Notes: generated by a model from the sequence alone, not told the origin. A stretch of 64,000 nucleotides of DNA from Candidatus Doudnabacteria bacterium (GCA_028286905.1 JAQBQP010000001.1:143114-207113); one strand, 5' to 3'; positions 1 to 64,000 are shown, numbered from the stretch's first letter. A program made the numbers and translations.

Positions 1-2338
1 GAGAAACCTGAGAGAACGAACCTCTAGCTCCAGAAACTACCATTGAGTTTACAGAACCGTTTGGGTCAACTGAGCTGGTAACATTCTTGGACATTTCTTC
101 CAAAACTTTGCTCCAGATTTCGATAACCTGAGAATATCTTTCGTGTTCAGTTAACAAACCTTCTCTGAAATGCTGATAAGTTGTTTCAACTTCAATATCT
201 GCAGCTGCCAACAATTCTTTCTTGATTTCAGGAATTTTCAAATCATCCATACCCCATGACAAACCAGATTTGGTTGCATAGTTGAACCCGGTTGATTTAA
301 TTCTGTCGATCAATTCAGCAGTCTTGTCGTTACCTAAAAGTTTATGTGCTTCACGAACCAAAGCTTGCAACTTTTTCTTATCAAAAGTTTCATTTCTGTA
401 TCCTAATTCAGGTGGCAAGATCTGGTTAAAGATAACTCTACCAACAGATGTTTCCATTACTTGGCCAAGCATTTTTACTTTGATAATTGCTTTAACGTGA
501 ATATAACCCATGTTGTAAGCAAGCAACGCTTCATCAGGAGATGAGAAGGCCTTACCTTCTCCAAGCATACCTTCACGAGTTTTTGTAATGTAGTAAGAAC
601 CTACCACAACGTCTTTATCTGGAGTCATCACTGGATCGCCGGATGCTGGCTTCAACAAGTTATGAGAAGAGACCATAATTTCTCTAGCTTCTTTTTGGGC
701 AGCATCAGTTAACGGTACGTGGATAGCCATTTGATCTCCGTCGAAGTCGGCATTGAAAGCCGCACAAACCATCGGATGCAATTGGATTGCCTTACCTTCA
801 ATCAAAACTGGTTGGAAGGCTTGGAAACCAAGTCTGTGCAAGGTTGGTGCACGGTTAAGCAAAACGTAATGACCTTGAGTAACTTCTTCTAGGATGTCAT
901 ATACTTCGCTCTTACCTTGTTCGATCAGCTTGTTAGCAGAACGAACGTTGTGCGCGTATTCACGACCAATCAATTTGGAGATAACAAAAGGTTTAAATAA
1001 TTCCAATGCCATTTTCTTAGGCAAACCACATTGATGTAATTTCAAATGTGGACCTACAACGATAACCGAACGACCAGAATAGTCGACACGTTTACCAAGC
1101 AAGTTCTGACGGAAACGGCCTTGCTTACCCTTCAACATGTCTGCAAGAGAACGTAATTTTCTCTTCTGACCAGTCGAAGCTGTAACTTCTTTACCATGAC
1201 GAATAGAGTTGTCGATCAAAGCATCAACTGCTTCTTGCAACATACGCTTTTCGTTTCTAGTGATAACCTCAGGAGCTTTAATTTCCAAAAGTTTCTTCAA
1301 ACGATTGTTTCGGTTGATTACTCTTCTATATAAATCGTTTAAGTCAGAAGCGGCAAAACGTCCACCATCCAACTGAACCATTGGACGTAAATCCGGTGGG
1401 ATAACTGGAAGATAGCTAATCAGTGTCCACTCTGGTCTTAGCCCAGCAGTGATCATTGACTTAACTAATTTCAAGCGCTTTAACATTTTGCGACGAGCCA
1501 TACCATCAGTTTCAACAAGTTCAGAATCCAACTGACGAGCAAGCTCTTCCATGTTTATATCTTCAAGCAAGCCCTTAACAGCTTCTGCACCGATTCCAGC
1601 TACGAATACTGGGCCATACTTCAAAGAAAGATCTCGGTATTCTAATTCAGAAATGATTTGCATCTTCTTGATAGTTTTCAATTCTGAACGAGCTTGATCT
1701 CGAATTGCATCTAAGTTTTCAGCTTCTTTTTTCCAAGCTTCCTGAAGACGAGTTACTTCGGCATCAATACCGGCAGCAACTAATTCTGCATCTTTCTTGG
1801 AATCTTTAAACTGCTTCGCTTTAGAAATCAAAGCTTCATACTTTGCTTCGATCTCTTTCTTCTTCATTTTAAATTCAGATTCGATTTGTTCTAAGGTGTT
1901 GTTTCTAGATTCTTCGTTTACATTAGTAATAATATAAGCGGCGAAGTAGAAAACTTTTTCCAAGTCCTGCACGGAAAGGTTCAAAATTGAACCGATTCTG
2001 GAAGGAACGCCGCGCAAGAACCAAATGTGCGCAACTGGAACAGCAAGCTTGATGTGACCCATGCGTTCACGGCGAACCGCAGCGCGAGTTACTTCAACTC
2101 CACACTTATCACAGACAATACCCTTATAACGAATTCTCTTGTACTTACCGCAATAACATTCCCAATCCTTAATCGGACCGAAAATCTTTTCATCAAACAA
2201 TCCGTCTTTTTCAGGACGTTGAGTACGGTAGTTGATAGTTTCAGGCTTCGTAACTTCTCCGTGTGACCATCCTAAGATAGTGTCGGGGCTAGCAAGCTTG
2301 ATCCTTACTCCTTTAAATTCATCTGATTGAGTGAACAT
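1..2338 (-). CDS. rpoC: DNA-directed RNA polymerase subunit beta' (N-terminal part; runs off window start)
   Basis: Reverse strand reads [83 protein letters not shown]... from ATG at 2338. This is the RpoC zinc-binding N-terminus. It lies immediately downstream of rpoB on the same strand. Absent from the ORF track because no stop falls inside the window. Confidence 0.85.
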
Positions 2339-2428
2339 AAATATATACTTTGTTAGTGGTTGAAAGGTGGTAAGGTCAGACCTTCTCTAATTAATACCGT
2401 GGAAGGTCAGACCTTTTATGCTAGTAAG

Positions 2429-5400
2429 TTACTTCTTACTTTTAGCCTTTTTCTTGTCTGCGACCTTTTCTTCTTCTAGTTCAAAGTTCAAACCTTTTTC
2501 ACTTTCTTGAGTTGCGATCATTGCGGCTGCTTCTGCCGGTTCTTTGATTTCAGAATCATCTTCGATTACGCCTTGTGCACCGAGCAAATCTACTTCAAGA
2601 CATAGGGACTGCAATTCTTTTACCAACACGCGGAATGATTCAGGAATGTTTGGCTTCTTGATTGGCTCCCCTTTTACAATCGCTTCATAGGTCTTGCTTC
2701 GACCAACCACATCGTCGGATTTAATTGTAATCATTTCCTGCAAAGTGTGCGCCGCGCCGTAACCTTCAAGCGCCCATACTTCCATTTCTCCGAATCTCTG
2801 TCCACCAAATTGAGCTTTACCACCCAAAGGCTGTTGTGTAATTAAGGAGTACGGACCAGTTGAACGAGCATGCATCTTATCGTCTACCAAATGGTGCAGT
2901 TTCAACATGTAAGTGTAACCAACGGTTACTCTTTCATCAAACTTTTCCCCGCTCTTACCATCGTAGATATCTACTTTACCGTCTTCTGGGAAACCAGCTT
3001 TTTTCAATTCTTCTTTAATCTGTTCTTCTGTAATACCGTCTAGTACTGGAGTAGCTACTTTGTAACCAAGCGTACCGGCAGCTAAACCTAAATGGGTTTC
3101 CAAAATCTGTCCTAGGTTCATACGGGAAGCCACACCCAGCGGATTCAAAATAATATCTACTGGCGTACCGTCTTTCAAATGCGGCATGTCTTCTAGTGGC
3201 ACAACTTTTGAAACGACACCTTTGTTACCATGACGACCAGCCATCTTGTCTCCAACCTGGATCTTTCTCAATACCGCTACAGAAACTTGGATTGATCGGA
3301 TTACACCGCTTGGCAATTTGTCGCCGTTTTCTCTGCTGAACTCTCGGATGTTTACAACCTTACCGTACTCGCCGTGCGGCAATACTAACGAAGTGTCTTT
3401 TACATCACGAGATTTTTCACCGAAGATAACACGCAACAATTTTTCTTCAGCAGTTAAATCAGTCTCACCTTTTGGAGTAATTTTTCCAACCAAGATGTCA
3501 CCAGCTTTAACCTGAGCACCAATACGGATTACACCGGATTCGTTTAAGTCTTTAAGTTTTTCATCACCAACGTTTGGAATATCGCGAGTTACGATTTCAG
3601 GTCCAAGCTTGGTATCACGAACATCGATTTTAAAATCTTCAATGTGAATAGAAGAGTAACGATCTTCTTTAACAACTCTTTCAGAAAGAATAATCGCGTC
3701 CTCATAGTTGTAACCATGCCAAGACATGAAAGCTACTAAAACGTTTTGACCAAGAGCCAACTCGCCGCCTTCAGTAGAAGCACCATCGGCAAGCACATCA
3801 CCCTTGCGAACCTTTGTGCCTTTAGTTGCACGAACCATTTGGTTGATTGCAGTACCCGAGTTTGTTCTTACGAATTTTAATAATTCATGAACAACTTTTT
3901 TACCGGTTTTTTCTTCTTCAACAGTAACCTTCTCGCCGTTAACAGCGATAACTTCACCGTCTACTTCAGAAAGAACTACCTGACCAGAGTCATAAGCAGC
4001 TTTTCTCTCCATACCAGTTCCAACGATTGGCGCTTGTGGGCGGATTGTAGAAACAGCCTGACGTTGCATGTTCGATCCCATCAGCGCACGGTTTGCATCG
4101 TCATGTTCCAAGAAAGGAATCAACGATGTTGTAACCGAAATAATTTGCTTTGGGGAAACGTCCATGTAGTCGATGTCATTTGTGTCAGAAATAGAAGGAG
4201 TGCCGTGAACACGAACAGAAGCTCTCTTCTCTGCGAATCTTCCATCAGCATCCAAAGCTGTGTTTGCTGGAGCGATAGTAAGTTTTTCTTCTTCGTAAGC
4301 ATCAAGGTATTCAATTTCTGCAGTTGCAACTGGCTTGATTCTTACTGTCTCTTCACCAGACTTAGCCATGGCTTTAGCCATTTCTGCAGTAATTTTCTCG
4401 CCTTCTAAATTGTATTCACCAATTGCTTCTTTACCATCGTTCTTAACAGAATTTTTTAGTTTTCTGTAAGGGGTTTCAATAAAACCAAAGTCGTTAATCT
4501 TTGCGTAAGTAGCCAAATGGGCAACCAAACCAATGTTTGGTCCTTCAGGAGTTGTAATCGGACATAGTCTGCCGTAGTGAGAACGATGCACGTCGCGAAC
4601 TTCGAAACCAGCGCGTTCACGGGACAAACCACCGGGACCCATCGCTGATAATCTGCGCTTGTGTTCAAGTTCTGCCAAAGGATTTGTTTGGTCCATGAAC
4701 TGTGATAATTGAGATGAAGAAAAGAATTCTTGCATTGAAGCAACAATTGGACGAACGTGAATTAACTGAGCAGGAGTAACTGTGTCTAAATCTGCTAAGC
4801 TCATGCGATCTTTTGCAATTCTTGCCATACGGGCAAGACCAACGCGGAATCTAGTTTGGATCAACTCACCTACTGAACGAATTCTGCGGTTTGCCAAATG
4901 GTCAATATCGTCTGCTTGGTCTTGAGTATTATTCAAACGAATAATCTCGCGAACAGTTGCAATCAAATCCTCTTTTCTTAAAATGTGTTCTGGATTTACA
5001 CCTAGTGCTAATCTTTGATCCAACTTGTAACGACCAACTTCAGATAAATCATAACGATCAAAGTTAAAGAACATCGCAGAAATTAAGCTCTTCGCATTAT
5101 CTACTGTTGCTAAATCACCAGGGCGAATTCTTTTGTAAACTTCTTTGAAACCTTCGTCAGCGTTCTTTGACGGATCTTTTTCTAAAGTAGTTGCAATATA
5201 TTTTGTATCAGGATCAGTATCGATATCCGCAAAGGCAGCTAATATTTCTTCATCAGAAGACAAACCAAAGACGCGCAACAATGCGGTAATTGGGATTCTG
5301 CGCTTTCTATCGATCTTAACTCCAATTACTCCAGCGGCATCAGTATCTAATTCCAACCATGCGCCACGGTTTGGAATAACTTTTGCGCCGTAATAATTTT

Positions 5401-5875
5401 TCCCTCTAGCAGGTTCTGCTGTGAAGAAAACTCCGGGAGACTTTATTAACTGTGAGACAACAACACGCTCCACACCATTAATTACGAATGTCGCGCGTGG
5501 TGTCATCAATGGAAAATCACCAAAATAAACATCTTGGGTCTTAGTTTTTCCAGTAATTTTGTTTACTAACTTTACGCTGCAGTACAATGGTGCTTCGTAA
5601 GTAGTATTTCTTTCTCTTGCGGTCTTCTCGTCATACTTTGGTTTGTCCAAGAAGTAATCGCCAAAAAACATTTCCAGGTTTTTGCCTGTGAAATCTTTGA
5701 TCGGAGTAATTTCTGTTAACAACTCCTTCAAACCTTTTTCAAAGAACCACTTATATGAGTTCAGCTGAGACTCAATAAGATGAGGAACTCCGGTAACCTC
5801 GCGCAAAGTTGTAAAAAACTTTCTAGGATTCTCCGCAGTTCTCGCAGAAACTAACAAACTTCCTTTTTTTGACAT
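2429..5875 (-). CDS. rpoB: DNA-directed RNA polymerase subunit beta
   Basis: 1148-aa ORF with recognisable RpoB conserved blocks. rpoB-rpoC order on the same strand. Confidence 0.95.
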
Positions 5876-5952
5876 AAAAAATCTCCATTTTAGAGAACGC
5901 TAAAATGGACCTTTCGTTAGGCTTAAAAAATTGGGCGAAAATGCATATGTCA

Positions 5953-5980
5953 ATCATAACATTTTGGGGGGCCTTGTCAA
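5953..5980 (-). promoter_or_regulatory. sigma70-type promoter of rpoB. On the minus strand: TTGACA (5975-5980), 16-nt spacer, TATGAT (5953-5958).
   Basis: Read directly from the sequence. Two further TTGACA-like hexamers lie upstream at 6000-6006 and 6013-6018. A 9-bp stem hairpin (5884-5909) and a GGAGA Shine-Dalgarno sit in the roughly 70-nt leader. Confidence 0.5.
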
Positions 5981-6213
5981 CTCTTCAGTTAAACCAGCTT
6001 TGTCAAGAATTTTGTCATTGATGGCTTAAATAAGCCATTTTTTTTAAAACTTTACCACATCAACTCCACACGATATCCCCAGAAGATTATCCCCAAACAG
6101 AAAATGCAAAAAACACCTCCAAATTCTGTCATTACACCCTATAAAATCTCCTGGGTCAACTTTTATACACAACCAATGTTGTATTTAGAGAACAGTTTGC
6201 ATATACTTTTAGT

Positions 6214-7137
6214 ATGCAAATTACAGAAAAGGTTATTATCGTTTCAAATTTAAATAAGAAGTATAAAGATTTTGAGGCAGTTAAAGGAATTAGTTTCGAA
6301 GTTAACAAAGGTGAGGTTTTTGGAATTTTAGGCCCAAACGGCGCTGGAAAAACCACGACCCTAGAGATAATTGAGGGTTTGAAAAAACAAACCTCAGGAA
6401 CTATTCAGGTTTTGGGCTTAGACAATCTCAAATCCGACAAAGAAATTAAGAAAAGAATTGGAGTTCAGCTACAAAGCAGCGAATATCTTAATTATTTAAC
6501 ACTTGGTGAACAAATTAAGCTATTTGGCAGTTTATATGGGGTAAAAGCTGATCCGATTGCTACTCTAAAGAAGGTTAATCTAGAAGATAAGGTGAATAAC
6601 GAAGTAAAAGAGCTTTCTGGCGGACAGAAACAACGTTTTACCATTGCCACTGCGCTAGTGCATACCCCAGAAATCCTCTTTTTAGATGAACCAACCACCG
6701 GCTTAGACCCCCAAGCGCGCAGAGATATGTGGAATTTAATAAAGGAATTAAACCTTCAAGGTATAACCATAGTTATCACTACGCATTACATGGAAGAAGC
6801 CGAATATTTATGCAATCGGGTAGCAATAATGGATTCTGGAAAAATTTTGCAATTAGACAGCCCCCAAGGCTTAATTCAATCCCTCTCTAAGGTTTATAAA
6901 CTTAGTTTTTTTGTTAACAAGCCTTTGGATAAAGAATTTTTCAATTCTTTTGGAACACTGAAAGTCTATAATGAGTTTCCTAAAATTATTATTGAGCTCG
7001 AAAATATTGAACTGTTGCCACAAATCATTCAGAAACTTAAAGATCAAGGCATCGATTATAAGTTTTTGAACCTTAAAACTGCAACTCTTGAAGACGTTTA
7101 CTTACACTTAACCGGCCGCGAATACCAGGAACAATAA
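6214..7137 (+). CDS. ABC transporter ATP-binding protein (ABC-2 type exporter)
   Basis: Walker A GPNGAGKTT, signature LSGGQKQR, Walker B ILFLDEPTTGLD. Confidence 0.85.
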   Translation: MQITEKVIIVSNLNKKYKDFEAVKGISFEVNKGEVFGILGPNGAGKTTTLEIIEGLKKQTSGTIQVLGLDNLKSDKEIKKRIGVQLQSSEYLNYLTLGEQIKLFGSLYGVKADPIATLKKVNLEDKVNNEVKELSGGQKQRFTIATALVHTPEILFLDEPTTGLDPQARRDMWNLIKELNLQGITIVITTHYMEEAEYLCNRVAIMDSGKILQLDSPQGLIQSLSKVYKLSFFVNKPLDKEFFNSFGTLKVYNEFPKIIIELENIELLPQIIQKLKDQGIDYKFLNLKTATLEDVYLHLTGREYQEQ

Positions 7138-7140
7138 ACT

Positions 7141-7878
7141 ATGTCTTTTTACCATCTTTTTATAACCAACATCCGTTTACTCTACCGCAACTGGCGTGGG
7201 TTGTTTTTTAATTTATTCCTGCCAATAGTTTTATATGTAGCCATTAGCAAGGTTGCAGGCAACGGATCCGGCAGTAGCAATTATGCAGATTTCCTTTTAC
7301 CGGGAATTATTGCAATGACTATTATGCAAACCGGCATATTCAGTTTGGCCTATTATTTAGTAGATCTGAAGTCGCGGGGCGTACTAAAACGTTTCTTTGT
7401 GACCCCTCTCTCCACCGCTGAACTTACAGGCTCTCTAATTTTATCTAGACTAGTTTTAATGGCAATTCAGATTGCAATTTTGGTGGGAATTGGGAAAATT
7501 TATTTCGGTGCACACGTAAACGGCAGTGTTTTGGCAATTATTCTACTGATGGTTCTTGGAGGCGGTGTATTCTTGGGATTGGGCTTCCTAATATCTAGTT
7601 TAGCGAATACCTATGACGAAGCGGCTCCAATGACCACCTTACTAAATTTGATTTTCACCTTCTTAGGAAATATTTTCTTTCCAAGCAGTGTTTTACCAAA
7701 AGCTTTTCAGGCGATTGGCAGTAAGCTTCCAGTAACATACCTTGCCGAGGGCATGCGCCATAACTTTATTGAACAATGGTCCTTGAAGCAAACTTTACCG
7801 GATTTTCTTGGGTTGGCCATCTGGCTGGTAATAATCCTTGCCGCGACAACCTACACCTTTAGACTAAAGAAGGAATAG
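7141..7878 (+). CDS. ABC-2 family transporter permease
   Basis: Multi-TM hydrophobic protein immediately after the ATPase, with a 3-nt gap. Confidence 0.65.
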   Translation: MSFYHLFITNIRLLYRNWRGLFFNLFLPIVLYVAISKVAGNGSGSSNYADFLLPGIIAMTIMQTGIFSLAYYLVDLKSRGVLKRFFVTPLSTAELTGSLILSRLVLMAIQIAILVGIGKIYFGAHVNGSVLAIILLMVLGGGVFLGLGFLISSLANTYDEAAPMTTLLNLIFTFLGNIFFPSSVLPKAFQAIGSKLPVTYLAEGMRHNFIEQWSLKQTLPDFLGLAIWLVIILAATTYTFRLKKE

Positions 7879-7916
7879 GCATGAGTCGTCCGCTTCGCTT
7901 CGACATAAATCTAAAA

Positions 7917-7947
7917 AAACCTCGATCAATTGATCGAGGTTTTTTTC
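7917..7947. terminator. bidirectional intrinsic terminator (aaacctcgatcaattgatcgaggttttttt)
   Basis: Perfect hairpin flanked by an A-run and a T-run, between convergent genes. Confidence 0.6.
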
Positions 7948-8333
7948 TTTATTGTGATATTTGGCTCAGCCCCATAAGCCGGATCAAAATCTGCACCTAC
8001 CTTTTTAAGCTTCATTTTTTCTAATTGGCTGAGGTCTTCTGGCAAACGATCCTTTTCGACAGCATATAAAGGAATGTTCTTTGCAAATGAAAAAGCCAAA
8101 CCGATCGTGACACCGACTCGAATTCCAGTAAAAGACCCCGGGCCTGAAACAACAATAATCTTTTCAATCTGGTTCAGTTTAACTTTCGAAGTTTTTAAAA
8201 ACTTCTCTAAATAACCTAGGGTTTTTTCGGTTTCAGGATAAGTTATCTTAATTTTCCTTGCCCTGGTTTTTAAATTGTTAATCAAAGCAAAATGGATTTG
8301 ATTATATCCCGCGCTGTCTATAAGTAATATCAT
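7926..8333 (-). CDS. tsaB: tRNA threonylcarbamoyladenosine biosynthesis protein TsaB (YeaZ-like)
   Basis: 135 aa with a GPGSFTGIRVG motif. Confidence 0.55.
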   Translation of the reverse strand: MILLIDSAGYNQIHFALINNLKTRARKIKITYPETEKTLGYLEKFLKTSKVKLNQIEKIIVVSGPGSFTGIRVGVTIGLAFSFAKNIPLYAVEKDRLPEDLSQLEKMKLKKVGADFDPAYGAEPNITIKKKTSIN

Positions 8334-9565
8334 AAAGCCTGTTCAATTACTTTTTTCTCATCCCATTCGATTCGTTGATTCCCGGGTAAAATCAAGAATT
8401 GCTCGGAGCCTTTTCCGGTTATCAAAACTATATCGTTCGATTGAGCTATTTGAAGAGCTCTTTTGATTGCATCCTTACGATCTAATATCACAATTATTTC
8501 TGAAACTTTTTTGTGTTCGGACTGCTTTATCCCTGACATTATATCTTCGACAATCTTAACCGGATCCGAGTCGTAAACATCGTCGTTAGTAATGATAATC
8601 TTATCGCTATATGCTGCTGAGATCTTCCCAAATTCAAAACGCTTGGCGACATCCCGATGTCCTCCAGTTGAACCAAAAACATGAATAATTTTTTTGTGCT
8701 CGATCAGTGAAATCGCTTTCAAAACGTTTTCCATTGCGACCGGTTCTGGAGCATAATCCAAAAATATTTTTAGCCCTTTGTCATTTGCTATCGATTGCAT
8801 TCGACCTGGAATCTCGCTAACTGCAGCTAAAGCATTTTTATGGATTTCAAGGTCAGTGACCCCTAGCGCTTCAGCGATGGACATTGCCATGATTGCATTA
8901 TTTTTATTAAAATCACCAACTAAATTTATTTTAACTTCTCGGTCTAAATTAATTTCAATTTTCTGATCGGCTTTGAAGCTTAGGAAGTATTCTTTATTAG
9001 CATCAGCTGCATTTACTAAAATTACTTTGGTTTTAAAAAATGGTTTTACGTAAGATTGCTCCAAAGCGGCGAAGAGCTTACCTTTTGCCTTTTTGTAATT
9101 TTCAAAGCCGCCGTGAGAATCTAAATGCGCTTCGGCAAGATTTGTAACCACAGCAAGGTCAAAATCTATTCCAGCATGTCGATTCTGTGCCAAACCTTCA
9201 GAGGTACATTCGATGATCGCATATTTACAATCGTTCTGTAGCATTTGTTTCAATTCTTTTTGCAGAAGGAATCGGCCTGGCATACTCATACCATGTTTAT
9301 TAAGAACATCGTTGCGTCCATCAAAAAAATTCACAGTAGTAATGTATCCGGTTTTTTTGCCGGCGGCATTTAAGATGCTTGCTAAAAACCTGGTAGTGGT
9401 CGACTTTCCGGCGGTACCAGTAATACCAACCACGATTAGCTTGCGTGAAGGAAAACCATAAATCACAGCACCAAGATATGCTAAAAATCCATGACCAACC
9501 GGCCGAATTCTTTTAACAAACTCTTCGGGCAATATTTTTTTTAATAAATTTAAGAATGTCTGCAT
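8330..9565 (-). CDS. Mur ligase family protein (MurE/MurT-like)
   Basis: GITGTAGKSTT P-loop and the characteristic Mur ligase layout. Exact family member not resolvable by eye. Confidence 0.55.
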   Translation of the reverse strand: MQTFLNLLKKILPEEFVKRIRPVGHGFLAYLGAVIYGFPSRKLIVVGITGTAGKSTTTRFLASILNAAGKKTGYITTVNFFDGRNDVLNKHGMSMPGRFLLQKELKQMLQNDCKYAIIECTSEGLAQNRHAGIDFDLAVVTNLAEAHLDSHGGFENYKKAKGKLFAALEQSYVKPFFKTKVILVNAADANKEYFLSFKADQKIEINLDREVKINLVGDFNKNNAIMAMSIAEALGVTDLEIHKNALAAVSEIPGRMQSIANDKGLKIFLDYAPEPVAMENVLKAISLIEHKKIIHVFGSTGGHRDVAKRFEFGKISAAYSDKIIITNDDVYDSDPVKIVEDIMSGIKQSEHKKVSEIIVILDRKDAIKRALQIAQSNDIVLITGKGSEQFLILPGNQRIEWDEKKVIEQAL

Positions 9566-10566
9566 TATTTTAATTTTCTGTTTAATGCCCTTAAAAGCTT
9601 ATAAACATGATACCAGCTATGATTATAAACATAATCGTAAGTACCAATGCTCGAATGCTCTACTCCGCCAAAGCCGGCTTTAAACTTACTAAAACCGTGC
9701 CATGGATGCTTCGGGTCACTTTCGTAACCCCACAAATCATACTGAGTATATCCAAAAGCTTTGGCATCTAGAATGGCTTGCCAATGCAGCGCATATGGCG
9801 CCATCAAATTTCGTTTTATATCGGAAGAGCCGCCGAACAGATAAATCATCAGATTATTTACCAGTCCATGCTCAGTGTAAATCATTAAGTTTGCAGCTAA
9901 GATATCGCCTTCATGCCAAGCGGTGTACAGCTTAGCAGTAACTCCTAATTGTGATTGCGCGAAAAATTGCAGGATCTTTTGATAATATTGTTCTTGGAAT
10001 GCTTTTATTTTTTGACGCTTTGCTGTGTCCAGGAAAAGCTTACCTGCTTCGCCCAACTCGTTCTGTATCCGAACCTGAACATTATGCTTCTTAGCGACCT
10101 TAATGTTATAGCGAGTTTTTGGATGCATTCCTTTTAGAATATCTTCTTCGGATTTACTTATATCTAAAATTAATGTTCGGTGCGGATTTAGATCAGCACT
10201 TTTAACAAATTCACTGCTCTTTAAATAAGCTAGCTTTTGCTGAAATTCAAAACGAATAAATAAGAGTTCTGGGTATTTTTTCTTTAGCTCTTTGGCGAAG
10301 AAAATAAAATGTTCTTCAAACTTGTGCTCATCGGAAAGCACTGGACCATACGGCAAAAATAAATAAGCGTGCTTTCCTTGCTTACTCAAAATCGCTTGGG
10401 CAACGAAAGAAAAAGTTTTAAATTCTTCAATTGCAAAACGTCGAACATCTTTACCAACACTTTTTTGAAAATCTCCCCAAGCCCAACTTTGCAAAAAGCT
10501 GCCCTTGGAATTTACCAGGCGCTGATATTGCTCACGGTCTTCTGCTGTTAGTTCTAGTAATTGCAT
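9565..10566 (-). CDS. FemAB-family peptidoglycan bridge peptidyltransferase
   Basis: 333 aa with a FemAB/FemX-like N-terminus. Adjacent to the Mur ligase. Confidence 0.5.
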   Translation of the reverse strand: MQLLELTAEDREQYQRLVNSKGSFLQSWAWGDFQKSVGKDVRRFAIEEFKTFSFVAQAILSKQGKHAYLFLPYGPVLSDEHKFEEHFIFFAKELKKKYPELLFIRFEFQQKLAYLKSSEFVKSADLNPHRTLILDISKSEEDILKGMHPKTRYNIKVAKKHNVQVRIQNELGEAGKLFLDTAKRQKIKAFQEQYYQKILQFFAQSQLGVTAKLYTAWHEGDILAANLMIYTEHGLVNNLMIYLFGGSSDIKRNLMAPYALHWQAILDAKAFGYTQYDLWGYESDPKHPWHGFSKFKAGFGGVEHSSIGTYDYVYNHSWYHVYKLLRALNRKLK

Positions 10567-11126
10567 TATTTGCTAAGATGCTTTAAGGCTTGTCTGAGTT
10601 TTTCTTCCGAAGTTAAGCTGTGATCAATTTTTGATAATACTTCTTTGATCTCGCGGGTTGAATAGCCTAAGCCTTCTAAGGCCGTAAGGATATCGTCGGA
10701 GCCGCCGCCAACAAAGCTGCCGCCAGAAATTGAACCAAGTTTTTCTTTTAGTTCCATAATAATTCGTTCCGCGGTTTTTTTGCCAACTCCACCAACCTTA
10801 GTAAATACCGCGACGTCTTGAGAAATAATCGCATTCCGAACTAAATCAATATCCCCCGCTGAAAGCACAGACATCGCCATTTTTGGTCCAACCCCGGAAA
10901 CGGTAATTAAAAGCTCAAAGAAATTCAATTCTGAAATCGTTTGGAACCCATACAAATTCAAAGCATCCTCGCGTACTTGTAAGTAAGTATGTACTTCTAT
11001 CTCAGAGTTAAGAGGTAACTCCAAGATCTTTGGAGTAGCCATAATTCGATAACCAATACCATTGTTTTCTAACAATAGTTGATTTTCGGTTTTTCCAATA
11101 ATTTTTCCTTTGATGTATCCGATCAT
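10566..11126 (-). CDS. ruvA: Holliday junction DNA helicase RuvA
   Basis: MIGYIKGK...GIGYRI...VSGVGPK motifs. Confidence 0.85.
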   Translation of the reverse strand: MIGYIKGKIIGKTENQLLLENNGIGYRIMATPKILELPLNSEIEVHTYLQVREDALNLYGFQTISELNFFELLITVSGVGPKMAMSVLSAGDIDLVRNAIISQDVAVFTKVGGVGKKTAERIIMELKEKLGSISGGSFVGGGSDDILTALEGLGYSTREIKEVLSKIDHSLTSEEKLRQALKHLSK

Positions 11127-11197
11127 ATCTAGATTATAAAAGAAAACGAGACCCCTTGATAGAGGCCCCGCGGTTTTCTTTGGCTTTCGCCCTCCTT

Positions 11198-11383
11198 CTA
11201 CAGCTGACTTATCCGATCTTCGTCGAGTTCGGTTTCAGACTCGGCGCCTTCACCTTGCTCGATTCCGTGCGGTGGCTCCGAGACCTGTGGAGCGTTGCTG
11301 GATCGGTTATGCACCGTTCCAAGGTCGATAATGTTCGTTCCCGGCATGCTCTTCCAACGCTGGTCCTCCCCGATCCTGTCCAT
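11198..11383 (-). CDS. hypothetical small acidic protein (61 aa) in a GC-rich islet
   Basis: An ATG preceded by AGGAG at 6-nt spacing gives MDRIGEDQRW...ETELDEDRISQL. The longer 81-aa track ORF would start at a TTG with no SD. Coding status is uncertain. Confidence 0.25.
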   Translation of the reverse strand: MDRIGEDQRWKSMPGTNIIDLGTVHNRSSNAPQVSEPPHGIEQGEGAESETELDEDRISQL

Positions 11384-11457
11384 GACCCACTCCTGTTGAA
11401 TCCTGTTGTATTTTACGTCCGTTGCGTTATGCCAGTCAAACAAGTAATATTTAATAT

Positions 11458-13437
11458 ATGTTTAATTTGGAATCAAAATTCAAACCTAGCGGCGATCAGC
11501 CAACGGCAATCAAAGCTTTGATAAAATCGATTAAAAATGGCAACCGCGATCAGACGCTTTTAGGCGTGACCGGATCTGGAAAAACCTTTACGATGGCGAA
11601 TATTATCCAGGAGGTACAACGTCCAACTTTAATTATTTCTCATAATAAAACTTTAGCAGCGCAGCTGGCTTCAGAGTTTCAAGAATTTTTCCCGAACAAC
11701 GCCGTGCATTACTTTGTTTCTTATTACGATTACTACCAACCAGAAGCTTATATTCCCCGCAGTGATACTTATATAGAGAAGGAAACTCAGATCAACGAAG
11801 AAATTGATCGTTTGAGGAACGCCGCTACACAAAGCCTACTAACTCGAAAGGATGTAATTATTGTCGCTTCGGTCTCTTGTATCTACGGGTTAGGCAGCCC
11901 CGAAGATTACGAAAAACTTTCTTTAACTATAAAAAAGGGTGAGAAGTTTAAACGCGACGGTTTGCTTAGACGTTTAACGGATTTGCAGTTTTCTCGCAAT
12001 GATATCGATTTACATCGCGGAACTTTTAGAGTGCGCGGTGATATTTTAGAAATTGTTTTAGCAGGCGCTGAAGTAATTGTCCGAGTTTCCTTCTTTGGCG
12101 ATGATATCGAAAGAATTTCTGAGCATGATATTTTAACCGGCGAGGACATCAAAGACCTTGATCAAATCAAGATCTTCCCAGCGAAGCATTTCGTAACAAC
12201 ACAGGAAAAGCTTCAAGCGGCCAGCGAAAATATTCGCAACGAAATGATTGAGCAAGTGGCGAAGTTTCAAAAAGAAGGCAAGTTGATTGAAGCACAAAGG
12301 ATTCAACAGCGCACTACTTTTGATTTGGAATTAATGGCTACAACCGGTTTTGTAAATGGAATAGAAAACTATTCTAGGCATTTAGATTTTCGTAGCCCTG
12401 GCGATCCGCCATCAACCTTGATGCACTACTTTCCTGATGATTTCCTAATGTTTATAGATGAATCGCATATGACCATCTCTCAAATCGGTGCGATGTATGA
12501 AGGCGACCGCAGCCGCAAACAAACTTTGATTGACTATGGTTTTAGACTGCCTTCGGCCTTAGATAATCGCCCTTTGAAATTTGCAGAGTTTGAAAAGAAA
12601 GTAAACCAAGTGGTTTATGTTTCAGCTACTCCGTCAAAATTTGAAATTGAAAAATCAAAAGATACTGTCATTGCCGAACAATTAATTCGCCCAACAGGAT
12701 TATTGGATCCGGTTATTGAGATCAAGCCAATTAAAAACCAGATTGATGATTTAATAGAAGAAGTTCGCAAAAGAGTAAGTGTGCACCAACGTGTTTTGGT
12801 AACTACTTTAACTAAAAGAATGTCTGAAGAGCTTACTGAATACATGAAGGAGCTCGGAATCAAGGTCCAGTATTTACACTCCGAAGTAGAAACCTTTGAA
12901 CGTTTAGAAATTTTGCGCGATTTACGTCTTGGAATTTTTGATGTGATTGTTGGAATTAACTTACTGCGCGAAGGATTAGATTTACCGGAAGTTTCCTTAA
13001 TTGCAATTCTAGATGCCGACAAAGAAGGCTTCTTGCGGAGCGAAACTTCGTTGATGCAAATCATCGGACGCGCCGCTCGACACGTTGAAGGAAGAGTAAT
13101 TATGTATGCCGATAAAATTACCCGTTCAATGAAAGCTGCGATCGATGAAACTGAGCGCAGAAGAAAAATCCAAACTGCGTACAATAAAAAGCATGGCATT
13201 ACTCCGCAGACAATTATAAAAGCAATTCGCGAAAGCCGCTTAGCAGGTAGCAAAATTATTGAAGAAGAAATTGATCCAGCTGATGTGCGGCATATGGATA
13301 AGCAAGAGTTGCGTTATTATACCGACGAACTTGAAGAACAAATGGACTTGGCAGCAAGAAATATGGAATTTGAAAAAGCGGCAAAGATTCGAGACAGGAT
13401 TTCAGAAATTAGAAAGATTAAGAAGCTCCGCACCTAG
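11458..13437 (+). CDS. uvrB: excinuclease ABC subunit B
   Basis: [10 protein letters not shown] Walker A, helicase motifs and a C-terminal UvrB/UvrC interaction helix. A TTGCGT-17-TAATAT-7-ATG arrangement suggests a leaderless start. Confidence 0.95.
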
Positions 13438-13522
13438 GCTTGATTTAATGCACCAAACATGGTAAATTATTGCTATCCCGTTTTATCCTCTAAATAAAAC
13501 AATTAATTTATAAGCAAGCTAA

Positions 13523-13780
13523 ATGCCAAATACAAAGAGCGCCGCTAAAGCCATGAGGCAGTCAGCGCGCAAGCGTGAGTTCAATCTAAAAGTTAAAGAT
13601 GCAGTGAAGCGAAGCGTTAAGGAAGTACGTAAGCTAATCAAGGAAGGCAAGAAGACTGAAGCCGCTGAAGCAATGAAGCGCGCAATGGCCGCCCTAGATA
13701 AAGCTGCTAAGAAAGGTGTTGTTCATAAGAACCATGCCTCCCGTAAGAAATCCAGACTTGCAAAATCTTTAGCTAAATAA
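13523..13780 (+). CDS. rpsT: 30S ribosomal protein S20
   Basis: MPNTKSAAKAMRQSARKRE... is a typical S20. Confidence 0.85.
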   Translation: MPNTKSAAKAMRQSARKREFNLKVKDAVKRSVKEVRKLIKEGKKTEAAEAMKRAMAALDKAAKKGVVHKNHASRKKSRLAKSLAK

Positions 13781-13792
13781 TCATCAAAAAAG

Positions 13793-13826
13793 CCAATAAA
13801 TCCCCTGTTTTAGGGGATTTTTTGTT
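13793..13826 (+). terminator. intrinsic terminator (aatcccctgttttaggggatttttt)
   Basis: Hairpin plus T-run after rpsT. Confidence 0.6.
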
Positions 13827-13956
13827 ACATAACCACTATCGTCAGCTCCTTGACTTTTAGACGTATTTATGATACTATGGTGGATACCTAATTTTAAGGT
13901 ATTCCACGCGTCGCAAGGCGCTTAGCACGTTCACAATGTCTGGGAGGACTACACAG

Positions 13957-15132
13957 ATGTTTAAGATTCGACCCAACACTCGCGTTCGCGCGGCTATTGC
14001 CATCCTGGCATTAGCCCCAGTCTTGACAGCATGCAACAGCGAGGGTGTCACCGGTGTCAGCGCCAACCCGCCGACCTACCCCGGACCCGCCGGACCGACG
14101 ATCCCTAAGAAGACCTGCTCCGACGATCCGACCACAGGACAGCCCTGCATCAACGGCTATCCCTGGAGCAGCGTCGGCGCGATCGACCTGCCAAACGCGG
14201 TAACCGCGATGCTGGTCACCCCCGATGACAAGACCGCCTACGTCGGCGAGGGCAACCTCGTTCAACAGTATGCGGTTTTGACGGACAGCCTTCCGGCCGT
14301 TCGCCTCCAGGCTGTCGGCTCTCCGATCGGGATCGCCAGCAATGGGCGGCAATTCACGCTCTGCAACGGCCAGATCACCGCTCCGTACGGCACCAGCGGC
14401 ATCAGCATGATCGACCCTGCAACACAGACGTCGATCACTCTGCCGACGCTGACCAACAACAAGATCAGCAGCCTATCGTGCTCTCCAGGGAATTCAATCC
14501 TGGTGATAACCGATACGAACGGCGCAGTGCTCCGGTACAACTACGCAACAAAGACGACGCTTCCGATTATTCGCGACACAACGCGAATGGGAGTGCCTGC
14601 CTTCGCCGCGCAGAACCCATCCGGCACCGCTTTCATCGCTGCGAACTTCTCGGAGCGATACCAGAGCGGACAAATCGGGGTAAACTCGCCGATGCTGATC
14701 AGCCTCACGAACAGCAACACCAACGGAGTGTACTTCCCATCAAGCGGCGCGGCACTGCCAATCAACGGCGTGACGTACGGCAGCTGGGCCGCGACCATCT
14801 CCGAAGACAAAAACCTTCGTGTGTATGATGCGGTGCTTCCCAACGGCCAGTTTCCGGAACACTGCATGATGCCGCTTCCGGGGATACCTACCACCGTGAC
14901 AGCCGCCGACAACAGCAACCTCCTCGCAGTCGGCGTCCCGTTTAGCGCCACCGGCAATAAGGTGATCATCTATCGCGCCAACCCTGGCCGCCAGGCAGGC
15001 TGCGACAAGATCTTCGAGGCCGACAATTCCGTCGCGAACTCGCCGATCAAGGCGCTGCACTTCAGCGCTTCTGGTGCACACCTCTTTGTCGCCAGCGGCA
15101 ATCGAATCATCGTACTGGTCGCGAACAAGTAA
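13957..15132 (+). CDS. putative secreted lipoprotein (GC-rich islet), probable beta-propeller/repeat protein
   Basis: GGGAGGA SD 8 nt upstream of ATG 13957. MFKIRPNTRVRAAIAILALAPVLTAC is a signal peptide with an LTAC lipobox. About 62% GC against a roughly 38% background. The track ORF starts at 13936. Confidence 0.5.
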   Translation: MFKIRPNTRVRAAIAILALAPVLTACNSEGVTGVSANPPTYPGPAGPTIPKKTCSDDPTTGQPCINGYPWSSVGAIDLPNAVTAMLVTPDDKTAYVGEGNLVQQYAVLTDSLPAVRLQAVGSPIGIASNGRQFTLCNGQITAPYGTSGISMIDPATQTSITLPTLTNNKISSLSCSPGNSILVITDTNGAVLRYNYATKTTLPIIRDTTRMGVPAFAAQNPSGTAFIAANFSERYQSGQIGVNSPMLISLTNSNTNGVYFPSSGAALPINGVTYGSWAATISEDKNLRVYDAVLPNGQFPEHCMMPLPGIPTTVTAADNSNLLAVGVPFSATGNKVIIYRANPGRQAGCDKIFEADNSVANSPIKALHFSASGAHLFVASGNRIIVLVANK

Positions 15133-15164
15133 GTTCGCACTACGAACGAACATCTGAAAACAAA

Positions 15165-15215
15165 CGAGCTCTCTTGGTTAACGCATTCCGCGTTATCCTC
15201 GAGAGCTCCTTTTTT
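15165..15215. terminator. bidirectional terminator (gagctctc...gagagctc plus T-run)
   Basis: Hairpin between the convergent lipoprotein gene and polA. Confidence 0.5.
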
Positions 15216-15231
15216 TATTTTTAAATTTTAT

Positions 15232-17991
15232 TTAATTCATCTCGCCCCAGTTTTGTCCGACTTTAGATTCCGCCACCAACGGCACATTTAACTTGTAAGC
15301 GTTCTGCATGATTTCTTTAATCTGTTTTGCGTATTTTTCTTCTGTCCCTTTTTTTACTTCGAAGACTAATTCATCGTGGACCTGAAGGAGTAATTTTATT
15401 TCCTCAGATTGGATGTTTATTTCTTTTACAACGTTTTGCATTGCAATTTTTAAGATATCCGCGGCTAAGGATTGAATTGGCATGTTAATTGCAGCGCGTT
15501 CGGCTGCGGCGCGAACCATAAACTGCGAGGAGTTCAACTCTGGCATATAAAGTTTTCGACCTGCTTCATTTATAACGTAACCGCTCTTCTTAGCTTCTTC
15601 AATTACTACCTTCAAATACTTTTCTACTGACGGGAAGCGTTGAAAGTATTTTTTTATAAAGTCCGCAGCCTCAGCTCGGTTCATCGCTACACGCTCCGAT
15701 AACCCAAAGGAGGAGACCCCGTAAAGAACTCCAAAGTTTATAGTTTTGGCGTCGCGACGCATCTCTTTGGTAATTTTGGACGCATCCCTGATATCATAAA
15801 GCTGCATTGCCGTTGCAGTATGAATATCTTCATTGCTCTTAAAAACTTCGGTCATTGTTTTGTCACCGGACAAATGCGCCACTACTCGTAATTCGATTTG
15901 TGAATAATCTACTGCTAACAGTAAATTACCTGGTGCAGCAATAAATCCTTTTCTAATTTCGCTGGCTACGCCGCTGCTGCCAACTGGAATGTTTTGTAAA
16001 TTTGGATTTGTTGAAGAAAGCCTTCCGGTAGAAGCGATAGTTTGATTATAGTTCGTATGCAATCGGCCATCTTTTTTTGAAACCTGGGAAGGTAAAGTAG
16101 TAATGTAGGTCGACTGTAACTTAGTTAGCTCGCGATATCCGGAAATTGCATCAATGATCGGATGCAGGCCACGCATCTTTTCCAACTCTGAAGCGGCAGT
16201 AGAATAGCCTGTTTTTGTTTTCTTTATAAAACCAACCTGCTTTTGCAGCTCCATCTTATCAAACAAAATTACTTTCATTTGAGTGGGAGAGTTTATATTA
16301 AATTCCTCACCCGCCAATTCATGAATTTTCTTTTCTAATTTATTAATTTCTTTCTGAACTTCCTTTTCCAGTCTTTTGAAAAGTGGTATATCAAGTAAGA
16401 TTCCATTTTCTTCTATTTCGGCAAGGATCAAAATCAAAGGCATTTCGATTTTAAAGAATACATCCAGTAAGTTTTCCTGCTCTAATCTTGGCAGTAGTAT
16501 TTTTTTTAAACGAAATGTGTAATCGACGTCTTCACAACCATAAAAAGTAATTTTATCCAGCGGCACATCCCTCATATTCCCCTGGTCCTTGCCTTTACCA
16601 ATCAGCTCCGCGATCGGCTGCATCTGATAGCCAAACTCATTAAAAGCCAAACTATCCAAGTCGTGAGTACGCGAACCTGGCGCTAGCAAATAAGAAGCGA
16701 TCATCGTATCGAAGTACAAATTTTTTACTTCTATTCCAAATTGTTTTAAAACTAAATAATCGTATTTTATATTGTGCGCGATTTTCCCAATTTTCGGATC
16801 GGAAAAAACTTTGCGCAAACCATCAAAGTCGTTTACTAACAACAAGCTAGCAGGAACATAATAAGCTTCGCCCTCTGCGTACGAGAAGGATATTCCGACC
16901 AAATCAAATTCTAGCGCACCCAAACCTTCGTTTTCGGTGTCGAATGCGAATTCTTTTTGCTTCAAAAGATTAGTTGATAGTTGGTGCAGTTTTTCTGCAG
17001 TATCAATTAAATAATACTTATCACTTTTCTTTGCCTCGATCTTTACCGCATCTTCTGCACTAAGTTCCTTTCGGCCTTCAACTTTTGGCAGCTTCGGAAT
17101 CAGTGATTTAAATTCCAGCTCCTGGAAGATTTGAACAATCACTTCGTAATTAATTTCTGAGAATTTATAAGGAAGGAAATTAAAGTCAATTGGTACATCG
17201 CAAATAATCTTCGACAGATCGTAAGACATTTCAATTTGTTCGCGATCGGTTTCAAATACTGAATATTTTTTTGCTTTGGCTTTAACCTTATCCAAATTTT
17301 TAAAAATGTTTTCTAAGCTGCCAAATTCTTTTACCAAATCTAAAGCGCCTTTCTCTCCAATACCCGGCGCGCCGGGAATGTTATCTGAGGGATCACCTTT
17401 AATTGCTTTAAAGTCTAAGATCTGGGAAGGCTTAATTCCGTACCTTTCGAAGATCGCTTCCTTATTATATATTCTGGCATCAGCAAGACCCTGAACTGCA
17501 GCGTAAATTTTTACGTGATCAGTGACCAACTGCAATGTATCTAAATCTCCGGTAACGATAAATACTTCGAAGTCAGTTGCTTTGTTTTCTTCTTGAATCT
17601 TTTGCGCCAAAGTGCCGAGCATGTCATCTGCTTCAAACCCTTTCATCTCATAAATGGGAATGCCAAGGTTTTTTACCACTTCTTTTATTCTCGGAAATTG
17701 AGCGTACAGTTCGTCGGCAGCTTTAACTCTGGTTCCTTTATATTCTTTGTATTTCTCATGTCGAAAAGTTGGCGACGCCAAATCAAAGGTCAGCGCAATA
17801 TGAGTCGGATTCAGATCTTTAATCGCCTTAAGTAAGATCACAGCAAAACCGTAAACTGCGTTAGTCGGTTCGCCACTTTTAGTAGAGAGATGCTGGATAG
17901 CGTGAAAAGCCCGATGCACCAAAGCATTTCCATCCACAAGCATGTACTTTTTAGAGTTTTTCTTAGTTTTTGTGCCAGTTGTTGTAGCCAT
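15232..17991 (-). CDS. polA: DNA polymerase I
   Basis: 919 aa with 5'-3' exonuclease, 3'-5' exonuclease-like and family A polymerase motifs. Confidence 0.95.
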   Translation of the reverse strand: MATTTGTKTKKNSKKYMLVDGNALVHRAFHAIQHLSTKSGEPTNAVYGFAVILLKAIKDLNPTHIALTFDLASPTFRHEKYKEYKGTRVKAADELYAQFPRIKEVVKNLGIPIYEMKGFEADDMLGTLAQKIQEENKATDFEVFIVTGDLDTLQLVTDHVKIYAAVQGLADARIYNKEAIFERYGIKPSQILDFKAIKGDPSDNIPGAPGIGEKGALDLVKEFGSLENIFKNLDKVKAKAKKYSVFETDREQIEMSYDLSKIICDVPIDFNFLPYKFSEINYEVIVQIFQELEFKSLIPKLPKVEGRKELSAEDAVKIEAKKSDKYYLIDTAEKLHQLSTNLLKQKEFAFDTENEGLGALEFDLVGISFSYAEGEAYYVPASLLLVNDFDGLRKVFSDPKIGKIAHNIKYDYLVLKQFGIEVKNLYFDTMIASYLLAPGSRTHDLDSLAFNEFGYQMQPIAELIGKGKDQGNMRDVPLDKITFYGCEDVDYTFRLKKILLPRLEQENLLDVFFKIEMPLILILAEIEENGILLDIPLFKRLEKEVQKEINKLEKKIHELAGEEFNINSPTQMKVILFDKMELQKQVGFIKKTKTGYSTAASELEKMRGLHPIIDAISGYRELTKLQSTYITTLPSQVSKKDGRLHTNYNQTIASTGRLSSTNPNLQNIPVGSSGVASEIRKGFIAAPGNLLLAVDYSQIELRVVAHLSGDKTMTEVFKSNEDIHTATAMQLYDIRDASKITKEMRRDAKTINFGVLYGVSSFGLSERVAMNRAEAADFIKKYFQRFPSVEKYLKVVIEEAKKSGYVINEAGRKLYMPELNSSQFMVRAAAERAAINMPIQSLAADILKIAMQNVVKEINIQSEEIKLLLQVHDELVFEVKKGTEEKYAKQIKEIMQNAYKLNVPLVAESKVGQNWGEMN

Positions 17992-18023
17992 ATATAAGAT
18001 TATAGCAGGTTAATTTAAAGAAA

Positions 18024-18052
18024 AAACACCGCGATATCCAATCGCGGTGTAA
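18024..18052 (-). terminator. intrinsic terminator after pilB (caccgcgat...tcgcggtg plus U-run on minus strand)
   Basis: Seen in sequence. Confidence 0.5.
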
Positions 18053-18063
18053 GCCTAATTTAA

Positions 18064-19698
18064 CTATTCTTGTGTTACTCTAAACACTTCTTCAACATCG
18101 GTTAAGCCTTGTAGCGCTTTTAGCAACCCGTCCTGCATCATTGTAATCATACCTTCAGCCAACATCGCCTTTTTAATTTCTCCACTGCCGGCGCCGGACA
18201 TAATCAATTTTTCTAAAAGATCAGATTTAACAATTACCTCGTAAATTCCAAGCCGGCCTTTGTAACCACTCTTGTTACAAGCTTGGCAACCTTTTGCGCT
18301 ATAAAATTTTAATTCTTTTGGAATTTGCACTTCTGCTTTTGAAGAGATAGTTTCAAAAATATCTTTTACTTTTTTCAACAGATCCAGTTCCAAAGATTTT
18401 TCCTGTTTGCACTCCTTGCACAAAAGCCGGACTAAGCGCTGTGCGATAATCGCATTCAAACCTGGGGCGATTACAAACGGCTTCACGCCCATGTTCTCTA
18501 ATCTTGGAATTGCACCCGCAGCGTCATTGGTGTGCAAAGTAGAAAGCACGACGTGCCCAGTTAACGCGGCTTGCAAAGCTACTTCCGCTGTTTCCTGATC
18601 TCGAATTTCTCCAACCATCACCACATCGGGATCTTGTCTTAAAATAGAGCGTAACCCTGAAGCGAAGGTCAGACCTCCACCAATTGGAGTTTGGTTAATT
18701 CCTTCCAACTTATATTCCACCGGATCTTCGAGAGTAATAATTTTTACCCCTGGCTCGTTAAGCTGATTTAGAAAAGCGTATAAGGTTGTGGTCTTACCAG
18801 AGCCAGTTGGTCCGGTGGTTATGATCATACCGTTGGGCTTTTCCAATTCGGCTTTGATCAAATCGTAAGACCGTCCGACAAAACCCAAATCATCCAAGTG
18901 CAAATTAACCGCTTGGTTTGAGAGCACTCGCATCACAATTCCCTCGCCATAAACTGAAGGCAAAATCGAAACACGAACATCAATTGATTTTAAGCCGATC
19001 GTAAAAGAGAGCCTGCCATCTTGAGGAACATTTTCAATGTTCAATTTCAGTTTCGATAAAATTTTAATTCTCGAAACAATTGTTTTTTGATAATCTTTAG
19101 AAAGTCTTAAAACATCCTGCAGCACGCCATCCATCCTAAATCGAACCTTTATATAGGTTTCTTCAGGTTCAATATGTATATCCGAACTGCCATAATTATT
19201 TGCGGCTCCAAAAATTGTCGCTAATATCTGGGTCGCTGGCAAACCTGTTTTATTTTCTAAGACCTTCAGCTCAGGGATATAATCCTTTTGTGGCTGAACC
19301 TTAACCACCTCTTCAGTAACTGCCTTAACCCGGACGATTTTATCGAACAAATCAAACATTTGCTTCAAGCTGCTTTGAGAAATAAAATAAACCTGAGATT
19401 TAAATTTTTCATTTTCCAAATCCTGTACCAGTTTTTTCAACAATGGATTGTGCGGCTCGGTACTGCCAATTCTAATATCGTTACCATCCTTAAAAAAAAT
19501 CACCGAACTTGATTCTTTACTGTCTCGTGCCGACCACATCCCCATTGCATTTAAATCAACAGGAAAAGATGATAGGTCAATGTAAGGAACCTTCAAAGCC
19601 AAAGACTTCTCAGCCGCCTGATCTTCTTCCATCTTTCTATTAGCGCTCGAAAATTTTCTTAAAAAATCTTTTTGTTTCTGATCATCTTGAAATAACAT
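18064..19698 (-). CDS. pilB: type IV pilus assembly / type II secretion ATPase (PilB/GspE family)
   Basis: GPTGSGKTTT Walker A, TLEDPVEY, C-terminal CxxC...CxxC zinc motif. Confidence 0.85.
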   Translation of the reverse strand: MLFQDDQKQKDFLRKFSSANRKMEEDQAAEKSLALKVPYIDLSSFPVDLNAMGMWSARDSKESSSVIFFKDGNDIRIGSTEPHNPLLKKLVQDLENEKFKSQVYFISQSSLKQMFDLFDKIVRVKAVTEEVVKVQPQKDYIPELKVLENKTGLPATQILATIFGAANNYGSSDIHIEPEETYIKVRFRMDGVLQDVLRLSKDYQKTIVSRIKILSKLKLNIENVPQDGRLSFTIGLKSIDVRVSILPSVYGEGIVMRVLSNQAVNLHLDDLGFVGRSYDLIKAELEKPNGMIITTGPTGSGKTTTLYAFLNQLNEPGVKIITLEDPVEYKLEGINQTPIGGGLTFASGLRSILRQDPDVVMVGEIRDQETAEVALQAALTGHVVLSTLHTNDAAGAIPRLENMGVKPFVIAPGLNAIIAQRLVRLLCKECKQEKSLELDLLKKVKDIFETISSKAEVQIPKELKFYSAKGCQACNKSGYKGRLGIYEVIVKSDLLEKLIMSGAGSGEIKKAMLAEGMITMMQDGLLKALQGLTDVEEVFRVTQE

Positions 19699-19710
19699 AC
19701 CTCAAGTATA

Positions 19711-20856
19711 CTACAGTCCTAATCGTGGCTTCAACTCAGTTAGAGCCTTAACAATTATACTTTCAACTTCTGTGATCGCTTTGTCCTTAATTTCAAATTT
19801 TGCCAATGAATCCGATACAAAACTGCCGCCGAAATAATTTACTAATTCTTGAAGCTTAATGTTCGGGTTTGAACTTACAAATACTTCAACAAAATTTTGT
19901 TGTTCAACCGCTAAAAATGAAAGTTTTGAATCGGTAATACTTGCCGCAAGGTCCTCAGCAACTTTCAAAATTACGACTTGATCCGCTTCTGATTTTTCGA
20001 TATCCTGTAAACTGACTACTGAGTAAGTGCTTGAAAATTCCGGCAAGGCTTTGATTCGAGCCATCGCTCTGCCCCAAAGCTTTAAAACCGGAAGCTCCTT
20101 GGTTTTAAATAAATTTTTTATAATTTCCTGTTGCTTTGCGCCCAAGGAAATTAATTCTGAAGCTTTCAAAAAAGAATTCGGTGTAGTTTTATTATGCTGA
20201 AAACTGTTTGTTTCGGCGATAATCCCAGTTAAAAGATTTGTGGCGATCCGTTCATCAATTAAACCGCCTTCATATTTTTTCAAAAGGTCTAGCAAAATCT
20301 CAGACGTAGACGAAGCGGTAACATCGACAATATTAATATTCGCATAGTTATCGTTAGTGATGTGATTATCAATATTAACCTTTGGAATACTGAAAAACAT
20401 TTCCGCATTTTTTTCATACAAAGCGCCAAGTGACTCTAGCGAAGGCGTATCGATGCAAATAATTAAATCAAATCCTGGAAATTCGCTGTTGAAGCTAAGA
20501 TCTTTTTCTGAAAAATTTCCTTGTTTTGGCTTCAAGTAAATATTCACCTTGTCAGGCAAAACATTATAGCTAAGCTCTTCAAGCTTCGCGTTTTCAGTAG
20601 AAAGGGATATCACGAAACTTTTTGGGAAAACTATTTCGTGTTTAATTGTTTCAACGCCTGGCAAAAACGAAAGGTTTCCAAAATCTTCTTTTTGGCAATA
20701 AATTTCTACTTGCTTATTCATTTTTTTCAAGAATTCAGCCAAAGCTAAACTGCCGCCGAGGGTATCGCCATTCGGACTAGCTGGTAAAGCCATTATAATT
20801 CTTTGGGATTTACCTAAAAGTTCAAATAATTGTTCAACTTCTGGGAGTTCGAGCAT
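19711..20856 (-). CDS. DHH/DHHA1 phosphoesterase-like protein (NrnA-like) with degenerate catalytic motifs
   Basis: NGDTLGG sits where DGDxLG is expected. NIDNH sits where the DHH motif is expected. FGGSF sits where GGGH is expected. Confidence 0.4.
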   Translation of the reverse strand: MLELPEVEQLFELLGKSQRIIMALPASPNGDTLGGSLALAEFLKKMNKQVEIYCQKEDFGNLSFLPGVETIKHEIVFPKSFVISLSTENAKLEELSYNVLPDKVNIYLKPKQGNFSEKDLSFNSEFPGFDLIICIDTPSLESLGALYEKNAEMFFSIPKVNIDNHITNDNYANINIVDVTASSTSEILLDLLKKYEGGLIDERIATNLLTGIIAETNSFQHNKTTPNSFLKASELISLGAKQQEIIKNLFKTKELPVLKLWGRAMARIKALPEFSSTYSVVSLQDIEKSEADQVVILKVAEDLAASITDSKLSFLAVEQQNFVEVFVSSNPNIKLQELVNYFGGSFVSDSLAKFEIKDKAITEVESIIVKALTELKPRLGL

Positions 20857-20912
20857 AGTTGATCAATATACCGAAAATAGCCTTTTTTCGCAAGTGCTGA
20901 TAAAATGAGCTT

Positions 20913-21374
20913 ATGAATATTGAGATTCTCTCGCTTTCAGAGCTAAAAATGTTCGCCAAGAAAATTGCGACAAATCTAAAAGGGGGCGAAACTATTGCTT
21001 TAATTGGCAATCTTGGAGCAGGTAAAACAACCTTTACTAAACTATTACTTAAGGCATCTGGCGTTCGTAAAAACATTACAAGCCCAACCTTTGTAATTAT
21101 GTTACCCTATAAGACCAAGCATTGGACATTTTACCATATCGACCTTTACCGAATTGGCAGCTATAAAGAAGTACAGGCATTGGGAATTCCGGATAACTGG
21201 AACAGGCGGTCAAATGTCTTCGTCATAGAGTGGGCGGATCTAATCAAAAAACATCTGCCAAAAAATACAATATTTTTAGAATTTAAAGTCAGTGAGTCAT
21301 CCGACTCAACAACTGCCAGAACCATAACCATAAAAAATGCCTCGAAAGTTTTTCAGAAAAATATTAGTCGTTAG
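20913..21374 (+). CDS. tsaE: tRNA threonylcarbamoyladenosine biosynthesis ATPase TsaE
   Basis: GNLGAGKTTF P-loop, SPTF motif, about 150 aa. Confidence 0.7.
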   Translation: MNIEILSLSELKMFAKKIATNLKGGETIALIGNLGAGKTTFTKLLLKASGVRKNITSPTFVIMLPYKTKHWTFYHIDLYRIGSYKEVQALGIPDNWNRRSNVFVIEWADLIKKHLPKNTIFLEFKVSESSDSTTARTITIKNASKVFQKNISR

Positions 21375-22602
21375 CACATTTATCCTTGCGATTAGCGCAT
21401 TAAGTCCTTTCAATTATGCAAAAGCGGCTCCAGCTACAGCCGCTTTTGTATTACACTCTTATAACAAAGACTATCCGATCAGCGCAAGCGATTTACAAAA
21501 TTGGCAAACTGCTTCGGGGCAGGGCGAAACATATGTTTCCTTCAGTCCAGAACAAGACCTAAACAGCTACGTTCTTAGCGAACTAGGCTTGCAAGATAAA
21601 GCATCAAGCCATCTTCATTTTGAGCAATATAACATCTCCTCTATATATAAAACTTTAAAGGCGATTGAAGCAGAAATTAACATCGATCCAGCAGATGCGA
21701 AGATGACAATTCAAAATGTTGATGGATTAGACCGGGTAACCGATTTTAACCCAGGAATAAATGGTGAGGATTTGGATGTTAAAAGTTCAATAAACAACAT
21801 CGTAACCGCCTTGTCTGAAAATAAAACTACTGCAAATCTAAACATTACCGAAACATTACCTTCAAAAACCTTGGCAACAACAAACAACCTTGGTATTAAT
21901 GAACTGGTTGCGTATGGTGAATCAAATTACTCCGGTTCTCCAAAAAACAGAATCTTTAATATCAAAGTTGGAGTTCAAAAAGAAGCTGGTATTTTAATTA
22001 AGCCTGGCGAAGAATTTTCTTTTAATAAATATCTTGGACCGGTGGATGGCGATCATGGCTTTCTTCCTGAACTAGTAATTAAGGGCGCCGAGGGAACGGT
22101 TCCAGAATTTGGTGGTGGCCTTTGCCAGGTTTCTTCAACAGTCTTTCGAGCGGCAATGAACGCAGGGCTGCCAATTACAGCCCGACGAAACCATTCTTAC
22201 GCCGTAAGCTACTACGCTCCCCAAGGAACTGATGCTACTATCTATCCGGGTGTTCAGGATATGAAATTTGTTAATGATTCTCCCGCGACTCTTTTGGTCT
22301 GGCCCGAACTATCCGATAAAAACATCTTGCGTTTCTATTTATACGGAACTAAAGATACTCGACAGGTAAGCTTCGATGGTCCGCACACTTTTGATAAACA
22401 AGCGAGCGGTGCGATGAAAGCGGTTTGGACCAGATTTATAACTTCCGCTGACGGCACTGTTAAAAAAGATGTCTTTAACAGCAACTACCAATCTCCTGCG
22501 TTATTCCATAAGACCACCACCGCGGAAAATCCTGTTCCGACAACTCCGCCATTAAATACCACTCCGATTACCAGTCCGCCACTTACGCCAATAACCCAAT
22601 AG
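21337..22602 (+). CDS. VanW-family protein with N-terminal signal/TM segment
   Basis: GGGLCQVSSTVFRAAMNAG is the VanW-domain core. The 5' end overlaps tsaE, so the true start may be later. Confidence 0.55.
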   Translation: MPRKFFRKILVVSTFILAISALSPFNYAKAAPATAAFVLHSYNKDYPISASDLQNWQTASGQGETYVSFSPEQDLNSYVLSELGLQDKASSHLHFEQYNISSIYKTLKAIEAEINIDPADAKMTIQNVDGLDRVTDFNPGINGEDLDVKSSINNIVTALSENKTTANLNITETLPSKTLATTNNLGINELVAYGESNYSGSPKNRIFNIKVGVQKEAGILIKPGEEFSFNKYLGPVDGDHGFLPELVIKGAEGTVPEFGGGLCQVSSTVFRAAMNAGLPITARRNHSYAVSYYAPQGTDATIYPGVQDMKFVNDSPATLLVWPELSDKNILRFYLYGTKDTRQVSFDGPHTFDKQASGAMKAVWTRFITSADGTVKKDVFNSNYQSPALFHKTTTAENPVPTTPPLNTTPITSPPLTPITQ

Positions 22603-22609
22603 CAAAATT

Positions 22610-23590
22610 ATGAAACTAGAACAAATTTACGAACTGAATATTGAGTGCGGCATCAGAAGCGATTTGCGCGGAGTACCCGCTGTAAAAAAACAGCTCGAAC
22701 GCGTTCGAATGCAATACCAAACTTTATCCAAAGAAGCTCAGGCAAATTTTGATACAGAGCTTTTAATCAATCCTTATACCGACTCTCGCTTACTCTATGG
22801 TGACTTGGATACAAATGTAAAAAAAGTTTTAGCTGGCATCGATATGCAAAGCGGTGAAGTTGCGATTGCTGATCGGATAGGCAATATTGATCTAATCATC
22901 GCCCACCATCCCGAAGGAAAATCTTTAGCAAAACTTGATGAACAAATGCATATCCAAGCGGAGATTTTAGCCGCTTATGGAGTACCAATTAACATCGCGC
23001 AAGGCGCGGTCAAGGAAAGAATTGCACAGGTTAGTAGGAAATTGCATGGGGAGAACACGGAACGAGCTGTAGACGCAGCAAGATTATTAGATATCCCCTA
23101 TCTGAACGCACACACTACTTGTGACAATCTTTCTGCATCTTTTATAAAAGATGCTTTGGATAAAGCAAAACCGCAATATGTCAGTGAAATTATGTCGGTG
23201 TTAAAATCTATTCCTGAATACCAGATTGCTGAAAAACAAGGTACCGGTCCAATGATCTTTGCCGGAGCACCTGGAAACTACTGTGGCAAAGTTGTGGTTA
23301 CAGAATTTACTGGTGGAACCAATGGCGCCAAACAAATGTACGAGAGAATGGCACACGCTGGGATTGGAACAATTATCAGCATGCATATTAGCGAGGAGCA
23401 CCGTAAAGAAGCCGAAAGTAACCATCTAAATGTTGTCGTTGCTGGACACATGAGCTCCGACTCGCTGGGCATGAATTTATTTCTAGATGAATTAGAGAAA
23501 CGCGGGGTGGAGATCATTCCAACCTCTGGCTTAATCAGAGTTTCCAGAAACAATTCCAAAAACAAAAAGACTAAAAAACTCCTCAAATAG
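22610..23590 (+). CDS. NIF3-family dinuclear metal centre protein (GTP cyclohydrolase 1 type 2 homologue)
   Basis: [10 protein letters not shown] and NAHTTCD motifs and a C-terminal AGHMSSD, resembling NIF3 conserved blocks. Confidence 0.45.
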
Positions 23591-23607
23591 AGGAGTTTTT
23601 TTATTAT
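23572..23607 (+). terminator. intrinsic terminator (ctcctcaaatagaggag plus T-run)
   Basis: Seen in sequence. Confidence 0.55.
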
Positions 23608-23630
23608 TTTCGATCCTGTATACTAAAACC

Positions 23631-24683
23631 ATGATCTCCTCCTCTCAACCAAATCCTGAAATAGAAGCAGCTGAAGAAACCGACGAAGTCCTTTCTCCTT
23701 TGGCAAAAGATAACACTTTAGATTTACAGCTCCGCCCAAAAGAGCTAAGTGATTATGTTGGCCAAGAAAAAGTTAAAGAAAATTTAAACGTGCTGATTAA
23801 AGCTGCGAAGCAGCGCGGGGAAAACCTTGAACACACTTTATTCTACGGGCCTCCTGGTTTAGGTAAAACCACTTTGGCATACATTCTTGCTAACGAGATG
23901 GGTGTGAATATTAAAATCACTTCTGGACCATCAATAGAGCGCGGCGGCGATCTGGCTAGCATTCTTACAAATCTTGCCGAGAATGATATTTTATTTATTG
24001 ACGAAATTCATCGCTTAAATAAAAATGTTGAAGAGATTCTTTACCCGGCAATGGAAGAATTCGCTTTAGATCTAGTGCTTGGTAAAGGACCAGGGGCACG
24101 TTCAATGCGCTTAGCATTACCGAAGTTTACAATTATTGGCGCTACTACCCGAATGGGATTATTATCCGCGCCTTTAAGGGATCGTTTCGGAATGATTCAA
24201 CGCTTAGATTTCTACGAACAAGATGAAATCGAAAAAATTATTAAACGCAGCGCTAGGTTGTTAGAGTTGCACTGTGAAGACGAAGCAATTACAGAATTGG
24301 CAAAGCGTTCCAGATTTACTCCACGTATTTCCAACCGCTTATTGAAACGCGCTCGAGACTTTGCCCAAGTGCATGGCAATGGCAAGTTAACCGTCGAAAC
24401 AGTTCGCAATGCTTTGAACATGATGCAAATTGATGAAGTTGGCTTAGATAAAAACGATCTCCGAATTCTGGAAGCTTTAATAGAAAAGTTTGACGGCGGG
24501 CCGGTTGGATTAAAAACTCTAGCAATGTCTACTTCTGAAGAAGAAGATACAATTACTGATGTTTACGAACCTTATTTGCTACGCTTAGGATTTATTAAAA
24601 GAACTCCCAAAGGCAGGCAGGCAACCGATCTTGCCTACCGACATTTAGGCAAAGCCTCCCCAAAAGGAAATGTTTTGCTATAA
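23631..24683 (+). CDS. ruvB: Holliday junction DNA helicase RuvB
   Basis: [11 protein letters not shown] Walker A and the AAA+ RuvB layout. Confidence 0.9.
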
Positions 24684-24690
24684 TTAACTT

Positions 24691-24918
24691 ATGCAAAATA
24701 TAAACAGTTTTAATCCGACAAATTTAAATCAGTTAATCATGGGTGTAATTTTTTACGGTTTACTGATCCTGATTACATTTTTTAGCTTTTCTTGCATTTA
24801 TGTTTTAATGAAAAATGGTAGATCCAGAGGTCTGTCTTTTTTTGCAAGCCTTCTTTATTTAATGTTCTTTTTGACCCTAGTATCTCAAGGTGTTAGCCTA
24901 TTAAACCAAATCAAATAA
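24691..24918 (+). CDS. small membrane protein (2 TM)
   Basis: Hydrophobic 75 aa, tightly packed with the next gene. Confidence 0.3.
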   Translation: MQNINSFNPTNLNQLIMGVIFYGLLILITFFSFSCIYVLMKNGRSRGLSFFASLLYLMFFLTLVSQGVSLLNQIK

Positions 24919-24919
24919 C

Positions 24920-25450
24920 ATGCATCGACTATTCCCCGGCCAACAAGACGATGAAGAAATTGTTTTAGTTATTCGACAGCACTGGTTTTATTTATCTGCA
25001 AAAATATTATTATGGTTGGTATTTGTCGCGATTTTATTTGTTTTTGATTATTTTACTCCGATGTATATTCCTAGTTTGTTTCAGGGCGGAGCACTACCCT
25101 ATGTAAATTTAATGAAAAATATTTATTTAATGTTTTTGATCTTGGGCTTGTTTATGATTTGGATTATTCATTATTTAAATGTTTGGATTATCACCAACAA
25201 GCGCGTCGTCTGCGTTTTCCAAAAAGGGATATTTGAACAAAGAATCTCAGAACTAACTTTTCCAAACGTTGAAGATATCAGCAGCGACACCAATGGAATA
25301 TTTGGAACTTTTATGTCCTACGGCAACGTTGAAGTAGAAACCGCCGGAGAAAAAGAAAACTTTGTATTTGAAAATGTACCTAAGCCAAAAGATATTGAAC
25401 GATTGATATTTAACTTAATGGATAAACATCCCACTCGCGGAAATGTTTAG
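24920..25450 (+). CDS. membrane protein with bacterial PH (bPH_2/YdbT-like) domain
   Basis: Two TM helices followed by ...ITNKRVV...ETAGEKENFVFENV..., a pattern like bPH_2. Confidence 0.4.
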   Translation: MHRLFPGQQDDEEIVLVIRQHWFYLSAKILLWLVFVAILFVFDYFTPMYIPSLFQGGALPYVNLMKNIYLMFLILGLFMIWIIHYLNVWIITNKRVVCVFQKGIFEQRISELTFPNVEDISSDTNGIFGTFMSYGNVEVETAGEKENFVFENVPKPKDIERLIFNLMDKHPTRGNV

Positions 25451-25596
25451 CGAAAATTTAAACTATTAAATAAAAAAGACCCACCTGGGGTCCTGCCGAG
25501 GTAGTAATTTCTTATCCGCTGCTCACGGGCTGCAAATTCGCAGCGCCTAAGAAATTCTACACTCGTCACCCCTCGGTGGGTCTTTTGATATCTAGC

Positions 25597-25884
25597 TTAA
25601 ATTTCGCAAACGATTCTGTAGACTAATTGTCTGCCTAAGCATGCATTTAAAGCTTCGATCAATCTTTTTTGGTAAAGATTGATTTCATAAGCAAGCTCTC
25701 TCGTTAAACTGGCAATCTTTAAAACTCCTTTTTCAAATGCTAAAGCCATGGTTTTTTGCGCGGCATTTGGCATAAATTCCGAAATTACTTTTTCCCAGAT
25801 CGATAACAGCTGATACTGCTTAACTTTCTCGTCAATCTTATATTTCTTTATTGTGGAATTTAAAGTTTTATTGATTTTCTGCAT
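25597..25884 (-). CDS. DUF721-like small protein downstream of recF
   Basis: 95 aa. Positional and weak sequence resemblance to DUF721 proteins found after recF. Confidence 0.35.
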   Translation of the reverse strand: MQKINKTLNSTIKKYKIDEKVKQYQLLSIWEKVISEFMPNAAQKTMALAFEKGVLKIASLTRELAYEINLYQKRLIEALNACLGRQLVYRIVCEI

Positions 25885-25899
25885 ATTTATTTTGTTATT

Positions 25900-26976
25900 T
25901 TATTGGTTAACAAGCTGCTTTAGATTAACATGTTGAGCTTCCATTTCAATTGGCACGGTACTAGTGATAAAGGTTTGGAAGCGGCCTTTTAAATATTTTA
26001 GTAGGAAAACTCGACGATCTTCGTCCAATTCCGACAGCACATCGTCCAGCAGAAGTATCGGATGGTCATCACCATTCTTCAAGTATTCTAATTCTAGAAT
26101 TTTTAGCGACAATACTTGAGATCTTAGCTCTCCTCGAGAGGAAAACGGCGCAAGGTACAAACCCTCGCTCTTCAAGGTAAAGTCGTCTCTATGAGGTCCT
26201 ATTAGCGAACTAGCGCTATATATTTCACGCTGTTGATTATCAAATAGTAACTTTTTAAAGTTTGCTAGCGTTTCAATCTTTCCTTGACCGGGAATACTTT
26301 GGTATTCCACCTCGATTGGCCGAGCAAATCCGGATACTGCCGCATAAACTTCAGAGATCGCTTGATTCAGGTAATTTGTATATTCTCTACGGGCTTCAAT
26401 AATCTCTGTTCCAAACAGCGCCATTTGTTCGTTCCAGCTATGTAGTTCGTTCGGGGAGGACTTACCATTTCGAATATTTGCGAGCAGTTGATTTTTTTGA
26501 GTAACAATCTTTTTATAGTTATAAAGATTTTCTAAATAATCTGAACTCTTTTGAGACAGCAACACGTTTAGATATCTGCGGCGTTCTTCTGGAGATTTGT
26601 TCAACAGATCGACATGAGTCGGATCAAATATTACTGCGGCAATATAACTTTCTAATTGCTTTTTAGTTTTTCGAACACCGTCTAATCGGAAGTTCGCAAA
26701 AATCTTACCTCGGTTTTCTAAAAATATTTCGATCGTGTGCTCTCGGCCTTCTTTTTCAATTGTCGCTTTGATTTCCAAATTAAAGGCGCCCTTCAAAAAC
26801 AGATAGTTAGACGCGTCTCTAAATGATTTAAACAAAGAGAGGAAATAGATTGATTCAAGCAGGTTCGTCTTGCCTGTGGCGTTCGGTCCATGGAAGACAA
26901 TTACATCGCTATTGAAGTCCAAATTTAAATCCTGGTGGTTACGAAAATTCTTTAAACTGATGTTCTTTACTTTCAT
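25900..26976 (-). CDS. recF: DNA replication and repair protein RecF
   Basis: GPNATGKTNLLESI Walker A, SMC-like signature. dnaA-dnaN-recF synteny. Confidence 0.9.
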   Translation of the reverse strand: MKVKNISLKNFRNHQDLNLDFNSDVIVFHGPNATGKTNLLESIYFLSLFKSFRDASNYLFLKGAFNLEIKATIEKEGREHTIEIFLENRGKIFANFRLDGVRKTKKQLESYIAAVIFDPTHVDLLNKSPEERRRYLNVLLSQKSSDYLENLYNYKKIVTQKNQLLANIRNGKSSPNELHSWNEQMALFGTEIIEARREYTNYLNQAISEVYAAVSGFARPIEVEYQSIPGQGKIETLANFKKLLFDNQQREIYSASSLIGPHRDDFTLKSEGLYLAPFSSRGELRSQVLSLKILELEYLKNGDDHPILLLDDVLSELDEDRRVFLLKYLKGRFQTFITSTVPIEMEAQHVNLKQLVNQ

Positions 26977-26985
26977 TTTTCTCCT

Positions 26986-28080
26986 TTAGATCTTTATCGG
27001 CATAACCAGATAAACATATCCCGGCAGGTCTCGACTCATTAATAGCGCGGGAGAATTTTCATTAATGATTTGGAAGGTTACATTCTTAGTACCAATTGTA
27101 GACAAGCAGTCCAGGATGTATCGGTGGTTGAAAATAATTTTTCCGGACTGACCGGTTACCTTACAAGGAATATTCAACTTACTTTCTCCAAGATCTCCAG
27201 AAGACGAACTGATTGTCAGCTTATCAGGCTCTTCAAACTCCAAAGTTACATTGTTTCCAGTCTGGGTAAAAATTCCAGCGGTACGCATTGCAGTACTTAA
27301 TTGATCTGCAGCCAAATCTATTTCTGTATTAAAGGTTTGCGGTACAATCTGTTTGTAATCTGGGTATTGTCCATCAATTAAACGTGAGGTTAGTTCTGTT
27401 TCTTCGGTCTTAAACATTATTTGGTTTTGACTAAAGAAAATCTGAGCAACATCACTGTCGCCATTTCCCAATATTTTTGCTAGCTCTTGCACGGCTTTGT
27501 TTGGAATAATCAAACTTTTAACGACTGAGTTTTTTATAGTTAAAGCTTTTTCTGCTAATCGATACCGGTCGGTAGCCGCCATCTTTAACAAACCTTCTTC
27601 GAAATTAAACAGTATTCCCGAGATTTCTGGCTGAGTTTCACTGTAAGCTGCTGCAAATGCTGTCTGGCTTATAGCGGTTTTAAGCTCTTTGCTTTTTACC
27701 TCAATTGGATTCTGTTCTTCGATTTGCGGGATCAAAGGAAATTCATCTGGAGCCAAACCCTTAATCTTTGTTTGATAATTACTAGTTTCAATTAACAAAT
27801 GATTGTTTTCAGTTGTTAAAGTAACATTGTCATTTGGTAGATTATTTATTAGATCTACAAATGTTTTTGCTGGTACAGAAATTCCACCCTGTTCGTCTAC
27901 CTTACATCTAATCCAAGTATTAACGCCCATTTCTAAATTAGTTGATGAAAGTTTTAATCCACCTTGGTCGGTCTTAATTAAGACATTATTTAAAACTGGT
28001 AAGGTTGTACTTCCATTAGAAACTCTGGATGTTATTCCTAAACCTCGTTTTAAGTTTTCCTGTGTGCAGATTACTTTCAT
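26986..28080 (-). CDS. dnaN: DNA polymerase III beta sliding clamp
   Basis: 364 aa in three-domain clamp layout, immediately downstream of dnaA. Confidence 0.9.
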   Translation of the reverse strand: MKVICTQENLKRGLGITSRVSNGSTTLPVLNNVLIKTDQGGLKLSSTNLEMGVNTWIRCKVDEQGGISVPAKTFVDLINNLPNDNVTLTTENNHLLIETSNYQTKIKGLAPDEFPLIPQIEEQNPIEVKSKELKTAISQTAFAAAYSETQPEISGILFNFEEGLLKMAATDRYRLAEKALTIKNSVVKSLIIPNKAVQELAKILGNGDSDVAQIFFSQNQIMFKTEETELTSRLIDGQYPDYKQIVPQTFNTEIDLAADQLSTAMRTAGIFTQTGNNVTLEFEEPDKLTISSSSGDLGESKLNIPCKVTGQSGKIIFNHRYILDCLSTIGTKNVTFQIINENSPALLMSRDLPGYVYLVMPIKI

Positions 28081-28345
28081 ATTATATTATGTTATTAAAC
28101 TTTAAATATTTAATAGTAGTAGTAAGTGTTGTTAATTTAGTGGATTACTTTCTTTGTTCTGCCAGGTGCTCATTTTTTACGCTTTTTTGTTTGCGCTGTA
28201 AGGGGATATCTGTGTGTACAAGCTGCGTTCATTTTTCAATTTTTTTACTTCCCGCTTAGGCATCGAATGCTTGTCCCCCAGTTATGAACAAGTTAGCGTT
28301 TTATAAACGTGCAACCTTCACTACTCTACCAGCAACTTACCAACA
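28081..28345. promoter_or_regulatory. candidate oriC segment (dnaA-dnaN spacer): AT-rich DUE-like stretch 28081-28135 and DnaA-box-like 9-mers
   Basis: TTATGAACA at 28282-28290. tagtggatta at 28136-28146. Shares ttgtcccc and ttagcgtttt motifs with the dnaA-upstream spacer. Confidence 0.4.
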
Positions 28346-29689
28346 CTACATGTACAGCTTGTTAACAATTAAATCTAACTCTTGCTTCAATGATTCTTTT
28401 TCAAGCAGCAGTTTAGAGATTTTATCTACCGCATGCATTACGGTGGTGTGGTCTCTTCCGCCAAAATGTTCTCCGATGCTTGGAAAAGAATTTTCTAATT
28501 CCTCGCGCATCAAGTACATTGCAATCTGTCTAGGTTTAACAAATTCTTTACGGCGAGACTGTCTTAGCAAATCATCTAATGTAATATTATAAAAATCGGC
28601 AACGACTTCCATTAATTTTTTAACAGAGATAACTCTTTTCTTCGCAGAAGCGACCCCGACTAATACGGCTTTAACTTGCTCTATAGTTGGACGGGTGTTG
28701 TTTAGTTGGCAATAGACCATTAAACGATTTAAAGCCCCTTCTAGCTCTCTGATATTGCTCTGAATGGTCTCCGCGATATAAGTTAGGACATTAGTATCAA
28801 CGTCATAATTCTTTTCAAGTGCCTTCGCTTTAAGAATTGCTAGTCTTGTTTCAAAATCCGGTGCTTGAATATCAGCAATCATACCCCATTCAAAACGAGA
28901 AACTAATCTTTCTTCAATTGCTGGGATATCTTTGGGTAGGCGATCAGAAGAAAGGATAACTTGTTTATTATTCTGATGCAGAGTATTAAAGGTATGGAAA
29001 AATTCTTCTTGGGTTTGTTCCTTGCCTGCTAAGAACTGAATGTCATCAATCATCAAAACATCGATTCCGCGATACAATTCTTTGAATTGAGCAACACGAC
29101 CTAAGCTTATTGACTGCACAAATTCATTAGTAAATTTTTCACTTGTGACATACATTACTTTTGCGGACGGATTAAATTTTAAAACCTCGTGTCCGATTGC
29201 CTGCATTAAATGAGTTTTGCCCAATCCTACTCCCCCATATAAAAACAAAGGGTTGTAAACCATGCCCGGTTTTTTTGAAACTGCATTACATGCAGCGTAG
29301 GCAAGTTCATTCCCTTTCCCAACGATAAAAGTCTCAAAAGTGTACTTTGGATTTAACCCAGTATTGGTAGTATTTTGTACTACACGGGTTCCTTGGGCAA
29401 CTTTATTTTGCGCTTCGTTTTGCTGAGGCTTTGGGGTTCCAGATGAGGATACGATTTGGTATTTAACTTCTTTAACTTCTGGCGCAATCATTCTTAATGC
29501 TTTAAGAATGTCAGTATTATATTTGTTTTGAAGCCATTCTTTAGTAAATGAGTTCGGTACGCTAACTACAATGTTGTCATCGTTTTTCTCTAAAATAGCT
29601 GTATTTTTGAACCAAGTTGTGAAGTTAGCTTTGCTCAAAGTTACTTCCAAATTACCCAAAATCGCTTGCCAGAGTTGTTGGTTAGTCAT
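28346..29689 (-). CDS. dnaA: chromosomal replication initiator protein DnaA
   Basis: AAA+ GGVGLGKTHL, C-terminal DNA-binding helix-turn-helix. SD GGGGA 9 nt before ATG. Confidence 0.95.
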   Translation of the reverse strand: MTNQQLWQAILGNLEVTLSKANFTTWFKNTAILEKNDDNIVVSVPNSFTKEWLQNKYNTDILKALRMIAPEVKEVKYQIVSSSGTPKPQQNEAQNKVAQGTRVVQNTTNTGLNPKYTFETFIVGKGNELAYAACNAVSKKPGMVYNPLFLYGGVGLGKTHLMQAIGHEVLKFNPSAKVMYVTSEKFTNEFVQSISLGRVAQFKELYRGIDVLMIDDIQFLAGKEQTQEEFFHTFNTLHQNNKQVILSSDRLPKDIPAIEERLVSRFEWGMIADIQAPDFETRLAILKAKALEKNYDVDTNVLTYIAETIQSNIRELEGALNRLMVYCQLNNTRPTIEQVKAVLVGVASAKKRVISVKKLMEVVADFYNITLDDLLRQSRRKEFVKPRQIAMYLMREELENSFPSIGEHFGGRDHTTVMHAVDKISKLLLEKESLKQELDLIVNKLYM

Positions 29690-29920
29690 ATTCAGATTGT
29701 CCCCAATTTCAAAAAGTTTTTATTTACTTAGCTATTCTAACAAGTAGTTATCAACATGTAAAATTAGCGTTTTTGTTGTAAAAACTTCATCAAGTCTTCA
29801 TAAATGTTCATATAGTGTTCATAACTTGAGGACATCTTTTTGCAGCAATTTTACTGCTTGCCAAAAGCTTACTTTTAAGGTACAATCTGAAAGTAATTTT
29901 GAGTATTTAATTTTAAATCA
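29690..29920. promoter_or_regulatory. candidate oriC segment / dnaA promoter region (dnaA-rpmH spacer)
   Basis: DnaA-box-like TTATCAACA (29748-29756), TGTTCATAT (29806-29814) and TGTTCATAA (29816-29824, the reverse complement of TTATGAACA). AT-rich stretch 29880-29920. Confidence 0.4.
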
Positions 29921-30061
29921 ATGAAACGAACGTATCAGCCAAAAGTAAAAAAGCGCGCTCGAAGACACGGTTTTAGAAAGCGCATGCAGACCAAGAGTGG
30001 TCGCAATGTTTTGGCCTCCAGAAGAGCGAAGGGTCGAAAGAAATTAACAGTAGCTGGCTAG
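29921..30061 (+). CDS. rpmH: 50S ribosomal protein L34
   Basis: [46 protein letters not shown]. Below the ORF-track length cutoff. Confidence 0.85.
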
Positions 30062-30065
30062 CTAA

Positions 30066-30398
30066 ATGTTAAAAAAAACTAATCGAATAAATAAAACCAG
30101 GGATCTTCAAAAGGTTTATCGCAGCGGTAAAACATTGCATACACCTGCCCTGGTTATTAAATTTGTTAGCGGTGCAAAGACCAGAGTGGGTATGGTCGTT
30201 TCGAAGAAGGTTTCCAAAAAAGCCGTTGAACGGAATCGAATTAAGCGCGCACTTCGAGAAAAAATGCGCAACGGTTTGCCTTCCCTGGCACCAGGCGATT
30301 ATATGCTAGTTGCCAAACCAACCGCAGCAAGCTATAAAGGTAAAGAGCTCTCCGATCAGCTTCAGGCTTCATTGGTAAGAGCTGGGTTGTGGAAATAG
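30066..30398 (+). CDS. rnpA: ribonuclease P protein component
   Basis: 110-aa basic protein directly after rpmH, at the canonical position. Confidence 0.85.
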   Translation: MLKKTNRINKTRDLQKVYRSGKTLHTPALVIKFVSGAKTRVGMVVSKKVSKKAVERNRIKRALREKMRNGLPSLAPGDYMLVAKPTAASYKGKELSDQLQASLVRAGLWK

Positions 30399-30468
30399 CA
30401 TAAAAACGATCAATTTTTGGCTAATATAAGCCAATTAAATAAACTAATAGCATTAAAAGCAAATTAAA

Positions 30469-31170
30469 ATGGGAAACTTTTTCTTTCTAATTCTGATCCA
30501 ACCAATCCTAAACCTTTTGGTTTTGATGTACCGTTACATTCCAGATATTGGTGTTGTTATTATCTTGTTAACAATCGTGATTCGATTGTTACTAATGCCT
30601 TCCTTCCACAAATCTTTGAAGGCGCAAAAGAAAATGACCGCCTTGCAACCTTTATTAAACGAGGTAAGAGAAAAACATAAGAATGATAAAGAGAAGCAAG
30701 CTAAAGCAATAATGGATCTTTATAAGGAACAGAAGGTCAGCCCATTCGGTTCGCTGCTTCCCTTGCTTATTCAGTTGCCCTTGCTAATCGCTTTATACAA
30801 AGTATTCATCTTGGGGTTAGGTGGAAAAGATCTTCAACAATATCTCTACCCATTTGTGCATAATCCCGGCACGCTTAATCCATACTTCCTGCATTTCTTA
30901 AACTTGGCAAAACCTAATATTTTTATGGGTATAATTGCTGGCGCGGCTCAATTTATTCAGTCTAAGATGATGATTCCGCCGCCAAGCAAAAGCAATGATG
31001 CTACTGCAAATGCTTTAGCGGTTCAAACAGTATATATTTTGCCGTTGTTAACAGTGTTTATCTCTCTACGGCTACCTGCCGGGTTACCGCTGTACTGGCT
31101 AGTAACAACCTTATTTGCTGTCGGTCAACAATACTATATAATAAAAACTAATAAAGTAGTCACTCAGTAA
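30469..31170 (+). CDS. yidC: membrane protein insertase YidC (short form)
   Basis: Multi-TM protein in the conserved rpmH-rnpA-yidC order. Confidence 0.8.
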   Translation: MGNFFFLILIQPILNLLVLMYRYIPDIGVVIILLTIVIRLLLMPSFHKSLKAQKKMTALQPLLNEVREKHKNDKEKQAKAIMDLYKEQKVSPFGSLLPLLIQLPLLIALYKVFILGLGGKDLQQYLYPFVHNPGTLNPYFLHFLNLAKPNIFMGIIAGAAQFIQSKMMIPPPSKSNDATANALAVQTVYILPLLTVFISLRLPAGLPLYWLVTTLFAVGQQYYIIKTNKVVTQ

Positions 31171-31173
31171 TTT

Positions 31174-31659
31174 ATGAACGATTTTAACGAACAATCTGAT
31201 AAAAAAGATTTTAGCGAAGAAATCGCCGTTATAATTGAAAGTATATTAAAACAGATGGGTGTTGAGGCACGTGTTAGTATCGAGAAAAATATTAATGGTA
31301 ACAGCTTCAATATTATTTCGCATGACTCTCATCTGCTGATTGGTCAGCGCGGTGCAAACTTATATGCTCTGCAAACCTTGGCGCACAATATGGCGTATAA
31401 GAAGTTTGGGATGATCGACCGCTTCACAGTAGATGTTGATGACTACAAGAAGAAACGAGAATGGTATTTGCGAGAAACGGCTAAAAAGGCTTTGGAACAC
31501 ATGAAAAAAACAGGCAGGCCGGTAATGTTAGAGCCGATGCCCGCACACGATCGCCGAGTAATTCACGCTTTCCTTTCCGCAGACTTTGATTACGAAACCG
31601 AAAGTCGGGGCGAAGAACCTAACCGAAGGATTGTTATAAAACCTAAAGAGAAGATATAA
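31174..31659 (+). CDS. Jag/KhpB RNA-binding protein (KH + R3H)
   Basis: C-terminal R3H-like PMPAHDRRVIHAF. Position after yidC. Confidence 0.7.
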   Translation: MNDFNEQSDKKDFSEEIAVIIESILKQMGVEARVSIEKNINGNSFNIISHDSHLLIGQRGANLYALQTLAHNMAYKKFGMIDRFTVDVDDYKKKREWYLRETAKKALEHMKKTGRPVMLEPMPAHDRRVIHAFLSADFDYETESRGEEPNRRIVIKPKEKI

Positions 31660-31690
31660 AAAATCACCGGAAGGTGATTTTTTGTTAACT
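31660..31690 (+). terminator. intrinsic terminator (atcaccggaaggtgatttttt)
   Basis: Seen in sequence. Confidence 0.6.
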
Positions 31691-31722
31691 TCAACGTTGA
31701 GTAATAAGTATATTTTTGGTTT

Positions 31723-32883
31723 TTAAGATTGAAACGCTAGAATTATCCAAAATACTAATGCTAGATCGTTTTTGAGATACGGGTTATCTACCATGCCATG
31801 TGTGAACAAAGCTATTAAGAATAGCGTTGTGCCGATTGCCAATAAGCCTTTTAATCGCATCGAGCGGTATAGTGCAAATAAGCAAATTAATACAAATAAC
31901 AATAAACCAAAGAATCCAGTTTCCACCCAAAAATTTAAAAATATATTATGCGCGAGATTTATTGGTAATTGAGTAGGGTCGGTATTGTACTTGCTAAAGT
32001 TTGCTTCAAATCCTTGAAGACCCTTTCCTAGAACGGGCGAATCCTTAATCATTTTATTTGCAGTGTGCCACAAGGAGTAGCGACTCTCGGTAGACTTATC
32101 TCCGCGATAAGCCAGAATTACGCGATATCTTAAAATTGGAATAGCGTATGCAACCCCAGCAAAAATTATTGCTGCGGCAATCAACGCGATTTTAACCCGT
32201 TTGGTAGCAAAAAATAATATGTAAGCTGCCACGGCTGCCGCAAAACCAAGCCATCCCCCACGGGAAAGACTTGCCACTAATCCAGCAATACTTATTAAGT
32301 AAAAGAGTTTATAGTACCAAGAAAGTTTTCTTTCAAAAACAAAAGGTAATAGAAATGCCAAAAGTGGAGTCAGAAACAATGCAAAACTATTCGGATGTTC
32401 AAAAACACTTAACGCTCTTTTTGGTTCGAGACTGTTTCCCCACCAAGCGTTTGGCAATCCGAACAATGTGAAATACTGGAAGAGGCCGTACAAACCCAAC
32501 CCCGCAATGTACCAAAACATAAACTTAACCATTCTTAGTTTATTCAGCGGACTGGAAAGAATATAGCTTGCTGGCATGTAAATCAAAATTGGTTCTAGAA
32601 ACAAAGCCACAAAAAGCCCTAATCCCCTGGCTTTGTTGGGCGCAACTAAGGCTTCTACAAATCCGACCAACAAAAACAATCCGGCAAAATAAAGCATTAA
32701 TCGCGGTTGGCCTTCAATGTGCTGAGTAAAATCACGCACTGCTTTATTTTTGTAAAGCCAAAATGCAAAAACCAGTAAAAAAGCTAAAGATAAGATCTCT
32801 AGCAGATTTACTGGAATTCCAATGTTAAACCTAATTACGTATGTTGGTGCGCTTACAAACAACAAAGCTAGTAGGTAAAACAT
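31723..32883 (-). CDS. O-antigen ligase / Wzy-like polytopic membrane protein
   Basis: About 10 TM segments with a Wzy_C-like central loop. Low specificity. Confidence 0.4.
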   Translation of the reverse strand: MFYLLALLFVSAPTYVIRFNIGIPVNLLEILSLAFLLVFAFWLYKNKAVRDFTQHIEGQPRLMLYFAGLFLLVGFVEALVAPNKARGLGLFVALFLEPILIYMPASYILSSPLNKLRMVKFMFWYIAGLGLYGLFQYFTLFGLPNAWWGNSLEPKRALSVFEHPNSFALFLTPLLAFLLPFVFERKLSWYYKLFYLISIAGLVASLSRGGWLGFAAAVAAYILFFATKRVKIALIAAAIIFAGVAYAIPILRYRVILAYRGDKSTESRYSLWHTANKMIKDSPVLGKGLQGFEANFSKYNTDPTQLPINLAHNIFLNFWVETGFFGLLLFVLICLFALYRSMRLKGLLAIGTTLFLIALFTHGMVDNPYLKNDLALVFWIILAFQS

Positions 32884-35463
32884 TTATTTAAAGTTAAGTT
32901 TGATACTTGTGTCCGCGGTATTGCCTTTATCATCCACAGCATGGACTGCAAAGGTATGATCACCTTTTCCTGGATTGTTCATAATCGTAAAGTTATAAGG
33001 TGCAGTCACTAAGCTTTGCACAAAAGTCCCATCAACTAAAAGATCAATACGCACGATGCTATTTCCTTGGTCAGGCGTAGCGTTTACTTGAAGGGTAAAT
33101 GGTGTGGAGCTTATCTCTGAGCCATCGGCTGGGTTTATGATGCTTACAGAAGGAGGGCTGCCAGCAGGAGTGTTGCCAGTGCCTGGAATTGAGCCTCCAG
33201 TCACCGGATTGCTGCCGGTTGGTGGATAACTGTAGCCGTGTTCCAATGCCCAGGCGATCACAGGGTTTTCCCAATTCGGGTCACTTGGCTTTTCAGAATG
33301 TAATACCGTATAAACTTGGCGAGAAGTTTGCGCTTGCGGATCTATTGTAGGGGGTAAGAAACCACCAGGATTATTCGGATCAACTTGGAGAGAAGGTGTA
33401 TTTATTACATCAACTGCAACGTGAGTATCATCGATATCTTTTGGAACAGAAAAAGATGCAAATATTTCGTTCTTGGTTTTTTGAGTATAAGGGCCTGGAA
33501 GTTTGCCGGATAATGCGTCAACATCGACATGCTGGATTCCATCCGGTACTGCAAATTCTTCAGCAGGAGTTCCTTTTAGCGCTTGCTCCATGAAAGATTT
33601 CCAAATTGGACCTGCGGTTATAATCGCATCAGTTTTCATAAGAGTGCCGTCATTATTCCCTGTCCAAACTCCTGCTGCCAATGAAGGTGTAAAACCCAAG
33701 GTCCAACCATCGTGGAAGTTTTGAGTTGTTCCAGTTTTTGCTGCTACGGTGCGATCAGGTAAAACTAAATTTTGAGAACTCGATCCAAAAGTGAACTGAC
33801 GAGAAGCATTGTCTGTCATGATGCTGATTAATTCGTAAACTGATTGAGGATCAATTACTTCATGGGATTGATCTTGATACTGTTCAAGTATTTTTCCAGA
33901 CGAATCCTCTATTTTTAGAATTCCAGTGTCTTGGTGCTGAGTACCTTCGGTTGCAAAGGTGGAATATCCAGCAGTGTGATCAAGTAAGGTTACTTCACAT
34001 CCTCCTAACACTAAAGTCAGCCCGCAGCGGTCTTTAGTTAAGTTTGGGTTTGTAATTCCAACATCCTTCATTGTTTGGATCGCATTGTCGATGCCTACCA
34101 AATCCAAGGTTTTAACCGCAGGGATGTTTAACGAACCTGCTAAGGCTTGTCGAATTGATACTGGGCCAAAGACTTTACCGCCATAATTTTGAGGGATGTA
34201 TGCTTTGCCGCCAAACGTTCCAAAATTTGTTGAAACATCTAGACGTAAGGTTGCTGGATTTTGAGCAAACTCCGGTTTAAAGGCAGTTGCATAAACATAA
34301 GGTTTCATTGAAGAACCTGCTTGTCGAAGCGAAGTTGCCACATTTACCTCGGGTTCAAAGGTACAATTTAGACCTGGGGTACAACCGGCCGGCTCGGGAG
34401 TTCCAAAGTAATCTTTAGAGCCCACCATTGCCAATATTTGCCCGGTCTTTGGGTCGATCGCCACCAAAGCCGCGTTATGTCCGTTATAAGATTTTGAGTT
34501 CTTAGCGGCCCCATCTTTTACCGCCTGTTCCGCAATACCCTGTAGACGAGAATCTAGTGTTGTTGTAACTTGTAGCCCCCCTTCTTCAAGAATTTTTTCC
34601 CCGTATTTTTGAGTTAGGTAATTTTGGATGTAAAAAACAAAGTGTGGTGCACTAATTGAGTTTTGGCTTTTCTGGAAAGCCACGACTTCCGTTTTTGCTT
34701 TGTCATGCTCGTCTTTGTTGATATAGCCCTGAGCAAGCATCTGATCCAAAACCGTATTCTTTCTGTTATCTAAGGAGTCGCGGTTTGGACCAGTCGGGTT
34801 GTAAAAACTAGGCGCTTGTGGGATCGCAGCCAAGTAAGCGGACTCTGCTAAATCTAAATCTTTAGCATGTTTATTGAAGTAAGTCTGAGAAGCTGCTTCG
34901 ATACCGTAAGCATTTCGACCATAAGGGACTTCATTCAAATACAATCTTAAAATTTCGTCTTTGGAAAAACGCTTGTTAATTTCCAAAGATAAAATAATCT
35001 CTTTGATCTTGCGGGCATAGGTCTTGTCGCGAGTAAGAACCGCATTGCGAACAAATTGCTGAGTAATTGTACTGGCGCCTTGTGCTTTGCTTCCCGAGGT
35101 TAAATCTGCAACGATGGAGCGAGCAATGCCTTTGAAGTCGATGCCGCCTTCGTTGTAAAAATTCTTATCCTCAATTGCAACTGTGGCATTTCTAATATTC
35201 GGGTTCATTTCCGAAAAAGGGATTAGAGTGCGTTTGAATTCCCCATGGATCTCATAAAGAAGTTGTCCATCACGGGAATAGATTTTAGTTGACTGAGGAA
35301 TTGAGCGGGCCAATAGCTTGTTTGGATCGGGTAAATCCTTTGAATACCAAATAAATAGGAAGGCAATTAAGGCAAAGCCAACCGCAGTTATTCTAATGAT
35401 CCAGGTCCAAAAACGTTTGCTTTTAAAGGTTGATTTAAGCTTAGATTTTATATTATATTTCAT
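32884..35463 (-). CDS. class A penicillin-binding protein (transglycosylase + transpeptidase) with C-terminal Ig-like extension
   Basis: N-terminal TM, GT51 motifs (EDKNFYNEGGIDF, RKIKE), transpeptidase SxxK-type region, C-terminal beta-rich domain. Confidence 0.85.
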   Translation of the reverse strand: MKYNIKSKLKSTFKSKRFWTWIIRITAVGFALIAFLFIWYSKDLPDPNKLLARSIPQSTKIYSRDGQLLYEIHGEFKRTLIPFSEMNPNIRNATVAIEDKNFYNEGGIDFKGIARSIVADLTSGSKAQGASTITQQFVRNAVLTRDKTYARKIKEIILSLEINKRFSKDEILRLYLNEVPYGRNAYGIEAASQTYFNKHAKDLDLAESAYLAAIPQAPSFYNPTGPNRDSLDNRKNTVLDQMLAQGYINKDEHDKAKTEVVAFQKSQNSISAPHFVFYIQNYLTQKYGEKILEEGGLQVTTTLDSRLQGIAEQAVKDGAAKNSKSYNGHNAALVAIDPKTGQILAMVGSKDYFGTPEPAGCTPGLNCTFEPEVNVATSLRQAGSSMKPYVYATAFKPEFAQNPATLRLDVSTNFGTFGGKAYIPQNYGGKVFGPVSIRQALAGSLNIPAVKTLDLVGIDNAIQTMKDVGITNPNLTKDRCGLTLVLGGCEVTLLDHTAGYSTFATEGTQHQDTGILKIEDSSGKILEQYQDQSHEVIDPQSVYELISIMTDNASRQFTFGSSSQNLVLPDRTVAAKTGTTQNFHDGWTLGFTPSLAAGVWTGNNDGTLMKTDAIITAGPIWKSFMEQALKGTPAEEFAVPDGIQHVDVDALSGKLPGPYTQKTKNEIFASFSVPKDIDDTHVAVDVINTPSLQVDPNNPGGFLPPTIDPQAQTSRQVYTVLHSEKPSDPNWENPVIAWALEHGYSYPPTGSNPVTGGSIPGTGNTPAGSPPSVSIINPADGSEISSTPFTLQVNATPDQGNSIVRIDLLVDGTFVQSLVTAPYNFTIMNNPGKGDHTFAVHAVDDKGNTADTSIKLNFK

Positions 35464-35508
35464 AGAGGAATTATATCTGAATCTCTTTAAACTTGCTATA
35501 ATATCGAT

Positions 35509-36678
35509 ATGACTGACAAAATTGATGAAATTTTAACTCGCGGAGTTGCCGAGATCATAGACCGTAAAAATCTTGAGCAAAAACTACGAAGCAAGAAAAA
35601 AATTAGAATAAAATTGGGCATCGATCCGACCTCCTCTAACATTCACATTGGTCGTGCCGTTTCTTTATGGAAACTTCGAGCGCTTCAAGACTTGGGCCAC
35701 AAAATAGTTTTCATCGTCGGAGACTTTACAGGCTTAATTGGTGACACTTCGGATAAAGAAGCCGAACGTCCAATGCTTTCGGCAAAAGATGTTAAAGAAA
35801 ACATGAAAAATTATATTGCCCAAGTTGGGAAGATTATTGATATCAAGAAGACAGAGGTGCATTATAATTCAAAATGGTTGAAGAAACTTAGTTTCTTGGA
35901 AATTGCCGAGCAGGCGAACCAATTTTCGCTTCATGAATTTGAGGCAAGAGAAAACATTTCAAAAAGAATGAAGGCTCAGAAGCGTGTTTCATTGCGAGAG
36001 CTTTTGTATCCTCTGATGCAAGGCTATGACTCAGTCGCGATTAAAGCAGATTTGGAAGTTGGCGGTACAGATCAACGTTTTAATTTACTTGCCGGACGCG
36101 TTCTACAGAGACATTATGGCCAAGAGCCGCAAGATATCATGACCTTTGATTTATTGGAAGGCACTGATGGTCGTAAGATGAGCTCCTCTTGGGGGAACGT
36201 TATAACTTTGACAGAAGAACCGAACAACATGTTTGGTCAGGTTATGTCTATCCTAGACTCCCTTATAATCAAATACTTCATAATGTGCACAAAAGTAACA
36301 ATGGATGAGATAAATTCCTTGGAAAAAGGCTTAAAGAATGGAAAGCTTAATGCGCGAGACGTTAAGGCGAGCCTGGCGTATGAGATTGTAGCTTTATATC
36401 ACGGTGCAAAACTGGCAAAGACCGCATCCGAAGAGTTCGATCGAGTCCATAAAAACAGAGAACTTCCTGAAGATATTAAATCTTATAAGATGGCTGGTAA
36501 TCAATTGGTCAAAGTGCTTATAGATACAAAACTGGCAAAGAGTTCCAGCGAAGCCAGACGTCTTATTGACCAAGCTGGTGTTAAAATAAACGGTGAAACT
36601 GCAAAAGATTATGCTCAGGCCATTCCCAAAGATACGATCGTGCAAGTAGGTAAAAGAAATTTCGCGAAAATAATTTAA
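35509..36678 (+). CDS. tyrS: tyrosine--tRNA ligase
   Basis: HIGH-like NIHIGR, KMSKS-like KMSSS, C-terminal S4 domain. TATAAT 6 nt before ATG and no SD, suggesting a leaderless start. Confidence 0.8.
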   Translation: MTDKIDEILTRGVAEIIDRKNLEQKLRSKKKIRIKLGIDPTSSNIHIGRAVSLWKLRALQDLGHKIVFIVGDFTGLIGDTSDKEAERPMLSAKDVKENMKNYIAQVGKIIDIKKTEVHYNSKWLKKLSFLEIAEQANQFSLHEFEARENISKRMKAQKRVSLRELLYPLMQGYDSVAIKADLEVGGTDQRFNLLAGRVLQRHYGQEPQDIMTFDLLEGTDGRKMSSSWGNVITLTEEPNNMFGQVMSILDSLIIKYFIMCTKVTMDEINSLEKGLKNGKLNARDVKASLAYEIVALYHGAKLAKTASEEFDRVHKNRELPEDIKSYKMAGNQLVKVLIDTKLAKSSSEARRLIDQAGVKINGETAKDYAQAIPKDTIVQVGKRNFAKII

Positions 36679-36687
36679 TAACTTCAT

Positions 36688-36720
36688 TAAAATCCCCGAC
36701 TAGTTCGGGGATTTTTGCTA
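36688..36720 (+). terminator. intrinsic terminator (aaatccccgactagttcggggattttt)
   Basis: Seen in sequence. Confidence 0.6.
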
Positions 36721-36772
36721 TACTTCAATTGTAAGACATGCAAGTTCATGGAGGACTAACTGGGAGGTTGGA

Positions 36773-36952
36773 ATGTACGAACAGTCCAGGTCGACCAGTT
36801 TGCCGGAGATCGTTTATTTCACCGATCAAGAGGTTCCGGGCCCCCAGATAATGGTGGTGGCAACAGCGTTCGTGTTCGTATATCGCCATCCAAGCCCGCT
36901 CGAGGTCGAGGATATCGTTCCTGAGGTTTGGGAGCGTCAGCCGATCCAGTAG
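36773..36952 (+). CDS. hypothetical 59-aa protein in a GC-rich islet
   Basis: GGGAGG SD 5 nt before ATG gives MYEQSRSTSLPEIVYFTDQEVPGPQIMVVATAFVFVYRHPSPLEVEDIVPEVWERQPIQ. Stop followed directly by hairpin ccccgcgttttcttttggaaacgcgggg. Below the track cutoff. A competing 94-aa minus-strand ORF overlaps ruvC. Confidence 0.25.
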   Translation: MYEQSRSTSLPEIVYFTDQEVPGPQIMVVATAFVFVYRHPSPLEVEDIVPEVWERQPIQ

Positions 36953-36995
36953 CAACACCCCGCGTTTTCTTTTGGAAACGCGGGGTGGATCATTT

Positions 36996-37472
36996 CTATT
37001 TTGTATTTTTAAAACTTGCACACAGCGCAATTCCTAAAGCATCAGCAGCATCATCGGGTTTCGGTAAAGTTTTTAAATTAAAAGTTTTTTGAACCATCAA
37101 TTGAACTTGTCTTTTTTCAGCTTTGCCATAGCCGCAAATCATCGACTTAACCTGCAATGGCGTAAATTCAAACAGTTCTATCTTACTTTGTTCTAATGTG
37201 AGCAATACGACTCCCCTCGCCTGCGAAACAGTCATTGCGGTGGTGACATTAGTTTTGAAGAAAAGCTTTTCAACTCCTGCGCGGTTAGGCTTATATTTTG
37301 TAATGATCTTTTTTAAATCTTTTTGCAATTCCGCTAACCGTGCGGAGTCGCTAAGAGTTTTCTTTGTTTGAATCACTCCGAAATCCAAAATCCGAAAAGA
37401 ATTATCTTTTTGTTTTTTTATTAAAGCATAACCAGTAGTTGCTGTTCCCGGGTCTATCCCAAGTATAATCAT
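36996..37472 (-). CDS. ruvC: crossover junction endodeoxyribonuclease RuvC
   Basis: MIILGIDPGTATTGYALI RNase-H-like fold start, 158 aa. Confidence 0.85.
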   Translation of the reverse strand: MIILGIDPGTATTGYALIKKQKDNSFRILDFGVIQTKKTLSDSARLAELQKDLKKIITKYKPNRAGVEKLFFKTNVTTAMTVSQARGVVLLTLEQSKIELFEFTPLQVKSMICGYGKAEKRQVQLMVQKTFNLKTLPKPDDAADALGIALCASFKNTK

Positions 37473-37474
37473 TT

Positions 37475-38185
37475 TTATAAATTAGCGGATGTGTGCACTG
37501 CAATAACGTCTTCATCGTCAGAAAGAGCGTCATAAAGTTTTTGGACTGCTGGAATCTGCTCTGCGGTTAAATCAGTTCCTTGCGAAGATTCTTTGATCAC
37601 TTCAGCTTGTGCAATCCTGGCGTTAACTTTTTCCAAAGCTTCCTTCATTTTTTCTAAATCTTCTGGCTTTGTGTAGATTTCCAACCCTTCGTTTGATTCG
37701 CGAACATCGCTGGCACCAGCGTCGATTGCCGCTAGCTCAATTGCATCTAAATCTCCGGCTCGTTCTATTAGCAGCTGTCCTTTAGTTTGGAACATCCATC
37801 CGACACTCCCTTGTTGGCCGATGTTACCGCCGTTTTTGGTAAAAATATTCCGGACGTTTTGAAAAGTTCGGTTTGGATTATCACTGGCAGCTTCAATTAA
37901 AAAAGCAGTGCCAGAAGGCCCATACCCTTCGTACAAAAGGCTTGTAATCGCATTAGCTTCTGCGCCAGTGCCTTTCTTAATCGCCCGTTCAATATTATCG
38001 CTAGGCATTGATTGGTCGCGCGCTTTTAAAATTGCTAAGCGTAGCTTGAAGTTCATCGATGGATCTTCTCCGTCTCTAGCGGCGATCGTAATTTGTTTGG
38101 ATAGCTTTGCAAATAGTGCGCCTTTTTTTACATCTGCAGCACCCTTTGATCTTTTTATCTGAGCCCATTTAGAATGTCCGGACAT
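37475..38185 (-). CDS. YebC/PmpR family transcriptional regulator
   Basis: MSGHSKWAQIKRSKG...KLRLAILKAR is the hallmark N-terminus. Confidence 0.85.
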   Translation of the reverse strand: MSGHSKWAQIKRSKGAADVKKGALFAKLSKQITIAARDGEDPSMNFKLRLAILKARDQSMPSDNIERAIKKGTGAEANAITSLLYEGYGPSGTAFLIEAASDNPNRTFQNVRNIFTKNGGNIGQQGSVGWMFQTKGQLLIERAGDLDAIELAAIDAGASDVRESNEGLEIYTKPEDLEKMKEALEKVNARIAQAEVIKESSQGTDLTAEQIPAVQKLYDALSDDEDVIAVHTSANL

Positions 38186-38186
38186 A

Positions 38187-38852
38187 TTATTTAAAACTAA
38201 TGACTACAGTAATCTCCCCTTTGATGCTCTGGCGGCTATTTAGTTTTTCAGCTACTTCTAGCGCGCTGCCTCGAATAAATTCTTCATGCATTTTTGTCAG
38301 TTCTCGCGCCACAACCACCTTGGCGTCTGGCCAGGTCGTTGCTAAGTAGCCAATGGTTTTATTAATTCGATGCGGTGATTCATAAAATATAATCGTTGCT
38401 TCTAAATCCACCGCGCTTTGGATTTCATTAGAAAATTTAATTTCAGTTTTGGGAACGAAACCAAGAAAAATAAATTTATCGGTTGGTAATCCTGAAGCGC
38501 ACAATGCAGTGATTGCGGCATTTGGTCCGGGAATTGGTGTGACCGGAATGTTTAATTTTATTGCTTCGCGAATTAATTTAAATCCAGGGTCTGAAATCCC
38601 AGGCGTCCCGGCATCGCTTATTAAAACGGCATCTTCTTTTTGCAGCAGTTCCAAAAGCATGGGTAGGCTTCTCAGTTCATTGTGCTCCGCAAACTGTACA
38701 AACTTTTTCCCCGATACCCCCAGGTGGTCGGTAAGCTTTTTGGAATACAAAGGGTTTTCAGCGATGATTAGATTTATATCGGTTAAAGTTTGCTTAGCTC
38801 GATCGCTAAGGTCTGAAAGATTTCCGATTGGTGATGAGAGTATGTATAGCAT
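38187..38852 (-). CDS. rsmI: 16S rRNA (cytidine1402-2'-O)-methyltransferase RsmI
   Basis: Tetrapyrrole-methylase fold start MLYILSSPIGNLSD, about 220 aa. Confidence 0.7.
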   Translation of the reverse strand: MLYILSSPIGNLSDLSDRAKQTLTDINLIIAENPLYSKKLTDHLGVSGKKFVQFAEHNELRSLPMLLELLQKEDAVLISDAGTPGISDPGFKLIREAIKLNIPVTPIPGPNAAITALCASGLPTDKFIFLGFVPKTEIKFSNEIQSAVDLEATIIFYESPHRINKTIGYLATTWPDAKVVVARELTKMHEEFIRGSALEVAEKLNSRQSIKGEITVVISFK

Positions 38853-39550
38853 TAGTAATGAATTAATTTGATTCCGTTGATTTCACATTTATCATTTCTC
38901 GCGGTGCAATATTTTCTACCAAATAAAATTAGTTGATCAGCAAATTTTACCCAATCTTCTTTCGGAACAATTTTGATTAAGTCTTGCTCTACTTTTTTAG
39001 GGTCTTCATTTTTTGTCAGTCCGAGTCTTTTCGTAACTCTTTTAACATGGGTGTCGACTACAAATCCGGAAGGAATATTGTAAGCATGGCCCAGTACGAC
39101 GTTTGCGGTTTTACGAGCTACTCCCGGCAACTCTATTAATTGCTCTAAAGTTCTAGGTACGTTCCCATTGTATCGCTTTTCTATGATTTGCGCTGTCTTT
39201 TTAATGGATTTCGCTTTGTTTCTGTAAAATGTCACCGGATAGATATCTTTTGTTAAGGTGGTCAAATTTGCTTTGGCAAAATCTGCGGGAGATTTGTATT
39301 TTTTGAAAAGCGTAGCAGTTACTTTATTTACCAAAACGTCGGTGCATTGAGCAGACATTATCGTGGCTATTAGTAATTCAAAGGGATTTTTATAATTTAA
39401 AGCTGTAGTTGCCTCTGGAAAGGCTTTGTTTAAGACTTTTTTTGCAGCTTTATAGCGGTTTTTTAATTCAGCAGCAGTTGGATTAGGCATACACTGATCA
39501 TACCAAAAGCAAAACTCTCCTATCAAGGAGAGTTTTGCCGAAAAGTTCAC
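38852..39550 (-). CDS. nth: endonuclease III
   Basis: HhH-GPD domain. C-terminal Cys cluster (CTARNDKCE...) consistent with the Nth Fe-S cluster. Confidence 0.8.
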   Translation of the reverse strand: MNFSAKLSLIGEFCFWYDQCMPNPTAAELKNRYKAAKKVLNKAFPEATTALNYKNPFELLIATIMSAQCTDVLVNKVTATLFKKYKSPADFAKANLTTLTKDIYPVTFYRNKAKSIKKTAQIIEKRYNGNVPRTLEQLIELPGVARKTANVVLGHAYNIPSGFVVDTHVKRVTKRLGLTKNEDPKKVEQDLIKIVPKEDWVKFADQLILFGRKYCTARNDKCEINGIKLIHY

Positions 39551-39771
39551 AAAAGAGCTATTTAATACTTGCGATTAATACCGCAATTATGTAGTTAGTG
39601 AACTAACTGGGGTTGAGTCTATTTAATTGTGTTTTATTTTTGTTTCGAACTTCACACTAAGTGAACTTTGAACTTTTCTATTACTAGTATAGCAAAAATA
39701 AAGGCTTTAGTCAATGTTTTGTGATGTTTGAAGCAGTGGCTTATAATACAAATACAAATTAATCAAACAAA

Positions 39772-40575
39772 ATGATAACCCCTGACATACAAATACCTCA
39801 ACCAAGTGTTAATAGTGGATCCTTACGAGGACTCGGAAGTTTATTAGCAGGTAGCCTGAATATTTATAAAAACAAATTAGCCTTGTTTTTAAGTTTAAGC
39901 CTAATATCCTTGGTACCATATACCCTAGCCAGCCTTTTGTATACATTAAACGGCTTTATTTATTTAGCGGGTGCGGTGATAGCTGTTGCCTTTTTCTTTA
40001 TCGGACAAGGGGGGATTTATTTTGCTGCAAAAAATTACCAAAGTAAAATTAGCATCGGTCAGGCATTGAATTTTGGTTTAAAAAAAAGCCCTTACTATCT
40101 ATGGACTATGATCTTATCAGGATTGCTCTCGTCTTTGGGCTTCGTTTTGTTTATAATTCCAGGACTCATATTAAGTACTTGGTTCGCGTTTGCTCCTGCA
40201 ATTTTAGTTGATGAAGACATTCGTGGAACTAGGGCAATATTAAAAAGCAAATATTATGTTCAAAATTTTGGTATGGCAATTTTTGGACGAATATTTTGTG
40301 TCGGGTTTTTAATAGGGATACTTTCTTTTTTGGAAGGTTTGCTAACAAAAGGTTTGAGCGGGCAGTTGGTTTCGATCCTGGATACAGTTCTAGCAGTTTT
40401 GACCCTTCCTTTGTTCGCGATATTTACATATGAGCTTTACACAGATGTTAAGGCTAGAAAGAACTCTGCTCTTTTCCAGTCTTCATCTACTTCTCGAGCG
40501 CTTATCATTATTGGAGCAGCTATAGGATTGATTGTCCTAGTCGTACTGTTTATTCTCCGTTTGCTTAAGGGCTAA
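39772..40575 (+). CDS. polytopic membrane protein (unknown function)
   Basis: Six or more hydrophobic helices. No diagnostic motif. Confidence 0.35.
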   Translation: MITPDIQIPQPSVNSGSLRGLGSLLAGSLNIYKNKLALFLSLSLISLVPYTLASLLYTLNGFIYLAGAVIAVAFFFIGQGGIYFAAKNYQSKISIGQALNFGLKKSPYYLWTMILSGLLSSLGFVLFIIPGLILSTWFAFAPAILVDEDIRGTRAILKSKYYVQNFGMAIFGRIFCVGFLIGILSFLEGLLTKGLSGQLVSILDTVLAVLTLPLFAIFTYELYTDVKARKNSALFQSSSTSRALIIIGAAIGLIVLVVLFILRLLKG

Positions 40576-40579
40576 AAAA

Positions 40580-40607
40580 ATCCCGGTCGACGACCGGGAT
40601 TTTTTAT
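40580..40607. terminator. bidirectional intrinsic terminator (atcccggtcgacgaccgggat flanked by A/T runs)
   Basis: Seen in sequence. Serves both the + membrane-protein gene and the minus-strand tRNA. Confidence 0.6.
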
Positions 40608-40683
40608 TGGTGGGCACGCCAGGACTCGAACCTGGGACCAGTTGTGTATAAGACAACCGCTCTACCAACTGAGCTACGTGCCC
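40608..40683 (-). tRNA. tRNA with anticodon UAU (Ile, AUA decoder), CCA encoded
   Basis: Hand-folded cloverleaf GGGCACG/CGUGCCC acceptor, D arm GCUC...GAGC, anticodon arm GUUGU-CUUAUAC-ACAAC, T arm CCAGG-UUCGAGU-CCUGG. Confidence 0.7.
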
Positions 40684-40813
40684 TCGTCGCACCCGCCAGA
40701 CATCTTTCTCAGCTCTGCTTCGCAGAGCTTCTAATATGTCTGGCGGGTGCTCCTCTTAAAACTGCCTATCCTCCCTTCGGTCAGACACACGGCAGTTTTG
40801 CTACGCAAGGTTT

Positions 40814-41431
40814 TTATATTCTAACTTTTACACCAAGTTTTTTCAAGGCTTTAATAACCGCCGGAACATTCCCCGTAAAACGGATTGTATGCCAGCCAAT
40901 TTTCTTTGGCTCTACTAAGTTATAAATCCGATCGTCTATAAAGACTATCTCCTCAGGTTTAGCTTTAAGCTTCTTTGTTACATATTCGTAAATTTCACTG
41001 CCAGGCTTGCGCAGTTTAATCTCGGCAGAGTTAAACATTTTAAATTTATTAAAACTGACCTTTAAATTATTAGCCATTTTTTCTGGCCAGCCTTTTTGAT
41101 TATTTGTCAGAATTGCTATCGGGTAATCTCTTGTTAAGCTTGTTGCTAGTTTCCACATTGGTTTTATTAAAGCAGAACTGGTTAGAAATGTTTCCACTTC
41201 TGTTTCTGTGAGCGAAAGGTCGAAGCTTCGAATAATTGTTTTTAACAATTCTCGAACTGGCTTATCTCCACGTTCCGTTTGGTGGATCATGCCTTTGTAT
41301 TCATCTCGGGCATCGTCCGAAAGTTTGTTTAGATGAAAGACTTTTTCGAAAACAAATTCCGTATCGACAATTAAAACATTGCCGATGTCGAAAATTATAT
41401 ATTTGATTACCGTTGGTTCTTTGGTCTTCAT
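40814..41431 (-). CDS. HAD-superfamily hydrolase (subfamily IA-like)
   Basis: Motif I FDIGNV(L), motif II ILTN, C-terminal K...IDD. Confidence 0.55.
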   Translation of the reverse strand: MKTKEPTVIKYIIFDIGNVLIVDTEFVFEKVFHLNKLSDDARDEYKGMIHQTERGDKPVRELLKTIIRSFDLSLTETEVETFLTSSALIKPMWKLATSLTRDYPIAILTNNQKGWPEKMANNLKVSFNKFKMFNSAEIKLRKPGSEIYEYVTKKLKAKPEEIVFIDDRIYNLVEPKKIGWHTIRFTGNVPAVIKALKKLGVKVRI

Positions 41432-41463
41432 AAAGCTAAAGGAGGTGTTTCCACCTCCTTAGT

Positions 41464-43926
41464 CTACTGCATTATTGTGCTAGAAGCTACTCTGTCTCCC
41501 GGATCCAAACGCATTATTCGAACGCCTTGGGTCGCTCTGCCTAAGGTAGAGATATTTCCCAGCTTCGTTCGTAACGCTTGTCCGCTCTGGGAAAGCATTA
41601 CTAGGTCATGCTCTTCACTACCGGAAATAATATGCATTGAAATAATTTTTCCAGTTTTGTCTGTAATCTTTAAAGTCTTGATTCCAGACCCGCCTCGCTT
41701 TTGAATCTTATAAAACTCTAAATCAGTTTTTTTACCAAGACCATTCTCAGTAACGATCAGTACTTGAAGATCTTTAACATTTCGATCTTTACTAATCAAA
41801 TCCATGCTCATTAACAGGTCTTTACCTTTCATGCGCATTCCGCGAACACCAGCTGCTCCTCTGCCCATTGGGCGGATATCTTTTTCGCTAAAGCGAATTG
41901 CTTGGCCGAGCTCAGTTGAAAGCATAATTTGGTCGTCACCATTCGAGAATCGAACCCACTTTAATTCATCATCGCCTTTTAACTTAATCGCGATCATTCC
42001 GGATCTGCGAACCTTAGCAAAAGCATCACGCTCAACTTTTTTAATTAAACCTTGCTTAGTCGCCATTACCAAGTATTTTGCAGGGTTCTTTTTGGATTGA
42101 GCTAAAATTGCGGTGGTGTACTCTCCCGCAGAAAGCTGCAAGAAGTTTACAAGCGCCTGCCCTTTGGCAACACGAGAGCTTTCTGGAATTTCATAAACCT
42201 TAGTTTGGAAAACCCGGCCCTTGTTGGTATAAAAGCTAATGTCGTCATGAGTGTTTGCGCTCAAAATATTGTCTACGACATCTTCTTCTTTAGTAGTCAT
42301 ACCAATTACGCCCTTGCCACCTCTGCCTTGAGCCTTATAGACGTCTGGTGCCATACGCTTGATGTAGCCGGACTTGGTAGTTGCGATCATGACGTTTTCT
42401 TCAGGGATCAAGTCCTCTGCTTTAAACTGTCCGATTGGAGAAGCAATAACTGCGGTGCGACGTTCATCACCAAACTTCTCTTTCATTTCGACTACTTCTT
42501 TTTTAATGATCCCAAAAATTTTCTTTGGAGATTTTAGGATATCTTCTAATTCAGCAATAAGTTTACGCTTCTCTTCTAACTCATCTTCAATTCTTTTTCT
42601 TTCCAAGCCAGCAAGGGTCTGTAAGCGCATGTCTAAGATTGCACGGGTTTGAATCTCAGAAAGTTTAAACTTCTTGATTAAGTTTACAAACGCTTCTTCC
42701 TTAGTGGGAGATTTTTTGATAACCTGAATCACTTCGTCGATATGGTCTAGGGCGATGCTTAAACCTTCTAAAATGTGAGCACGGTCTTTAGCTTTTTGTA
42801 ATTCAAATTCTGTGCGACGACGGATAACAATTTGGCGGTGTTCAAGGTACTTTTGTAAGATCGTATGTAAATTCAAAACCATTGGTTCAATACCATCCAC
42901 CAAAGCTAGCATGTTCATGTGGAAAGTTTCTTGCAGTTGGCTGTAGCTAAATAGTTGGTTCAAAATTTTGTTTGGAAGCGCATCTTTTTTTAAATCGACT
43001 ACAACACGCACGCCGTCTTTATCAGACTCGTCACGTACATCGCGGATTCCTTCTACTTTTTTATCACGAACTAAATCCGCAAACTTTTGCAGCAGAGTCG
43101 CCTTGTTTACCCGATAAGGAATTTCATTGATGATAATTTGGAAAGCACCGGTCTTAGTTTCTACGATTTCCGTTTTAGCACGCATGACAATACTGCCTTT
43201 ACCTGTGGCATAAGCGGCGCGAATAGCAGCGACATCGTAAATAATTCCGCCAGTTGGGAAATCCGGACCTTTAACAAATTCTAATAAATCTTCAGTAGTC
43301 GCTTTTGGGTTATCTATTAAAGTAATAATGGCATCACAAAGTTCGTGCAAATTATGTGGGGGAATGTCTGTGGCCATACCTACGGCAATTCCAAGCGTTC
43401 CGTTCAATAAAAGATTTGGCAGTTTTCCTGGCAAAACTGAAGGTTCTTGTTTTCTGCCATCATAGTTGTCTCTAAAATCTACCGTAGCTTTGTCGATGTC
43501 TGTCAGTAGCTCTTCAGCGATATGGCTCATTCTAGCCTCGGTATAACGATATGCAGCCGCGCCGTCGCCATCCATGCTACCGAAGTTTCCTTGGCCGTCT
43601 ACTAATGGATAGCGCATCGCAAAGTCTTGAGCCATATGCACCATCGAATCGTAAACAGCAGCATCACCGTGCGGGTGGTAGCTACCTAAAACTTCTCCGA
43701 CCACGGTCGCAGATTTTCTATATTTTGCAGTATGCGTTAAGCCCAGTTCGTGCATTGAATATAAAATTCTACGATGCACGGGTTTCAAGCCATCACGAAC
43801 ATCGGGTAAAGCACGATCAACAATTACGCTCATCGCGTAATCAAGGAAGCTTTCCTGCATTTCTGATTCAATCGTTCTCTGACGGAGCAGTCCGATTTCA
43901 GAAGTATTTTTCTTATCTTCAGCCAT
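41464..43926 (-). CDS. gyrA: DNA gyrase subunit A
   Basis: 820 aa with an AAMRYTE active-site tyrosine region and C-terminal beta-pinwheel repeats. Confidence 0.95.
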
Positions 43927-43929
43927 AAA

Positions 43930-44145
43930 TTATTGATTATTAGTATTTGGATTATCTAGTTTGAAACTCTTTATGCCTGTGCCAATTGTTTTAAACAAGT
44001 CAGTGTTCTTTTTGGTTGAGTCGTTATAGCGTCCAACCAAAATCCATAAGATTATTAGAACCACAGCTGCTATCGCGGTGATTTGCCAAATCAATTTAAT
44101 TTTTTCTTCGCGAGATTTTTTTCGAACGTTTTCTAGCCAAGCCAT
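43930..44145 (-). CDS. small single-TM protein
   Basis: 71 aa with one hydrophobic helix. Tight spacing suggests an operon with gyrA. Confidence 0.3.
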   Translation of the reverse strand: MAWLENVRKKSREEKIKLIWQITAIAAVVLIILWILVGRYNDSTKKNTDLFKTIGTGIKSFKLDNPNTNNQ

Positions 44146-44148
44146 TTT

Positions 44149-44781
44149 TTACCTCAAAGGTTCTAAGACTATTACTCTTATTGGTGCATCTGCAACAAAT
44201 TCTTTTTTCTTGATGCTTAGCTTTTCCATTGTCTCTGCCTTGCCACCCATTTCTTTTAAGAACTTTTCTTCGCTTGCCGCATCAATCTTTAAACCATTCA
44301 TTTTATAATGCATTGGAATTACAATCTTTGGTTCGATAAAGTTCACGGTCTTTGCTGCTTCATCGTATTCGAGTACATCTCCACCGCCAATTGGTATTAA
44401 GAGAATATCCACTTCACCAATGTCTTCAATTTCATCCTGGGTCAATGCCAATTTTTTGATGTGCGCCATGAACAGGATTTTAATTCCTTCTAACTCTATT
44501 AAATAAATCGTAATAACTTTGCCGTCTTTATCTTTTACCGGAATTCCAGTAATAGTATGTTCTTTAACATCATATTCTCCAGGGCCATCCACTATAAATG
44601 GTTCGCCAGAAATGCTGGATGAATAAGAGTAAAGCTCATTATCCTTCTCCGATAAAATTAAAAGATCGGCATTCCCTCTTGGAGGGGTAAGGCCGGATTC
44701 TTTGGAGAACGGGTCAAGGATTGAGGTAGTATCTTTGGAAGAAAACTTGAACGAGCTGAGCCCGAAATATTGGATTTGCAT
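44149..44781 (-). CDS. metallo-beta-lactamase-fold hydrolase
   Basis: About 210 aa with a beta-lactamase-like fold pattern (HxHxD region is weak). Low specificity. Confidence 0.4.
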   Translation of the reverse strand: MQIQYFGLSSFKFSSKDTTSILDPFSKESGLTPPRGNADLLILSEKDNELYSYSSSISGEPFIVDGPGEYDVKEHTITGIPVKDKDGKVITIYLIELEGIKILFMAHIKKLALTQDEIEDIGEVDILLIPIGGGDVLEYDEAAKTVNFIEPKIVIPMHYKMNGLKIDAASEEKFLKEMGGKAETMEKLSIKKKEFVADAPIRVIVLEPLR

Positions 44782-44848
44782 GTCCTTATTTTAACAAAAA
44801 ACGAGCTAATTTGGAAGGCTTAAAAAGCCTATAAAACTAAACGGACTC

Positions 44849-45424
44849 TTATTCAGAGTCCGTTCGGGTTAAAGGTTCGAGATCAATACCACAGAGCGTA
44901 CAATAGCCTTCGTACTGAAGAAAAATTGCGCGCGGGTGACCAGCTCGGCACTCGATCATTCGATGGTGTGCCAGGCTCCTGCCGTTCAGCGCCAAGAAGA
45001 CTTTGTGTGCGAAATGCGCGTTCTTTTCACCGCAGCATTCGCAGAATCGGCAATCGGCTTGGACCTGCTCACCGCACGAAGGCTCTTCGCACAAGGTGGT
45101 TTGTCCATACTGCCCGAGAGCGTAGAGGTGTCCCCTCAATGTATCGTGATTAGGCGCGTTCGCGGTGTCGCCAGCCGCTTGCTCAAGCTCTTGGATTTTT
45201 TTCTCAACGAAGGCATTTGATTTTTTCAGCCGGCTAGCAATAACCGCTGATTCAATCCCTTCAGAATGCATTCGAAGAATAAGAAAATCTTCGGCTGGAA
45301 TTGTTCGCGCCAGTTCCCAGCACTTTCGACTGAGTTCCTGGAAGAGCATCTCAATCTCATCATCGAGAAGAGAGTCCTGGTCGTCCTCATTGTTCTCCTC
45401 GGGTTCGGGGTCTATCCAAGTCAT
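44849..45424 (-). CDS. sigma-70 region-4-like HTH + zinc-ribbon protein, paralogue 1 (GC-rich islet)
   Basis: Start MTWIDPEPEE overlaps the upstream stop as ATGA. Sigma4-like FLILRMHSEGIESAVIASRL. C-terminal CxxCG...CxxCG, GHP, GYCxLCG. The stop is embedded in a terminator hairpin. Confidence 0.5.
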   Translation of the reverse strand: MTWIDPEPEENNEDDQDSLLDDEIEMLFQELSRKCWELARTIPAEDFLILRMHSEGIESAVIASRLKKSNAFVEKKIQELEQAAGDTANAPNHDTLRGHLYALGQYGQTTLCEEPSCGEQVQADCRFCECCGEKNAHFAHKVFLALNGRSLAHHRMIECRAGHPRAIFLQYEGYCTLCGIDLEPLTRTDSE

Positions 45425-46077
45425 AATTCCTCGTCGTTTTCGAATTGCCCAAGGATCGGCGCGAGATCTGTGCCGCACAGATTGCAATACCCGACGCACC
45501 GATACTTAATCGCTATTGGGTGGCCAACATGGCATTCACCAGCGCACTCTTCTTCATATGAGTTGCCTCGTACTTGAAGAAAGATCCGAGCGTCGAACTC
45601 GCTATTTGGCTTACCGCACTGGACGCAGTACTTAAGGTCTTCGTGCTGGAAAAAGCCGCAATTTGAACAGCGAGTTTGATAGCCGTATTCAGCTAAGGCA
45701 TGCATTGCTTCATCAAGGTTTGGCACCCAACGCAGCAGGTGTACAGTGGCAATGCGTTCTGCCGAGGCGCGAACCCCGGCAATTTCCTCAGGCGTAATAC
45801 TCAGCCTGTTTGCAATTTGATCTTCCGACAGAAATGTCAGTAGCCGAAGGATCAAAAACGCGTCTTCTCTAAGCAAGGCTGCCGCTGCAGCCGCTCGCTC
45901 CCGTACAATCTGCTCGTTCTTTTCTGCGCGCTTGAATTTCTCGAATGTTTGGGGTTGTCCAGGTTCTGCCCCTGTCGACTCGTCTGACTTGAAGATTTTG
46001 AACGAATCTGAGTGTATTCCCTCGGGGTTCCAGGCGTTGTCGTCTGAATTTTCCCAAGGATCTCTTTCCTTTTTCAT
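45421..46077 (-). CDS. sigma-70 region-4-like HTH + zinc-ribbon protein, paralogue 2 (GC-rich islet)
   Basis: GGAGG SD 4 nt before MKKERDPW. Acidic N-terminus. Sigma4-like LREDAFLILRLLTFLSEDQIANRLSITPEEIAGVRASAERI. C-terminal CSNCG...CVQCG, ECAGECHVGHP, GYCNLCG. Confidence 0.5.
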   Translation of the reverse strand: MKKERDPWENSDDNAWNPEGIHSDSFKIFKSDESTGAEPGQPQTFEKFKRAEKNEQIVRERAAAAAALLREDAFLILRLLTFLSEDQIANRLSITPEEIAGVRASAERIATVHLLRWVPNLDEAMHALAEYGYQTRCSNCGFFQHEDLKYCVQCGKPNSEFDARIFLQVRGNSYEEECAGECHVGHPIAIKYRCVGYCNLCGTDLAPILGQFENDEEL

Positions 46078-46125
46078 ACATCCTCCGGGAAGTTGGTTGA
46101 ATCTAGTATACATCCATTAAAACCT

Positions 46126-46155
46126 CTTGCCAAAGACCCTGCCTTCGCCTATACT
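46126..46155 (-). promoter_or_regulatory. sigma70-type promoter for the paralogue pair (minus strand TTGGCA-17-TATACT)
   Basis: Seen in sequence in the AT-rich flank upstream of paralogue 2. Confidence 0.4.
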
Positions 46156-46296
46156 ACCACTACTTAATGACTCGGCGCGTTAACTCAATAATTAACAATT
46201 CATTAAGTCTTAGAAATAAGCGCGCTATTAAGAATTAACCAATTAAATAGATTTTCTAAATCTATCTCAGGTTAATTCTGGGATTTTATTATATAT

Positions 46297-47490
46297 ATGG
46301 CAGATATCCAAACAATGAACGATTTACTCCAAAGCGGAGTTGAAATCAAAGTATTAAAGCCTGGTGACATGATTGCCGGCAAGATTCTAACAGTAGGTAA
46401 AAATGAAGTTTATGTAGATATTGAAGGTTACGGCATTGGTGTGGTTCGTGGTCGTGAATTATACGATGATGAAGCTACCCTATCGAACTTAAAAGCTGGT
46501 GCTGAAGTTTACGCTTCAGTAGTGGAAACTGAAAACAAAGATGGCAATATTGAATTGTCATTCAGACAAGCTGGTCAGGAAAGAGTATGGACCACTCTTC
46601 AAGATAAATTGACTACTAAAGAAGTTATTAGAACAAAGATCTTGGAAGCAAACAAAGGTGGTTTGATGGTAGAGATTAACAATGTTGTTGGCTTCTTGCC
46701 AGTATCTCAACTTGCTACCGAACACTACCCTCGCGTAGAAGACGGCGACAAGAACAAGATTCTTTCAGTATTGAACAGCTATGTTGGTACAATGTTTGAT
46801 GTTCAAATTATCACAGCTGATCAACAAGAAGAAAAGTTGATCGTTTCTGAAAAAGCGGTTTTTGAAAAAGAATTGCAAGACAGAATCAGCAAACTTAAAA
46901 TTGGTGATACAGTTACCGGAACAGTTTCAGGTATCGTCGACTTCGGTGTGTTTGTGAAGTTTGGTGAACTTGAAGGTTTGGTACACATTTCTGAATTGGC
47001 TTGGCAAAGAATCGAACACCCAAAAGATATTGTAAAAGTTGGTCAAGAAGTTAAATGTATCGTAATTGGTTTGGACAAAGGTAGAATTTCTTTGTCGATG
47101 AAGCAATTAGAAAAAGATCCATGGCAGGATTCAGTAAAGAAATATCAAATTGGTCAGGTTGTTAAAGGTAAAGTTTCTAAGGTAATGCCATTCGGCGTAT
47201 TCGTAGAACTTGATGATCAAATTCAAGGCCTTGCTCATTTGATGGAACTTTCCCACGACGAAGTTAAAAATCCAGAAGATATCTTAAAAGTTGGTGACAA
47301 AAAAGAATTTAAAATTATCTCAATTGAACCGCAAGAGCATAGATTAGGACTGTCTATTAAAGCGCTTCATGAAAAGCCAGCTGCCAAAGAAGATAAAGCA
47401 GCGGACAAAGACGCAGAAGTTAAAGAAGAAATGAAAGAAGAGCAGGCGGAAGTAGAAGAAGAAAAAATGGAAGAGTCAAAGCCTGAATAA
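46297..47490 (+). CDS. rpsA: 30S ribosomal protein S1 (four S1 domains)
   Basis: Repeated S1 OB-fold motifs (G..V.G.V..I..FG.FV) and an acidic C-terminus. Confidence 0.85.
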   Translation: MADIQTMNDLLQSGVEIKVLKPGDMIAGKILTVGKNEVYVDIEGYGIGVVRGRELYDDEATLSNLKAGAEVYASVVETENKDGNIELSFRQAGQERVWTTLQDKLTTKEVIRTKILEANKGGLMVEINNVVGFLPVSQLATEHYPRVEDGDKNKILSVLNSYVGTMFDVQIITADQQEEKLIVSEKAVFEKELQDRISKLKIGDTVTGTVSGIVDFGVFVKFGELEGLVHISELAWQRIEHPKDIVKVGQEVKCIVIGLDKGRISLSMKQLEKDPWQDSVKKYQIGQVVKGKVSKVMPFGVFVELDDQIQGLAHLMELSHDEVKNPEDILKVGDKKEFKIISIEPQEHRLGLSIKALHEKPAAKEDKAADKDAEVKEEMKEEQAEVEEEKMEESKPE

Positions 47491-47502
47491 ATACAGTAAA
47501 TT

Positions 47503-47528
47503 AAATACCGCCCATAAGGCGGTATTTT
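47503..47528. terminator. bidirectional terminator (aaataccgcccataaggcggtatttttt)
   Basis: Seen in sequence. Confidence 0.6.
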
Positions 47529-47831
47529 TTATATTTCTAACCCCTGATTGATTTTTAAAAGTTTTTCAAAATTGTCATTCGGAGATGTTTTATTATTTTT
47601 TTCGTAACCACAAATAGTGCATTGGTGTTTGATTACATATTCACCATTTTTAAGAAATACTTGAACTGGTTTCATTAAGCCACCACAGCTACTAGCTCTA
47701 TCTCCGGGGTTAATATCTACGTGCTTGCTGTATAAGCAATTAGGGCAATGGTTGGTATAACCATCTCCTTTTACTAGATTGTTGCAATGCTCGCAAGTGA
47801 AGTTTTCAATTTTTCTGGTGAACTTTTTCAT
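47529..47831 (-). CDS. RNHCP-domain zinc-ribbon protein
   Basis: FTCEHCN...YTNHCPNC...CTICG, matching the RNHCP motif family. Confidence 0.45.
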   Translation of the reverse strand: MKKFTRKIENFTCEHCNNLVKGDGYTNHCPNCLYSKHVDINPGDRASSCGGLMKPVQVFLKNGEYVIKHQCTICGYEKNNKTSPNDNFEKLLKINQGLEI

Positions 47832-47861
47832 TTACAGTAGTTTAGCAAATTTACCATCTAT

Positions 47862-47892
47862 ATAAAAACAAGACCCGCTGACTTTCGCCAGC
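47862..47892. terminator. hairpin terminator (cccgctgactttcgccagcggg with U-rich tails on both strands)
   Basis: Seen in sequence, between the GC-rich gene and the RNHCP gene. Confidence 0.45.
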
Positions 47893-47951
47893 GGGTGCTT
47901 ATTTGTTTTTCCCTATCTTCCTCCGTCAAGATAAGGGAGACAATTTGTTCG

Positions 47952-48980
47952 TTACAGGATTTCGAGTTTTCGAGTGTTCATGTCCACTACCGCCGTGAGA
48001 ACTTCGAGATGTTTGAGCAGATCAGGCGTGTGAGCTTCGATTACGTCCCGTGCGTATGCGCTTAGGAACTTCGTCTTTTCAATTGCCAATTGGCGATCTG
48101 GACCTACCGGCTTGCGGTAAGCTGCGGAGGTCATCAAGACCAAACCATCTGCGCCGTTAACCCTGCCGGAGACGATGTTGTCCTGAAGCAGAATTGCCGC
48201 AGTCTTGATTGGTCCAGTTATGTCCGGTGAGTATGGGCCGACAAGAAAAGCGGCGTTGATCTCGTGTAGCCAATCGAACCCACTGCCGATACCAATCATC
48301 CACTCCTTGTGTTCTACTTCGGAGTTCGGGCGGTTCGATGCACGTATTTCCTTGATGTGCTTGAGGTTTCCTGCCAACAGCGGCAAAAAATCCGTTTGCA
48401 CTTGTTCAGGCATCGATGGGTACAGGCGCTTGATCAGGTCCTTTAATTCTGCGGATGACGCCGTTTCGTTCAGTTCGGACAGGTCGACACGTTCGCCATT
48501 TTCTCCGTGGAGGATTAGTGCATCCAGGTCGGTTTCGATTCCGCAGACAATTGAGGTTACAGCCTGACCTTTGAAGACAGTACTAATCTGTTGCTTCAGG
48601 GTGGCCATCTCCAAAAGTGCGGCGTCGGTGTTATAGTCGAAGCCTCTGCAACCGCGGTGTGCGTCTCCTCTGGAGAAATGGTAGGTTACCAAGACTAAAC
48701 ACGGTCTTGCTCGGCTGATTGCGTAGGATACCCATTCGTTGAGAGTGGTTTGGAAGTGAGCCCAGCCCAAGTTAAACCGACCACCGAGATTTCGGAACGG
48801 TCGGATTATGCCCAACGGAGTTTGTGTGATTATCGGCAAGTGAAGCCTGCCGTCCATGCATTTCAGCACGGCGATTTCCGTTGGATGCTGGCTGCGGTAC
48901 AAACTGCGATCCAGTGCTTGGTTGAGGAAGCTGGTTGAGCTACTTGCATTCAAATCAACGAGGTGTTTTATCCTATTCAA
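47952..48980 (-). CDS. hypothetical protein with beta-carbonic-anhydrase-like zinc-site motifs plus a roughly 140-aa C-terminal extension (GC-rich islet)
   Basis: TTG start with GGAGA SD at 6 nt. CMDGR (CxDxR), FRNLGG about 20 aa later (compare beta-CA VRNAGN), and HRGC (HxxC) about 67 aa after the first Cys. Confidence 0.4.
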   Translation of the reverse strand: MNRIKHLVDLNASSSTSFLNQALDRSLYRSQHPTEIAVLKCMDGRLHLPIITQTPLGIIRPFRNLGGRFNLGWAHFQTTLNEWVSYAISRARPCLVLVTYHFSRGDAHRGCRGFDYNTDAALLEMATLKQQISTVFKGQAVTSIVCGIETDLDALILHGENGERVDLSELNETASSAELKDLIKRLYPSMPEQVQTDFLPLLAGNLKHIKEIRASNRPNSEVEHKEWMIGIGSGFDWLHEINAAFLVGPYSPDITGPIKTAAILLQDNIVSGRVNGADGLVLMTSAAYRKPVGPDRQLAIEKTKFLSAYARDVIEAHTPDLLKHLEVLTAVVDMNTRKLEIL

Positions 48981-49117
48981 AGCTGTTCTCCTTTAGTGAT
49001 CTTATTGTTTCCCTTCTACCCGCGTGGGTAGGAAAATATATTAGCAAAAATATTTAGAATTGAAAAGTTTCAAATAAAATAGCGATCACAAAATGTGCCG
49101 CTATCTAAAAATTAACT

Positions 49118-49204
49118 TGGTGCCTGGGGCGGGAATCGAACCCGCAAGCCCTTACGAGCAAGGGATTTTAAGTCCCTCGTGTATACCAATTCCACCACCC
49201 AGGC
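49118..49204 (-). tRNA. tRNA-Leu (anticodon UAA), long variable arm
   Basis: Hand-folded. Anticodon arm AGGGA-CUUAAAA-UCCCU. CCA encoded. Confidence 0.8.
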
Positions 49205-49243
49205 TCGAATGTATTATTAAAAGTTTTTTGGCGTTGCCAAATT

Positions 49244-49318
<75 letters not shown>

Positions 49319-49334
49319 AAAAATGCTTTAATAT

Positions 49335-49363
49335 CTTAGCGAATAAAGCATTATTAATCAAGG
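49335..49363 (-). promoter_or_regulatory. sigma70-type promoter for the tRNA-Cys / tRNA-Leu unit (minus strand TTGATT-17-TAAGAT)
   Basis: Seen in sequence just upstream of tRNA-Cys. Confidence 0.4.
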
Positions 49364-49372
49364 CAAAAACAA

Positions 49373-49400
49373 AACTCCTCCGGAATACCGGAGGAGTTTA
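49373..49400 (-). terminator. intrinsic terminator (ctcctccgg...ccggaggag plus U-tract on minus strand)
   Basis: Seen in sequence downstream of the 49404..50012 gene. Confidence 0.55.
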
Positions 49401-49403
49401 AAA

Positions 49404-50012
49404 TTAACTTTCTTGTGGGAACTGTTGTTCGATTTTATTCAAATCTGTGTAAACGCTTTTAGTTGCTCTTATCCAGGAAGTACTTCTAGGATAAACGTAA
49501 ATTCCGTTCATCTTATCTAGTGTCCATCCATCATAACGCTTGCTTAAGAGTCCTTGTAAGTCGACAATCCAGTCAGCCTTGGTTTCGTATTTCTTCAAAC
49601 CAGCATAACCTTGGTCGTATCTTGCGTATATACCGCTACAGTTGTTGTAGTAACAGTGCTGTCCCATAGTGCTTTCCGCATTAGAGATCGCAATAATTGT
49701 TTTCCAGTCTTTTTGCGCTAATATTATGCCTGCGTAATCTGCTAACGGAGAATTTCTTTTTTCCAGGTATTCTGTTAGTAATGCCACCTGCTTATCAGCA
49801 TTTTCTTTTTTTATTTGGGAAATTTTATTTTCGGGACTCAGTAATGAATCCGGGTTTTCAGTTTTGATTTCAAAAACTTGGCTGTTTTCCTGACCAACGA
49901 TCTGGGCGTGAGCCTTAGCTACTGGAGTGATCCAAGGAACTAGAGATAACAGAGTTAATATAACTACTGTTTTATCTTTGGCAGATCGTAGGGCATTCAA
50001 AGAAGCGGTCAT
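49404..50012 (-). CDS. secreted/exported hypothetical protein
   Basis: N-terminal signal-like hydrophobic segment ...VVILTLLSLVPWITPVAKAHA. No diagnostic motif. Confidence 0.35.
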   Translation of the reverse strand: MTASLNALRSAKDKTVVILTLLSLVPWITPVAKAHAQIVGQENSQVFEIKTENPDSLLSPENKISQIKKENADKQVALLTEYLEKRNSPLADYAGIILAQKDWKTIIAISNAESTMGQHCYYNNCSGIYARYDQGYAGLKKYETKADWIVDLQGLLSKRYDGWTLDKMNGIYVYPRSTSWIRATKSVYTDLNKIEQQFPQES

Positions 50013-50221
50013 TTTATATGATCAATTCCTTTCTTCCCTAATATTTAGATTAAAGTGTGCAAAAGCCTACAATCAGGCTTTTAAAACCTTTTGCCGAGTT
50101 CTATCTCAGCAGAACCATACTTTATCATACTTAAGACCATTTGTCAAGGAGTTTGTCAAGATGACATTTAGGCCAAAAAATGGTCTAAAAAAGCAAAAAC
50201 CTCAATGAATCAGGTAAAAAT

Positions 50222-50256
50222 TGAAAGAAGCGCTCTACCGTAGGGGGTACGGGAGC
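50222..50256 (-). terminator. GC-rich hairpin terminator (gaagcgctc...gagcgcttc plus U-tract on minus strand)
   Basis: Seen in sequence. Confidence 0.5.
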
Positions 50257-50277
50257 GCTTCTGGGCGGTCGATGCGT

Positions 50278-50868
50278 TCATGCAATTTGCGGTAAGCCAG
50301 CAATGTGAAGGCGACGGAGCTGGGCAATATGTCTCACGATCTTGCCCATTAAGGTGTGGTGGATCCATTCCGGGGTATCCTTCGCGTTTACCAGCAAATA
50401 CCGGCCTTTTGGGTAGCGGGTTTTGCTAGCTACCAGGGCTTGCTCCTCTTTGGCGTAGTGGGCCATCACTTCACGGCCTCCTTTGCCATCGATCAGAAAG
50501 ACCACGGCCATTCCTTGCTCGTTAAGGAATTGAGCGTCCTTTAGGAGCTGGCCACAGCTACTGTCACAGAGGTCCACTATTGCAATAGATTCTGCACCCA
50601 AGCTCCCCTCGGCTACCAGCTCGGCTATGCCGGGGTGAACAGGCAGTGAAGGTTCCTTGCAAACCCTTTGCACAAAGATCGTGGTGAATCTCCCTATGTG
50701 CGGGTCGGTGGGAAGCTTAGCGATATCATCGCTTAGCCTCTTAAGGACTTTCATGTGGGCTCGCGAGGATGGCGATTCGGAGATGATTAGGATGACGCGT
50801 TCGCGGGCGCGCCTTTCTGGGTTCTCTCCACTGCGGGGTGTGATCCGCCGGTCGGAAAGCATCGACAT
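50278..50868 (-). CDS. hypothetical alpha/beta protein (GC-rich islet)
   Basis: GGAGGAG SD 6-7 nt before MSMLSDRR. Alternating hydrophobic strands (RVILIISES, IAIVDLCDSSCG, MAVVFLIDGKGG) suggest a Rossmann/flavodoxin-like fold. Family not recognised. Confidence 0.35.
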   Translation of the reverse strand: MSMLSDRRITPRSGENPERRARERVILIISESPSSRAHMKVLKRLSDDIAKLPTDPHIGRFTTIFVQRVCKEPSLPVHPGIAELVAEGSLGAESIAIVDLCDSSCGQLLKDAQFLNEQGMAVVFLIDGKGGREVMAHYAKEEQALVASKTRYPKGRYLLVNAKDTPEWIHHTLMGKIVRHIAQLRRLHIAGLPQIA

Positions 50869-51041
50869 TTGTAACTCCTCCTGAGAGTTCCATGTATACA
50901 TCGCACGGCAACCCCTAGGTTGCTACTTGCTGCGTGCTGCTTACTACTTACATTAAATACCTTAACAAAAGAAAAGACCTTACGGAAGATCGTCAAGGCC
51001 TTTTTTCGTGGACATGTTATGGATAACCTGTTGGTTAGCTG

Positions 51042-51449
51042 TTAATTTTTCGAAATTTCTTGTTTATATTTAGCGTAATCCTCAATATAGTCTTCTCTGT
51101 TGGGATTGTAGTTGGTTGAAGAAACTGCGAGTAAAACTAAGTCGTCAGATAAATTCTTGAACCCGTGCCAAATGTAATTGCCAATATATATTGCGTCTGT
51201 GGGTGCATTTAATAAAATTTCTTCCAAACCTTGTCCCCTATCAATAATCGCGGTACAAGACCCACTTTGAACGATGAACAATTCTTTTTCTTTCAAATGG
51301 CAATGTTGGCCGGTGTCCCCGGTAGGCTTTGTAATAAAATAAATTCTTTTTACTTCAAAATCAATATATTCGTTTAGCTCGACAGGACTCATCACAAAAT
51401 GAGGCGCCTGTATTTTTTTAATTTGAAATTGCTTAAACTCTAAGTGCAT
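51042..51449 (-). CDS. cupin-fold sugar 3,4-ketoisomerase-like protein (FdtA/WxcM-like)
   Basis: Cupin His motifs GQHCHLKEKELFIV. Directly downstream of rfbB. The track ORF extends to 51509; a start at M21 avoids overlap with rfbB. Confidence 0.45.
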   Translation of the reverse strand: MHLEFKQFQIKKIQAPHFVMSPVELNEYIDFEVKRIYFITKPTGDTGQHCHLKEKELFIVQSGSCTAIIDRGQGLEEILLNAPTDAIYIGNYIWHGFKNLSDDLVLLAVSSTNYNPNREDYIEDYAKYKQEISKN

Positions 51450-51454
51450 GATCT

Positions 51455-52675
51455 TTATTTTATATGTCCGTTGATTGCAGAGTTTCTTTTCTGCACATTT
51501 TCGGACCATTCTTTATTATTTAAATACCATTCAATCGTTTTTGGTAAAGCTTCTTCAAAACGATGTTCAGGATACCAACCAAGGTCATTCATAATCTTTG
51601 TGGCATCAATAGCATATCTACGATCATGGCCTGGTCGATCAGGAACAAATTTGATTGTTGATTCTGGAAGATTAAAGTATTGCAAGATAAGCTTCGCAAT
51701 TTCAAGATTGTTCTTTTCGTTGTTGCCGCCGATATTATAAACTTCACCGGGAATCCCTTTGTGCAGCATTAAATCAATAGCTTTTACGTGATCTAGAACG
51801 AACAACCAATCGCGGATATTCCTGCCATCGCCATAGATTGGGAATGGCTCATTGTTTAAAGCTTTGCCGATTAAGAACGGAATAAGTTTTTCTGGGAACT
51901 GGTAAGGGCCATAATTATTTGAACAATGACTAACTATTACGGGTACTCCAAAGGTTTGGTAATATGCTCGACATAGTAAATCCCCACCGGACTTTGCTGC
52001 GGCATAAGGAACGTTTGGTTCAAAAGCAGTGTTCTCTAAAAACATTCTATGTTCGTTCAATTTTAGAGAACCATAAACTTCATCGGTTGAAATATTTATA
52101 AATTTAAAAAGATTGTGTCGTCTGGTTGCATCTAATAGAGTTTGCACTCCGACAACGTTGGTCATAACGAATTCTCTGGAGCCAACATGAATGCTTCGGT
52201 CAACATGTGTTTCAGCTGCAAAGTTTACGATCGCATCTATTTTTTCAGTAGTAATAACATGTTCAATCATTTGCTGATCGACAATGTCGCCATGGTAGAA
52301 TTTATAGTTGGAAAGATGTTCAATGTCGATCAAATTTTCAAGATTGCCAGCGTAAGTAAGCTTGTCCAAGTTCACTATTTTATAATGCGGGTACTTTGTG
52401 ACCATATGTCGGACAAAATTGCTGCCAATAAAACCCGCGCCACCACAAACCAAAACATTTAGTTGGCGTACGGGCAAACTCATTCCGCGGAGGATCGATG
52501 AAAATATTTCTGCGGATAGTCCAGAAATTTTGATTGCATCGTGAATTTCGATATCACCTTCCTTGTATAAACGGATTGCTAAGCGTGTTCTTTCAGAAGT
52601 GGTCATCTGACTAAGAATTTCTTCGCTATAGGCTTCTGTTCCGGTTTGAGTGTTGTTTGGCTGCCAGTCGGTCAT
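51455..52675 (-). CDS. rfbB: dTDP-glucose 4,6-dehydratase (start uncertain; the core may begin at about 52483)
   Basis: GGAGFIGSNFV Rossmann motif, YAAAKSGGDLL (YxxxK), NNYGPYQFPEKLIP. The roughly 64-aa N-terminal extension in the longest ORF has no SD. Confidence 0.8.
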   Translation of the reverse strand: MTDWQPNNTQTGTEAYSEEILSQMTTSERTRLAIRLYKEGDIEIHDAIKISGLSAEIFSSILRGMSLPVRQLNVLVCGGAGFIGSNFVRHMVTKYPHYKIVNLDKLTYAGNLENLIDIEHLSNYKFYHGDIVDQQMIEHVITTEKIDAIVNFAAETHVDRSIHVGSREFVMTNVVGVQTLLDATRRHNLFKFINISTDEVYGSLKLNEHRMFLENTAFEPNVPYAAAKSGGDLLCRAYYQTFGVPVIVSHCSNNYGPYQFPEKLIPFLIGKALNNEPFPIYGDGRNIRDWLFVLDHVKAIDLMLHKGIPGEVYNIGGNNEKNNLEIAKLILQYFNLPESTIKFVPDRPGHDRRYAIDATKIMNDLGWYPEHRFEEALPKTIEWYLNNKEWSENVQKRNSAINGHIK

Positions 52676-52821
52676 AGGAAAAGTCTTACTTGTTTATGTA
52701 ATAAAGTATCATCAAACGACCTGGTTGGTCAAGATAACGACACCGCTATCAGATACGAAAAGCCCAGAACCGGAGTTCTGGGCAGATCGTTATATTTGTT
52801 GCTGTACTGACGGCACAGGGT

Positions 52822-53543
52822 TCAGGCGTGTGCCAGGATGACCTGCACCTTCTTGATCGCGGCGATGGACAGCGGGCAGACGATCTCGTCGGCCCCGATC
52901 ATCTCGTCGATCTCCTCCTGGGTGAAGAAGTCGACCTTGTAGATCTTCTCCTTCTCGTCAGGGTTCTGCTTGCCGAGCCGGTCTTCGTCGACCCGTGCCA
53001 GGAAGATCGGGGTGTAGCCGCAGATGAAAGTGGTGTTGCCTGCAACGATCTGCCCGATCTTCTCGCAGCTGAGCAGCGGGCCCCCGATCTCCTCACCGCC
53101 TTCACGCATGGCGGTCTCCTTCGTGGTTTCGCCTGCTTCGGCATGCCGCGGGGAACTTCCCAGAGTCCGGTGCCGAACTTGGAGAAGTCGGTTGGTGGGT
53201 AGGAGTAGTCATCCGGGTTCGCCACTGCGGGACGGTCAACCTTGACTAGACCGATACGCTCCTTCGAGTCGACGACCATGGTAATGGCGCCGATGTTCTC
53301 GAAATGCAGAGGCTGGTCCCACAGCGGGGTGCCATCGTCCTTGCAGATGGCGACGTGCACGAGCTGCCCGATCCCCTTCGTGTGCTCGAAGACGATGTCA
53401 GTGTTGGGGTTGGAGTCTTCGGTGCTGTACAAGTACCAGCCACGAAGGGGGCGCTTCTCGCCGTTTCTCTTGGCCTGTTCGTACAAGACGGGAGTGCCGT
53501 AAAAGAACTGGCTTGCTACCTGTGAGAATGGGACGACCTTCAT
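52822..53543 (-). pseudogene. Nudix hydrolase, frame-disrupted within the Nudix box (GC-rich islet)
   Basis: Frame A (from 53543) ends ...FGTGLWEVPRG, then runs into an Arg/Ser-rich stretch that does not look like real coding sequence. The frame shifted by one nucleotide continues ...HAEAGETTKETAMREGGEEIGGPLL..., a perfect Gx5Ex7REUxEExGU Nudix signature. A single-nucleotide frame change near 53140-53155 joins the two frames. Confidence 0.5.
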
Positions 53544-53742
53544 GTGTCAAACCTCGGGTGGAAGTGAAACTGCAAACGCGGGAACAAATATAACTTCAAT
53601 TTAGCCTCCTTTAGACTAAACAATAAATGATAGTACTATTTTTGAGGTTTAAAGTCAAGAAGGTTGATGCTTAATGACGGGGCTGGAAATTTTCTACGAG
53701 GTGTACTATAATACACGAGCATTCTGAAATTGTTCCTGTCCC

Positions 53743-53829
53743 GCCCGGGTGGCGAAACTGGCAGACGCACTACCTTGAGGTGGTAGCGGGAGCAATCCCA
53801 TAGGAGTTCGACTCTCCTCTCGGGCACCA
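53743..53829 (+). tRNA. tRNA-Leu (anticodon GAG), long variable arm
   Basis: Hand-folded. Anticodon arm CUACC-UUGAGGU-GGUAG. CCA encoded. Confidence 0.8.
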
Positions 53830-53844
53830 TTCAAATATGTATAA

Positions 53845-53921
53845 GGGCGATTAGCTCAGTTGGTTAGAGCGTCTCGTTTACACCGAGAAGGCCAAAGGTT
53901 CGAATCCTTTATCGCCCACCA
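53845..53921 (+). tRNA. tRNA-Val (anticodon UAC)
   Basis: Anticodon arm UCUCG-UUUACAC-CGAGA. CCA encoded. Confidence 0.85.
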
Positions 53922-53959
53922 TTCTTTCAAAAATTCGCGTTTAGTTTTGCGAACGACGC

Positions 53960-54034
53960 GCCTCGGTAGCTCAGTGGTAGAGCGCAGCCCTGAAGAGGCT
54001 GGCGTCGTCAGTTCAATTCTGACCCGAGGCACCA
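53960..54034 (+). tRNA. tRNA-Phe (anticodon GAA)
   Basis: Anticodon arm CAGCC-CUGAAGA-GGCUG. CCA encoded. Confidence 0.85.
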
Positions 54035-54042
54035 TAAATTTA

Positions 54043-54116
54043 GCGGCTATGGTTCAATGGTAGAACTCTTCCTTGCCAAGGAAGGGACAGGGGTTCGATT
54101 CCCCTTAGCCGCTCCA
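54043..54116 (+). tRNA. tRNA-Gly (anticodon GCC)
   Basis: Anticodon arm CUUCC-UUGCCAA-GGAAG. CCA encoded. Confidence 0.85.
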
Positions 54117-54119
54117 AAT

Positions 54120-54150
54120 AAAAAACACCTGTTCAGGTGTTTTTTATTTT
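54120..54150. terminator. bidirectional terminator (aaaaaacacctgttcaggtgtttttt)
   Basis: Seen in sequence after the tRNA cluster, convergent with nrnA. Confidence 0.6.
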
Positions 54151-55190
54151 TCTATTTTCCAGCCACCATCAGCGGTTCTTTTTAAACGCCCTTCTAGTTC
54201 AAATCCTGCTGCCAGTTTGTGCCCCCCTCCCCCTAATAATTTGGCTAAGAAAGATACATCCATTTTTTTATTTTCTTCGCTTCGAATACTTCCTTTAATT
54301 TTATTTCCATCTTGTCGTAAAAACATTGCAAACCTAGTTCCTGGAATTTTATTTAACGTTTCAACAAATCCACCGAAAGTATCAGAAGGCAGATCCCCTA
54401 TTTCTCGGAGGTCTTCTTCGGTAATAACGCTAATCGCGATTTCGTTATTTTTTGCTAGCCTAGTGTTCTCTAAAGCTTTGCCCCAGGCTTTTAAGCCGCG
54501 AATATCTTTGTTTTGATAAGTGAACTCATGAATTTTATCAACTCGTGCGCCATACTTCATTAGTTCACCAGCCGCTTCAAGTGTTGAGGCTTGGGTATTC
54601 GAATGCATAAATGATCCGGTGTCAGTAAAAATTCCGGTCAGCAAGCACTTGGAAATGTCTGGTGTAATTTCAACGCCTAAGAATTTTATAAAATCAAAAA
54701 CCAGTTCTGCTACGGAAGACTTTGTTTCATCTACTAAGTTAATATCGCCAAACCTTGCGTTATCCTGATGGTGATCGATATTTAAAACCGGCAAGTTAGA
54801 ATTAATAACTTTGTCTAAGCCTGTGCGCTGTTTGTTGTTGCAGCCGAATAAAATAATTCCGTCGTAAAATTCCTTTATTGCTTCATTAGGTACATCGTCA
54901 AAAATTTCATTTTGTTTCGGCAAAAATTGCAATGTTAAGGGTACTCCGCCTTTGGCTACAGGAATTGCCGCCTTATTTAAGGACTGCAAAATAAAGCTCA
55001 TTGCAAGCATAGAACCGCCATCGTCGCCATCAGTTCGGGCATGACTGGCTAAGATAAAGCGGTTTTTTGATTCTATAAATTTTTTAGCTTCCTCAAAAGC
55101 TGGGGTATTATTCTGCATCTGTTTTTGTATTTTTGCGACCTTGGTCTTCCTTTTCAATTTCATGAAATAGTTGGCTGATATGATCAGCAT
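54144..55190 (-). CDS. nrnA: DHH/DHHA1 phosphoesterase NrnA (oligoribonuclease / pAp phosphatase); start probably internal
   Basis: DGDDGGS, NIDHHQDN (DHH) and GGGGH (DHHA1) motifs are intact. The longest ORF overlaps rbfA by 83 nt; the start at MQNNT (about 55118) is more likely. Confidence 0.7.
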   Translation of the reverse strand: MLIISANYFMKLKRKTKVAKIQKQMQNNTPAFEEAKKFIESKNRFILASHARTDGDDGGSMLAMSFILQSLNKAAIPVAKGGVPLTLQFLPKQNEIFDDVPNEAIKEFYDGIILFGCNNKQRTGLDKVINSNLPVLNIDHHQDNARFGDINLVDETKSSVAELVFDFIKFLGVEITPDISKCLLTGIFTDTGSFMHSNTQASTLEAAGELMKYGARVDKIHEFTYQNKDIRGLKAWGKALENTRLAKNNEIAISVITEEDLREIGDLPSDTFGGFVETLNKIPGTRFAMFLRQDGNKIKGSIRSEENKKMDVSFLAKLLGGGGHKLAAGFELEGRLKRTADGGWKIEK

Positions 55191-55500
55191 AACGCGAAGT
55201 AGTATCTAGATGAAAAGAGATTCTGGGAATAATTTTAACTTCCATTAAACGATTTAATTCACCCTGAATATCGAAAAGATTATTTTGCAAAGTTTTCAAA
55301 ACTTTCTTGTCTTTCTCTTCATCGACAACGGTGATCCAGATCTTTGCCCAGCGTAAATCCTTAGAAGTATTTACTTTGCTGATTGTTATAATCGTACCTT
55401 GGTCTTTTGTGTAAGGCAAAATAATAACGCCTAAAAGCATTTGAATTAGCGCGTTAATTTTTTCAACGCGGTTAGTCTTTTTATGAGGAATTTCGCGCAT
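55108..55500 (-). CDS. rbfA: ribosome-binding factor A
   Basis: About 120 aa KH-like. Immediately downstream of infB. Confidence 0.7.
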   Translation of the reverse strand: MREIPHKKTNRVEKINALIQMLLGVIILPYTKDQGTIITISKVNTSKDLRWAKIWITVVDEEKDKKVLKTLQNNLFDIQGELNRLMEVKIIPRISFHLDTTSRYADHISQLFHEIEKEDQGRKNTKTDAE

Positions 55501-55514
55501 AGAGCTAGATGAAA

Positions 55515-57476
55515 TTATTTTGAAGTTATAAAGTCTTTTGCTTTTAGTTTTTCTTCAAAAGATTCAATCATATCGCCTTCTACAATTTTCACGTGAGTTT
55601 TAACCTTCATGCCGAATTCGTTGCCCGCTACAACCTCTTTAGCCATAATCTTGCTTTGTTGTAGGTCAAGAATTTCTCCTCTGCCAATCTCTTCCTGTTC
55701 ACCCTCGGCATTCTTTCTAAGCACAGCAATTTCACCAGCTTTTTTAATCATGCCGTCTTCTACTCTTCCACCGATAATCATCGAGCCTTTATCAGTCATA
55801 AACACCTTTAAAATTTTTGCTCGACCAAAACTGGTTTTAATAAGCTCAGGAGAAAGCATTTTAACTACTGCTGTAGTTACATCTTCAATAAGTTCATAAA
55901 TGATATCGTAGAGGTCAATCACAACTTTTTGTTGCTTGGCGAGGTTCATCGCCTTAACATTTGCTTTAGTGTTAAATCCGATAATGGTGGATTTTGAAGC
56001 GGAGGCTAAAGTGACATCGTTTTCTGTAATCTCGCCGGCGCCTTCAGAGATAATATTTATAGTTACTTCTTCATTTTTCAATTTATCGATTGATTGTTTG
56101 ATAGCTTCCAAAGATCCCAAAACATCAGACTTGATAATTAAATTTAAAGTCTTGCTCTCGCTGTCGCCTTTGATGCGCTGATTTTGGTTGATTTTACGAA
56201 CGCGTTCTTTGCGTTGGATTTGGAAAGCAATACTTTTTGCTTCATCCAAAGTTGCTCTAGTTGTTAAAATATCGCCAGTTTGGGGCACATCTGAAATACC
56301 TGAGATTTGTGCTGGCATTGAAGGGGTCGCTTCTTTCAATTTCTTGCCTAATTCATCTTCCAAGGCTCTGACTCTGCCAAAAGTTCCGCCAATGGTAACA
56401 ATATCCCCTACTTTTAGGGAGCCATTTTGGATTATAACGGTAGCAACAGGACCTTTGCCCTGTGAAAGGTGCGATTCGATAACGGTGCCCAGAGCTTGTC
56501 CATTTGGGTTAGCTCTAAAATTTTCGACATCGGCTGTAAGTAAAATCATTTCTAGGAGATCATCAATACCCTCTCCTGTTTTAGCGGAAATCGGCACGGC
56601 AATGGTCTTCCCGCCCCAGTCTTCCGTCAAAACGCCGTGTTCTGCTAGTTCTTGTTTTACACGAGTAATATTTGCACCTTCTTTATCAATTTTGTTTACT
56701 GCCACAATAATAGGTGTGTTGGTAAACTTCGCTCTATTAATTACTTCAATCGTTTGCGGCTTAACACCATCATCTGCCGCCACCACTAAAATAATTAAAT
56801 CAGTGACGTTTGCACCGCGGGCACGCATTTCAGAGAAAGCTTCGTGACCAGGAGTGTCCAAAATAGTAATAAATTTACCATTTTTCTTAACTTGATAGGC
56901 CCCAATGTGTTGAGTGATAGCACCTGCTTCCCCACCCACGACATTTGTTTTACGAATGAAGTCGATTAAAGAAGTTTTACCATGGTCAACGTGACCCATA
57001 ATCGCAACAATTGGAGGGCGATGTTTTAAGGTTGATTCATCTTCTTTTTTCAAAGTATCTTGCAGGGAGCTGGCACCCATTTCAGCATTGCTTTGAGACT
57101 GTTCTTCAGAAACATCAAAACCAAGTTCTGTAGCTACAATCGCAGCCGTATCATAATCAATTTCTTCATTGATATTTGCCATCACACCATTCTTCAATAA
57201 AGATTTAATAACATCCTGGATAGACATGCCTAAAAGATCAACGTAATCCTTTACCTTGATAAATGCCGGAAGCGAAACTTTTTTTATAATCTTTGGAGCA
57301 TTCGGATCGATTTTTGGCTTTGGTTTCAAAGCATCCATTATTTGGCGCGCCAAATAATTATCGACTTTACGTGCGCGCGGAGATAATCGGATCCCGGCAT
57401 CGTATACTTTTTGTCGAAGCTCTTTTTCGTTTAAATTAAGTTGTTTTGAGAGTGAACTTAAATCCATAACTTCCAC
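55515..57476 (-). CDS. infB: translation initiation factor IF-2
   Basis: GHVDHGKTSL G1 motif, DTPGH, NKID, C-terminal beta-barrel domains. Confidence 0.95.
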   Translation of the reverse strand: MEVMDLSSLSKQLNLNEKELRQKVYDAGIRLSPRARKVDNYLARQIMDALKPKPKIDPNAPKIIKKVSLPAFIKVKDYVDLLGMSIQDVIKSLLKNGVMANINEEIDYDTAAIVATELGFDVSEEQSQSNAEMGASSLQDTLKKEDESTLKHRPPIVAIMGHVDHGKTSLIDFIRKTNVVGGEAGAITQHIGAYQVKKNGKFITILDTPGHEAFSEMRARGANVTDLIILVVAADDGVKPQTIEVINRAKFTNTPIIVAVNKIDKEGANITRVKQELAEHGVLTEDWGGKTIAVPISAKTGEGIDDLLEMILLTADVENFRANPNGQALGTVIESHLSQGKGPVATVIIQNGSLKVGDIVTIGGTFGRVRALEDELGKKLKEATPSMPAQISGISDVPQTGDILTTRATLDEAKSIAFQIQRKERVRKINQNQRIKGDSESKTLNLIIKSDVLGSLEAIKQSIDKLKNEEVTINIISEGAGEITENDVTLASASKSTIIGFNTKANVKAMNLAKQQKVVIDLYDIIYELIEDVTTAVVKMLSPELIKTSFGRAKILKVFMTDKGSMIIGGRVEDGMIKKAGEIAVLRKNAEGEQEEIGRGEILDLQQSKIMAKEVVAGNEFGMKVKTHVKIVEGDMIESFEEKLKAKDFITSK

Positions 57477-57491
57477 AGTATACTGATTTTG

Positions 57492-58538
57492 TTAGACTTT
57501 GTCGAGTCTTGATTCGTATACTCGGTAGGAGTTATTTTCGTTAATTACTGTTAAGTTGCCAAAAGCTTTTTTTAGTAACGGTCGATAGCCAAGAAACGTA
57601 TTTGCTACGATTCGAATTTTACCTCCTGGTCTGAGGTGGTTTTTTGCTTCAGCGATGAATTTCGCACTGACATCGTAGTTCGTTTCAATGCCTTTGTGGA
57701 ATGGTGGATTAGAAAGAATGTAGTCATATTTGTCTTTAACATCAGAAAAAATATCAGAAGTCCAAACTCTTTCTGTCTCAAAACCGTTTTCTTCCATAGT
57801 CAATCGGCTAGCCTCTACTGCAAGGGCATTGCTATCTACCATGTCGATTTCAATATTTGGACTTGTTTTTTTGATGAATGCTCCAATAACTCCTGCCCCG
57901 CTACCCCAATCTAATATTTTTTCATTTTCAAACCGTGGTAAGGTTTCTAAAAGCATTTTTGTTCCATCATCTAGTCTGCCATGACTAAAAACTCCAGGTA
58001 AACTTACCACTTCTAATGATACATCAGAAATTTCTAACATAAATTTTTGCACCCAGTTCTCTAACGAATTATTAGGTAATACAGCTTGGGTCAAGGAGCT
58101 TTGATATATAACTGAATGTCGCGCCGCATCTTTATATTCAATTGGTCCGATATACTTTTCGATTGTTTCAGTTTGGGATTTTATTCCAGCTTTGTTTTGT
58201 CCAACTACATACACTTTACCCTTTGGGATTAAGGCGCCGTTTATAATGCTAAATAGCATTTCTATTAAAGCTTCGCTCTTTGGCAAATATATTATTGCAG
58301 TATCATGTAGCTTCTTTGGCTGATACCACGCACCAAAAAGATTTTTTGGCTCTTGTTCCCCTAGTTTTTTAAATGCGTAATAATCAAAATTAAAAACTGT
58401 CGGCACAGTTTTTAAAAGATCGGTTATTTCGTTTAAGGCTTCTTTCTCAGATAGGCCGACAATCAAAATGTTGTCGCCTTTAATCAATCCGATGCTTCGC
58501 AAAAGTAGCTGAGTTGGCAGCGAATATTTTCTAGACAT
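57492..58538 (-). CDS. rsmC: 16S rRNA (guanine-N2)-methyltransferase RsmC-like
   Basis: DWGSGAGVIG SAM-binding motif, NPPFH catalytic motif, two-domain layout. Confidence 0.65.
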   Translation of the reverse strand: MSRKYSLPTQLLLRSIGLIKGDNILIVGLSEKEALNEITDLLKTVPTVFNFDYYAFKKLGEQEPKNLFGAWYQPKKLHDTAIIYLPKSEALIEMLFSIINGALIPKGKVYVVGQNKAGIKSQTETIEKYIGPIEYKDAARHSVIYQSSLTQAVLPNNSLENWVQKFMLEISDVSLEVVSLPGVFSHGRLDDGTKMLLETLPRFENEKILDWGSGAGVIGAFIKKTSPNIEIDMVDSNALAVEASRLTMEENGFETERVWTSDIFSDVKDKYDYILSNPPFHKGIETNYDVSAKFIAEAKNHLRPGGKIRIVANTFLGYRPLLKKAFGNLTVINENNSYRVYESRLDKV

Positions 58539-58540
58539 GT

Positions 58541-59389
58541 TTAAAAGGTCCTGTTTTTACCTACGATCATTTTCAGACCTTGTGGCAAAAGCTCAACCGT
58601 TGCAGGGAATTTTGCTACCTCAATCCCGTCGACACTAATTTTATAATTTATTGGCTCCAAAAATTCTACTTTAGTACATCGAACAGAAGTAGCAGAAGGA
58701 ATGTTTTCGTAGCAGCCGTTCTCGATTTCTTTTTTATATTTTGCTGCACTCATTCGCGAAAGCTTTTCTATTAGCAGTAAATCTAAAAACCCATCTTGAG
58801 GGTTACCAATTGCGCCGCCAGCGCACATCTTCGTTCCGCGAGTGTTCACTAATAACCCGCCCATCGTTTTTGAAGTAATCGTATAAGCATCGTCGATCCG
58901 CATTTTAATTTCTGTTAAAGCGCTGCCAGCAAATAGTTTAATAGAAGAAAGCATTCCAAGCGGTTTATTTGTTTGGCTACCTATGCCTAATTCTAAATAT
59001 GAAATAAAATAATTGTTGTCGATTTTTGCTAAATCAATTTTCTCAGTTCTTCTGCTAGCAATTGTTTTTACGCAGGTTGCTAAGTCATCCATGCCTAAAA
59101 TCCTGCCCAATTGAGTGTTTGGGGCAAAAGGAATAAAACCCAAAGTAAAATCACGATCCTTGACTGCAGCAAGCATCTGATTAAATGTTTCATCGGTTCC
59201 GCAAGCAATTAAAGTTTTTACGCCCCGGCTGGCGGCAGTGTCCACTAAATCTTGAATAATTCTAAGTGGAGTAATTTTTGCCATTTCGCCACTAACATTA
59301 AATTCGGTTAGGAGGCTTTGTAATTCAGTTTGTTGTCTTTCGAAATTCTTTTGCGGAATGTTATGTGGATCGAGAATATAGAAATACAT
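58541..59389 (-). CDS. DAGK-catalytic-domain lipid kinase (YegS/BmrU-like)
   Basis: ACGTDET (compare GGDGT), LGFIPFAPNTQLGR (compare LGxIPxGTGNDxAR). Confidence 0.55.
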   Translation of the reverse strand: MYFYILDPHNIPQKNFERQQTELQSLLTEFNVSGEMAKITPLRIIQDLVDTAASRGVKTLIACGTDETFNQMLAAVKDRDFTLGFIPFAPNTQLGRILGMDDLATCVKTIASRRTEKIDLAKIDNNYFISYLELGIGSQTNKPLGMLSSIKLFAGSALTEIKMRIDDAYTITSKTMGGLLVNTRGTKMCAGGAIGNPQDGFLDLLLIEKLSRMSAAKYKKEIENGCYENIPSATSVRCTKVEFLEPINYKISVDGIEVAKFPATVELLPQGLKMIVGKNRTF

Positions 59390-59399
59390 TTAGTAAGCC

Positions 59400-59783
59400 C
59401 TATTTATCTTCGGATATTGGTTCTATTTTATTACCTGAATCTTTCATTTGGCACTTCCCTGCAAAGTAAGCGCCCTCTTCAACTTGTAGGGTCCCGCAGA
59501 TCATATCTCCCAGTAAACGGCCAGTTTTACCTAATATTAGAGCTCCGGTGACTTTGATGTTGCCCTGTACAGTGCCGCCAATTACGGCGTTTTCTGCTTC
59601 TACGTCAGCAGAAATATTGGCGCTTTCCCCAACATATAGATTTTGAGAGGTTTTTACTTTACCTGTGACGGTTCCATCGATTCTAAGGTTTCCTTGGCTT
59701 TTTAGGTCGCCGTCAATTTTTACTGAGGGTCCGACGATGCTTTCGCTAGCTTGTGACAAGCTTTCTTGTTGTTTTCTATCCAT
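59400..59783 (-). CDS. bactofilin (polymer-forming cytoskeletal protein, DUF583)
   Basis: Repetitive beta-helix pattern IDGDLKSQGNLRIDGTVTGKVKTSQNLYVGESANISADVEAENAVIGGTVQGNI. Confidence 0.7.
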   Translation of the reverse strand: MDRKQQESLSQASESIVGPSVKIDGDLKSQGNLRIDGTVTGKVKTSQNLYVGESANISADVEAENAVIGGTVQGNIKVTGALILGKTGRLLGDMICGTLQVEEGAYFAGKCQMKDSGNKIEPISEDK

Positions 59784-59787
59784 TTTT

Positions 59788-60297
59788 TTACGAATTAATT
59801 ATTTTAGAGGATGTAATTGCTTTTTCTTCTTCCGTAGTAAGGGTAAATTCGGATTTTCCTTGGATGATTGGTTTGGAATAAATTCGATTCTGTTCTCTAC
59901 CATGCATTGAGGTAATAACTACGCCGTTATTTTTTGCGTCTAATAACGCCATGCTGAAGCTTAAGTTTCCACCGTTGTCAGCAAAGGGGTTATAACGAAC
60001 TAGTCCGATTTTTTGAATTGAGTCTTTTTGGATTTCCCTCAAATCTTTAATCGCCTGCTCTATATAATTTGCTTGAGCTGCTAGTTCATTTATTTTTTTG
60101 CTCTGATTTATAATGAAATCTTCTAAAGATGCAGCCTGTTTCCCTTCGAAAAATGTTTTGCTAACTTTGGAAAACTTAGTCAATTTTGCAATTGCTACGA
60201 TAGCAATCAAGGCAGCAAAAATAGATAAAATTAAAGAAGTAATTTGGGCGTAATTCATATGCGAATTTATCATACATTGAATTAGTCTTGTTCGCAA
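59788..60297 (-). CDS. DUF4446-like membrane protein
   Basis: N-terminal TM, coiled-coil, conserved GLVRYNPF.DNGGNLSFS..LLD block. Confidence 0.35.
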   Translation of the reverse strand: MRTRLIQCMINSHMNYAQITSLILSIFAALIAIVAIAKLTKFSKVSKTFFEGKQAASLEDFIINQSKKINELAAQANYIEQAIKDLREIQKDSIQKIGLVRYNPFADNGGNLSFSMALLDAKNNGVVITSMHGREQNRIYSKPIIQGKSEFTLTTEEEKAITSSKIINS

Positions 60298-60525
60298 ATT
60301 ATCAAGATGCTATACTTTTTGTACTATGAAAAACAACAACTCTCAATTCAAAACTATCTCACACGAAGAAGAGTATCAGATTATTCGGCACGATCTTTTC
60401 AAAGTATTGCTATTAAACTCGGTTTATTTAATTGCGATCTTGGCTTTGTATTTCACGAATAAAAACTCGCATTACCTTGAGACTCTTTTTGCAAAAATCT
60501 TACACTTTTAATTCTGCTAGAAAAT

Positions 60526-61752
60526 ATGCAGAACCAAAAAACCACTTGCCCAGATTGCGGCCCATCAACAGTTAATCATTTTCTTTCTAAGACGATTTTG
60601 ATTATTGATTGGACACTCTCTCCGGTAAATGGTTTTTTTATGTCCATAACAAAAACGATTATAAATTTGCTAAACCACTTGGGTTTTCGAAACATTGGCA
60701 TAAACTTTTTTGTCTTTCTTTCAAAAGTGGGATTAGCTCAAATTTCAGAACACAACCAAGAAGATAATTCAGACCGTACAAAATGTTTGTGGGAAGCGGC
60801 AGAGGCGCGTGGAATAAAAATGTATCAAATCAGAATTCTTGATAAACCAACTGAACTTTTTTGGTCAGAAAAAAATCACAAAAAATTATTGTTTGAATGC
60901 TTGCCTCGCCCTCTACCTTTGAGCGAAGCATTTTATTGGATGGATGACAAAGGGGCGATGCGCAAAAAATTTGCCGAAGCCAATTTGCCAATTGGAATTG
61001 GAGAGATCTGTTTTACCTACAAGCATGCGCTTGAAGTTTTGAAAAAAGTGAACGGATCAGTTATTACAAAGCCCAACGTCGGCTCACGTAGTAGGCATAC
61101 TACTATTCATATTAGCAATCCCGAAATGCTTAAAAAAGCCTTTAAAATAGCAAAAAAACTATCCCCTTGGGTAATTGTGGAGCAAGAATTAAAAGGTACT
61201 GTTTACAGAGTAACTTTAATCGGTGGTGAACTGGCTGCTGTAATGCGTCGAGATCCCCCATTTGTAATTGGCGACGGCATTTCTAATTTAAAAGAATTGG
61301 TTCTAAAAGAAAATCAAAATCCAAAAAGACATGGACCGCATTTTCACGAAATTCCGATTGATAATTTTACTGATGAAGAAATCGCGCGCCAAGGTTTAAC
61401 ATGGAACACAATTCCAGAGAATGGGAAAATGATTATCGTTAGAAATAATATTGGCAGAAGTTCCGGAGGTTCCAACTCTGATATAACTGATAAAGTTCAT
61501 CCAGAAAATAAAAAACTATTTGAAAAAATCGCCAAGGTTGTTGGCGATCCGATCATTGGTATGGATTTTATAATTGAAGATATGAACAAGTCCTGGACTG
61601 AGCAATATCCTTGCGGGGCTATTGAACTTAATAGTGTCCCCTTTCTTGATTTACATCATTTTCCGTTGTACGGGAATGCTGTGGATGCATCTGGCAAGTT
61701 GTGGGATTTTGTATATCGCGATTCATCTTCTATTAGCATGTCGCCTAAATAA
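60526..61752 (+). CDS. ATP-grasp domain protein (RimK / cyanophycin-synthetase-like ligase)
   Basis: ATP-grasp pattern: central KPNVGSRSRH, EQELKGTVYRV, C-terminal GMDFII...ELN. Confidence 0.5.
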   Translation: MQNQKTTCPDCGPSTVNHFLSKTILIIDWTLSPVNGFFMSITKTIINLLNHLGFRNIGINFFVFLSKVGLAQISEHNQEDNSDRTKCLWEAAEARGIKMYQIRILDKPTELFWSEKNHKKLLFECLPRPLPLSEAFYWMDDKGAMRKKFAEANLPIGIGEICFTYKHALEVLKKVNGSVITKPNVGSRSRHTTIHISNPEMLKKAFKIAKKLSPWVIVEQELKGTVYRVTLIGGELAAVMRRDPPFVIGDGISNLKELVLKENQNPKRHGPHFHEIPIDNFTDEEIARQGLTWNTIPENGKMIIVRNNIGRSSGGSNSDITDKVHPENKKLFEKIAKVVGDPIIGMDFIIEDMNKSWTEQYPCGAIELNSVPFLDLHHFPLYGNAVDASGKLWDFVYRDSSSISMSPK

Positions 61753-62162
61753 AAACGAAACTGTTCGCGCGCGTCTCTGAAATCTTTTTCAAAAAAATGA
61801 TCGATAGGATTTGACTCCGGGGTTAACTCATAGTGGCCGCGGATTTCTCGGTCTTCAAATAATCTTAAGTGATGCTGCCATCGAAAGCTGTCATGTTTTC
61901 TTAGAACCAAAATTTCACCTTCGTCTTCCCAGGCAACAACGTGATGGTGAAAATTATGCTTGCGTAAACGTTCTTTATAGTGCTCAATTGTATAATTAGG
62001 AGAAAGGTGTCCTAAGTAGAAATTTTGTCTGCCAGAGTGATGGACAATTTTTAGTTTCAATAGACCATCTCGAACATACGGAAATATCGGGTAAAGTATA
62101 TGCCAAAGAATTTGTTTTAGGTGTTCAGCAAAAGTTTTTTTCCCTTTGTAGTATTGAGCCAT
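61656..62162 (-). CDS. hypothetical His-rich protein
   Basis: 168-aa ORF whose 3' end overlaps the convergent ATP-grasp gene by about 97 nt. No diagnostic motif. Confidence 0.3.
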   Translation of the reverse strand: MAQYYKGKKTFAEHLKQILWHILYPIFPYVRDGLLKLKIVHHSGRQNFYLGHLSPNYTIEHYKERLRKHNFHHHVVAWEDEGEILVLRKHDSFRWQHHLRLFEDREIRGHYELTPESNPIDHFFEKDFRDAREQFRFYLGDMLIEDESRYTKSHNLPDASTAFPYNGK

Positions 62163-62171
62163 AGATTAAAT

Positions 62172-63476
62172 TTACCACAGAAAATTTTTAACCACAATTC
62201 TTTGATTCAAAATCAACCCAACTATCAACCATAAAAGTAATTGAGTTTGTTGGATAGTATAAAAATAGTGATCAAAAAACATTAGCATAATTATCCCCAA
62301 AAATGTAATCAAGAATATGGTAGAGAAAATTTTAGTTTCATCTGGAACTATTTTTTTAAATCCCCTGCTTAATAAATAAATTAGGTATCCAAAAATAATA
62401 ATAATAAATGCCACACCTTCTATGCCTGCTTCACATGCAACTGTCAAAAAGTAATTGTGTGGTGGCTGAACTTGAATTTCGCTGGTGGGTTTAATTGTTT
62501 TCCTCATTTCATTGATCATGTTCCCAAAACCCACTCCAAAGGGGTGCTCTTTTATTATTCGAATCGCAATTTGATTGTAATAGGTTCTGGAGAATTCAGT
62601 AGAAGCAGTATTTATTGCTCTAGCCTTCAAAAAAGGCAAGAAACTAGTAACTCCGATAATCGTGGCAAACAGTAAAACCATGCCAATTTTCTTTATTTGT
62701 TCGATCTTACCTGGAACCTCTCTATATATTAGATAAATGATACTAATAAGTGTTACATATGAAACTACAAGGCCCGACCGGGAAAAAGTTGCAAAGTTGC
62801 CCAATGTTGAACCAAACAAGCAAAAACCATAAAAAACTTGAGATTGGTAGCTTTTTGTAGTTATAAATGCATAAGCACAGGTTGCACATACAACTAACAG
62901 GAAAGCACTTAAAACGTTTGGATGCGGAAAGGTGCCGTACCCTCTTATTAACTTAAGGGGTCCTATATCTATCTTAGCGACTCCTATAATTGAATTATTT
63001 AGAAAATCTTCCCCTACGAGCTTCAGTCCTACTGAACGTTGCATGACAAACTGTAAAATTGCCAAAGAACTTTGAAGGATGCCCAATATTGCCATAAGTG
63101 GCTTAAAAACTACAAAATAATCGGTAGTTTGTTTTATTCCACGTGCTACAAATGCTAAATAAAATAATAAAAGCGCTAATTCTTCTAACTTTAATAAAGA
63201 AAACCAATTATATGTTCCACGTGGTGAAATAAATTCCACGCTAAAGAATATTACGATTCCCACTGTCGCAAGGATTCGCCCCTTGTGCGGATAATCTCTA
63301 AAGATATAACCAAAACCAAGCCATGCAATTAATGCTAAATCGCTGATGTATAGGCTCAGTCTGGTAAATTCGCTTTCCGATAAATTCCAAGAAAAAATAT
63401 GCCGTCTGTTTAGCGGTAAAGTTATTAAAAATATTCCGAAAAGAATTTTCTCTATGAATGTCTGATTTAGTTTCAT
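62172..63476 (-). CDS. O-antigen ligase / Wzy-like polytopic membrane protein
   Basis: 434 aa, about 12 TM segments. Second member of this type in the window. Confidence 0.45.
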   Translation of the reverse strand: MKLNQTFIEKILFGIFLITLPLNRRHIFSWNLSESEFTRLSLYISDLALIAWLGFGYIFRDYPHKGRILATVGIVIFFSVEFISPRGTYNWFSLLKLEELALLLFYLAFVARGIKQTTDYFVVFKPLMAILGILQSSLAILQFVMQRSVGLKLVGEDFLNNSIIGVAKIDIGPLKLIRGYGTFPHPNVLSAFLLVVCATCAYAFITTKSYQSQVFYGFCLFGSTLGNFATFSRSGLVVSYVTLISIIYLIYREVPGKIEQIKKIGMVLLFATIIGVTSFLPFLKARAINTASTEFSRTYYNQIAIRIIKEHPFGVGFGNMINEMRKTIKPTSEIQVQPPHNYFLTVACEAGIEGVAFIIIIFGYLIYLLSRGFKKIVPDETKIFSTIFLITFLGIIMLMFFDHYFYTIQQTQLLLWLIVGLILNQRIVVKNFLW

Positions 63477-63559
63477 TTGAGTGTTGGTACGCTTTAATTA
63501 TATCCTAATTCTTTACTCTATATATAAATAAGGATAAACTATTCTAGTAATTTCAAATT

Positions 63560-63636
63560 GCCCCTGTAGCTCAGTGGATTAGAGCGGTTCCGTCCTAAGG
63601 AAAAGGTCGTAGGTTCGATTCCTGCCAGGGGCACCA
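63560..63636 (+). tRNA. tRNA-Arg (anticodon CCU)
   Basis: Acceptor GCCCCUG/CAGGGGC, anticodon loop GUCCUAA, T arm GUAGG-UUCGAUU-CCUGC. CCA encoded. Confidence 0.75.
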
Positions 63637-63643
63637 AATATAA

Positions 63644-64000
63644 ACCAAACAAATGATTTTTCCAACTTTTACAAAAGAGCGCCAAGGGCTACAAAGAGGT
63701 TTTGATTTTATAGCCGGATGTGATGAGGTCGGCGCAGGCCCCGTAGCGGGACCTGTTGTTGTAGCTGCATGTATTTTAAACCCTAATAATATAGGAGAAA
63801 AGCGCAGCGGTAAAAAATGGTATTATCGCGTTAGAGATTCTAAAACTGTAAGCGAAAAAGAGCGGGAGAAGTTGGTAGAGGAGATTTTAAAAAACTGTAT
63901 TAGCTATGGGATAGGGGAGGTGCAAGCTGATGAAATAGATAAAATAAATATTCATCAAGCAAAATTGCTAGCCATGAAGCTCGCAGTAGAGGATATGCTA
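63644..64000 (+). CDS. rnhB: ribonuclease HII (N-terminal part; runs off window end)
   Basis: Translation MIFPTF...FIAGCDEVGAGPVAGPVVVAACIL shows the RNase HII DEVGRGxxxGPVV motif. Absent from the track because there is no stop in the window. Confidence 0.8.

Follow-up and report, generated by a model that had tools for sequence, protein, structure and literature searches.

A one-base frame break within the Nudix box of a Candidatus Doudnabacteria gene, probably marking a very recent pseudogene

Introduction

Does a gene whose two halves lie in different reading frames, but together spell one enzyme, record a mutation, an error in the assembly or a way of making protein across frames? The question is raised by the minus strand of positions 52822-53543 in a 64-kb stretch of DNA from Candidatus Doudnabacteria bacterium, which was analysed as a whole and is called the window below. 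A first-pass annotation of the window had described a Nudix hydrolase gene split by a one-base frame change inside the Nudix box, and had left three explanations side by side: a pseudogene, a sequencing indel or programmed frameshifting. NCBI annotates the upstream frame as MDB4939753.1, 'hypothetical protein JWO40_178', on a 248,627-bp contig of Candidatus Doudnabacteria bacterium. Doudnabacteria genomes have been reported in a study of soil CPR bacteria (PMC8407418); no link is drawn here between that study and the present contig.

Results

The frame break

Re-translation of the minus strand yielded no single continuous reading frame for the Nudix domain, and the split therefore stands as a -1 change within positions 53133-53145. 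The ORF at 53543..52899 comprises 214 aa and is credible as a protein as far as ...KFGTGLWEVPRG. This frame encodes residues 1 to ~133-136 of the Nudix gene (…GLWEVPRG(MPK)); the N-terminal region had been put at 130 aa, and its coding character held while its length was revised to 133-136 aa. Past ...GLWEVPRG, the original frame runs on through 81 Arg/Ser/Pro-rich codons. The remainder of the Nudix protein is encoded one base back (…GETTKETAMREGGEEIGG…), in a frame that reads (H)AEAGETTKETAMREGGEEIGG... and ...HAEAGETTKETAMREGGEEIGGPLL... and stays open up to the TGA stop codon. The C at 53145 is used twice, in the Gly codon GGC of one frame and in the His codon CAT of the other, which makes the relation between the frames -1: the DNA is short of one base. 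The sign is given from the ribosome's view; at the DNA level, one base is missing.

Base composition at the three codon positions followed the change of frame. Upstream of the break, GC1/2/3 was 0.58/0.40/0.79 in the original frame. Downstream, it was 0.61/0.36/0.87 in the shifted frame and 0.37/0.84/0.59 in the original one. Codon-position GC thus confirms that the coding frame moves at the break, and the break is a real feature of the sequence, far beyond chance. The Arg/Ser-rich continuation of the upstream frame had been thought not to be coding; with a GC2 of 0.84 and no homology to relatives, it is not real coding sequence.

One protein in two frames

Joining the two frames gave a protein of 240 aa, the length that had been expected of the restored enzyme (about 240 aa). 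The joined protein matched Pfam NUDIX (PF00293) with 36.7 bits (gathering score 21.1, E 5e-9) and the C-terminal piece alone with 23.3 bits (7e-5); the annotated 214-aa ORF had no Pfam match. Against a family profile built from 127 relatives, the window's own sequence left out, the joined protein scored 232-236 bits, compared with 117 for the N-terminal (annotated) ORF and 88 for the C-terminal one. Both searches bear out the proposal that the shifted frame continues as a plausible C-terminus to 52822, and joined-protein homology agrees with re-translation on the frame change inside the Nudix box.

A word-indexed search returned the ORF itself and one uninterrupted relative (P0002), which is 41% identical and aligns across the junction without a gap. 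An exhaustive HMMER search enlarged the family to 811 representatives at E<=1e-3, of which 210 reach E<=1e-10 and 27 reach E<=1e-30. Almost all of the 210 are ~205-245 aa long and match as a single stretch; the annotated ORF (P0001) matches the profile only over 1-139. The N-terminal part aligns from residue 1 with P0002, P0003 and P0004. When the 15 closest relatives were aligned with the joined protein, E-x-P-R-G, R-E and E-E were invariant or nearly so, and no frame break was present in any of the 15.

The closest relative (P0003, 50.6% identity) is an intact gene on the contig JBKJSV010000010.1 of GCA_046595755.1, referred to below as L004. This contig has the window's arrangement of tRNA-Leu, Nudix, RfbB, FdtA, a 185-aa gene and a 203-aa gene. 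Amino-acid identity between the window and L004 was 85.5% for RfbB, 82% for FdtA, 63.5% for the 202/203-aa gene and 50.6% for the Nudix protein. A second syntenic orthologue (P0004, on L005/L009) is also intact, with its Nudix cassette inverted between RfbB and tRNA-Leu. A distant relative on L003, a Patescibacteria genome-assembled contig found by scanning GTDB genomes, is intact as well. The orthologue check that the first-pass annotation had called for thus found every orthologue whole and none carrying the split, which appears to be private to this Candidatus Doudnabacteria genome.

The two parts of the gene are equally similar to the orthologue on L004 (N-terminal part 51.9%, C-terminal part 51.0% identical). 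The downstream part keeps all family-invariant residues, and its frame is open to the normal stop of the family. Comparison with L004 and the other relatives revealed no secondary decay after the lesion in the form of further stops, indels or relaxed conservation. The dN/dS ratio was considered as a test of relaxed selection and dropped because synonymous sites are saturated relative to the closest orthologue.

Position of the missing base

The lesion was located by codon alignment with L001, L003 and L004 and by scoring junction variants against the family profile. At the junction, relatives have PRG-[F/M]-[P/A]-[K/E]-x-G-E; in the window, the original frame still gives PRG-M-P-K and only then goes astray. 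As PRG-M-P-K still matches the relatives, the missing base may lie anywhere from 53145 down to 53133 (GGC ATG CCG AAG CA|GGC GAA), and any one-base insertion there gives a continuous 240-aa frame. Five junction variants scored 232-236 bits; being at most 4 bits apart, they allow only the interval to be given. The profile favours Met over His after PRG by ~4 bits, and the base was probably lost after the ATG codon (53133-53142); 'HAEA' may partly be an out-of-frame reading. A single base had indeed been proposed, at 53140-53155, and the alignment with relatives moves the site slightly. The GC-rich homopolymer context (ccccgcgg) suggested for it is probably not the site: the candidate ancestral contexts at the lesion are only 2-3-base runs (GGG to GG, GG to G, CCC to CC). 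The features of the locus are listed in Table 1.

Table 1. Coordinates of the Nudix gene parts, their neighbours and the GC-rich genes.
Feature	Coordinates	Strand	Description
N-terminal coding part	53146..53543	-	ATG 53543-53541 to Gly133 codon (GGC, 53147-53145); encodes N-terminal beta domain and first strands of Nudix fold
Missing-base interval	53133..53145	-	Codon alignment and profile scores
C-terminal coding part, -1 frame	52822..53132	-	Starts one codon past Gly138 codon (GGC, 53133-53131), which overlaps the missing-base interval; E139-TTKETAM-RE-GG-EE-IGG (Nudix box helix), then rest of Nudix fold and C-terminal helices; stop TGA 52824-52822
Out-of-frame tail of annotated 214-aa ORF	52899..53132	-	Arg/Ser/Pro-rich; not real coding sequence
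Sigma-70-like promoter TTGACT-17-TACTAT	53630..53658	-	Nudix gene's own; homologous in L004 and L005
AT-rich leader, ~85 nt, containing AGGAGG	53544-53629	-	Homologous in L004 and L005
Intrinsic terminator-like hairpin and T-run	52762..52783	-	Immediately 3' of Nudix stop codon
dTDP-glucose 4,6-dehydratase (RfbB)	51455..52675	-	TIGR01181 455 bits, cut-off 365; downstream neighbour
FdtA/WbuC-type cupin (dTDP-keto-sugar isomerase family)	51042..51449	-	Pfam FdtA (Logan gene call); NCBIfam WbuC weak
tRNA-Leu(GAG)	53743..53829	+	First of four tRNA genes flanking the Nudix cassette
GC-rich genes, window	52822-53543, 13936-15132, 44849-46113, 47952-48980, 50278-50901, 11198-11443, 36746-37030
GC-rich genes, L004	420-1151, 3170-3727
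GC-rich genes, L009	4108-4452, 10001-10723

Predicted fold and Nudix box

From a 70-sequence alignment, AlphaFold modelled the restored protein (pLDDT 90.3, pTM 0.85) as a beta domain at the N-terminus with a Nudix fold after it. The junction is in the loop immediately before catalytic helix residues 141-153; on this model, neither fragment alone would be able to form the active site. Foldseek gave 323 PDB matches at a threshold of E<=1e-3, and the 50 listed at the top were Nudix enzymes without exception. The best of them (9b1z, 1g9q, 1ga7, 1mqw, 5c7q, 1viu and 1viq, over 180-207 aligned columns, as well as Bacillus methanolicus Nudix hydrolases) had a sequence identity of 17-21%. The restored protein is thus predicted to have the Nudix alpha/beta/alpha fold of the ADP-ribose/NDP-sugar pyrophosphatase-like kind. 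A search of PDB sequences gave only matches at E>=0.01 that were confined to the box, and no NCBIfam equivalog threshold was reached (NudE 17.6 bits versus 169, Nud_hyd_Dein 28.2 versus 200).

Once the frame is corrected, the box reads G133-x5-E139-x7-R147 E148-G-G-E151 E152-I-G154-G. The G, E, RE, EE and G of the signature are all there and hardly vary among relatives, and both 'U' positions, the bulky-aliphatic ones, are Gly rather than I/L/V. The signature had been called perfect, which it is not; it is a variant of GX5EX7REUXEEXGU that keeps the catalytic Glu residues. ADPRases, in the account of Dunn et al. from 1999, are said to have a diagnostic Pro ~15 residues after the Nudix box. On inspection of the sequence, the marker position (~15-16 residues past the box) is held in this family by a nearly invariant N170-T-T-F.

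Mutation or consensus error

We consider it probable that a very recent one-base deletion made the Nudix gene a pseudogene. A gene of ~240 aa would have lost one base within the interval given above, between the ...EVPRG strand and the catalytic helix RE..EE. A ribosome beginning at the normal start would then make residues 1 to ~136 fused to 78-81 junk residues, and as this product would lack every metal-binding Glu of the Nudix box, the enzyme would be inactive. That the deletion would be very recent follows from the downstream part, which is open to the normal stop, retains the invariant residues and resembles the orthologue no less than the upstream part does.

The chief competitor is an indel of sequencing, assembly or consensus, in which case the organism's gene is intact and a base was dropped in the consensus, or a minority deletion allele was picked. 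The undecayed downstream part, with every invariant residue kept, fits an error as well as a very young mutation. Short G or C runs of the kind named above are the possible ancestral contexts in the interval, and exact-protein look-ups found the sequence carried by only one sample. Against an error stands a contig of the k-mer-based Logan assembly of run SRR13312974, which is 100% identical to window positions 49899-53777 (3879 bp, no gaps, the site included). Both assemblies probably come from the same sequencing run and so represent independent assemblers rather than independent data. There is, moreover, no homopolymer of >=5 near the site, the nearest being ~50-60 nt or more away.

The rest of the window speaks against an error too. 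The other ORFs listed for it are long (among them ones of 1148, 919, 859, 820, 659 and 653 aa) and close together. Going by length and packing, not by homology, no further gene in the 64 kb looks split. From this, the indel error rate of the assembly appears to be very low. No long ORF was listed for the first 2.4 kb of the window, which, from the adjacent RpoB-like ORF, we infer to be a gene running off the window edge. With an identical sequence from a second assembler and an intact remainder of the window, a pseudogene is favoured over a sequencing indel, which we regard as unlikely but still deserving some weight, and we infer that the dominant population carries the deletion in its DNA. 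A second sample of the strain was sought among JGI metagenome contigs with an exact gapped DNA pattern across the site (0 matches), and a protein-seeded scan of the same contigs found no relatives.

Recoding and a two-piece enzyme

Programmed -1 ribosomal frameshifting or transcriptional slippage, giving a full-length and perhaps regulated enzyme, would account for two open frames, a fully conserved downstream part and a shift in the direction common among programmed frameshifts. The signals for it are missing, however: a scan of the whole ORF turned up neither an X XXY YYZ heptamer nor an A/T run suited to slippage, and inspection of the sequence indicates that tRNAs at GGC/ATG/CCG/AAG/CAG could not shift their pairing to the -1 frame. 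A 106-nt segment covering the site and the sequence past it has a minimum free energy (MFE) of -38.8 kcal/mol, no lower than that of shuffled sequences (mean -39.1, z = 0.08), and Rfam found only tRNAs over the whole window. Nor does the shift occur in any orthologue or in the 15 closest relatives, the two syntenic orthologues included, and the frame-0 tail continues for 81 codons instead of stopping soon after the site. Recoding is therefore very improbable, and of the three explanations offered at first, programmed frameshifting can effectively be set aside.

Least probable of all is a split gene making two cooperating polypeptides, the N-terminal one from the normal start and the C-terminal one from ATG 53109 (M146) with AAGGAG at 6-nt spacing, for although the ORF 53109..52822 (95 aa) exists with a good Shine-Dalgarno-like sequence (AAGGAG-ACCGCC-ATG), a start at M146 falls inside the catalytic helix and omits G133 to E139 of the Nudix box, both pieces interleave in one beta-sheet of the predicted model, AAGGAG and ATG simply encode K-E...M within family variation, no relative among those inspected is split, and the protein collection has no entry for exactly this 95-aa product.

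Gene neighbourhood

The Nudix gene has its own promoter-like site, leader and terminator (Table 1), which makes it a unit of one gene; losing it need not have a polar effect on RfbB. RfbB lies downstream of the Nudix gene in L004 as well and adjoins it in L005/L009; tRNA-Leu(GAG) flanks the gene in L004 and L009 too. Nucleotide-sugar or glycan genes were neighbours in five of the seven contexts of the Nudix family examined: RfbB-FdtA in the window, L004 and L005, long-form RmlA in L001, and three GT2 genes with RmlA and an epimerase in L006/L007. Together with the predicted fold, this neighbourhood suggests that the restored enzyme may be an NDP-sugar (possibly dTDP-sugar) pyrophosphatase.

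Several features of the cassette and its neighbour were recorded alongside. RfbB has an N-terminal extension of ~72 aa (52460-52675, minus strand) outside the TIGR01181 match (residues 74-394), which is conserved in the L004 orthologue. The motif AGGAGG...AAGTTATA, ~60 nt upstream of the Nudix start, is conserved in all three orthologous loci (leader at 53540-53629 of the window, minus strand; ~330-419 of L004; ~4900-5000 of L005). In the window, a TTG-started 19-codon ORF (53599..53540, MKLYLFPRLQFHFHPRFDT) begins 5 nt after AGGAGG, and its TGA overlaps the Nudix ATG (ATGA); by eye, it is not conserved in L004. The whole cassette (promoter, leader, coding sequence and terminator) has opposite orientations in L009 (8542-10909) and the window (51455-53829). 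As it is flipped between the same neighbours, RfbB and tRNA-Leu-GAG, an in-place inversion is indicated.

GC-rich coding sequences

The Nudix coding sequence has 60% GC (GC3 0.79-0.87) in a window of 40% GC whose typical genes have a GC3 of ~0.33. Its orthologues are equally GC-rich (60% in L004, 59% in L005/L009), with flanks of 40-43%. Four-fold sites compared between the window and L004 are near saturation (identical fraction 0.39 against 0.27 expected for RfbB, and 0.29 against 0.29 expected for Nudix), and their G+C is 71-74% in Nudix versus 34-39% in RfbB. Other single genes of 50-60% GC (GC3 0.5-0.87) are found among typical genes of 34-43% GC, and the GC-richness stops at ORF boundaries. 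The GC-rich genes diverge much faster than the backbone (identity of 51% for Nudix and 27% for g207/g185, versus 85.5% for RfbB), and some slots are filled by different GC-rich genes in different genomes, for example in L009. For most GC-rich genes, no Pfam or PHROG family was found. A phage origin of the Nudix gene and the other GC-rich genes was considered and rejected: PHROGs gave only generic Nudix box matches, and tblastn against phages gave nothing.

Two explanations can be put forward for the GC-richness: the genes may have been transferred repeatedly from high-GC donors, or GC-rich codons may be maintained in a gene-specific way. The Nudix family is also present in an organism of 65% GC (L006). 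A gene-specific force, such as codon or mRNA selection or a targeted biased process, that keeps synonymous sites GC-rich against AT-biased drift in a 38-40% GC genome is a tentative proposal to which we give a low probability. On this proposal, simple un-ameliorated horizontal transfer would not explain the anomaly of the Nudix gene, which occurs in vertically related orthologues that have a homologous AT-rich promoter and leader and essentially saturated four-fold sites.

The GC-rich gene at 47952-48980 (minus strand) encodes a 342-aa protein with a weak match to Pfam CsoSCA_cat (25.1 bits, cut-off 21.5), the catalytic domain of carboxysome-shell carbonic anhydrase, and its NCBIfam score is far below the cut-off. 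A CPR genome is not where such a domain would be expected, and L009 lacks the CsoSCA-like gene in the corresponding stretch. The minus strand also has two overlapping GC-rich ORFs side by side, of 216 aa (44849-45499) and 230 aa (45421-46113); they look paralogous, each with a Cys-rich, zinc-ribbon-like C-terminal half, and neither has a family match. Their slot in L009 holds a PIG-L gene and a different GC-rich gene of 114 aa.

Other observations

Most bacteria decode AUA with a lysidine-modified CAU tRNA. In the window, ARAGORN predicted a tRNA-Ile with the anticodon TAT (UAU) at 40608-40683 on the minus strand (Rfam tRNA, 75 bits). L009 has a free-standing LAGLIDADG homing-endonuclease-like gene (6472-7125), with the RNHCP gene on one side of it and the g202-like gene on the other. 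The window lacks this gene and carries two tRNA genes and the CsoSCA-like gene at that place.

Discussion

The overall interpretation of the first-pass annotation, one Nudix gene broken by one base, is supported by this analysis, and the break is best read as a very recent deletion that probably turned the gene into a pseudogene. MDB4939753.1 (214 aa) is chimeric, with a genuine N-terminal half joined to an out-of-frame tail; its record ought to carry the label of a frameshifted Nudix pseudogene, or be put right should reads reveal an error. On the favoured reading, the organism would have just lost the Nudix gene or be polymorphic for it, and the case adds a little to the record of gene loss in reduced CPR genomes; the result has no bearing on recoding mechanisms. 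The analysis also defines an uncharacterised ADPRase-like Nudix clade, with 210 or more representative clusters at E<=1e-10, which is found repeatedly in the company of dTDP-sugar and glycosyltransferase genes and whose predicted fold is closest to ADP-ribose/nucleoside-diphosphate-sugar pyrophosphatases. The coding-limited GC-richness conserved across orthologues is the only item here that might repay further work.

Among characterised enzymes, the restored protein resembles NudF/ADPRase (E. coli 1G9Q/1GA7, M. tuberculosis 1MQW, Klebsiella 9B1Z) in having an N-terminal beta domain and a Nudix domain (E ~2e-9 to 4e-8; TM 0.50-0.60 by query and 0.60-0.71 by target), with R, E and EE of the Nudix box in place. 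Unlike ADPRases, to which it is only 17-21% identical, it has Gly or small residues at the U positions and N-T-T-F for Pro; its clade has an extra N-terminal insert of ~25 aa, and the window copy is frameshifted. NDP-sugar hydrolases (Bdellovibrio 5C7Q; E. coli NudK/YffH-type 1VIU) are a second point of comparison: 5c7q_B superimposes at 2.8 A (184 columns), closer in rmsd than any other top match, and the dTDP-sugar and glycosyltransferase genes around the family fit an NDP-sugar substrate. Identity to 5C7Q/1VIU is 14-17%, and the link to dTDP-sugars is by gene neighbourhood only.

With respect to the break itself, the window gene is like dnaX and the IS3-family transposases in having two overlapping frames that are related by -1 and each encode part of one protein. 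Unlike these, it has no slippery heptamer, stimulatory structure or conserved shift. It is closer to the frameshift pseudogenes annotated as 'hypothetical protein' in metagenome-assembled genomes, which show the same single-base indel, intact frames on both sides, intact orthologues and a half-real product. Compared with such pseudogenes, the sole oddity of the window gene is its GC-rich coding sequence in an AT-rich genome of the Candidate Phyla Radiation (CPR).
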